From the IMG/VR virus record IMGVR_UViG_3300021124_000017, positions 1 to 34,980 of that record: a DNA stretch of 34,980 nt, one strand, 5' to 3'. The position numbers and the translations under genes were made by a program. This DNA is from a virus. Lineage: Duplodnaviria; Caudoviricetes. Shown here piece by piece: positions 1-34,980 of this stretch. Each line of letters begins with the position of its first letter. Within the stretch, counting starts at the first letter, position 1. Below the pieces are notes generated by a model that was given only the letters and a program-made list of their open reading frames with translations, made no database searches and was not told the DNA's origin.

Positions 1-99
1 AAGACAATTGCCATCTTATTTCACTGCCAAGTCAATCTCGTAAAAAAGCCTGTTCACTTCTGCAACAGCCTCCTCATACGACTTTAGTTTACCATGCTG
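1..99. repeat. Terminal direct repeat, copy 1 (99 bp; circular assembly overlap)
   Basis: Bases 1-99 are identical to 34882-34980 and overlap the 3' end of a CDS, so this is more likely a k-mer overlap than a physical terminal repeat. Confidence 0.95.
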
Positions 100-552
100 C
101 TGGTGCAACTTTGATAGAACTCCCCGAATCTTATGAGACATGGCGTCTAAGGCTACAAGATTTTTTTGATCAACACTTGAATTAGTTTGTAGCATTTTAG
201 TTAATACAGCCATATTTTCGGCTAATGTTTTATTAGCAGAAGCGTAATCAATATTGGCTTGTGCTAACATTTTATTGCTTTCTACTAAAGAAGATAAGAT
301 TGACGATGTAGTAGAATCTACTACATTATTTTCATGCTTTATACTACTAATAACCGAAACGGTTTTATTGGATTTTTCCAACATTTCCGCAAAATCTTTT
401 AGTTTTAAGTATATTGTTTTATTACCACCTTTTGCAATAATCTGATCCAAATATTTTTCAGATAACCCTATTTCTTGCTCAATAAGCCTCCTGCTAAAAC
501 CTTTATTTTTTAGAAATTTTAATAGTGATTGTATATCTTCTTTATGATTCAT
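16..552 (-). CDS. Putative immunity repressor (N-terminal XRE-like HTH, C-terminal coiled coil)
   Basis: N-terminal SRRLIEQEIGLSEKYLDQII is HTH-like; divergent from a small HTH gene, giving a cI/cro-type switch layout; no S24 peptidase domain visible. Confidence 0.6.
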   Translation of the reverse strand: MNHKEDIQSLLKFLKNKGFSRRLIEQEIGLSEKYLDQIIAKGGNKTIYLKLKDFAEMLEKSNKTVSVISSIKHENNVVDSTTSSILSSLVESNKMLAQANIDYASANKTLAENMAVLTKMLQTNSSVDQKNLVALDAMSHKIRGVLSKLHQQHGKLKSYEEAVAEVNRLFYEIDLAVK

Positions 553-611
553 CTAACAAATTATCATATTCTTTAAATATTTTCGAAATGTTGCAAAATT
601 GAAATATTTTA

Positions 612-643
612 TTTGTTAGTTGCAAAAAAGCAATATATCTTTG
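612..643 (+). promoter_or_regulatory. Early rightward Bacteroidota sigma-type promoter
   Basis: TTTG at 612-615 (-33) and TATCTTTG at 636-643 (-7, TAnnTTTG) with a 20-nt spacer, upstream of ORF 714. GTTGCAAAA repeats at 590-598 and 619-627 are candidate operators. Confidence 0.7.
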
Positions 644-713
644 ACTTGTCAATACAAAATAAATACAAATCGGATAACAAATATACAAAAAAACAACACA
701 AACCAAATTAAAT

Positions 714-911
714 ATGAACGCAGCAAAAACAATCAATAAAGCAGAGTGGGCAACGAGACAAGAGGTTTGTGAACTGTTAGAGATTAAGGATAATACTTTA
801 TCTCAATATATCTCCAAAGGTAAAATACCACCTAAAGCGATTGCAAAGGGTATTGCAAAAAACAAATTATTCCACTTGCCTACTTTATTTCAAACACCAA
901 TAAACAATTAA
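714..911 (+). CDS. Cro/excisionase-like HTH protein
   Basis: 65 aa; WATRQEVCELLEIKDNTLSQYISKGKIP resembles a MerR/AlpA/Xis-type winged HTH; first gene of the early operon. Confidence 0.75.
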   Translation: MNAAKTINKAEWATRQEVCELLEIKDNTLSQYISKGKIPPKAIAKGIAKNKLFHLPTLFQTPINN

Positions 912-913
912 CC

Positions 914-1069
914 ATGTCATACACTCACTGGCTACAACAAAAAGGTTACGAGCCTTTAACTACCACAGAAGAAGATAATGAAATAGAGAATGGATTTATT
1001 GACAGAGAGGACAGCGAAAGATGGATGGATGAACAAGCGGAATTATCATTATTGGAATTAGAAAATTAA
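914..1069 (+). CDS. Small acidic hypothetical protein (51 aa, not in ORF track)
   Basis: MSYTHWLQQKGYEPLTTTEEDNEIENGFIDREDSERWMDEQAELSLLELEN; fills the gap between 911 and 1081. Confidence 0.7.
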   Translation: MSYTHWLQQKGYEPLTTTEEDNEIENGFIDREDSERWMDEQAELSLLELEN

Positions 1070-1080
1070 AAAACCACAAT

Positions 1081-1416
1081 ATGCGACAAGAAATTATCAA
1101 CTACCACAACCGATTAGAAACCATGATGATACTGATTAAAAAGTGTGATTGGTTTATGAACTACTCAAAAGAACACTTCCACGCATTTAAAGAACAGGCT
1201 ATCGGTGATAATTACAGAGCCTATACCATCATGGCGAATGATGAAGTGATCAGATTTAACAAGTTTAAAGCCATCAGAACAAGATTAGAAAGATGGTATG
1301 CTGATGTGTTTACCCGAATGGCAAAGTTCATCGAAAGCAGAAACAATGCAAAGCCTATCACTCCTTTGATGAGTGCGGATATGGTAAATCAAATATTGGC
1401 AAATTATAAATACTAA
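1081..1416 (+). CDS. Hypothetical protein
   Basis: 111-aa ORF in the early operon with an A-rich leader. Confidence 0.75.
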   Translation: MRQEIINYHNRLETMMILIKKCDWFMNYSKEHFHAFKEQAIGDNYRAYTIMANDEVIRFNKFKAIRTRLERWYADVFTRMAKFIESRNNAKPITPLMSADMVNQILANYKY

Positions 1417-1419
1417 TCT

Positions 1420-1593
1420 ATGCTGTACTTATTTGTTTTCGCATTCGGTTTTTGGCTTCGATCAATCGTCAAGTTATTAAACAAAAAAGAGTTCATTGAT
1501 TATAGTGAAACACATTATGTCAATAATAATGGTGAGTTAGTTAATAATGAAGTTGTGGATTCTCAGTGGGTGAGGTGGGGTGAATCGAAGTAG
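1420..1593 (+). CDS. Small protein with hydrophobic N-terminus (57 aa, not in ORF track)
   Basis: MLYLFVFAFGFWLRSIVKLLNKKEF...WVRWGESK; starts 3 nt after the previous stop. Confidence 0.55.
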   Translation: MLYLFVFAFGFWLRSIVKLLNKKEFIDYSETHYVNNNGELVNNEVVDSQWVRWGESK

Positions 1594-1604
1594 CCCCACT
1601 TTTT
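1575..1604 (+). terminator. Intrinsic terminator
   Basis: GTGGGG...CCCCAC stem followed by a T5 run. Confidence 0.6.
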
Positions 1605-1656
1605 AAAAAAGTTCTTTAAAAAATGTTCTCATAGCAAGGTTTAGTTTGGATAATCC

Positions 1657-1684
1657 GGCACTTGTTTCTACTCGTGCCTTTTTT
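1657..1684 (+). terminator. Second intrinsic terminator-like hairpin
   Basis: GGCAC...GTGCC stem followed by a T6 run. Confidence 0.5.
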
Positions 1685-1697
1685 AAAAAAACGATTT

Positions 1698-1802
1698 ATG
1701 AAATTAATTATCAAAATAATATTCTTTATCGCAATTAGTATTCCACTTGCTATTTGTGTGTATGCAACAGTAAGTATTATATCATCAATTAAAAAACTAT
1801 GA
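1698..1802 (+). CDS. Single-TM peptide (34 aa, not in ORF track)
   Basis: MKLIIKIIFFIAISIPLAICVYATVSIISSIKKL; its stop overlaps the next ATG (ATGA). Confidence 0.55.
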   Translation: MKLIIKIIFFIAISIPLAICVYATVSIISSIKKL

Positions 1803-1918
1803 CTGCATTAAACGGTTTATTACTAACTCGATTTGTTCAGGCGAACATATCCATTCCTAAAAAGGAACGTGAGAAAAAATTGAAATGGTTATTCAAGAAA
1901 CATAAAAAACAAAATTAA
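1799..1918 (+). CDS. Small basic protein (39 aa, not in ORF track)
   Basis: MTALNGLLLTRFVQANISIPKKEREKKLKWLFKKHKKQN; translationally coupled by ATGA overlap. Confidence 0.5.
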   Translation: MTALNGLLLTRFVQANISIPKKEREKKLKWLFKKHKKQN

Positions 1919-1941
1919 ATCACAACAAAAATTAAATCACT

Positions 1942-2493
1942 ATGAAGCTATCAGAAATTCAATCAGCTATCAAAGCACCGAAAGGACAATTTAATTCTTT
2001 TGGTAAATATAAATACAGATCATGCGAAGATATTGTTGAAGCTGTAAAACCGGTTATTAATTCGCATGGTTTCTATCTTACCCTTTCTGATGATATAATA
2101 GAAGTGTCCGGTAGAATATACGTTAAAGCAACAGCCACTATTACCGATGGCAAAGAAACATATTCTACAACTGCTTTTGCAAGAGAAGAAGATCAGAAGA
2201 AAGGAATGGATGCCGCACAGGTAACAGGCGCAGCTTCAAGTTATGCCCGAAAATATGCACTCAATGGATTATTTGCCATTGATGATACACAAGATGCAGA
2301 TGCTACCAATAATCATAAAGAAGAACCCAAAGCAAATGAAACTAAAAAAAGTTTGCCTTTAATAAGTGAGGAAAGTTTTAAAAAGGCAACAGAATTAGCT
2401 GCTAAGGATAAAACCATCTACACAAAAACATTACAAAAATATTCTTTAACCGCACGTCAAGACGAATTATTGTTTGATGCGTGTAAAAATTAA
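1942..2493 (+). CDS. erf: ERF-family single-strand annealing recombinase
   Basis: Motifs APKGQFNSFGKYKYRSCEDI and AQVTGAASSYARKYALNGLFAI are typical of the ERF superfamily. Confidence 0.9.
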   Translation: MKLSEIQSAIKAPKGQFNSFGKYKYRSCEDIVEAVKPVINSHGFYLTLSDDIIEVSGRIYVKATATITDGKETYSTTAFAREEDQKKGMDAAQVTGAASSYARKYALNGLFAIDDTQDADATNNHKEEPKANETKKSLPLISEESFKKATELAAKDKTIYTKTLQKYSLTARQDELLFDACKN

Positions 2494-2498
2494 ACACT

Positions 2499-2981
2499 AT
2501 GCAACAAGAATTATCAACTACAAGTATTCTCTCTTTATTTGAAACAACTAAAGAAGAAAGAAAATCATTTGTCAATGATTTAATCGAAAGATTGAAAGAA
2601 GGAAATACCAATCCATTAACCGTTCATCTTCAGCTTAAATGTGCTGAGGATATTATTAAACAAGTAACCGGGAACGATGAATACAAAAGTATTCTATTAG
2701 ATGAATCGGAAAAGAACGGCAAGAGTTTTGAATTTCACAATGCCAAGTTTGAACGCAAAGAAGTGGGAGTTAAGTATGATTACTCACAAACTAATGATCC
2801 GGTAATCACCGACCTTTTAAAACAACAAAATGAATTAGATGCTAAAGTGAAAGAGCGGCAAAAATTCTTGCAAACAGTTTCTTTAAGCGGGTTGAATATT
2901 ATTACCGAAGATGGTGAAGCTGTAACCGTTTATCCGCCAAGTAAACAATCAACCACCTCAATCGCAGTAACGCTTAAATAA
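2499..2981 (+). CDS. Phage hypothetical protein (recombination module)
   Basis: 160-aa ORF tightly packed after erf. Confidence 0.8.
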   Translation: MQQELSTTSILSLFETTKEERKSFVNDLIERLKEGNTNPLTVHLQLKCAEDIIKQVTGNDEYKSILLDESEKNGKSFEFHNAKFERKEVGVKYDYSQTNDPVITDLLKQQNELDAKVKERQKFLQTVSLSGLNIITEDGEAVTVYPPSKQSTTSIAVTLK

Positions 2982-2982
2982 T

Positions 2983-3336
2983 ATGATAATCATTCCTGCA
3001 ATATTAGATGGCTATCGTTCAATGAAAGATAAGACACTGAAATTAACTTTTGATACAAATGAATTAAACCCGCAAGAGTTATTAGGTATTGTTGAAAATC
3101 TATCATCATTCGGTTATCTCGCTTTTAAAAAAGAACCCTTTAGTGAAAATGAAAGAAAAGAGATTGAATCACTGGAAACAAATTTTAATGATAACCAAAA
3201 ATCAGCAAGTCAAAGATTAAGAGCAGTGTTTTATCGCAATTACGAAAAAGATAGTCAAGGTTTTAAATCATTTACTACTTACTACGAGCATAATATGGAA
3301 TTATTAATTAATCATTTTAAATCAAAACTACAATGA
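2983..3336 (+). CDS. Hypothetical protein
   Basis: 117-aa ORF with operon packing. Confidence 0.8.
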   Translation: MIIIPAILDGYRSMKDKTLKLTFDTNELNPQELLGIVENLSSFGYLAFKKEPFSENERKEIESLETNFNDNQKSASQRLRAVFYRNYEKDSQGFKSFTTYYEHNMELLINHFKSKLQ

Positions 3337-3545
3337 CAGATTTTAAAAAAACAATTGGTGCATGGAAAAAGCAAACAAGTAAAGGCGAAGTAATCAGTTT
3401 TTCCATTGATGGTAAAAAATATTCTATGTGGGTAAATACCCATAAAAAAGAAGCAAAGCACCCGGACTACAATATTATCGAAGATAATTACACTCCTAAG
3501 ACACCACAAAATATTACAGAACCTATTAATGATCTTCCCTTTTAA
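3333..3545 (+). CDS. Small SSB-like protein (DUF736-like)
   Basis: IGAWKKQTSKG...HPDYNI core and a C-terminal ...NDLPF tail resembling the SSB C-terminal motif. Confidence 0.6.
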   Translation: MTDFKKTIGAWKKQTSKGEVISFSIDGKKYSMWVNTHKKEAKHPDYNIIEDNYTPKTPQNITEPINDLPF

Positions 3546-3548
3546 CCT

Positions 3549-3929
3549 ATGGCAAAAAAACTAATTCCGATTCCTGTTTTAAAAAAGAAAGCCGAAAAAG
3601 TATTTAATGCTTTTATCCGGCAGAGAGATTCTTCAGATGGTTATTTCAATTGTATTTCTTGCGGCAAAACTAAATATATCAAACAATGCAATGCAGGGCA
3701 TTATGTACCGGTATCTAAAAGCCAATTATTAAGATACCACGAATTAAACGTACACGCAGAATGCGTGTCCTGCAATGGTTTTGATGAATTTCATCTTATA
3801 GGGTATCGAAAAAATCTCATTAATAAAATAGGACAAGATGCTGTTGAATGGCTTGAAAGTAAAGCCTACGAAACACACAAACACACAAGAGAAGAATTAG
3901 AATTTATCATAAAAAATTACTCATTATGA
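3549..3929 (+). CDS. ninG: NinG/Rap-family endonuclease
   Basis: FNAFIRQRD, CISCG, AGHY, RYHELNVHAECVSCN and YRKNLINKIG match the NinG pattern. Confidence 0.88.
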   Translation: MAKKLIPIPVLKKKAEKVFNAFIRQRDSSDGYFNCISCGKTKYIKQCNAGHYVPVSKSQLLRYHELNVHAECVSCNGFDEFHLIGYRKNLINKIGQDAVEWLESKAYETHKHTREELEFIIKNYSL

Positions 3930-4498
3930 CAATACAATCCGCACTATTAGAATTACAATCTATTCAAATATCTCACAGAAAACATGAGAAATCAACGCAT
4001 TTATTATTTAATGATGTGGTTGAAAAAGTATGTGATTTTTTCGGGATGAGAAAAGATGAAGCATTGAGGAAAAACAGAAAAAAAGAATTTGTATGTGTAC
4101 GACAATTCATCTGCTTCTTTGGGTATTTGTACACTGGCAAAACCTTGACTTACATTGCCGAACAATTAGATAAAGACCATACAACCATTATACATTCGAG
4201 AGATACGGTTTTTGAAAAGATTACATCTGTTTTTGATGATGAGTACAAAGACTATCATAAAGAGTTGTGCAACCTATTAGATATTTCATCTTCCATAGAA
4301 GATGTAAGAATTGCGATTGATAAGGTTACTTTAAGAGGTGGGCATATCGGGAAGAATACGAAGCCTAAAAAGTATGTGCCTATCAACAAGCATATCGTTA
4401 CCATTCAATCAAAAGTTGAACCGCAACCTTTAAAGATTGATAGAAAATCTTTTACCACCTATTCTAACAAAAAATCTCTTTACCCTCAATTAAATTAG
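3926..4498 (+). CDS. DnaA C-terminal (domain IV)-like DNA-binding protein
   Basis: RKKEFVCVRQ...TLTYIAEQLDKDHTTIIHS resembles the DnaA signature (R.R.....RQ...SL..IG..F.RDHTTV.H); no AAA+ domain. Confidence 0.8.
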   Translation: MTIQSALLELQSIQISHRKHEKSTHLLFNDVVEKVCDFFGMRKDEALRKNRKKEFVCVRQFICFFGYLYTGKTLTYIAEQLDKDHTTIIHSRDTVFEKITSVFDDEYKDYHKELCNLLDISSSIEDVRIAIDKVTLRGGHIGKNTKPKKYVPINKHIVTIQSKVEPQPLKIDRKSFTTYSNKKSLYPQLN

Positions 4499-4499
4499 T

Positions 4500-4793
4500 A
4501 TGCAAACAAATTACTCATTTGCTACATCACTACCGGCTTATCACGATAGACCAAGTGAAAAGCAGATACAAACAGAAAAGACTTTTATCCTCATTAAAAA
4601 AGGAGTGAATAATCTTTTGCAGTTATCCGAGATATTGCAATTACCGCAATCCACTATTGCAGGGAGAGTAAATGATTTAATCGCAGAAAACAAAGTACAG
4701 TACAAAGGAGAAGTGATTTACGCTAATCGTAAGCGAAAAAAGATAGTACCTACACAAGTACAACCTATTTTATCACAACCAACGATGTTTTAA
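4500..4793 (+). CDS. Winged-HTH protein
   Basis: LLQLSEILQLPQSTIAGRVNDLIAENKV is a typical phage wHTH. Confidence 0.7.
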   Translation: MQTNYSFATSLPAYHDRPSEKQIQTEKTFILIKKGVNNLLQLSEILQLPQSTIAGRVNDLIAENKVQYKGEVIYANRKRKKIVPTQVQPILSQPTMF

Positions 4794-4795
4794 GA

Positions 4796-5425
4796 ATGGC
4801 TAAAGATCCGGCAACGCTTTGGTATTGGAACGATTGGAATGGTGGAACAATAATATTTTCGAGGCATTTAAAAGGATGCTACATGGATATTTTGTCGGCA
4901 CAATTTAATTCCGGTCCGCTTTCATTAGAAGAAATAAAAACTGTTCTTGGTAGTGATTTTGGCTCATCATGGCCTGCACTCCAAAAAAAGTTTAGTCAAA
5001 CAAATGGTAAATTTTTTAATGAAAGAATGGAAGCCGAAAAAGAAAAACGCAAAAAACATTCAGAAAAGCAATCAGAAAATGTAAAAAAGAGGTGGAATAA
5101 ATACGATGGTAATACCACCGTATATACCAAACCTATTCCTTTAGAAAATGAAAATGAAAATAGAAATGAAAATGAATTAAATGAATTAGAAATTGAAGAC
5201 ACAAAAGAATTTTTTGAAAGATTAGGATTAGGAAGATTAAAAGACGAAAGAATTAAAAATCTTTTCCAAGCATTTTTAAAAGTTCAGGATGAATATTATC
5301 CATCCCGGACCAAAAAAATTCATCATTTCATGCACTTAACAAAAAAAGAATTACAGAATGAATCAAGAAGTTTTAGTAAAGGCAGTTCAACCATTACAAG
5401 AGCAGAAGCCCTTAAAGATTTCTGA
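4796..5425 (+). CDS. Putative replication initiator (YdaU/DUF1376-like N-terminus)
   Basis: MAKDPATLWYWNDW...KGCYMDIL...FFNERME...KKRW followed by an ENENENRNENE linker, typical of phage initiators. Confidence 0.7.
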   Translation: MAKDPATLWYWNDWNGGTIIFSRHLKGCYMDILSAQFNSGPLSLEEIKTVLGSDFGSSWPALQKKFSQTNGKFFNERMEAEKEKRKKHSEKQSENVKKRWNKYDGNTTVYTKPIPLENENENRNENELNELEIEDTKEFFERLGLGRLKDERIKNLFQAFLKVQDEYYPSRTKKIHHFMHLTKKELQNESRSFSKGSSTITRAEALKDF

Positions 5426-6128
5426 TGATGCCTTGATATTAAAAGAATTGATTAGAAGCCCAAAATTAGCCTCTATTTCTTTTGATGATACAAAGGTACT
5501 ATTAAAGCGAATTATGGCAATGGTGGGGCTTAAACCAAGCGAAATAGCGAATACAAGTGAAGTAGAGAAGCAGTTGTTAGTCAATTTTATTCAAAAGTCG
5601 TTTGGCGGAAATACAACTGATGAATTTATTACCGCTTTTGAAATGGCTTTTTCGGGTAAATTAAATGTTGATCCTGAATGTTATCAAAATTTTTCAGTTG
5701 CTTATGTTTCTCGGATTATGGTGGCTTATCGAAAGTGGGCAAGTAATGTGTACCAAGATAATATTTCACTTATTGAAAAACCTAAAGAAGAACTCAAGAT
5801 GTTAGAATATTCACCTACTAACGAAAGTGTTATTGAATTTTGGAAAAACGAATGGAAGGAAAGCAAAAATAAAGACTGGCGATTATTCGGTGGTTTTATC
5901 TCTTGCTATAACATTTTAGTAAAAAAAGGCGAATTGGTTTTAAGTGAGGATGAAAGAGCCAATATTAAAGTGATGGTAGTAAATTCTTTAATCAACTCAG
6001 CTAATGGGTTGAGAGATCAGATAGACATTAAACGTAAATGTGAGGATAAGGCATTTATTCAGCCCTATTGTAAAAAAATAGCCGTTGCCCGGTATTTCAC
6101 GAAGCAGATCGAAATGGAAAACTTTTAA
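5358..6128 (+). CDS. Hypothetical protein, possibly a helicase loader or initiator partner
   Basis: 256 aa, directly after and overlapping the initiator; function inferred from position only. Confidence 0.55.
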   Translation: MNQEVLVKAVQPLQEQKPLKISDDALILKELIRSPKLASISFDDTKVLLKRIMAMVGLKPSEIANTSEVEKQLLVNFIQKSFGGNTTDEFITAFEMAFSGKLNVDPECYQNFSVAYVSRIMVAYRKWASNVYQDNISLIEKPKEELKMLEYSPTNESVIEFWKNEWKESKNKDWRLFGGFISCYNILVKKGELVLSEDERANIKVMVVNSLINSANGLRDQIDIKRKCEDKAFIQPYCKKIAVARYFTKQIEMENF

Positions 6129-6254
6129 TTCACTCACCCTAAACAATAAAGTATGGAAAAAGATGAAATTAAGAACGTCAAGCCACTATTGCAGCAAACC
6201 GTTTGTTAGTGGCTGTGCGGGTGATTAATTAGTAACTTTAAAATTAAAAATATT

Positions 6255-6566
6255 ATGAATCAAGCAATGAAAGATTATGCAAATAGCGTAATGAACAGTC
6301 CCGACAAATACGAATGTATTACAGATATAGAAAAGAAACTATTGATATTTAAAAATATTAACCCTAAATACCCGTCTTTACACGATATGTACACTTTTCT
6401 AATATGGGATGAAAAAGAGGAAGGATATGTTAATTGTATGATGAAAATTGAATCGTTCTGTGATAACTATTTAAGGGGAATTGATTTAATGAGAAAATTT
6501 GCAACAAAAAGTATAAAAATGGATTCGTCAGGCGTAAAAGAAATCAATTACACCACCGAAAATTAA
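6255..6566 (+). CDS. Cassette-borne hypothetical protein
   Basis: 103-aa ORF between a GTT core site and its complementary AAC site. Confidence 0.75.
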   Translation: MNQAMKDYANSVMNSPDKYECITDIEKKLLIFKNINPKYPSLHDMYTFLIWDEKEEGYVNCMMKIESFCDNYLRGIDLMRKFATKSIKMDSSGVKEINYTTEN

Positions 6567-6581
6567 GTCTGGTAGTATAGC

Positions 6582-6675
6582 CACTAACGTTAAAGCATTT
6601 GTGTCAGGCGGGCATAGATACAACTTATTATTAACCGCAAGCTGTCCGCCCGCTTGCACAAATGCAGTGTTAGCT
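6582..6675 (+). other. attC-like recombination site (94 bp)
   Basis: CACTAAC ... GCATTTGTG-T-CAGGCGGGC ... GCCCGCTTG-CACAAATGC ... GTTAGCT: imperfect palindrome with one unpaired base and AAC/GTT ends. Confidence 0.75.
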
Positions 6676-6686
6676 GCCGTTTTATT

Positions 6687-6887
6687 ATGACTGAACGCAA
6701 ACAACTAAAAAAGAAACTTGCTAAACTGAAACACTATAAAACGAATTTGCCAAGACTTATTGATTGCAGTAGTGTTTATGGCGATGACTATTATTCAAAA
6801 GATGATTTGTCAGACGTAGATAAACAGATTGAAGAGGTCGAAAAGCAAATTGCCGAAATTGATAGTCTGTCCAAAAATGGCAGCTAA
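6687..6887 (+). CDS. Cassette-borne coiled-coil hypothetical protein (66 aa from ATG 6687)
   Basis: ATG lies just after the GTTAGC core; the TAA stop lies inside GCTAAC, as is common for cassette ORFs. Confidence 0.7.
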   Translation: MTERKQLKKKLAKLKHYKTNLPRLIDCSSVYGDDYYSKDDLSDVDKQIEEVEKQIAEIDSLSKNGS

Positions 6888-7006
6888 CACAACGATTGAT
6901 GTAATAAAATGATACAAATTATTGAAAAACATAAAGGTAAATTCTGCATGATAATAAATAGCAAAAAAACATTCCTCATCTTTAAACAATTAAATATAGT
7001 ATAGTT

Positions 7007-7228
7007 ATGAAAAACGCAAATGATTTTGCTTATCCGATGATTGATATAACAAGTTGTGCAACTGCAAAAGGCTTAACCAAACGTGAATATATTGCAACTT
7101 CTATATTATCATCTTTAGCAGCTTTACCATCTAATACCCCCAGCATAGAGCGTACTATAAAAGCAGATGTGGAATTAGCACTTAAATATACTGATACATT
7201 AATCAACTCTTTAAACAATCAACCATGA
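7007..7228 (+). CDS. Small phage hypothetical protein
   Basis: FAYP...GLTKREYIA...ALKYTDTLI pattern, which I recall from small phage proteins; last gene on the + strand. Confidence 0.75.
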   Translation: MKNANDFAYPMIDITSCATAKGLTKREYIATSILSSLAALPSNTPSIERTIKADVELALKYTDTLINSLNNQP

Positions 7229-7289
7229 GTAAAAGTGAGGGTAAAATTTTAAAATAATTGTAACAAAAACAACTATTTGCTGACGATAA

Positions 7290-7715
7290 TTAGAATGTCT
7301 TTTTAAAATAGATCACATCATCACCGGCATATTTATAAGAGGGTTGGTAAATCAAAAAACCATGTTTGATTAAATTATTCGCACTCTTAAAATTATTTAC
7401 CGTTGTATAAGTGATAGGAGTATGGTTTATTTTTTTGGCAGCGTTTATTCTTATATTTATCATTCGGTGATGCAATCCTCTACCTCGATAATCTTGCTGC
7501 ACCCATGCCCTGCAAAACATACAAACGCCATCCCGATACCAACAACCACAATAAGCAATGATTTTATTTGCGTGTTCGATTACCCACCAATCACGATTAT
7601 TTTTAAACTCATCGCCACATCCAAAAAATACTTTTGCATCAAGAACTTTTAACTGCTCGTAAAGTCTTGCATTGTTTACCTTGCCATTGCTGAATATCTT
7701 TTGGAATCGCATCAC
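7290..7715 (-). CDS. GNAT-family acetyltransferase
   Basis: RAWVQQDYRGRGLH acetyl-CoA-binding motif and N..SANNLIKHGF motif. Confidence 0.88.
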   Translation of the reverse strand: MMRFQKIFSNGKVNNARLYEQLKVLDAKVFFGCGDEFKNNRDWWVIEHANKIIAYCGCWYRDGVCMFCRAWVQQDYRGRGLHHRMINIRINAAKKINHTPITYTTVNNFKSANNLIKHGFLIYQPSYKYAGDDVIYFKKTF

Positions 7716-7915
7716 TAACTTTTTAAAGTTGCTTCATCCGGTCTTTCAATTTCTTTTTGTACTATAACTGATTTATTACACTGAATACTAATTTTTCTCC
7801 ATTTCTCGGAGATTTCATAATGCTCACGCATTTTACCTACCGCATAACTCCATTGCTCGGACTGCGATAGCTTATAAAAAAGTTTCGGTGGTATCTTGTC
7901 AATTTTCTCTGCCAT
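7715..7915 (-). CDS. Hypothetical protein
   Basis: 66-aa ORF coupled to both neighbours. Confidence 0.65.
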   Translation of the reverse strand: MAEKIDKIPPKLFYKLSQSEQWSYAVGKMREHYEISEKWRKISIQCNKSVIVQKEIERPDEATLKS

Positions 7916-8117
7916 ATTCTAAATCTATTAAAAGTTGTAAACAATGAATTGCTTTTTGTAAGTCTTGCTTTCCGTTTTTGTTTTTATAACGAGAAACATA
8001 TTTTACTACTGCGCCTTGTAAATAATTCATATCGTTATGATGGATATATTCAACAGGCTGTATTTTCATGTCGCTATAATGGTTTCCACCAATTTGATTT
8101 TTTAATGCTTCAATCAT
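7899..8117 (-). CDS. DUF3310 protein (T7 gp1.7 nucleotide kinase/SaV-like)
   Basis: QIGGNHY...IQPVEYI...GAVVKYVSRYKNKNGKQDLQKAIH signature. Confidence 0.88.
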   Translation of the reverse strand: MIEALKNQIGGNHYSDMKIQPVEYIHHNDMNYLQGAVVKYVSRYKNKNGKQDLQKAIHCLQLLIDLEYGREN

Positions 8118-8881
8118 TTATCTGTTTTTGTATGATAATGCCCACATGAATTGCATTGGTATTGTATTTTCTTTAACCCCGTAGCCGTTGCCCTCTTATG
8201 AGCTATCTTCAAATCATCGCTGCCACATTCAGGACACGAACCTCTATCTTGTCCGTAAATCACTCCGTAATGCGTTTTAGGTGTCATGTGTCCTCGTAAG
8301 CACAAAAACACTTTCTCTAATAACACAACATCTTTTTTGCAATATTTAATCATTGCTTCTAATGCTTTCTTATCGTTGTGTAAGCATATATCTTTCCATA
8401 AAACAAACTCGGTTTTTATTTTTTGCCCGATGCCTAAAAAATCAGCGATATAATTAAGACGATTAGAATTAAATCTAAATTTCTGACGAGCCACTTTAAG
8501 CGTGTCTATTGTTGTGTAATTGGGAAACATTTTAATCTTATGGAAAAGACAACGAGTTCTGATCCACGCTAAATCAAATTTATCTCCGTTATGCCCTACT
8601 AATTCATCTGCAACATTAGCCACTTCAATAAACTTCATTAAAAGCAGCTTATCGTTTTGCTTAGAATCCCAATGTAAATAGTAAACCTCTTTTTCATCTT
8701 CCCACTTGTAACAAATACAAATAATCGCACGTTCCTTGATGATGTTAGCGTAGTCAATGTTTTTCTTGTAACCCGCTTCCCAAAACAAACCCACATTTGG
8801 CGAAGTTTCGATGTCGAAGAATAATCTTCTGCGTGTAGTTTTTAAATCTTTTTCGGTTTTCCGCTTTGATTTAACTATCAT
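8114..8881 (-). CDS. DEDD 3'-5' exonuclease (RNase_H_2/YprB-like) with C-terminal zinc ribbon
   Basis: FFDIETS, HNGDKFD and YCKKDV Exo I-III motifs; CPECG...CNSCG. Confidence 0.85.
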   Translation of the reverse strand: MIVKSKRKTEKDLKTTRRRLFFDIETSPNVGLFWEAGYKKNIDYANIIKERAIICICYKWEDEKEVYYLHWDSKQNDKLLLMKFIEVANVADELVGHNGDKFDLAWIRTRCLFHKIKMFPNYTTIDTLKVARQKFRFNSNRLNYIADFLGIGQKIKTEFVLWKDICLHNDKKALEAMIKYCKKDVVLLEKVFLCLRGHMTPKTHYGVIYGQDRGSCPECGSDDLKIAHKRATATGLKKIQYQCNSCGHYHTKTDK

Positions 8882-8904
8882 AAATTTAATTTCGTTTAAA
8901 CGAA

Positions 8905-9417
8905 TTATGCTTGAAACTTAATAGCATCAAGTCTGTTAATCCAACCCTTATAAAATTTATTTTGTACCGGATTAGATGCCACTATATTATTATAGCGCAC
9001 CAATCTTTTATTATAAAGCTGTTTGTATAATTCTTTGCCATCGAAAGCCATCATTGCATTGAATGTATTATTACCAAACAACCCATCATCAGTAACACTT
9101 ACAATCTGTTGTATGTACTTTGTAATTACATTACCTTGATTTAATCTACTATCTACCAAAAACATAGCAAGAGATTGATTAGGTATTTCATCGGCTCTGT
9201 AATAATCCCAATACAATTTTTTAAGAATAATACCCGCTTCATCTATTGTCATATTTTTAACTGCATCACAAGTAAGATTAGGATTGTTGTAATACTTTTT
9301 TAAATCATCAAGCGTTAAACCTACTTTGGTGCATCCACCTACATCTACTGCATCATTTTCATAAACAACACCCTCGAGTTTTTGCTCTATCGGAAAGTAT
9401 AAATTAAAGTCAGCCAT
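8905..9417 (-). CDS. Endolysin, glycoside hydrolase family 108 with C-terminal PG-binding domain
   Basis: EGVVYENDAVDVGGCTKVG catalytic region, DGLFGNNT, and QNKFYKGWINRL C-terminus. Confidence 0.88.
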   Translation of the reverse strand: MADFNLYFPIEQKLEGVVYENDAVDVGGCTKVGLTLDDLKKYYNNPNLTCDAVKNMTIDEAGIILKKLYWDYYRADEIPNQSLAMFLVDSRLNQGNVITKYIQQIVSVTDDGLFGNNTFNAMMAFDGKELYKQLYNKRLVRYNNIVASNPVQNKFYKGWINRLDAIKFQA

Positions 9418-9450
9418 ATTATTTAATCAACTTTTTAAGTTCATTTGCTT

Positions 9451-10047
9451 TTAATGCGTTGTAAATTTCTTCGCTGTACTTTTTACATAAGCACCGTAAA
9501 CAACTGCAATCAAACTAATCCCCGCAATGATTAATAAAACAGTATTGCTCTTGCTTTCTTTTTTCTCATCCTTATTCTTTACCGTTTCTTTTACATGGGT
9601 GCTATCTGTGCTTTTAAGTACATTAGTTTGTACGTTATTGTGTACACTATCACTCACATTCTTTGCGCTTATTTCTATTGAGGATATGGGTTTATGTGCC
9701 AAATCAACTAAGTGAGAGATAAAGTCCGTTGCAATAGAGTAGTGTTGTGTGGTATCATTCCCATTTTGGGAACTTGTCGGTATTTCCGATTTGTTGGTAT
9801 CAAAAGTTATCTTAACATCCACATCACCCGCTTTTAATACTTCGCCCCAATCAATGACTTTTTGTGTTTCTTCTTTCTTAATAACCGTTGTACTATCAAT
9901 GCTTTTCTTTTCTACTGTTAATGATTTTTGTACCGTTCTGCATCCGGTAATAGAAAAGAATAATCCTAACAAGAAAACAGCAACAATAAATATCACTACA
10001 ATCTTTAAAAATATTTGAATGATGGTATCTTGTGTTTCTTGCTTCAT
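9451..10047 (-). CDS. Lipoprotein with C-terminal TM, candidate unimolecular spanin
   Basis: Hydrophobic N-terminus ending ITG-C, hydrophilic middle, C-terminal TM VLLIIAGISLIAVVYGAYV; adjacent to the endolysin. Confidence 0.6.
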   Translation of the reverse strand: MKQETQDTIIQIFLKIVVIFIVAVFLLGLFFSITGCRTVQKSLTVEKKSIDSTTVIKKEETQKVIDWGEVLKAGDVDVKITFDTNKSEIPTSSQNGNDTTQHYSIATDFISHLVDLAHKPISSIEISAKNVSDSVHNNVQTNVLKSTDSTHVKETVKNKDEKKESKSNTVLLIIAGISLIAVVYGAYVKSTAKKFTTH

Positions 10048-10361
10048 AATCTAAGTAGTTTTGAATAAAACAATTCAAACCACACCGACCACCAAATGAA
10101 CATTAAAGGAATATCAATCCATCCTGTAATTGTCTTATAGTAATATATGGATAAGAAAAGAAAAAACAAGTAAGCATACTTCACGATGTGCCAAGCATCT
10201 AACTCCACAATACCAAAAAACTTCTTATGATAATTCCATGAATAAGCAGGATTCCAAAAGTATTTATTCCAATTATGGAAAACTGAAATTTCATAATGGT
10301 CTTTTAAGGTGTCCATTATTGCATCGCAGATAGCTGCTAATGCTAAGAATAATACCCACAT
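10044..10361 (-). CDS. Membrane protein in lysis region
   Basis: Trp/Phe-rich with about 3 hydrophobic segments. Confidence 0.7.
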   Translation of the reverse strand: MWVLFLALAAICDAIMDTLKDHYEISVFHNWNKYFWNPAYSWNYHKKFFGIVELDAWHIVKYAYLFFLFLSIYYYKTITGWIDIPLMFIWWSVWFELFYSKLLRL

Positions 10362-10374
10362 AGGAAAAAGTTTA

Positions 10375-10392
10375 AGCCCCGATGAAGGGGCT
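10375..10392 (-). terminator. Hairpin, possibly a weak terminator within the lysis cluster
   Basis: AGCCCC-6nt-GGGGCT followed on the - strand by TAAACTTTTT. Confidence 0.4.
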
Positions 10393-10396
10393 GTGA

Positions 10397-10546
10397 TTAC
10401 TTAGGTTGCTGCTTTGATTTCAACCATCCGAAGATTAATTGAAATACGCTGTTTGCTTTTACAGCAGGGATATTAGCGAGTAACTCACTAACTCCGAAAA
10501 GAACTGCTAAAATAACAGCCGAATTGTCTGTGATAAACTGAATCAT
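10397..10546 (-). CDS. Small holin-like membrane protein (49 aa, not in ORF track)
   Basis: MIQFITDNSAVILAVLFGVSELLANIPAVKANSVFQLIFGWLKSKQQPK; TM segment plus basic tail, in the lysis cluster. Confidence 0.7.
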   Translation of the reverse strand: MIQFITDNSAVILAVLFGVSELLANIPAVKANSVFQLIFGWLKSKQQPK

Positions 10547-10570
10547 AATTATTATTGTTTGATTAAAAAA

Positions 10571-10816
10571 TTAATGTTCTTTTTTTTTAAGTTTTGGTTT
10601 GATATAATGGTGAAACCAATACTTCATAAACTCCGCTAACAAAGCGAAAACCATTGCACTCATACAAGCAAAAGCAAATCGGATAATAGTTATTTCAGGA
10701 TTTATTTCACCAAATCCATCCAAAAAATTCAGCGTTAATAATCCACTTCCACCACCAATCAATGCGCTGTCGGGTTTTATTCCACCACTAAAAACTTGGT
10801 TAAAAAAATCTCTCAT
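10571..10816 (-). CDS. Putative holin or membrane protein
   Basis: Two hydrophobic segments and a basic C-terminus; first gene of the lysis cluster. Confidence 0.55.
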   Translation of the reverse strand: MRDFFNQVFSGGIKPDSALIGGGSGLLTLNFLDGFGEINPEITIIRFAFACMSAMVFALLAEFMKYWFHHYIKPKLKKKEH

Positions 10817-10842
10817 TGCTTCTACTTTTACTTGTTATGGTT

Positions 10843-11103
10843 TTATTTTTTTTCTTTAGGTTTATCTGCAACTACTTTTTCTCTCGGCACTAACTTAGCG
10901 TTCTGATACAAGGGTGCTAAGATGTTTGATAATATCAACTGACCTGACTTTGTTTGACCGTTGATATTTTCTTGAATTAATTGTACTACATTCTTAAAAC
11001 TTGTACTATCCATTTCAATCCTTACAATCAAACTATCCTGCTTCTGACTAAAACTTTTTGCGCTTAAAAAAGCGACTAATAAAATCATTATGATTTTTTT
11101 CAT
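10843..11103 (-). CDS. Small signal-peptide protein of the fibre module
   Basis: N-terminus MKKIIMILLVAFLSAKSFS|Q. Confidence 0.75.
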   Translation of the reverse strand: MKKIIMILLVAFLSAKSFSQKQDSLIVRIEMDSTSFKNVVQLIQENINGQTKSGQLILSNILAPLYQNAKLVPREKVVADKPKEKK

Positions 11104-11462
11104 TGTTTAAAATTTATGGTTTTTAAATATTTATTTCGAGTGTAATAGATTAACCAAATTGCTGTTGCATCCCATGCCTTATAATCATCGCCTGTTAAAT
11201 CAAAGTGTCTTACTGCGATGAGATTTTTATTTACATCAAGTAAGTACCATTCAACAGTACATTTATTACTAAGGTTGTCGTTTAGTGTCTTGCAGCCTAA
11301 CCAACCCGCACCTGCTGTATCTGTTAAGTTCCATTGAATAGTATCAATTTTAGCTACTGATAATTCGTGAAAAGAAGTATCAAGTACAGGATGATTGGTT
11401 GTGTCCTGACTGAATGATTTTGTACCTACTAAAAGAAAGATGATAAAGATTATTTTTTTCAT
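11100..11462 (-). CDS. Signal-peptide protein of the fibre module
   Basis: N-terminus MKKIIFIIFLLVGTKSFS|Q; two Cys in the mature part. Confidence 0.75.
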   Translation of the reverse strand: MKKIIFIIFLLVGTKSFSQDTTNHPVLDTSFHELSVAKIDTIQWNLTDTAGAGWLGCKTLNDNLSNKCTVEWYLLDVNKNLIAVRHFDLTGDDYKAWDATAIWLIYYTRNKYLKTINFKQ

Positions 11463-11464
11463 AA

Positions 11465-12397
11465 TTAATTATTGATATAGTTTTGAGTTGAAGATGTTGA
11501 AGGGCTTATTCCTATAATAGTACATCCTGTCACTGTACCGCCACCAGGAGCAGTACCACTACTTATATTTACTGTATGACTACCATTACTTAATGTTCCT
11601 GATACTGTCCACGTATCTCCGTAATTATCTTCAAATTGAAGTGTGATTGTTACATTGGTATCAACATTTACTGTTGTTGTATTTCCTGAATTGCTATAAC
11701 TACTTACTGTTGTTGTTGAAGAATTTGAACCTGTGCCGTAACTGTCAATATGTATATAAACATCTGTTAATCCACCGCTGCAATTAGTAAGATTACTCAC
11801 TACTGCACTACCACTAAGATTAAACCATTGACCATCTTTAAAGAAATAATTTCCTGTTCCTGCGCCTCCTGTACCATAAGCCATTGGAGTTATACCACAA
11901 ATATCAGCATATAATGTAGTTCCATTTCCAAAAGTACCATTGTAGTAAAAAGTATATGTAGAACCTCCCGAATGAGTACAAGCATCGGAAGACGAAGTCC
12001 ATCCCCAAACATAACCAGGACCGTCACTACCTAAATAATAAATTATTCCTGTATGTAATTGTGCCGTACCGCTTGCAGTTAATGAGCGTTTTGTAACAAA
12101 TGAAGTTCCGTAGGGAAGTGCTAAATAATAGCTATTTCCTTGGTCTATACAAATTAAAGAAGCTGCGCCATTTTTAGTTACAAATGTATTATCACTTGGA
12201 ATAGTTGCAATAGCAACAAAATCACCATGATAAACTGCTGACTTCAATACATTATTAGTTACAAAATCAGTAGGATTAAGAGCAGCGAAACTATCGCTGT
12301 ACACTATTTTTGCAGGTGCAACGTTTGGTTGCTTGCTCCCGCAAAAAACAACCAACAATGAAAGACAGACGGTTATTGATAAGATTATTTTTCTCAT
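11465..12397 (-). CDS. Exported (possibly lipidated) Gly/Ser/Thr-rich beta protein, candidate receptor-binding subunit
   Basis: N-terminus MRKIILSITVCLSLLVVFC; five further Cys; directly downstream of the tail fibre. Confidence 0.65.
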   Translation of the reverse strand: MRKIILSITVCLSLLVVFCGSKQPNVAPAKIVYSDSFAALNPTDFVTNNVLKSAVYHGDFVAIATIPSDNTFVTKNGAASLICIDQGNSYYLALPYGTSFVTKRSLTASGTAQLHTGIIYYLGSDGPGYVWGWTSSSDACTHSGGSTYTFYYNGTFGNGTTLYADICGITPMAYGTGGAGTGNYFFKDGQWFNLSGSAVVSNLTNCSGGLTDVYIHIDSYGTGSNSSTTTVSSYSNSGNTTTVNVDTNVTITLQFEDNYGDTWTVSGTLSNGSHTVNISSGTAPGGGTVTGCTIIGISPSTSSTQNYINN

Positions 12398-15366
12398 TTC
12401 TGCGTTGTTTTAATTGCGTTCAAAGTCATTTTATTAAGTATCTCTAATTGCTTTACTGCTTTTTCCAATGCCTTTACTCTTTCTTTTAGTTCGTTAATTT
12501 CCATGTTCTGTAAATCGTCATACATGATAGCCTTAGTGCCTTGCTCATTCGTTAATACTAAATCGGGATAATACTTTTCAACTTGCTGTGCAATGTTTCC
12601 ATATCTCAATCTGTTTGGGTTGTCTTTCATGTTGTATTGAATAAAATCAATGCTGTCAAGAATTGAAATGTTAGGATTGTAAACGATGTTTGTTTTTAGC
12701 CGAATATCTGAAGTACCTGCGCCACCGCTTGCTGTTAAGTAGCCTGCAACATTCATGGTACTATTTGCATACACAGCCCCTGCAATACCTACACCACCGC
12801 TTACTACTAATGCACCTGTTGTATAAGATGATGATGCTGTTGTTCCGCTTAATGTTGCACTTGTACCACTTAATGCACCTGTAAGTGTTCCGCCAGTTAA
12901 AGGCAAATATGTACTTGCAGCAGATGATGTTGTAAGGTAAGTGCTGTTATCATAGCTTATTGTTCCACTGCTCATTTTTAAAAAGCCTGTACCGTTAGAT
13001 GAACTTATCACACCACTTGAATTGTTCGTGAGAACTCCTGCGGTTGCGAAAGTAGAACCAACAATAAAGGTTAAATTCGTTGAAGCACTTAATGTAATAC
13101 CATTTGAGTATGATTGTATTCTTAAATTTCTTAAAGCACCACTTCCTGTAACCATTGATTCCGTTCCAATAATTGATTCATAAGAACCATTTCCTTGAAA
13201 TGCTAAACCCGCACCATTTGTAGTTCCTGTCCCGCCATTTATTATTGGATATACTTGACCTGAACCATTACCAAAGACATTATTAGCACCTGTAAAAGTA
13301 TTATTCACATTCACATAAGCCCCATTAGTAACCGTTCCTGCATTACCATCAATTGAAATACCTGTTAATGATTGAGAAGCACTTGAACGGTTTAAAGCGA
13401 TTGAAGTTGTTCCTAAATAAAATGATGATGATGGTGTAGTAATGGCACTCCAACTTAAATTACCACTTCCATCTGTACTTAATCCATAACCATTAGTTCC
13501 TGCTGTATTAGGTAGGGTAAGGGTATATGTTCCTGCTGCTGATTGAGTAGCTAATGTTACTGTACCGCTTGTTGCACCTTTAAAATATAAATTAGCACTT
13601 GCATCAAACCCAATTCTGTCTGTACCATTTAATCTCCCCATAAATATTGGTGCTGATTGGTCGCCATTGTCTGCTATTAAAGCTGCTGATGCGTAAGTAG
13701 GGGCTGTATTTCTTAATGTAAAATAACCACCTATTTGTATTGGAGAAGTGTTTGTATTTCTACCCATTCCTAATACGCCTATATTTGTAGCCGAATTTTT
13801 GCCTTGTACAGCTTTGCCCATCACTCCAATATTTAAACTTCCCGCACCTGCTTCCATATTACCACCTAAGTTAAGACCTGTATTAGTACCGTATGAATAA
13901 GCATTTAGCCCCAAGTTTCCGAGTGGATTTACTATTGCAGTTCCCCATTTCAAATCATTACCTGTTCCACTACCGTTTAAATCACTTTCAAATCCAACAG
14001 ACGATGAACTTCCTGAATAACCTGAATAATAAGTATATAACCCTATATTTGCTTGACTTGAATTACTTGATGTTGAATTATTGAAATAACTACCGATTGT
14101 TGTCCCCGACATACTTGTAGGCAATGTTGCATTTACTCTAATTGCATTGTTAGATGTAGATGTACTTACAGTAAAAGTTGTTGGTGCAGTCCAAGTATTT
14201 GAGTTAGCAAGGTTAATTCCCCATGTACTTGCTGATGAACCATTGTAAGAAGATGCACCTGAACTATTTGTTAATGTAGCATCAAATGAATGTGTAGCAA
14301 GATTAGAACCTAATGATACACCGCTTATAGTTGAATTGGCTAAGTAACTATTTGAAATAGCAGTACCATTCCAAACACCTGTTGTTATTGTTCCTAAAGT
14401 GGTTGTATTGGTTGTTCCTGTGTATTTATTTAATTGATTAAGTACATTATTTTTTGTTGATAATGCTGTACTATCTACTGTTACACTTCCTGTTGCTGAA
14501 CCATTGTAAGACAAAGTAGATATACCATATCCATTCGATAATGCGTTTAAATTGCTTCCTAAACTTACCCCCGATATTGTACTGTTCGCTAAATCACTAT
14601 TTGTAATTTTAGTTGTTGTTCTACGATAAGGAGATAACATAGAAGATGTATCGGAATAACCAACTGCACTTAAATTACTTCTCGCTGTGGTAATATTCGT
14701 TACATCGGCTAAGTTGTTACCCGCTAATAAATAAGCCCCTGTCGGCTGTGCATAAGAACGCACATAAGAACGTGCAGCAGCACTATCCGAACCCATTAAA
14801 ATATTGCCATCAATTAAAAACTGATTGCCATTTACCCATGTGTTTCTACTCGCATTGAAATTCCATAAACTTAACTGCCCACTTGCGCCTAATTGTAATA
14901 AATGCGCATAAGTAGGAGATCCGCCACCTGTTGTTAAAGCAAAGTTTACACCGCTTCCTACACTATTATTTGCTGTTCCTAATCCTGTCAGATTATTAGC
15001 CACAATATTATCAGAAATCAAAGCCTGTGTACTCCATGTGCCACTACTTCCGGCCACCGGAGAACCGAACTTATTTTGTCCGGTAAATGTTTGATTTTTC
15101 GCTAAGAACGCTAATCGGGTGCTGTCTAATTGCAATCCGCTTGTAATAGTGTAATAAGTACCATTACCTGAATACAACTGCCCACCTACAAAAGCAAATC
15201 CTGTCTTTCGGGAAGTCGTATCAGTAGCGATAGTTAATTCATTACTGAGCGTTACCGTTCCACCTGTGGAAGAACTATGTACCCTTCCATCTGCACCGAT
15301 ATTCACTTGTGCAAATAATTCACAAGTTGAAAACAGAAAGAAAAATATTAAAAAGATTTTTTTCAT
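12394..15366 (-). CDS. Tail fibre with C-terminal intramolecular chaperone (peptidase S74) and N-terminal signal peptide
   Basis: G/S/T/N-rich shaft, YLPLTGGTLTG motif, SDIRLKTNI...GNIAQQVEKYYPDLV...coiled coil; starts MKKIFLIFFFLFSTCELFA|Q. Confidence 0.88.
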   Translation of the reverse strand: MKKIFLIFFFLFSTCELFAQVNIGADGRVHSSSTGGTVTLSNELTIATDTTSRKTGFAFVGGQLYSGNGTYYTITSGLQLDSTRLAFLAKNQTFTGQNKFGSPVAGSSGTWSTQALISDNIVANNLTGLGTANNSVGSGVNFALTTGGGSPTYAHLLQLGASGQLSLWNFNASRNTWVNGNQFLIDGNILMGSDSAAARSYVRSYAQPTGAYLLAGNNLADVTNITTARSNLSAVGYSDTSSMLSPYRRTTTKITNSDLANSTISGVSLGSNLNALSNGYGISTLSYNGSATGSVTVDSTALSTKNNVLNQLNKYTGTTNTTTLGTITTGVWNGTAISNSYLANSTISGVSLGSNLATHSFDATLTNSSGASSYNGSSASTWGINLANSNTWTAPTTFTVSTSTSNNAIRVNATLPTSMSGTTIGSYFNNSTSSNSSQANIGLYTYYSGYSGSSSSVGFESDLNGSGTGNDLKWGTAIVNPLGNLGLNAYSYGTNTGLNLGGNMEAGAGSLNIGVMGKAVQGKNSATNIGVLGMGRNTNTSPIQIGGYFTLRNTAPTYASAALIADNGDQSAPIFMGRLNGTDRIGFDASANLYFKGATSGTVTLATQSAAGTYTLTLPNTAGTNGYGLSTDGSGNLSWSAITTPSSSFYLGTTSIALNRSSASQSLTGISIDGNAGTVTNGAYVNVNNTFTGANNVFGNGSGQVYPIINGGTGTTNGAGLAFQGNGSYESIIGTESMVTGSGALRNLRIQSYSNGITLSASTNLTFIVGSTFATAGVLTNNSSGVISSSNGTGFLKMSSGTISYDNSTYLTTSSAASTYLPLTGGTLTGALSGTSATLSGTTASSSYTTGALVVSGGVGIAGAVYANSTMNVAGYLTASGGAGTSDIRLKTNIVYNPNISILDSIDFIQYNMKDNPNRLRYGNIAQQVEKYYPDLVLTNEQGTKAIMYDDLQNMEINELKERVKALEKAVKQLEILNKMTLNAIKTTQK

Positions 15367-15367
15367 A

Positions 15368-16267
15368 TTAGTTAAAACTTACTGTGTTTGTTGATGTTGA
15401 TCCAAAAGCATTATTACTGACTGTGATGTAACCGCTAAAAGCACCACCACTCGCATTCGTAAAACTTTTCGATGTATTTAAAGTAAATGCAGATGTACTT
15501 GGAAAACCGTTTACACTTACACTTGTTACCGTTGATGTCGTTACAAAAAATAAATATTTATCACTGCCTAATTGAGCCAGTGTATTAGTAAGCGATGAAC
15601 TGTTACCTGAATTATCTTGGTAAACTGCCGCTAATATTTCTGCATTGGAAGGAGTGGAAGTCGCTGCCCATCCTAAATAACGCTTATCATAAACAGTAAA
15701 TGAAGTAGAAGCTGTTGCCGTTTTACTATCCGTTGTTGTTACAACATTGTTATACGTTGTATTGCTATTATAAGTAACTGTAACGCTCTGTGTTCCGCTT
15801 ACACTACTTCCCGCACTTGGCTGAGAAAAACTTTCGCTTGTTCCCGCAACGACAATAGAACTTAAAGGATTGGTAGCATTCACACCTGTTCCCGCAGCTT
15901 GTCGCCCTGCTGACCAACTTAATGAAACCGTAAATGTTCCCGATGCGTGTCTTTCATACGAATATCCACCGCTTAAAGATGCTGTCGGATTTTGGGTTTG
16001 GATTTGAACGTAATACTGATTTAAAAAAGAAGTATCAGCACCACTTAATTTTTTCCAATAGCCTTTATATTTTCCGTAAAAAGTGCTGTCCTGTGGCCTT
16101 AATACTAATTGCGCTGAATCAGCAGAAGAACTGGTTAGCGTATCTCGTACAGGTATTCCTAATCCCGCAGCAAATCGTTGTTTTTGCCCGGTGATTAACC
16201 ATGATTGCGCTTTACCTCCCAATGAGATAAATAAAGCGATGATTAAAAGTATTTTTATTCTATTCAT
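15368..16267 (-). CDS. Tail-associated beta-rich protein with signal peptide
   Basis: MNRIKILLIIALFISLGGKA|Q; Ser/Thr-rich Ig-like composition. Confidence 0.7.
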   Translation of the reverse strand: MNRIKILLIIALFISLGGKAQSWLITGQKQRFAAGLGIPVRDTLTSSSADSAQLVLRPQDSTFYGKYKGYWKKLSGADTSFLNQYYVQIQTQNPTASLSGGYSYERHASGTFTVSLSWSAGRQAAGTGVNATNPLSSIVVAGTSESFSQPSAGSSVSGTQSVTVTYNSNTTYNNVVTTTDSKTATASTSFTVYDKRYLGWAATSTPSNAEILAAVYQDNSGNSSSLTNTLAQLGSDKYLFFVTTSTVTSVSVNGFPSTSAFTLNTSKSFTNASGGAFSGYITVSNNAFGSTSTNTVSFN

Positions 16268-17201
16268 ATACTATCCTTATTGATTCCCCAACGGTTAATA
16301 AATTGCCGCTTGGGAAAGTGATTGTTCCTGTTGTATTATCAAATTTGATTTGCGCTCCGCTTGGAGTACCGCTTGTAATAATAGATTGTGCAATACCGTT
16401 TCTGCTAAATGAAATCATTGTTTTATCTTCTAATGAAGTATTGATATACGTTGCTCCGCTTGTAGAAGAAATGAATTGATAAACATTGATTGTTTTAGAA
16501 TAAATAAAACGTACAAATTCACCCGCTACTAAGGGATTATCAGAAGAAAAAACAAATGTGCCGGTGCTTGAATTGTATAAAACTTGTGATCCTGTCGGAG
16601 TACCGCTTGTTATGATTGTTCCTGTTTCAATACCTCCTCGTGTTACAATCAAAGGGATAATTCCTACTAACAAAGGATTGGTAACGCTTTCGCCACCGGT
16701 AGCAGTGTATTCAATCGCTATTACTGATGTAGGATTCACAATCAATACTCCTGTTGTTGGAGGAGTTATCGGAGTACCGCTTGTTGTTCTTGTTACCGGG
16801 CCTGTTACTTGTGCTGATAAATCAAAAACAGAAGCATCGTTGTAACTTCTTTTTAAACTTAAAGAAGTTAGTAAAATATTACCTGAATATAATACCGAAC
16901 CACCATCACCATTTGCCACAAATTGAAACGGCAAAGAACCACTATCATTACCGCTAAACTCATCAAAAATGTTATCAGCCGTAAAAAATGATGAATAATT
17001 ATAAGACTGTAACCCACTAACAGAAATATTAGCCGTTATCTTTCCTTTTATAAATTCCCTCCATTTACCGCTTGATGATGATGAGGCTTCTAATACTTCT
17101 CTTTGTTGATCTAAAGAAATATCTCTCCCTGTGGCTATTGGAACATAGACACCTGACTTTTGCACCATCAACAAAAAACTTTTTCCCTTTACTACACTCA
17201 C
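16260..17201 (-). CDS. Tail-tube-like domain fused to two repeated beta domains (distal tail protein)
   Basis: First ~140 aa resemble TP901-1-type tail tube (ISLDQQREVLEASS..GKWREFIKG..ISVSGL..YSGNILLTSL); C-terminal repeats IITSGTP.G.Q.....TG. Confidence 0.65.
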   Translation of the reverse strand: MSVVKGKSFLLMVQKSGVYVPIATGRDISLDQQREVLEASSSSSGKWREFIKGKITANISVSGLQSYNYSSFFTADNIFDEFSGNDSGSLPFQFVANGDGGSVLYSGNILLTSLSLKRSYNDASVFDLSAQVTGPVTRTTSGTPITPPTTGVLIVNPTSVIAIEYTATGGESVTNPLLVGIIPLIVTRGGIETGTIITSGTPTGSQVLYNSSTGTFVFSSDNPLVAGEFVRFIYSKTINVYQFISSTSGATYINTSLEDKTMISFSRNGIAQSIITSGTPSGAQIKFDNTTGTITFPSGNLLTVGESIRIVYE

Positions 17202-19552
17202 GAGTATAAATAATTAAATTCGTTATCAAAACTTGTTGGATCGAATGTTTCACCACTATTCCACAATTCCTCTAATGTTCCATTCATTGTTTCATTAGCT
17301 ATATCAAACTCACATTGCCCTAAAATGAAATTCAGGCCGCTTAATTCATCTACTTCAAACACATTTCCTACACCAAAGCCCACACCTTTTAAATCGCAAT
17401 CCACTTTTGTTCTAAGCGCATCCGTTAAAAACATTTTTTCTACTGTTTGCACAAATCCAAAAGAAGGAGCGAAAGCGTAGTAATAATTAATGATTAGTTG
17501 GTAGCCACTTGGCCCGATAATACCCGATAAATCAGCCAATCCCAAAGAGGCAAATGTGAGAACAGTCGTTCCTGCGGGTACATCAAAAGTGTAACCACTT
17601 ACAGGAGTTCCTGCGTATTTTATCGTAACATTACATTTTCTGATAGTAGGATTTGTTGAAGTAATGCCGGTAGTTACCAAACTTAAATTTTCAGGAGGCA
17701 TACTCCAATAATTCTTCCAAGCTGCTGTTTTAGTTGTGCCTCCCACGAGTAAAGCGCCATTGATAGAAAATACAGGCGAATCTGAATAAGTTAATTGATT
17801 GCTTATGTTTTTTCTGATGGATGCGTTCTGTATAGATGATTTATTATAATGCCCTGTTATTTTGGTGCTTTGGTTAATGTAATAATCCATCGTAATACTT
17901 AGGTTTTTTACATAGCACGTTGTCGCAGTTGCACCGTTAAAATTAAAACCGTACAATCTTATTTTTAAAATGCCATCTACCGGGAAAGCAGGAAAAATCT
18001 TGTTTACACTATTCGATGGAGCCGTAATCAATCCGCTTAAAGAAAAAGTATTGTAATTGTTATTGGTAGGCGACCACACAGAAGCACTAAAAAACTCATA
18101 TATCTTCCCGTCTTCATGTGAAGTGTAAGGGCCATTCCATCTGAAATAATTATAAGAACCACCTACTAAAGCCAATTCATAGAACTTTGTCGGATCTGCT
18201 GCTGATTGTAGATTAAATGATACACAAAAACTTGCATCTATATTGCCCTGCATACAGCAATCAGCACTAAAATCCATCCTTGAATTTTGGCTGACTATAA
18301 TATCATTAAACTGAATATTTTTATAATCAGTATCGCCATGACTATTTGTAAAATAAGCCTGATCTAAAGGCATATAAATAAATCTATCTACCTCTAAATT
18401 TGTTCTTGTATCGCTTACTTTTCTGATGTAAGAGATATAAGAAGGGCCATTAAAAGTCCAATCGGGTAAAAGATAATCTTCATATTTGTATTTAACACCG
18501 TTAATAGTAGCGTAAGAAGTTGCTACCAAAGAGCCTAATGTCATCAAATCCATGTTTAAAATCAGCTTTTGTGGTTGCTGATAATTAAACTGATTGTTTA
18601 CATAGCTGTTAGGTCGTATAAAATACCTCGTTTGTGAAGCATTGATAAACTTAACCGACTTAGAAGAACCGATATTTATCAAACTTAAAGAAGGTGCTAC
18701 ACTTGGCGAATTAAATGCACCGGTACTCGCATCCATCTGATATTGTGTGCCGGGAGGATTGTTTGAAAAGTCTTTTAATTCAACCCATCTAACTATGTTC
18801 CATTGACCGTTATTCTGAAATATGGTACAATTCCAATCGGCTAAAAGACTTTGTAAAACCGTATAACAGTCTTTCACTATATCCGATAGTAATACCGGAT
18901 TAGCGCTATTCTTTACAAGCCCTGCATCTGTTTCAGTCAGCAGATACATTCTTGGATCAACGTAAGCCTGTGCAAAAGGATCATTGGTATTCGTTGAAGT
19001 CCTGTCGTTCATACCTACCTCGAACATATTTAAGTAATTGTTCGTAGGTAACAATAATCCTGTTCTGTATAAGCAATAATTTAAAACATCTAAAAGTTTT
19101 ATCGTTCCATTACTTCCTCCTCCGTAATAAATAATGCTTCCTGTTAAATCTGTAAAAGCTACATCCTTTAATAACCCCAATCCATCATTGGCTTTTAAGT
19201 TAATAACGGTAGGAGTGCTAAGCAAAGCCTCTCTGCAATCATCCATCACTAAAAATCCACTCCACTCTAAATTAGAGTTTAAATAATAATCTACTCGCCA
19301 AACATTATCGCTATTGGCTTCAAAAGTTGATAGAGGAGTAGCACCTTGATTGTAAAATGAAATATCCGCTTCGCTGCCACGAATGGGATCCGTAGCGTAA
19401 TAATCACCCGATTTGTAAGAGATTACAATGGGTTGCGCAGTTCCTTTTAATTGAGTGATAGAACCACTATAACCCTTTTGTAAAAGATTAATTAGTCCGG
19501 CATTATCGGAAAGTGTTTTAAAACTAATTTGATATACTATGCCGTAAGACAA
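17198..19552 (-). CDS. Tail tip/hub protein
   Basis: 784 aa directly after the tape measure; WSGFL, LKANDGLGLLKD and IFQNNGQWNI motifs resemble Bacteroidota siphophage tail-tip proteins; TTG start. Confidence 0.7.
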   Translation of the reverse strand: MSYGIVYQISFKTLSDNAGLINLLQKGYSGSITQLKGTAQPIVISYKSGDYYATDPIRGSEADISFYNQGATPLSTFEANSDNVWRVDYYLNSNLEWSGFLVMDDCREALLSTPTVINLKANDGLGLLKDVAFTDLTGSIIYYGGGSNGTIKLLDVLNYCLYRTGLLLPTNNYLNMFEVGMNDRTSTNTNDPFAQAYVDPRMYLLTETDAGLVKNSANPVLLSDIVKDCYTVLQSLLADWNCTIFQNNGQWNIVRWVELKDFSNNPPGTQYQMDASTGAFNSPSVAPSLSLINIGSSKSVKFINASQTRYFIRPNSYVNNQFNYQQPQKLILNMDLMTLGSLVATSYATINGVKYKYEDYLLPDWTFNGPSYISYIRKVSDTRTNLEVDRFIYMPLDQAYFTNSHGDTDYKNIQFNDIIVSQNSRMDFSADCCMQGNIDASFCVSFNLQSAADPTKFYELALVGGSYNYFRWNGPYTSHEDGKIYEFFSASVWSPTNNNYNTFSLSGLITAPSNSVNKIFPAFPVDGILKIRLYGFNFNGATATTCYVKNLSITMDYYINQSTKITGHYNKSSIQNASIRKNISNQLTYSDSPVFSINGALLVGGTTKTAAWKNYWSMPPENLSLVTTGITSTNPTIRKCNVTIKYAGTPVSGYTFDVPAGTTVLTFASLGLADLSGIIGPSGYQLIINYYYAFAPSFGFVQTVEKMFLTDALRTKVDCDLKGVGFGVGNVFEVDELSGLNFILGQCEFDIANETMNGTLEELWNSGETFDPTSFDNEFNYLYS

Positions 19553-19587
19553 GATTCATAAAAACTCAATCTTAAATTATAATAAAT

Positions 19588-19641
19588 GCAATATAATTAT
19601 TTTAAGAATAATTGATGTGTAATTTTTTACACAATTGTTAG
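19588..19641 (-). promoter_or_regulatory. Late promoter A with 17-bp upstream motif
   Basis: TTTTACACAATTGTTAG at 19625-19641 (+); -7-like TATATTGC (-) at 19588-19595. Confidence 0.7.
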
Positions 19642-21692
19642 TAGGTGCGACCTCTTGACCTGTTTGCTCTTTCTATTACTATGCCTAAAGCGTTTCCGCT
19701 TATTTCTGTTCTTGCTACAAATCCGCTTTGGCTTCCTGCGCCACTTGACGCAACCGCTTTTAATTGTGCAGGAGTTAAAACACTTTCGCCACTACTCAAT
19801 CGTGCTAAGTATGTATCGTTGCTATAACCCGGAGGTACAACACCACCCGAAGCAAACCCTGTAATGTTTTTAAAAATAGACATAAAACCTCCGCTTGTTC
19901 CTGCCTTTGCACTTCCTAATAAAGAACTCCCTGCTCCTAATCCTGATGCTGCTAATAATAGATTTAATACTTCGGCTGCGGCTGCTGCTGCTGCAAGTTT
20001 TTCTATCATTTTTGCAATATCTTTAATAACACTATTAAGACTTACATCCGCACCATCAGCTAAACCGCTAAAAAAATTAGTAAATGCCGGAGCAAGTGTA
20101 TTGTCTACAAAATCAGCTTCTTTTTGTAATTTTTCTTGTATTGCTTGGTTAGCTTCTGCAAATTTCTGTGATTGTGTAGCCATATCCCTCTGCATTGCAG
20201 GGGCTTTTCTTGCTGATAAGTCCGCTTGTGCTTCGTAATTCTTTAAATCTAAAATTAATGATTTTAAATTATGGTCTGCCGCAGGATTTGCACCCGCTTT
20301 CATTAATTTATCAATAGCCTGTTCAGTAGCCCTTATCTTTTCACTATTCAGATTTTTACCTAACGCATTTTCCTTAACAGCAATATCTTTTAAAGCAATG
20401 CCATACTCTTGCATCGCTTTTTGCTCCAAAGTAATGCCATCTACTTTGCGCAAATGTTCTTCTTTGTCTTTCTTAGGTTTTGGTGTTTTTGGATCTTTTA
20501 ACTCATCTAAAAATTTAATATTTGACTTCTTTGCTATGTCAGCAGCCTGTTTCATTAAATCATTACCAATCTTTTCAAGATTAGATTTTTGATCATTAGC
20601 TGCTTTTTCTTGTGCTTTTTTAATTGCCTCACCTTCTGATTTTATATAATCAGTTTTTAACTTTGTACTTCCTGTTTGATTAGGAACAAATCCCGGTGCA
20701 GAATTATTACCCGCACCAAATGCAATTGCCTTTTGAGTAAGATTTGCACTTTCTTTAAACGCATCTGCCTCAGCTTTTGCGTGAGCTTGTGCTGCCTCAA
20801 ATGCTTTTTTAGCTGCCGCTTCATACGCTAAATTGGCTGCTGCTTTTAGCATTGTCATTTGTATAAAAGCAGGGCCTTTATCAGTAATACTTTTTTCGGC
20901 AGCTTCTAAACTTGTTACCTTGCCTAATGCGTTGCCTAATTCTTTATTATATTCAGCAATAGCATCTTTTTTACTAATAATCCCTTGTTTAGCAAGTTCA
21001 ATTGATTCTTTTACACTATCAATAGCAGAAGATGTCTTTACATATTCTTTTTCAGCTAAACTAATTGCTGATGCTTCGTCTTTAATTGAATCGTTTAAAC
21101 TTGTAACAGATTCTTTTGCTTCTTTATGATGTCTTAAAAACATCGCTAAAGCTGTACCGGCAATAAATAAAGCCGATTGCCAACTAAATAGCGTAGAACC
21201 TAATAAGCCTAATGCACTATTCCATGAACCTGTTTCGGCTTTTACTTCGCCTAATTTCGCTGCTAAATTGGGTAATGCGTAAGTTAATTCTGCAATACCT
21301 CTGTTTGTTGAATAGAGTAGGGAATGAGAATCCCTGATTACTCTATTGGTCGCCATCATCACATTGCGCATTGAATCACTCTGATTCGTTGCACCACTCA
21401 TCGCACCCTTATACTGCTCAATTTCCTTAGTAACTAAATTGATTTGTAATTTAGTTTGTGCTATCTCTTTATTTAAAGCACTTGCACTGGTTGAACCATC
21501 ACCAAAAGCCTTCTCAAATTGTAAACTTTCTAACTTAGAATTTAAGTCAGATAATTGCCCGGTAGCTTCACTTAACGCACCCTGTAAGGCCCCGCTAAAA
21601 TCTTGAACGGATTTCTTGGCAGCATTTATTCCACTCTCTAAATCGGATGTGTCAGCACCAATCCCTATTATAAGTCCTTCTTCTGCTGCCAT
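19638..21692 (-). CDS. Tape measure protein
   Basis: 684 aa, Ala/Lys-rich helical, N-terminal IGIGADTSDL, C-terminal GFASGGVV...LSSGESVL; follows the tail chaperones. Confidence 0.9.
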   Translation of the reverse strand: MAAEEGLIIGIGADTSDLESGINAAKKSVQDFSGALQGALSEATGQLSDLNSKLESLQFEKAFGDGSTSASALNKEIAQTKLQINLVTKEIEQYKGAMSGATNQSDSMRNVMMATNRVIRDSHSLLYSTNRGIAELTYALPNLAAKLGEVKAETGSWNSALGLLGSTLFSWQSALFIAGTALAMFLRHHKEAKESVTSLNDSIKDEASAISLAEKEYVKTSSAIDSVKESIELAKQGIISKKDAIAEYNKELGNALGKVTSLEAAEKSITDKGPAFIQMTMLKAAANLAYEAAAKKAFEAAQAHAKAEADAFKESANLTQKAIAFGAGNNSAPGFVPNQTGSTKLKTDYIKSEGEAIKKAQEKAANDQKSNLEKIGNDLMKQAADIAKKSNIKFLDELKDPKTPKPKKDKEEHLRKVDGITLEQKAMQEYGIALKDIAVKENALGKNLNSEKIRATEQAIDKLMKAGANPAADHNLKSLILDLKNYEAQADLSARKAPAMQRDMATQSQKFAEANQAIQEKLQKEADFVDNTLAPAFTNFFSGLADGADVSLNSVIKDIAKMIEKLAAAAAAAEVLNLLLAASGLGAGSSLLGSAKAGTSGGFMSIFKNITGFASGGVVPPGYSNDTYLARLSSGESVLTPAQLKAVASSGAGSQSGFVARTEISGNALGIVIERANRSRGRTY

Positions 21693-21967
21693 TATCCTAA
21701 AAAGTTTGTATGTTGATTAAATATTTCATCCATTTCCTCCTCCGTCATTCGCTCTGATTGCTTTTCTTCCAAAGGCAAAAACTCCTCAATATCTACCGGA
21801 TTACTTGCCATGTGAGTATGTATCGTGTAAGCTATTAATCTCGCTCTTTGCCATTCACCTTTTTCTCTCTTTGAATAACCTTTGCAACAAGAAACATACT
21901 CGGCCTCTGTCATCATATAATATTCTCGTGGCAGTAAGCCGAGTATTCCAAAAGCAAACTCATGCAC
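21692..21967 (-). CDS. Tail assembly chaperone, T part of G-T frameshift product
   Basis: LGLLPREYYMMTEAEY motif; in the -1 frame relative to the upstream gene. Confidence 0.8.
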   Translation of the reverse strand: MHEFAFGILGLLPREYYMMTEAEYVSCCKGYSKREKGEWQRARLIAYTIHTHMASNPVDIEEFLPLEEKQSERMTEEEMDEIFNQHTNFLG

Positions 21968-21978
21968 ATCATCCCAAC

Positions 21979-22377
21979 TTATCGCTTCTTTTTTTTTACC
22001 TCATCCTTTGAATCTTCAATTACTTTTTGCATTGGCTTTGAACTCCAATAAGCCTCCATCACTGATTTGATAAAACTTGCTTTTTTATCACTAAAAAATA
22101 AGTCCTCCACCCATTCAGCAATATCTTCTTTCTTTTCTTGGCAAATAGTTTCAATCCCTCCACTCTTAGCAAAAGCATTACCACACAATCCCGCATAAAC
22201 AAATTTTACAATCGCTGCAAAACTTGTATCTTCTTTCGCTTTGAGTTTTGCTTCTACATTTCCTTTATCATCACTTACATACTCATAATCAGCACGACTG
22301 ATGATCTCAATTGAGTGCATATTAAATTTTAACCCTCGAAGTTCGCCTCCGAGTTCAATTTGACAATAACCATTCAT
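21979..22377 (-). CDS. Tail assembly chaperone (G)
   Basis: Lies between tail tube and tape measure; ends in an A9G slippery run (VKKKKR). Confidence 0.8.
   Translation of the reverse strand: MNGYCQIELGGELRGLKFNMHSIEIISRADYEYVSDDKGNVEAKLKAKEDTSFAAIVKFVYAGLCGNAFAKSGGIETICQEKKEDIAEWVEDLFFSDKKASFIKSVMEAYWSSKPMQKVIEDSKDEVKKKKR
21988..21997 (-). promoter_or_regulatory. Programmed -1 frameshift site
   Basis: GTA AAA AAA AAG contains A AAA AAG; the -1 frame reads KEAISWDDVHEF into ORF 21692..21967. Confidence 0.75.
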
Positions 22378-22380
22378 TTA

Positions 22381-22812
22381 TTAATAAGTTGAAATAGTTT
22401 GAAATGCGAATGAACCTTTAAACTCTGTGTATTTATTGGTTTCATACATTTCTTCCAATGATTTGAAAAATCCTGTTCCTGTCATGTTTCTGTTTACAGG
22501 AGTAGAAATATTATCTACTAATCTGATACTTACAACTGTTTGCGCTCCGGTTAAAGTAAGCATTTCATTGTAAGATGAATAACCGGTAGGAGCAGCACTT
22601 GTGTAAGAAAAACCTTCGAAATCCAAACTTAAATTTTGTAAGCCCGGAGAAAGTTCTTTTAATGATCCACCGGTCGTGTCATTTGTTGTGTCGATTTCTT
22701 CATTATCAACCTTGAAAGATTTTTTTTGAAGTGCGGCAAGAGTATTCCAAGTAGTGCCGTCTGTACTTACTTGGAGGTATATCCCTTTACCTTTAAACTT
22801 GGTTGCTGACAT
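22381..22812 (-). CDS. Major tail tube protein
   Basis: SFKVDNEEIDTT...PGLQNLSLDFEG...TGTGFFKSLE; expected position after the tail terminator. Confidence 0.85.
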   Translation of the reverse strand: MSATKFKGKGIYLQVSTDGTTWNTLAALQKKSFKVDNEEIDTTNDTTGGSLKELSPGLQNLSLDFEGFSYTSAAPTGYSSYNEMLTLTGAQTVVSIRLVDNISTPVNRNMTGTGFFKSLEEMYETNKYTEFKGSFAFQTISTY

Positions 22813-22830
22813 TGTATTTGTTTTTTATTT

Positions 22831-23253
22831 TTATGAAATGTTTTCTAGGTCCATTGAGTACCGATAAATCTTTTGCACATACACTTTATCTCCCACATCC
22901 TGAGTTAAATAATTCGTACTCTGAATTTTTACTCCTCTAATCGCCCAATCTGTACCAAAATCAATCTGATCTCCTTTTACCGCATCGAAAATCAATTTTC
23001 CGAGTGCTTCCACATTTGTTTTTGTTGCTGATTGACTTTGTGCATCGGTTATTTTAATTAAAATACTTGCACTAAAAGTATCTCTCACATCAACATCTGT
23101 TTGTTGTTCTACTTGAGAAGAAAGGATTACATAAGGAGTTGTTTGCGCTTTTACACTCAATTCATCAAATACACTTACCGCATTACCGTTGTATGTAAGT
23201 GCTGATATTTTGTTATAAAATGCTTTGCGTACCTGTTCGCCTACTTCTATCAT
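22831..23253 (-). CDS. Tail terminator/completion protein
   Basis: VFDE...TPYVIL motif and synteny. Confidence 0.7.
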   Translation of the reverse strand: MIEVGEQVRKAFYNKISALTYNGNAVSVFDELSVKAQTTPYVILSSQVEQQTDVDVRDTFSASILIKITDAQSQSATKTNVEALGKLIFDAVKGDQIDFGTDWAIRGVKIQSTNYLTQDVGDKVYVQKIYRYSMDLENIS

Positions 23254-23762
23254 TTAACAGCTTCCTTTAAATCGTTTATCAATTGTGGTTTTTGGTTAAT
23301 CACATTGGGCCACATAAAAGGATGAGGATGAATACCATTGCGCATTACACTTAAATAAATCGGGTACCATGCTTTTTTATCAATTCCTTTTCTTTCACAC
23401 CATGCACTAATCATACTCCATGCACTATTTTCTCCTTTGCCTTGTCCTCTAAACTGTTGCGCATACTCCTCTAATTCAGGAGGCACATCAACATAACTCA
23501 TCGTTCCAAACTCCACAAAAGGTGCATAAACAGTTTGTGCAACCACTTCTCTAAATAATTCCTTATTACCTCTCCTAACCGTTATGGCCGCTCTTAAATC
23601 GCCCATATTTACCGGTGCATCATTGATGGCATTGTTAGCGATTGTCTGACAATTGTTATCAACAGCCGCATCTGCTTTTCTCCTTATATCCGCTTTCTTG
23701 CTCTCAAGATTTGAAAGAACTTTATCAAAACTTCTTACATCTAAAACAAAACCTTTACCCAT
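23250..23762 (-). CDS. HK97 gp10-like tail component
   Basis: APVNMGDLRAAI, YAPFVEFGT and HPHPFMWP motifs. Confidence 0.85.
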   Translation of the reverse strand: MGKGFVLDVRSFDKVLSNLESKKADIRRKADAAVDNNCQTIANNAINDAPVNMGDLRAAITVRRGNKELFREVVAQTVYAPFVEFGTMSYVDVPPELEEYAQQFRGQGKGENSAWSMISAWCERKGIDKKAWYPIYLSVMRNGIHPHPFMWPNVINQKPQLINDLKEAVK

Positions 23763-24099
23763 TCTTTGCTTCAGTTAATTTCATTTGCCAATATCTCCTG
23801 CCATCGTTTATCTCCGTCAATGAGTTTATCTGCAAATACCTTGTCGTTAAATCATCATTGTATTTCACTTGACCATTTACAACAGGTGTGTAATCATTAT
23901 ATCTTATCAAACAAGTAAACCCTTGCTTTATTACCGCTACTCCAAACTCATATTTATCAGTAGTCGAATTATTTGGAATAATCGAACAATACACAGTCTT
24001 ATCGTCTGTCCATGTATCAGTAAAACCACCCGCTCCATCTGTTACAGGTGTATTCTTCTGAAACGTGATTTGTCTTTTTAAAGAACCTATCCGAACCAT
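23755..24099 (-). CDS. Head closure/head-tail adaptor (SPP1 gp16-like)
   Basis: IGSLKRQITFQ...DGAGG...W...IRY motifs. Confidence 0.85.
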   Translation of the reverse strand: MVRIGSLKRQITFQKNTPVTDGAGGFTDTWTDDKTVYCSIIPNNSTTDKYEFGVAVIKQGFTCLIRYNDYTPVVNGQVKYNDDLTTRYLQINSLTEINDGRRYWQMKLTEAKNG

Positions 24100-24665
24100 G
24101 TATTATTTTTAATCAGCTTTAAAGTATTTTCGATAATGTCCGGCACTACTGTAACCGCTTCTTTGCTACTTCCTAACTGATACAACTGCTCATCACCTCT
24201 ATTCTCGAAATAAAATGTTACAAACTGCTTAATCGCTAATTTGATAATCTCAATATTATTCGTGTCCTGAATTGTTGTATAAGTTATTCGATACTGACCG
24301 GGATTGTAAGAGAAAAATCTACTTCCTTGCATTTCCCACTGGCTCGTCTGTGTTGTAATGTCCTGCCACGTTGTACTCGGTACCCACCTAAACTCAACCT
24401 TTGTAATATTGCCTAATGGTAAGTAAGCCAATGGCATCGAATATTTGCCGTCATGGTTTACCAAAGCCACAATGCTTTTAGGCATTACTGATTTATTCAA
24501 ATATCTTTCACACCATACTCTACCGGCAATGATCAAAGAACTGATAAAACTATCCTCACTTGTATTAGATAAGCGAAGCATAGCCTTAGCATCTGATAAT
24601 GACACAACCTCACTAACTCCAGTCGTATCGGTAATATCTATTTCTAAAAAATTGTTATAAACCAT
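24087..24665 (-). CDS. Head-tail connector (HK97 gp6/SPP1 gp15-like)
   Basis: VSLSDAKAMLRL...EDSFISSLIIAGRVWCERYL...LAIKQFVTFYFENRG. Confidence 0.85.
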   Translation of the reverse strand: MVYNNFLEIDITDTTGVSEVVSLSDAKAMLRLSNTSEDSFISSLIIAGRVWCERYLNKSVMPKSIVALVNHDGKYSMPLAYLPLGNITKVEFRWVPSTTWQDITTQTSQWEMQGSRFFSYNPGQYRITYTTIQDTNNIEIIKLAIKQFVTFYFENRGDEQLYQLGSSKEAVTVVPDIIENTLKLIKNNTWFG

Positions 24666-24675
24666 TTTTTAAAGT

Positions 24676-24747
24676 TGGTCGGGGAGGATGTTCGACCATC
24701 CTTGCGCTTAATTATCTTCATGCGCAAGTTTCTCTATTCACCCCGAC
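24676..24747 (-). ncRNA. tRNA-like structured element (72 nt)
   Basis: Minus strand: GTCGGGG/CCCCGAC outer stem, CTTGCGC/GCGCAAG stem, GGATG-GTCGAA-CATCC stem, 3' end ...GACCA; no D arm or 7-nt anticodon loop. Confidence 0.5.
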
Positions 24748-24762
24748 TTTTATTGTAACTGA

Positions 24763-25923
24763 TTACGCAGTAAATGATCCGTAAGTGAATGCTTGAGGTA
24801 CATCTACACCCAACACTTCAAATACTTGACATCTAACTGTGATTAAGTTTTGTGTTACGTTTGTTCCGTCTTGTTCGAAGAACTCCACTTTCATATCTTC
24901 GGTAATCAAGCGTTTTGCAAAGCCGAAATCACCAATCCAATAATGACCTTGTGGAACCCAAGGGGCTTTCTTAACAGGAACACCATTTAAGGTTAATTCA
25001 CCATTAGCAGCCACCATTAACACACCCGGATAAGTGTATTGACCTGAACCACTTGCTTTGTATTCGATAATCTTAGCCCAGTCTTTAGGGTTTACAACGA
25101 TGGTATTAACATCGAATGAGAAACCGCCTGAACTGTATGCTTCCAAGTTTGCAGTTTCATTGATTAATCTTTCAACATAGTTTGAGACTGTATCAGCAAC
25201 AGAAGCGTTTACACCACTTTCAGCAGCCAAAGCTGTATGGAAAATGCTGTTTTCTTTGATGAACAAATCACGAAGCAACATCTGAGGCAATGCTGTTTGA
25301 ACCCATTTCAAGTTTGCCAACATTTGTTTAGTTACACGAGCAAAACCGCTGATATAACCACTGTTGTAAGTAACAATTTTGAAAGGTTTTTCGATTTGTG
25401 CGATAGAAGCACCTTCTGTCTGTGAAGCAAATGCACCCTGCGCATTAGCGTAATCTTCACGAGCGATAGCGTATGCACCTGTATCACTTGGAACAGCAGC
25501 AACAATATCTCTGAAGTTTACTTTAGGTCCGGGATAGATATTAACACCGGGTTGGTATGTTAAGATAGGAGAACCTGAAGTTAAATCAGAAGCCAACGTC
25601 ATGTTAGCAGCAGATTTCAACTCTAATTCAAAAGCATTACCTTTTGATACTTTTTTAATCTTGTCAAAAGATTCTGCCACTTTTTCGGCAAATTCTTCAC
25701 CAAAATTAACACCATTAGAAGCAGAAAATTTCTTTTTGCCTTGCGCAGCTTTTACTTTGTTCAATTCTTCTTTTACGTCTGCGATGTCTTTTGTAACCGC
25801 AATTTTTACGCTTTCAACTGCATCGGTAGCAGCTTTAACTTTTGTGTCGATATTGGCATTGATAGCATCACTTGTGCTTTTTAATTCGCCAACAACAACA
25901 TCTTTAATATCCTTGATTTCCAT
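24763..25923 (-). CDS. Major capsid protein (HK97 fold, with delta/scaffold domain)
   Basis: N-terminal coiled coil, EGASIAQ, VVNPKDWAKI, LNGVPV, IGDF and NLITVR motifs. Confidence 0.92.
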   Translation of the reverse strand: MEIKDIKDVVVGELKSTSDAINANIDTKVKAATDAVESVKIAVTKDIADVKEELNKVKAAQGKKKFSASNGVNFGEEFAEKVAESFDKIKKVSKGNAFELELKSAANMTLASDLTSGSPILTYQPGVNIYPGPKVNFRDIVAAVPSDTGAYAIAREDYANAQGAFASQTEGASIAQIEKPFKIVTYNSGYISGFARVTKQMLANLKWVQTALPQMLLRDLFIKENSIFHTALAAESGVNASVADTVSNYVERLINETANLEAYSSGGFSFDVNTIVVNPKDWAKIIEYKASGSGQYTYPGVLMVAANGELTLNGVPVKKAPWVPQGHYWIGDFGFAKRLITEDMKVEFFEQDGTNVTQNLITVRCQVFEVLGVDVPQAFTYGSFTA

Positions 25924-25924
25924 G

Positions 25925-26665
25925 TTATTTGATTGAAAAGTTTGATTTAATCAATTCACGAAAAGCGTTCACGTCAAACTCTTTAATCGGCTCAACTGCA
26001 ATAGGTGCGGGTTGAGTGATGCTTGTCATTTTTTCGATGTATGCTTCTTTTAATTGTTCGATTTGTATAAGTAGTAATGAAGTCTCAACTTCATTCTTGA
26101 TACCTTTTTTTAAGAGAGAAAAGCGTTTTTCTATTTCATCAACCAAGTCCTTTTCAGTTAATGATTTGAACACTCCAAGAGTAGGAGTTTGAGGATTAGC
26201 ACCCCACAATACAGAAGAACCTTCCCAAAGTTTCACTTCTCTGATTTCGTTGTAATCGTCTTTTTGTTCCTGTTTGCCTTTAGGTACTGAAAAACCAACG
26301 GAGTGTTGATTGATTTCACCGGATTCATATAATGGCCATACATCTTTCCAAAGATTAGTTTCTTTGTAAGATGAAACACCTACAATCATTGAATTTTCCT
26401 TGTATAACTCTGTAAACTTGCCGAGTGCGGATTTAATAGAAGGGTTGTGATCGACTAAATGCCAAATTTCATTTGTTCCTTTAGGACCACGTTCAGCGAT
26501 GGTTTTATCGAAAGCGTCATCGGTAAAGATGTCGCCATCCCTGTCTTTGTTGCCAAGATGAGCAATAGCAACCTTAACCTTTTTTCCTGTTGTATCTACG
26601 TCTAACGCTTTTAACGTCAGGCTCTTTCTTTGGTATTGATTTGCCACTATTAACAGTAGGCTCAA
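25925..26665 (-). CDS. HK97-family prohead protease
   Basis: NKDRDGDI...AFDKTI, LVDHN, HSVGF and EVKLWEGSSVLWGANPQT motifs; start codon uncertain (TTG or GTG). Confidence 0.9.
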   Translation of the reverse strand: MSLLLIVANQYQRKSLTLKALDVDTTGKKVKVAIAHLGNKDRDGDIFTDDAFDKTIAERGPKGTNEIWHLVDHNPSIKSALGKFTELYKENSMIVGVSSYKETNLWKDVWPLYESGEINQHSVGFSVPKGKQEQKDDYNEIREVKLWEGSSVLWGANPQTPTLGVFKSLTEKDLVDEIEKRFSLLKKGIKNEVETSLLLIQIEQLKEAYIEKMTSITQPAPIAVEPIKEFDVNAFRELIKSNFSIK

Positions 26666-26720
26666 TCTTCTTTGCCTTTGGAGGCTTAATAATTTCGGTA
26701 TATCCGACTTCTAATAACAT
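26574..26720 (-). CDS. Small basic ORF overlapping the protease start (48 aa, not in ORF track)
   Basis: MLLEVGYTEIIKPPKAKKIEPTVNSGKSIPKKEPDVKSVRRRYNRKKG; ATG just downstream of late promoter B. Confidence 0.5.
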   Translation of the reverse strand: MLLEVGYTEIIKPPKAKKIEPTVNSGKSIPKKEPDVKSVRRRYNRKKG

Positions 26721-26730
26721 TATATGAAAG

Positions 26731-26784
26731 CGAATTTAATTATTTTCAAGATAATTAAAAAATTTACTTTTACACAATTGTTAG
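26731..26784 (-). promoter_or_regulatory. Late promoter B with 17-bp upstream motif
   Basis: TTTTACACAATTGTTAG at 26768-26784; TAAATTCG (-) at 26731-26738. Confidence 0.7.
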
Positions 26785-27803
26785 TTTAATAATCTCTTTA
26801 TCGATTCAATCCTTTTAGTATTAACATCATCCATCGAGTAATAAGTCTTTACCCACTCATACAACTTTTCTCCATCTTCTTTTATCTTTTCAGGATGATT
26901 GATGTAAAACATGATGTATTCTAACCAATCGCTTTCTTTTTTCACCCACTTCACAGGAGGATTGTTGTCCGTATAGGTAGGCATATAACTAACAATCGCA
27001 GGGAGTTTCTTTGTTCCCAATTCAAGTAACTTTAAATTACTCTTGCACCGGTTAAATTCATTATCTACCAAAGGCACTAACCCAACATCGCCATCTTTAT
27101 ACAAATTCATGTATTCAGGAGTAAGCAACTGATAAACCCTTTTGTATGTTTCCCAATTAGGCCGCTGTCCTGAATAAAGTGCTTCTGCCTTATCCCAATA
27201 ATCTTTGTACTTTGGATTATCTGAATATCCTGCCATTACCATCTGTCCGATACTTTTAAACTTTTCGTTTTTTCTTAATACCCGACAAGTATTCTCAATC
27301 AGTAATAAATCTTTGTAGTGCGTTGTGCCACCGGCATAAATAAACCGTATTTTTTCACTTGGGTTTTTACTTTCTTTAAATTGGTCGTAACCGAGTGGAA
27401 TAGAGTTAGGGATAATATCAATGTTGGTATTAAAAGTTAGTAATACTTTTTTTAATCTTTCATTTGTTACCCAAACACAATCTGAAATAGAAACATTGTA
27501 TAATTGATTTTCTGTTACTTTGTTTTTTTGATAGTCTGCAAATGCTCTATGAGTATGATCTAAAAAAGGGCTATCATCAAAATCATAAATCAATTTGATT
27601 TTATAAAAATCACAAATTTGTCGTACTTCGCTTCGAGAGTTACCAATATCACGAGAGATTATCATTACATCAGCCCATGCCATAACTTCGGGATCCACTT
27701 TCTGTAAAAACTTAATATTGCCTTTAATTAAACTAAAAGGCAGCTTTAAACGATGGTAATGTACTCCTGTAACTAATTCAGGGAAGGGAATGATGATATT
27801 CAA
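26781..27803 (-). CDS. Glycosyltransferase (GT-B, GT4-like)
   Basis: YHRLKLP, IYDFDD, IIPNSI, YAGGTTH..DL and VPLVDNEFNRCKSNLKLLE motifs. Confidence 0.88.
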   Translation of the reverse strand: MNIIIPFPELVTGVHYHRLKLPFSLIKGNIKFLQKVDPEVMAWADVMIISRDIGNSRSEVRQICDFYKIKLIYDFDDSPFLDHTHRAFADYQKNKVTENQLYNVSISDCVWVTNERLKKVLLTFNTNIDIIPNSIPLGYDQFKESKNPSEKIRFIYAGGTTHYKDLLLIENTCRVLRKNEKFKSIGQMVMAGYSDNPKYKDYWDKAEALYSGQRPNWETYKRVYQLLTPEYMNLYKDGDVGLVPLVDNEFNRCKSNLKLLELGTKKLPAIVSYMPTYTDNNPPVKWVKKESDWLEYIMFYINHPEKIKEDGEKLYEWVKTYYSMDDVNTKRIESIKRLLN

Positions 27804-27806
27804 TGA

Positions 27807-28145
27807 TTACTTTTTTACAGTTTTCTTTTTAGGTTGTTCTTTTGGTAGTTTAACTGATTTTGTTAATTTCTTAGCAGCATCCAATAGGAATTTGTATTTT
27901 GTTTCAAGTTTACTGTACTGCTCGGAAAATACATCGTGTGCTTTTTTAAGGGTATCAATCGTTTTATTAGCAGCAATTAACTGTTTATTTAATTCATTGG
28001 TTTTGTTTTCTAAGAACTTATAATCTTCAACGCATCTTTTAACAGTGTATCTCAATCCTCTTACTTTTAAATTCTCATTTAAGAAAATAAAAAACATTAA
28101 TAAATTTGATAAGATTAATACGAGAATGATGGTGTTGTTATCCAT
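27807..28145 (-). CDS. Membrane-anchored coiled-coil protein
   Basis: N-terminal TM followed by heptad repeats and a basic tail. Confidence 0.7.
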   Translation of the reverse strand: MDNNTIILVLILSNLLMFFIFLNENLKVRGLRYTVKRCVEDYKFLENKTNELNKQLIAANKTIDTLKKAHDVFSEQYSKLETKYKFLLDAAKKLTKSVKLPKEQPKKKTVKK

Positions 28146-28150
28146 TGTAA

Positions 28151-28435
28151 CTAATTTAAGTGCTTAATAATATCTTCGGCTGTAATAGTAGGTATGTGCT
28201 TTGTAATCTTTACCGCATCGGGATTAACACCCCATCCGCTTGTGCCTTGATTGGTGAGTAAAATATTTTTCTGCTTAAAAATATTATGTCGGCTCGATAC
28301 TAATTCAAGCAAACTATCTATCTCGTAAGATGTATCAACGTAAACATTATTATTCTTTGCTAACTTCTGCAATGCGGGTGCAATGCCTAAAAAATCACCA
28401 ATGAGAGATGGGCAATTCTTAATTAGAATGTTCAT
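28151..28435 (-). pseudogene. Internally deleted GT9-like glycosyltransferase remnant (open ORF, 94 aa)
   Basis: N-terminus MNILI..SLIGDFLGIAPALQKL and C-terminus ITAEDII resemble the two ends of GT9 enzymes, which are normally ~300 aa. Confidence 0.45.
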
Positions 28436-28469
28436 ACAATGTAATTACACGCAATATAATAATATTATT

Positions 28470-29351
28470 TTAAAACAAATCCGAAATACTATCCCCAAAT
28501 AAAACACCACCAATCAAACTTATCAGTAAATTACTCATCTCTTTGCCTGGTGCTGGTTTCTCAGGTACATTCGGATAAAGCATGATACTGCCGCTTGAAT
28601 CCCTTTTGGCTATGTACTGCATCGTACAACGACAATTACAGAAATTGCCCGGACTTGCATTCTTATCACCGGGATAGCGTATCGCCTCGCCATTGTTAAA
28701 AGATTTTACCATTTCCACCGTATCACCCGATAAAGCCAAATGAGAAAACCTATCCGTTGGTTTTGTACCTCTTACCCGATGGTCTTTCGCTGTTACCCAT
28801 CTTTTTTGATATTGAATACCGGTTGAAATAGCACCCATCATAGAGCCGATATTCATGGCTCCTATACTTTCAGTCCTTACTATCAACCTCGCTCTTTGTA
28901 AAGGGATTTCATCGCTTTCTATTTGCCTCGCTATTTCTTCAAATCCTAATCCTTCTCGTAAACCTTTGGCAATAACTTGTAATATCCTTTCTTTCGTTGT
29001 TTCGCTGATGTTCTGACAAGTTTCCAATAACTTCAAATTGCCTAAATGCGTATCAATAACATTACTCCACGCTTCATTATAGCCGAATGTTCTTAGTTTG
29101 TAGTGCTTGGCTCTTAATTCCTTGTAAGTGATATTCGCTTCTTGTATCGCAGCCGTTTTATACAAGTCTTTTAGTATCTTAAAAACATCTTCTGCATTAA
29201 TCGCATGATGAATAAATGACTGATAGCCTGTTAATCCGTTTCGCTTAATATGGGCCACAACCTTACCAATCTCTTTAGAGATGGCAGCCTTTACTCTTGG
29301 AACATAGGCTTTTTCTATTCGTTGCTGTCTTTTTGCGAACTGCTCCCACAT
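28470..29351 (-). CDS. Minor head protein (MuF/SPP1 gp7 family)
   Basis: RARLIVRTE, KRWVTAKDHRVR...H and YPGD...NCRC motifs. Confidence 0.9.
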   Translation of the reverse strand: MWEQFAKRQQRIEKAYVPRVKAAISKEIGKVVAHIKRNGLTGYQSFIHHAINAEDVFKILKDLYKTAAIQEANITYKELRAKHYKLRTFGYNEAWSNVIDTHLGNLKLLETCQNISETTKERILQVIAKGLREGLGFEEIARQIESDEIPLQRARLIVRTESIGAMNIGSMMGAISTGIQYQKRWVTAKDHRVRGTKPTDRFSHLALSGDTVEMVKSFNNGEAIRYPGDKNASPGNFCNCRCTMQYIAKRDSSGSIMLYPNVPEKPAPGKEMSNLLISLIGGVLFGDSISDLF

Positions 29352-30733
29352 TATTTGTAAATATCTTTTGTTGCATCTTCATTTACCTCATCATCGGGTA
29401 AACTGTTTCCTGTGCTTTCAAAGGCTTCTTCTAATGGTACTTTTGTATTCGTTGTGTAAGCTGTATTGAACTCAGGTTTTTCAATAGGATCATAACGCAT
29501 CGCCTCACGTTTCTCATTCATGGTAAGCCAATCTGCATTCATCATGTTTGTTACTATCTTGCCCATATCTTCTTGTAACTCCGGTAAATCCTGCACATCG
29601 AAATCGATATACAAATTCTCTGCATTCTTAAATCTTGACTTGATCTTTCTGTTTAACTCATCTCTGAAATTAGCCCACTCAGGAACGATTTTATTCGTGA
29701 TAAAATACTTCATATCCTGCGCTCTGTTGTCAAAGGTGCTGTTAGCTTCTAACAATCCGGGAGGCACTTGAAACACATTGCACAATCTATCTCTTGTCAT
29801 GCCGATTGCGTTAAGCAAGTCCATATCCGTTGCACTTAATCCTATTTGCGTATAACCTACTTTCGCATTAATAGCCATGATGCGGCCCTTATTATTGCTG
29901 TCGTTTATGTTCTCATCTGTATAGGCTTGTAATATTTCTCTTTCTTCTTTAGAAATAGGAGAGTTCTCTGAATTATTAAATAATATCCCTTTTGCACCTT
30001 GATTTTGGAACATGGCCACCGTTGCACGAATAGCATCGTTGCTGCCTTGCATTACATTAATGGCTGCTCGTAAAGGAGATAAACCGTATAAATGTGTTCC
30101 CGACATATTAAAGTCAGGGTTTGGATATTTCCAATATAAAATGTCTTTTGCAGTAAAATTGATATTTGTGTTCACCATTCGGTAACTATCCACACCGAAT
30201 AAGGTACCATCACCAATAATCTGAATAAATTGAGAAGGCAATACTTCCATTTCTACCGGCTGTCCTTCGCCTCCTAAATTACCGTCATTGATATAAATAG
30301 CAGAACCACCTGTTACAATGCGATACATATAAGCCATTTCTAAAAACGCATCTTGGCCCATGTATTCATTCGGCTGAGAGATAAACCTTGCTAAATCGCT
30401 GCTTTCATCTACTTCACCGAGTGCTTTACGCTTTAATTCACTCATCTCATCAAGTGCTGACTTAGTGAGCATTCCTTTTGCTAATGTCTTATATCTGCGT
30501 AGTGATTTATGATCTCGTACATCATACACATAACAAGGGATGGAACTGAATTTTGAACAAGATAATTTTACGATGGAATAAATATCTGCGTTACCTAAAT
30601 AACCATCATCGATGTATGTCTTTGCTTTGGCATCGGTAATCCTCGAATGACCACCAATCCATTGTAGCCCACCCGGTATTACCAAAGGTTTGTATTTACC
30701 AACCCTTTTTATTTCAAGTCCTAATATTTTCAT
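29351..30733 (-). CDS. Portal protein (HK97 family)
   Basis: QPNEYM, YGLSPLRAA, FQVPPGLL and LTMNEKREAM motifs. Confidence 0.92.
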   Translation of the reverse strand: MKILGLEIKRVGKYKPLVIPGGLQWIGGHSRITDAKAKTYIDDGYLGNADIYSIVKLSCSKFSSIPCYVYDVRDHKSLRRYKTLAKGMLTKSALDEMSELKRKALGEVDESSDLARFISQPNEYMGQDAFLEMAYMYRIVTGGSAIYINDGNLGGEGQPVEMEVLPSQFIQIIGDGTLFGVDSYRMVNTNINFTAKDILYWKYPNPDFNMSGTHLYGLSPLRAAINVMQGSNDAIRATVAMFQNQGAKGILFNNSENSPISKEEREILQAYTDENINDSNNKGRIMAINAKVGYTQIGLSATDMDLLNAIGMTRDRLCNVFQVPPGLLEANSTFDNRAQDMKYFITNKIVPEWANFRDELNRKIKSRFKNAENLYIDFDVQDLPELQEDMGKIVTNMMNADWLTMNEKREAMRYDPIEKPEFNTAYTTNTKVPLEEAFESTGNSLPDDEVNEDATKDIYK

Positions 30734-30743
30734 CTTATTGTAT

Positions 30744-31913
30744 TTATATGACTAACCATGTTCTTTTTTCTTTGCTTAAATGGGTAAAAATGCCGTATCT
30801 CATCGCATCTAATAAGTGATCGTTTTCTTTTACCGGTTCTTCTAAAATATTATCGTTCTTATCCTTTTTCCATTTATAACTCATCAACTCATTGGCTAAG
30901 TTCTTTGAGTTGTGTGTGATAAATAACGGATAGCTTTTAACCTTTACAATACCTGTCCAAACATCTTTTTCTGCGGGATGAACATTTAATTCAGCCCGGT
31001 ATAGTTCCTCGATACTTTTCGGCTCGGCACTATCGCAATAAATCGTTGCATTGCTATCTACCAACTCTTTAATGAGAGGCACTAAGTCCGAAATCGTTAA
31101 ACCACGTTTATAAAGAACTTCCTTAGCGTAATTAGCACCCTCATAATGAACGACTTTAACCAATGCACTCGGATTAGTATAACCGAAATCCAACCCATAA
31201 AACACATCACCATTACTCGGCAACTCATCACAATACTTCCACGCTGTGTAAATAATCTCCTTTGCTGCACCTCTTAATCCTAATCCGTACACCTTCCACA
31301 TAAAATCATCAGGAAGGTTTTTATAACTTTCTATCGTATCAATCTGATTTTGCGAAAGATTAGATAGATTGTTTTTATAGGTGCTTTTGATACATTTGTT
31401 CTTTGGATTATCTGCCACATCATAAACCCATGATACAAAATCCGCAGGGTTCCAATCTAAAAACACTTGCCCTGTCGTTCTCATCGCTAACTGATCGTAC
31501 AAACTCTTTTTAATCAGATTAGCTTCATTGACAAATAAAATATCTCTGCCCGGCCCTCTTGCTTTACCCTCATCCTCTAATCCAAATAACTCAATATAAG
31601 ATTCATTCTTAAATGTGTATATGTAATCAGAATAACTAAAATCGTTGTCATCCCAAATCTTCCAATCTTCCATTATTGCCCTAAAATCTCGATAAGCACC
31701 TCTTTTAATGTGTGGCAATGAATGTGAAACAATCGAAATCCTTTTATTTGAATTGTTATTGGCTATTAAAACCAATAACTGAACAATTGAATAACTCTTA
31801 GAACTTCTGCTGCCTCCTTCGTTGCAGATAATCGGATAACCTTTTTCAAATGCTTCTAAGTTGGCAAAGAATACAGGAGTTGCTTTAATCTTTAACTGGT
31901 TCGCATCCATCAT
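30744..31913 (-). CDS. terL: Terminase large subunit (PBSX-like)
   Basis: GGSRSSKS Walker A, LFVNEA Walker B, DWNP, GLDFGY, and NDHLLDAMRY nuclease motif. Confidence 0.93.
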   Translation of the reverse strand: MMDANQLKIKATPVFFANLEAFEKGYPIICNEGGSRSSKSYSIVQLLVLIANNNSNKRISIVSHSLPHIKRGAYRDFRAIMEDWKIWDDNDFSYSDYIYTFKNESYIELFGLEDEGKARGPGRDILFVNEANLIKKSLYDQLAMRTTGQVFLDWNPADFVSWVYDVADNPKNKCIKSTYKNNLSNLSQNQIDTIESYKNLPDDFMWKVYGLGLRGAAKEIIYTAWKYCDELPSNGDVFYGLDFGYTNPSALVKVVHYEGANYAKEVLYKRGLTISDLVPLIKELVDSNATIYCDSAEPKSIEELYRAELNVHPAEKDVWTGIVKVKSYPLFITHNSKNLANELMSYKWKKDKNDNILEEPVKENDHLLDAMRYGIFTHLSKEKRTWLVI

Positions 31914-32298
31914 CTTTTACTACTGTTATACTCGTGCCGATATGTCCTTCATGCTGTATCTCTTGCTTTTCTCTCCATTCTTCTTTAAATCTATTCTTCA
32001 TCTGAAATATCCAAAGCGTTGAATTAATGGAACGGCTTTTTACAGGCTTTCCTTTGCTATCAAATTCTGTTTCAGAAAATAACCCATCAATACCTTGCTT
32101 CTCCCAAAACAATCGATTCTTTTCAAATGCTTTTTTTTTGGAGTCAAGAAAATTAGGGTTTGCTTCACACCAATCATAAATCGTTTGCTTAGAAACACCA
32201 ACTAAACCGGCAAAGGATTCAAAAGAATAACCCTTCTCCATGTGTTGAATAAGTAACTGACAATATTCGGGTTTATATGATGTTGGTCTGCCTAACAT
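31885..32298 (-). CDS. terS: Terminase small subunit
   Basis: GRPTSYKPEY, HTH GVSKQTIYDW, IFQMKNRF..WREKQE; upstream of terL. Confidence 0.85.
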   Translation of the reverse strand: MLGRPTSYKPEYCQLLIQHMEKGYSFESFAGLVGVSKQTIYDWCEANPNFLDSKKKAFEKNRLFWEKQGIDGLFSETEFDSKGKPVKSRSINSTLWIFQMKNRFKEEWREKQEIQHEGHIGTSITVVKDDGCEPVKD

Positions 32299-32531
32299 TC
32301 ATTTTCCTTTTTTACTGATTCCCATTTATCACGGCAGGCAATCATCACATGTGAGTATTTGTTATGTTCTGAGATTACCGTAGGAGCGGAGCGTTTCTTA
32401 ATGCGAAAGTTGAGCCAACCGTTGGCGTCTTCGGGCTGTTTTTCAAGATATTCAATAAACTGTCTTTTTTTTATTCCAACTTCAATATAATCCGCTTTTT
32501 CTTTGAAGTTAATACCTTCGGCTCTATTCAT
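32292..32531 (-). CDS. Hypothetical protein
   Basis: 79 aa; first gene after late promoter C. Confidence 0.7.
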   Translation of the reverse strand: MNRAEGINFKEKADYIEVGIKKRQFIEYLEKQPEDANGWLNFRIKKRSAPTVISEHNKYSHVMIACRDKWESVKKENEC

Positions 32532-32546
32532 TGAAGAATATTTTGC

Positions 32547-32600
32547 CGAATTTACAAATTATTAGTAAGATAATTAAATTATTTTTTACACAATTGTTAG
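32547..32600 (-). promoter_or_regulatory. Late promoter C with 17-bp upstream motif
   Basis: TTTTACACAATTGTTAG at 32584-32600; TAAATTCG (-) at 32547-32554. Confidence 0.7.
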
Positions 32601-32638
32601 TTTGTTAGATAATTTTTAATGTTTCACAAGGAACAATA

Positions 32639-33007
32639 TTATTGTTTTGAAATGAATTTCATAATATCTCCTTTGGGTATTCTGATAGAAATAAGTGCTT
32701 CGATAAGTTTATCGATGGTAGTTTCTTGTTGGGATAGTATCTTTTCGAGAACGGCTTTAATATCTTCGGGGATGGCTTGTAAGTTACCCTCACCGAGAAG
32801 AATGTATAAAGGATTGATGAAAGGATAGTTTTTAATAAGACTGGCCACAAAAACAGCTTTCAGGTCGGTCTTAGTTTTCTTTCTTATCATGGAAACATAG
32901 GTTTCACTCATGCCTATTTGCTGAGAAAGGGCTTTACCGGTTGTTTGTTCTTTGGCTACAATGAAATCAAAGGCTTCTAAAAACCTTTGTTTAATTTGAT
33001 CTTCCAT
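32639..33007 (-). CDS. XRE/CI-like HTH protein
   Basis: KALSQQIGMSETYVSMIR HTH and INPLYILLGEG motif typical of phage repressor N-domains. Confidence 0.75.
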   Translation of the reverse strand: MEDQIKQRFLEAFDFIVAKEQTTGKALSQQIGMSETYVSMIRKKTKTDLKAVFVASLIKNYPFINPLYILLGEGNLQAIPEDIKAVLEKILSQQETTIDKLIEALISIRIPKGDIMKFISKQ

Positions 33008-33426
33008 TATCTAAAATTAAGAGGTATTTCTGTAATTTTTGTATTCTCAATCACGAATAAATGATAATCGTAAGAGTTGGAACCTGTATAACCATTCATT
33101 GCTTGAGGTAAAGAACTTCTAAACCGAGCAATAAAAGGGCTTACAATTTTAGAGTTAAAAATTTGACTACTTCCTAATGGATCAACAACTTTAATTTGCA
33201 TACCGGTAATAGGTGATTGGAATAATGTATCTATTGTTACATCAACAGTCCTGTATTTTTGTAATTGATTCCATAAGTTATTAAAAATAGCCGTATCGTG
33301 AAAATCAGCTTGGCTGATACGAATACTATCTGATTTGTAGAGATAAGTTTTAGAAGGTAATGACGCAGGGCCAGTGGTTTTATTACAAGCTGCGAATACA
33401 ATCGCTAAAAATAATAAGTATTTCAT
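33007..33426 (-). CDS. Lipoprotein (candidate superinfection exclusion or lysogenic conversion)
   Basis: MKYLLFLAIVFAA-C lipobox; coupled to the integrase gene. Confidence 0.7.
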   Translation of the reverse strand: MKYLLFLAIVFAACNKTTGPASLPSKTYLYKSDSIRISQADFHDTAIFNNLWNQLQKYRTVDVTIDTLFQSPITGMQIKVVDPLGSSQIFNSKIVSPFIARFRSSLPQAMNGYTGSNSYDYHLFVIENTKITEIPLNFR

Positions 33427-34547
33427 TTTAGTTTATTTTTGATTTTATTAGATAATTGTTCGTTGGAAATCCTCGCATAAATCCTGCCAACATTAACCGA
33501 ATCGCCTAATGTTTCGCTGACTTCTTCTGTTGTGAAGCCTTTACTCATTAATAACATTGCCCATGAATGTCGGGAAGTGTGGTATTTAACGTGCTTCTTT
33601 ATCCTGGCTAACTTGCAAATATCTTTCACATAATCTCTCACGTTTTGCTCAGGTATATTTAAAGGATGTGTTTGAATGTATTTGAGAACAGGTTTAAGTT
33701 TTGAATGTATGGGAATAGAAACAATGCTTTTATTTTTCTTTGCCCTTAAAATGATTTGCCCATCTTTTACAAACTTATCATAATCGAATTTTTTAGCATC
33801 ACTTATTCTATAACCTGTGTAACAGGATAATAAAAAATAATAACCCGATGTTTTAAGGGAAGATTCACCCAAAGCAAAAACAATTTTTTCAAAAGCATTT
33901 ATTTCATTTTCAGTAAGATATTCAGGAATAGGTTGAATGTATTTTGGTAGTTTGTATTTGTCAAACTTTGACTTGTCAATTAATGACAACTCGGAAGCCT
34001 TATAAAGTAATGACTTCAATATCTTCATGTTATTTTGAAGCGTGTTATTGCTTATGGTGTGTGCGTTAATATCCTTTTTAGTTCTTAAGTATCTTTCAAA
34101 ACTTTCCATCCATGCAACATCTATTTGAGAAAATCTAATTTTGTCGTCAAATTCCATCACTTTATTTAAAACAACTTGATAATGTCGGAGTATTCCATCA
34201 GAGAACTTGCCTTTGTAATCATGCTTTATTTTTTCTACAAATTCACTGATCGATATGCTTTTCTCTATTTTAGGTTTTATTGTTTCAATGGTGATTTCGT
34301 TACCCAATGATAATTCGGTGCTAATCTTTCTTTCGGTAGCTGCAATCTCTTGAAGTATTGCCCTGTTTACTATTTTATAGTCAGGATAATTGGACAAAAT
34401 TTGTCCTTTTTCAAACTGATTCTCTTTGCACCAATACCCGGTAAACTTGTAACTTATCTTTCTACTTATAGTGGTCCTTATGGCAATAGGATATTTACCA
34501 TCTTTCTGTTTTGATTTGAATAATATCGCTTTTACTGTAAATGCCAT
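33423..34547 (-). CDS. int: Tyrosine integrase (Bacteroidota type with N-terminal arm-binding domain)
   Basis: KDGKYPIAIR arm domain, SAM-like domain, TGYRISD (R), HTSRHS (HxxR), RIYA (Y). Confidence 0.93.
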   Translation of the reverse strand: MAFTVKAILFKSKQKDGKYPIAIRTTISRKISYKFTGYWCKENQFEKGQILSNYPDYKIVNRAILQEIAATERKISTELSLGNEITIETIKPKIEKSISISEFVEKIKHDYKGKFSDGILRHYQVVLNKVMEFDDKIRFSQIDVAWMESFERYLRTKKDINAHTISNNTLQNNMKILKSLLYKASELSLIDKSKFDKYKLPKYIQPIPEYLTENEINAFEKIVFALGESSLKTSGYYFLLSCYTGYRISDAKKFDYDKFVKDGQIILRAKKNKSIVSIPIHSKLKPVLKYIQTHPLNIPEQNVRDYVKDICKLARIKKHVKYHTSRHSWAMLLMSKGFTTEEVSETLGDSVNVGRIYARISNEQLSNKIKNKLK

Positions 34548-34550
34548 TTT

Positions 34551-34755
34551 AGGTTAAACATTCAGGTTAAACAATGGTAACACAATTTATAAAAAATAGT
34601 AAACTTTTGTAAAGATTTATAAAGTTTAATCTATCGTAAAATAAGGAAAGCCGCCATGACAGCGACTTTCTCGGTGATCCGGATTGGATTCGCTTACATT
34701 TTATAACTTTCTATTTATCAATAACTTATGTTATGTTCTTTTATTAGGTTAAACA
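34551..34755. other. attP region: tRNA-3'-end-like core with arm-type repeats
   Basis: Core 34673-34692 reads CGAATCCAATCCGGATCACC on the - strand (T-loop, T-stem and acceptor 3' strand); AGGTTAAACA at 34551, 34564 and 34746 flank it. Confidence 0.75.
34640..34670 (-). terminator. Terminator replacing the host tRNA terminator after integration
   Basis: GAAAGTCGC-TGTCATG-GCGGCTTTC hairpin followed by CTTATTTT on the - strand, immediately 3' of the core. Confidence 0.6.
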
Positions 34756-34881
34756 ATGTATTAATTAAAATTTGATTAAAGCCATTTTATACCTATTTAC
34801 TAATTTTAATTACCTATAATTTAGCGCAATCCATTTTTTTAAAATTCTATCTATCTATGAACTGTAATCTTTGCCCATTCA

Positions 34882-34980
34882 AAGACAATTGCCATCTTAT
34901 TTCACTGCCAAGTCAATCTCGTAAAAAAGCCTGTTCACTTCTGCAACAGCCTCCTCATACGACTTTAGTTTACCATGCTG
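34882..34980. repeat. Terminal direct repeat, copy 2
   Basis: Identical to bases 1-99. Confidence 0.95.

Follow-up and report, generated by a model that had tools for sequence, protein, structure and literature searches.

Secretion leaders on all five fibre-slot genes of an uncultured temperate siphophage suggest a tail fibre that matures outside the cytoplasm

The window (the whole stretch of DNA analysed here, 34,980 nucleotides) is a complete virus record and represents a complete 35-kb temperate siphophage. This long-tailed phage is uncultured and its host is likely a Bacteroidota bacterium. Five ORFs lie on the minus strand between the tail tip and the lysis genes, and their coordinates and N-termini agreed with those quoted in an earlier note on this DNA. 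The note had described them as consecutive, tightly coupled and leader-bearing. The junctions, calculated from the coordinates, bear out the coupling: an 8-nt overlap with the 313-aa gene is followed by a 1-nt gap, a 4-nt overlap, a 2-nt gap and a 4-nt overlap. The features of the region are as follows.

17198..19552, minus strand: 784-aa leaderless tail-tip hub, homologous to gp59 and gp088 of the Cellulophaga phages phi18:1 and phi10:1, to gp43 of Flavobacterium phage 11b and to freshwater siphovirus hubs
16260..17201, minus strand: 313-aa leaderless second tube-fold protein (tube fold, residues 2-143); candidate fibre-docking ring
15368..16267, minus strand: 299-aa leader-bearing protein (leader, residues 1-20); candidate adaptor or proximal piece
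12394..15366, minus strand: 990-aa tail fibre; the leader (residues 1-19, then Gln20) precedes a mosaic shaft, and an autocleaving S74 chaperone forms the C-terminus
12553..12711, minus strand: Peptidase_S74 domain, fibre residues 886-938 (E 1.2e-9), starting with the SDxxxK motif
11465..12397, minus strand: 310-aa leader-bearing protein without Gln+1, with a conserved FCG at the leader end; candidate fibre-tip adhesin
11100..11462, minus strand: 120-aa protein with leader and Gln, resembling a leaderless post-fibre family of about 100-115 aa; candidate fibre assembly factor
10843..11103, minus strand: 86-aa protein with leader and Gln and two sequons; no homologue assigned
10850..14683, minus strand: exchangeable segment, 3.8 kb here and 2.2 kb in the sister phage (L002/L008)
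8905..10816, minus strand: lysis region directly downstream of the five ORFs, with membrane proteins, a spanin-like protein and a GH108 endolysin

Besides the GH108 endolysin, the lysis region holds small membrane proteins of 81, 49 and 105 aa. We infer a spanin-like role for its 198-aa protein, which has an N-terminal hydrophobic segment plus Cys and a C-terminal hydrophobic segment.

Leaders were called with our own heuristic, a basic n-region followed by a 9-residue hydrophobic core. All five proteins have both regions at the N-terminus. Among the 52 ORFs of the window, six passed: the five fibre-slot ORFs and a lipoprotein-like ORF at 33007-33426. None of 1022 internal control windows did. 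No leader was found on the capsid, portal, connector, neck, tube, tape-measure, hub or tube-like proteins, which agrees with the earlier note's claim for the virion proteins it named. Its statement that four of the five have Gln at +1 also stands, and in these four a small residue occupies position -1. Gln at +1 (the Q-rule) typifies SPase I substrates that are cleaved in Bacteroidota (PMC5837995). The leader anatomy is alike in the two sets; the rule was described for host proteins, and the phage proteins are predicted substrates. The exception is the 310-aa protein, whose leader ends in VFC followed by G, so that SPase I and SPase II are both candidates for its processing.

The earlier note had proposed looking for conserved leaders in homologues, and these were found. 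Among the matches listed, the 299-aa protein has 120 homologues, of which 102 bear a leader, 101 of these with Gln; the figures for further homologues of this protein and for fibre homologues are 98/114 and 27/33. The leader is kept although the mature N-terminus varies.

The D-[ST]-[AILVMT] sequons point in the same direction. Bacteroidota have general O-glycosylation at this motif (as reviewed in PMC11611037). The five mature window proteins contain 12 sequons against 6.2 expected (Poisson P = 0.024), with none in the 310-aa protein, whereas the hub plus the tube-like protein contain none against 4.1 expected. We counted 92 sequons against 54 expected in 18 leader-bearing fibres; 52 leaderless fibres were depleted (118 against 227). 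The excess is like that of Bacteroidota O-glycoproteins (PMC11611037), which were described in the host, and O-glycosylation of the fibre kit is predicted as likely.

The 990-aa fibre is encoded in the fibre slot after the tail-tip genes. Its S74 domain with SDxxxK lies at the C-terminus, as in the T5 L-shaped fibre and the K1F endosialidase. Phage fibres chaperoned by S74 and gp37-gp38 fibres assemble in the cytoplasm. The earlier note recognised no other, cytoplasmic fibre, and indeed the window has no second fibre gene. A profile built from the N-domains of 11 leader-bearing fibres matched phi18:1 gp60 and gp61 (E 1e-11 and 2e-13, among 16 proteins), which are leaderless virion proteins detected by MS/MS. 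The stretch of the N-domain responsible for this match is absent from the window fibre.

The gene for a 310-aa-type protein directly follows the S74 fibre in the window and in one myovirus-type relative (L015), and both share the FCG at the leader end; the sister phage has lost this gene together with the S74 fibre, which leaves two independent cases of such co-variation. In T2/S16-type gp37-gp38 systems, the fibre has a separate tip adhesin; in the window, the separate gene after the fibre is the candidate tip. The 310-aa protein did not match the gp38 family, Pfam or PHROG. With a two-sequence profile of its N-domain, the top non-seed matches were three leaderless genes that follow S74 fibres (E 6e-6 to 1e-4), and the reverse search was weak (E 0.56 among 1472). 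A profile intended to connect its Cys-bearing middle with leaderless tip domains gave no match. In a search with the leaderless post-fibre family, the best match outside the seed was the 120-aa protein (E 0.002 among 1472 ORFs; phmmer 5e-5), and a first, mixed-family profile was not significant for this protein. Neither it nor the 310-aa protein had a usable Atlas feature match. A leaderless family of 47-aa helical proteins gave no match to the 86-aa protein, and neither did a profile built from five other helical proteins with leaders. In other cassettes, short helical leader-bearing genes were seen at the place of the 86-aa gene.

In the 299-aa protein, a small, variable N-domain with three sequons follows the leader, and residues 89-299 form two predicted beta-sandwich (Ig-like) domains. 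Fold searches with its model returned generic Ig-like matches to residues 89-194 (best Z 8.5, rmsd 3.1, 90 aligned). The gene after a 299-aa-type gene bears a leader in 21 of 21 loci, which include siphovirus, myovirus and podovirus types. The two-Ig protein appears to be export-specific and was found solely in exported form. Neither it nor the 313-aa protein matched cultured phages.

The 313-aa protein ends in two small beta domains (about 160-236 and 237-313). A related tube-like gene was found in 80 viral loci, with hubs homologous to the 784-aa hub. The next gene is visible in 78 of them and is mostly a leaderless long fibre; it has a leader in one (L085). The small beta domain was therefore rejected as a dock specific to exported fibres. 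Its profile was clear upstream of 2 of 13 cassettes (L008, L023) and weak in one (L014). The 784-aa hub had no sequence match in the PDB.

Leaderless long fibres of freshwater Bacteroidota-type siphoviruses (L028-L107), Flavobacterium 11b (gp45/46) and phi18:1 (gp60-62) occupy the same slot beside a homologous hub and tube-like gene, and they share S74 fibres and related small partner genes with the window. They differ in having no leaders, depleted sequons and no two-Ig gene. On the two sides of the exchangeable segment, the sister phage shows 98.5% and 96.3% identity to the window, and its 2.2-kb replacement encodes a different fibre tip together with different genes that bear leaders. Host-range cassettes swap likewise.

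The strongest support comes from a precedent in cultured phages, above all phi10:1. In the Cellulophaga baltica phages phi10:1, phi19:1 and phi18:3, consecutive genes before the lysis genes carry Sec-type leaders, mostly with Gln+1, as in the window. The gp091-094 proteins of phi10:1 (KC821618) all have leader and Gln and are annotated as structural from MS/MS. Four leaders, three with Gln, occur in phi19:1 gp101-104 (KC821607), and phi18:3 gp085-087 (KC821620) are also leader-bearing; both sets are annotated as MS/MS virion proteins. The annotations examined in these records do not mention the leaders. The hub of phi10:1 is homologous to that of the window (phmmer E 3.6e-8), and the order hub, second tube-like gene (gp089) and cassette is shared, with a small leaderless gp090 before gp091. 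The cultured leader-bearing proteins themselves have little similarity to the five window proteins (best E 0.002 among 65). They gave no match to the two-Ig profile or to our own S74 profile, and their sequons are few and not enriched (0-3 per protein). The precedent is thus one of position and leader.

These five genes lie in the long-tail-fibre slot and all have host-type secretion leaders, so they are likely the fibre kit of this phage, and maturation of its host-binding fibre probably takes place outside the cytoplasm. We consider it probable that the kit is exported, cleaved, likely O-glycosylated and docked at lysis. The earlier note's model is supported in part. Export and a role in the virion have good support from the conserved leaders, from the position of the long fibre in relatives and from the MS/MS virion proteins with leaders that cultured phages encode in this slot. 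Its argument from possible disulfides in the 310-aa and 120-aa proteins is weak, since their leaderless counterparts carry 1-3 Cys and the cytoplasmic hub has 11; sequons are a better mark of export than Cys. Its phrase that the receptor-binding apparatus is exported may overstate the case, because the cytoplasmic hub could itself bind the receptor and two myovirus-type relatives (L013, L015) retain fibre-like genes without leaders beside the cassette, as judged by position and by eye. These genes had no Pfam match.

The analysis shows the leaders, the coupling of the operon, the S74 domain, the excess of sequons, the equivalence of the slot and the exchange of the cassette; the course that we infer would be as follows. 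The late operon would be expressed, and the proteins would pass through Sec and be cleaved by SPase I to Gln (pyroglutamate) N-termini. The kit would stay in the periplasm, because no type IX C-terminal sorting domain (type A or B) was detected in the five proteins (Pfam E<=0.01 or NCBIfam E<=0.1). There the fibre would trimerise and cleave itself under S74 guidance, and the host would O-glycosylate it mainly near the N-termini. The 310-aa protein may cap the fibre tip as an adhesin, and the 120-aa and 86-aa proteins would have leaders because both must share the fibre's compartment. The two-Ig protein would connect the virion with the N-terminal end of the fibre, and the likeliest attachment site is the pair of small beta domains in the 313-aa tube-like ring. 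Docking might follow the rupture of the inner membrane by the holin, or come shortly after lysis.

It is also conceivable, if rather unlikely, that the kit is exported and never joins the virion, serving as free fibre released at lysis or as a decoy or adhesin displayed by lysogens, while the cytoplasmic hub would serve the virion for host binding. The MAT proteins of Bdellovibrio bacteriovorus are S74 fibres with a signal peptide that sit on the surface of a cell (PMC10769870). They share with the window fibre the signal peptide, trimeric-fibre body, S74 domain and mosaic tips; they differ in being chromosomal and cell-displayed and in having, after the leader, a beta-rich domain about 130 aa long that is conserved (PMC10769870). 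The window genes belong to a phage tail operon. The cassette is also independent of tail type and moves within genomes. It occurs in myovirus- and podovirus-type phages, in one case between capsid and sheath genes (L120) and in another where the upstream side lacks any tail gene (L009/L109), and the same pair of Ig-domain and S74 genes is found in a chromosomal cluster without phage genes in a Prolixibacteraceae MAG (L026). These contexts are hard to reconcile with one fixed docking site, and the leaderless fibre-like genes of L013 and L015 fit this explanation too. However, the five genes overlap with the tail operon and leave no space between genes for a promoter, neither a type IX sorting domain nor an autotransporter domain was found in the five proteins, and the window has no other fibre gene. 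Moreover, in the three cultured phages checked, the proteins with leaders from the equivalent slot are virion proteins by MS/MS, although MS/MS of purified phage may include co-purifying free protein.

There is a slight chance that the leaders are uncleaved or slowly cleaved anchors, which hold the fibres at the inner membrane until tails collect them before lysis. The conserved Cys at the leader end of the 310-aa protein could be lipidated, and the product of a single S74 fibre gene might in theory fold inside or outside the membrane. However, a basic N-terminus before a hydrophobic core places the mature part outside, and the sequon excess points to the periplasm. The small residue followed by Gln, kept in 101 of the 102 leader-bearing 299-aa homologues among the matches listed, is the signature of a cleaved SPase I substrate (PMC5837995). 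It is very improbable that the leaders are relics or mis-called starts with cytoplasmic assembly from downstream starts: the fibre has an in-frame GTG at the codon right after Gln20, but this GTG occurs in just 4 of 20 fibres, which rejects a conserved second start, the 120-aa gene has no alternative start within its first 50 codons, starts are coupled to upstream stops, and hundreds of divergent homologues retain the leader.

Beyond export and docking of the kit in this phage, we suggest only tentatively that Bacteroidota phages of all three tail types share a portable export-and-plug-in fibre system. Its two-Ig adaptor would be solely exported and common to fibre clusters on host chromosomes, and the host periplasm would cap and glycosylate the fibres. 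Particles might be fully armed only between the actions of holin and spanin, and would bear the last host's glycan on their host-binding gear. No paper describing exported phage fibres was found in the literature searched, in which subscription journals were thinly covered.

In the textbook account, tailed phages build all parts of their particles in the cytoplasm. If the fibre kit is exported and docked at lysis, there would be a second assembly compartment, and final maturation would be tied to the timing of lysis. Host signal peptidase, glutaminyl cyclase and O-glycosylation could then modify the determinant of host range, and host mutants in these pathways could give poorly adsorbing progeny. 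Phage genes with signal peptides beside lysis genes should not be regarded as morons by default. The cultured phages phi10:1 and phi19:1 make the question of exported fibres testable now.

Five neighbouring genes begin with a Sec-type, signal-peptide-like leader, and two leaderless tail-tip genes lie upstream of them. The five open reading frames and their N-termini were found exactly as the earlier note had given them:

16260-17201, minus strand: 313-aa tube-like protein, leaderless
17198-19552, minus strand: 784-aa hub, leaderless
15368-16267, minus strand: 299-aa protein, with leader
12394-15366, minus strand: 990-aa fibre, with leader
11465-12397, minus strand: 310-aa protein, with leader
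11100-11462, minus strand: 120-aa protein, with leader
10843-11103, minus strand: 86-aa protein, with leader

Leaders were called with our own heuristic, which was applied to the ORFs of the window and to internal control windows. Six of the 52 ORFs passed, five being these neighbours, against 0 of 1022 internal windows. In four of the five proteins a small residue closes the leader and Gln follows it, which is the signature of Bacteroidota proteins cleaved by SPase I (a mean of 71% of substrates; PMC5837995). The leader of the 310-aa protein ends in VFC, before G; FCG was retained in its sole full-length homologue among the gathered loci, which suggests that this protein may be a lipoprotein. 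By their coordinates, the genes overlap or directly adjoin one another and overlap the upstream 313-aa tail gene, which leaves no gap for a promoter of the cassette's own. The earlier note had proposed that signal peptides should be sought in homologues, and they were indeed present: of the 120 homologues listed for the 299-aa protein (129 matches in all), 102 had a leader, 101 with Gln, and the first 70 mature residues of the family were freely variable, unlike the leader. A profile search with this family gave 3672 clusters at E<=0.001. Among those listed, 98 of 114 new clusters had a leader, and the other 16 were, by eye, mostly incomplete sequences, sequences with a displaced start or sequences that narrowly failed the heuristic. 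Homologues of fibre residues 20-300 had a leader and Gln in 27 of 33 cases, and four leaderless ones matched in shaft segments only. Judged by this conservation, the leaders are under selection. Export of the five proteins is predicted with high confidence.

The window is a complete virus record of 34,980 bases with terminal repeats. Pfam- and PHROG-type family matches revealed an integrase, a terminase, a portal, a prohead protease, neck genes, a tube protein and a GH108 endolysin; the family searches detected no sheath gene in the window. From this gene content, the phage is temperate and long-tailed. Chitinophaga, Chitinophagales, Flavobacteriia and Pelobium records contain relatives of its genes, which makes a Bacteroidota host probable. 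Two repressor-like helix-turn-helix genes (16-552 and 32639-33007, both minus strand), each a weak phrog_4779 match, lie one at the immunity switch and the other behind the integrase and lipoprotein genes. Within the head operon, immediately ahead of the gene for the prohead protease, a 340-aa glycosyltransferase (26781-27803, minus strand; phrog_7162, E 6e-48) could target virion proteins or the host surface. A 94-aa ORF (28151-28435, minus strand) had no match in family searches; by eye, its two ends resemble those of a heptosyltransferase-type glycosyltransferase, as though the middle had been lost.

The contrast with leaderless relatives is direct. Searching with a 313-aa family profile gave 80 viral loci, the top-scoring ones among 243. 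The next gene was visible in 78 and was nearly always a leaderless long fibre, which in three loci came after an inserted gene of 175-179 aa; a leader-bearing fibre followed only once (locus L085). The 784-aa hub and the hubs of these loci are homologues (61 ORFs at E<0.001 in the gathered set). By gene order, then, the cassette occupies the tail-fibre slot. The small post-fibre genes of leaderless loci also have leader-bearing counterparts here, as far as profile matches indicate. The 120-aa protein was the best non-seed match of a leaderless post-fibre family (E 0.002 among 1472 ORFs), and the top matches of the 310-aa N-domain profile were three post-S74-fibre genes (E 6e-6 to 1e-4; the reverse search was weak, E 0.56). 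In L085, a 126-aa leader-bearing gene matched a leaderless 47-aa family (E 0.003). No counterpart of the 86-aa protein was found among leaderless post-fibre families. Fibre and partners thus appear to bear leaders together, as expected if they meet in one compartment. In a sister phage with flanks 98.5% and 96.3% identical, window positions 10850-14683 give way to another fibre tip, which lacks S74, together with a leader-bearing protein of 323 aa and a short ORF resembling a lipoprotein. A 49-aa hydrophobic ORF (10397-10546, minus strand), under the usual length cut-off and shared with the sister phage, is a possible holin.

Cultured Cellulophaga phages offer comparable cases, in which MS/MS status is that of the GenBank annotation. 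For gp085-087 of phi18:3, leaders, Gln at +1 and MS/MS annotation were all confirmed. The closer case is phi10:1 (Assiduviridae), a phage of siphovirus shape; it has tube-family genes and a homologous hub, and no sheath in the stretch examined. Its order begins with hub gp088, which phmmer matched to the hub of the window at E 3.6e-8, and continues with a second tube-like gp089, a small leaderless gp090 and gp091-094; these last four all have a leader and Gln, and their annotation as structural derives from MS/MS. A leader-bearing pectate lyase without such annotation follows. A like case is gp101-104 of phi19:1, all four with leaders, three of these with Gln, and with MS/MS-based annotation. 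Sequence similarity between these proteins and the window's five is weak. In the cultured phages 11b, phi18:1 and phi12:1, which share this hub, the proteins in the fibre slot are leaderless. Leader-bearing fibres are homologous to phi18:1 gp60/61 in their N-domain, but the matching part is absent from the window fibre.

The 990-aa protein ends in Peptidase_S74, and its only clear matches in cultured phages were to the S74 ends of proteins, most of which carry a tail-fibre annotation. The predicted structure of the 299-aa protein (mean pLDDT 87.8) has a small N-domain and two beta-sandwich domains, the first matching generic Ig-like folds. In the leaderless 313-aa protein, residues 2-143 have a tail-tube fold (Z 11.3, rmsd 3.9, 136 aligned, Sf11 tail), and beyond it lie two small beta domains. 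One of these resembles a 195-residue KHP30 tail chain (Z 7.7, rmsd 2.6, 74 aligned, rank 50), presumably a podovirus adaptor. The beta-dock domain of such adaptors bears fibres in most such phages, according to PMC13730344. With Z under 8, the modelled resemblance is a lead only. Homologues of this region had a leader in 0 of 120 cases. The beta domain (window 16260-16790, minus strand) is fused, by eye, to terminator-like or neck-like N-termini in proteins P0161, P0189, P0192, P0204 and P0211 of other phages; it may be a docking module that moves between different parts of virions.

We counted the Bacteroidota O-glycosylation sequon, as given in PMC11611037. There were 92 sequons in 18 leader-bearing fibres (54 expected) and 118 in 52 leaderless ones (227 expected), counts that are not independent because the sequences are related. 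The window's five mature proteins had 12 against 6.2 expected, and its hub and tube-like protein 0 against 4.1. A 198-aa spanin-like protein (9451-10047, minus strand) had five against 1.1, which serves as a check, within the same genome, on the accumulation of the motif in this phage's exported proteins. Directly after the integrase, a 139-aa lipoprotein-like ORF (33007-33426, minus strand; leader ending AAC, three sequons) is a candidate lysogenic-conversion or superinfection-exclusion gene.

Homologues of the 299-aa protein form a two-Ig family, with a leader in 21 of 22 distinct loci including the window; wherever the next gene was visible, it had a leader and Gln (21/21). By eye from gene content, the loci belong to siphoviruses, Mu/P2-like myoviruses and crAss-like podoviruses. 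Two myovirus-type loci also retain leaderless fibre-like genes, and lectin-type LamG domains occur in some distal cassette members (2 of 24 proteins scanned). In the Mu-like phage L120 (7578-11083), the two-Ig gene and a leader-bearing fibre, which may be a head fibre, lie between capsid-like and sheath-like genes. In one phage (L109, 6709-11876; L009, 8709-14018), the leader-bearing cassette comes first in an operon that diverges from early genes, and no tail gene lies upstream of it. A chromosomal cluster in a Prolixibacteraceae MAG (L026, 260-20339) encodes four exported proteins (2066, 1293, 267 and over 3000 aa). As in the phages, an S74 gene comes after the Ig domain known from the 299-aa family, and the cluster is possibly a cellular fibre system. 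With such varied tail types and positions, the kit is portable and, in the manner of side fibres, may be accessory, in which case late, incomplete attachment would be tolerable.

We consider the following pathway probable as a whole. The five proteins would be exported by a Sec-type route and their leaders cleaved. Since no type IX sorting domain was found in them (Pfam, NCBIfam), they would stay in the periplasm until lysis. There, S74 would guide folding of the fibre trimer, the kit would probably be glycosylated, the 310-aa protein would cap the fibre tip, and the kit would dock through the 299-aa protein once the inner membrane fails. Least certain are what the kit docks on and when. It seems unlikely that the kit is instead released as a free decoy or serves as a lysogen adhesin, a reading kept alive by portability across tail types, the odd cassette positions and the retained leaderless fibre-like genes. 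That the leaders, four of them with the cleavage mark, are uncleaved anchors is improbable. Mis-called starts are the least credible explanation, as the GTG behind Gln20 of the 990-aa fibre, rejected as a conserved second start downstream of the leader, was present in only 4 of 20 fibres.

In the literature searched, including parts of PMC12014285 and PMC5723332, we found no description of exported tailed-phage fibres. The nearest described exported S74 fibres are the MAT fibres of Bdellovibrio (PMC10769870), which are cellular, whereas the window fibre is phage-encoded. In structure the fibre belongs to a known kind; its predicted route by export does not. To this the window adds a siphovirus that is temperate and has a cultured model of similar gene order, a direct comparison with leaderless relatives, and a two-Ig family seen in exported form only.
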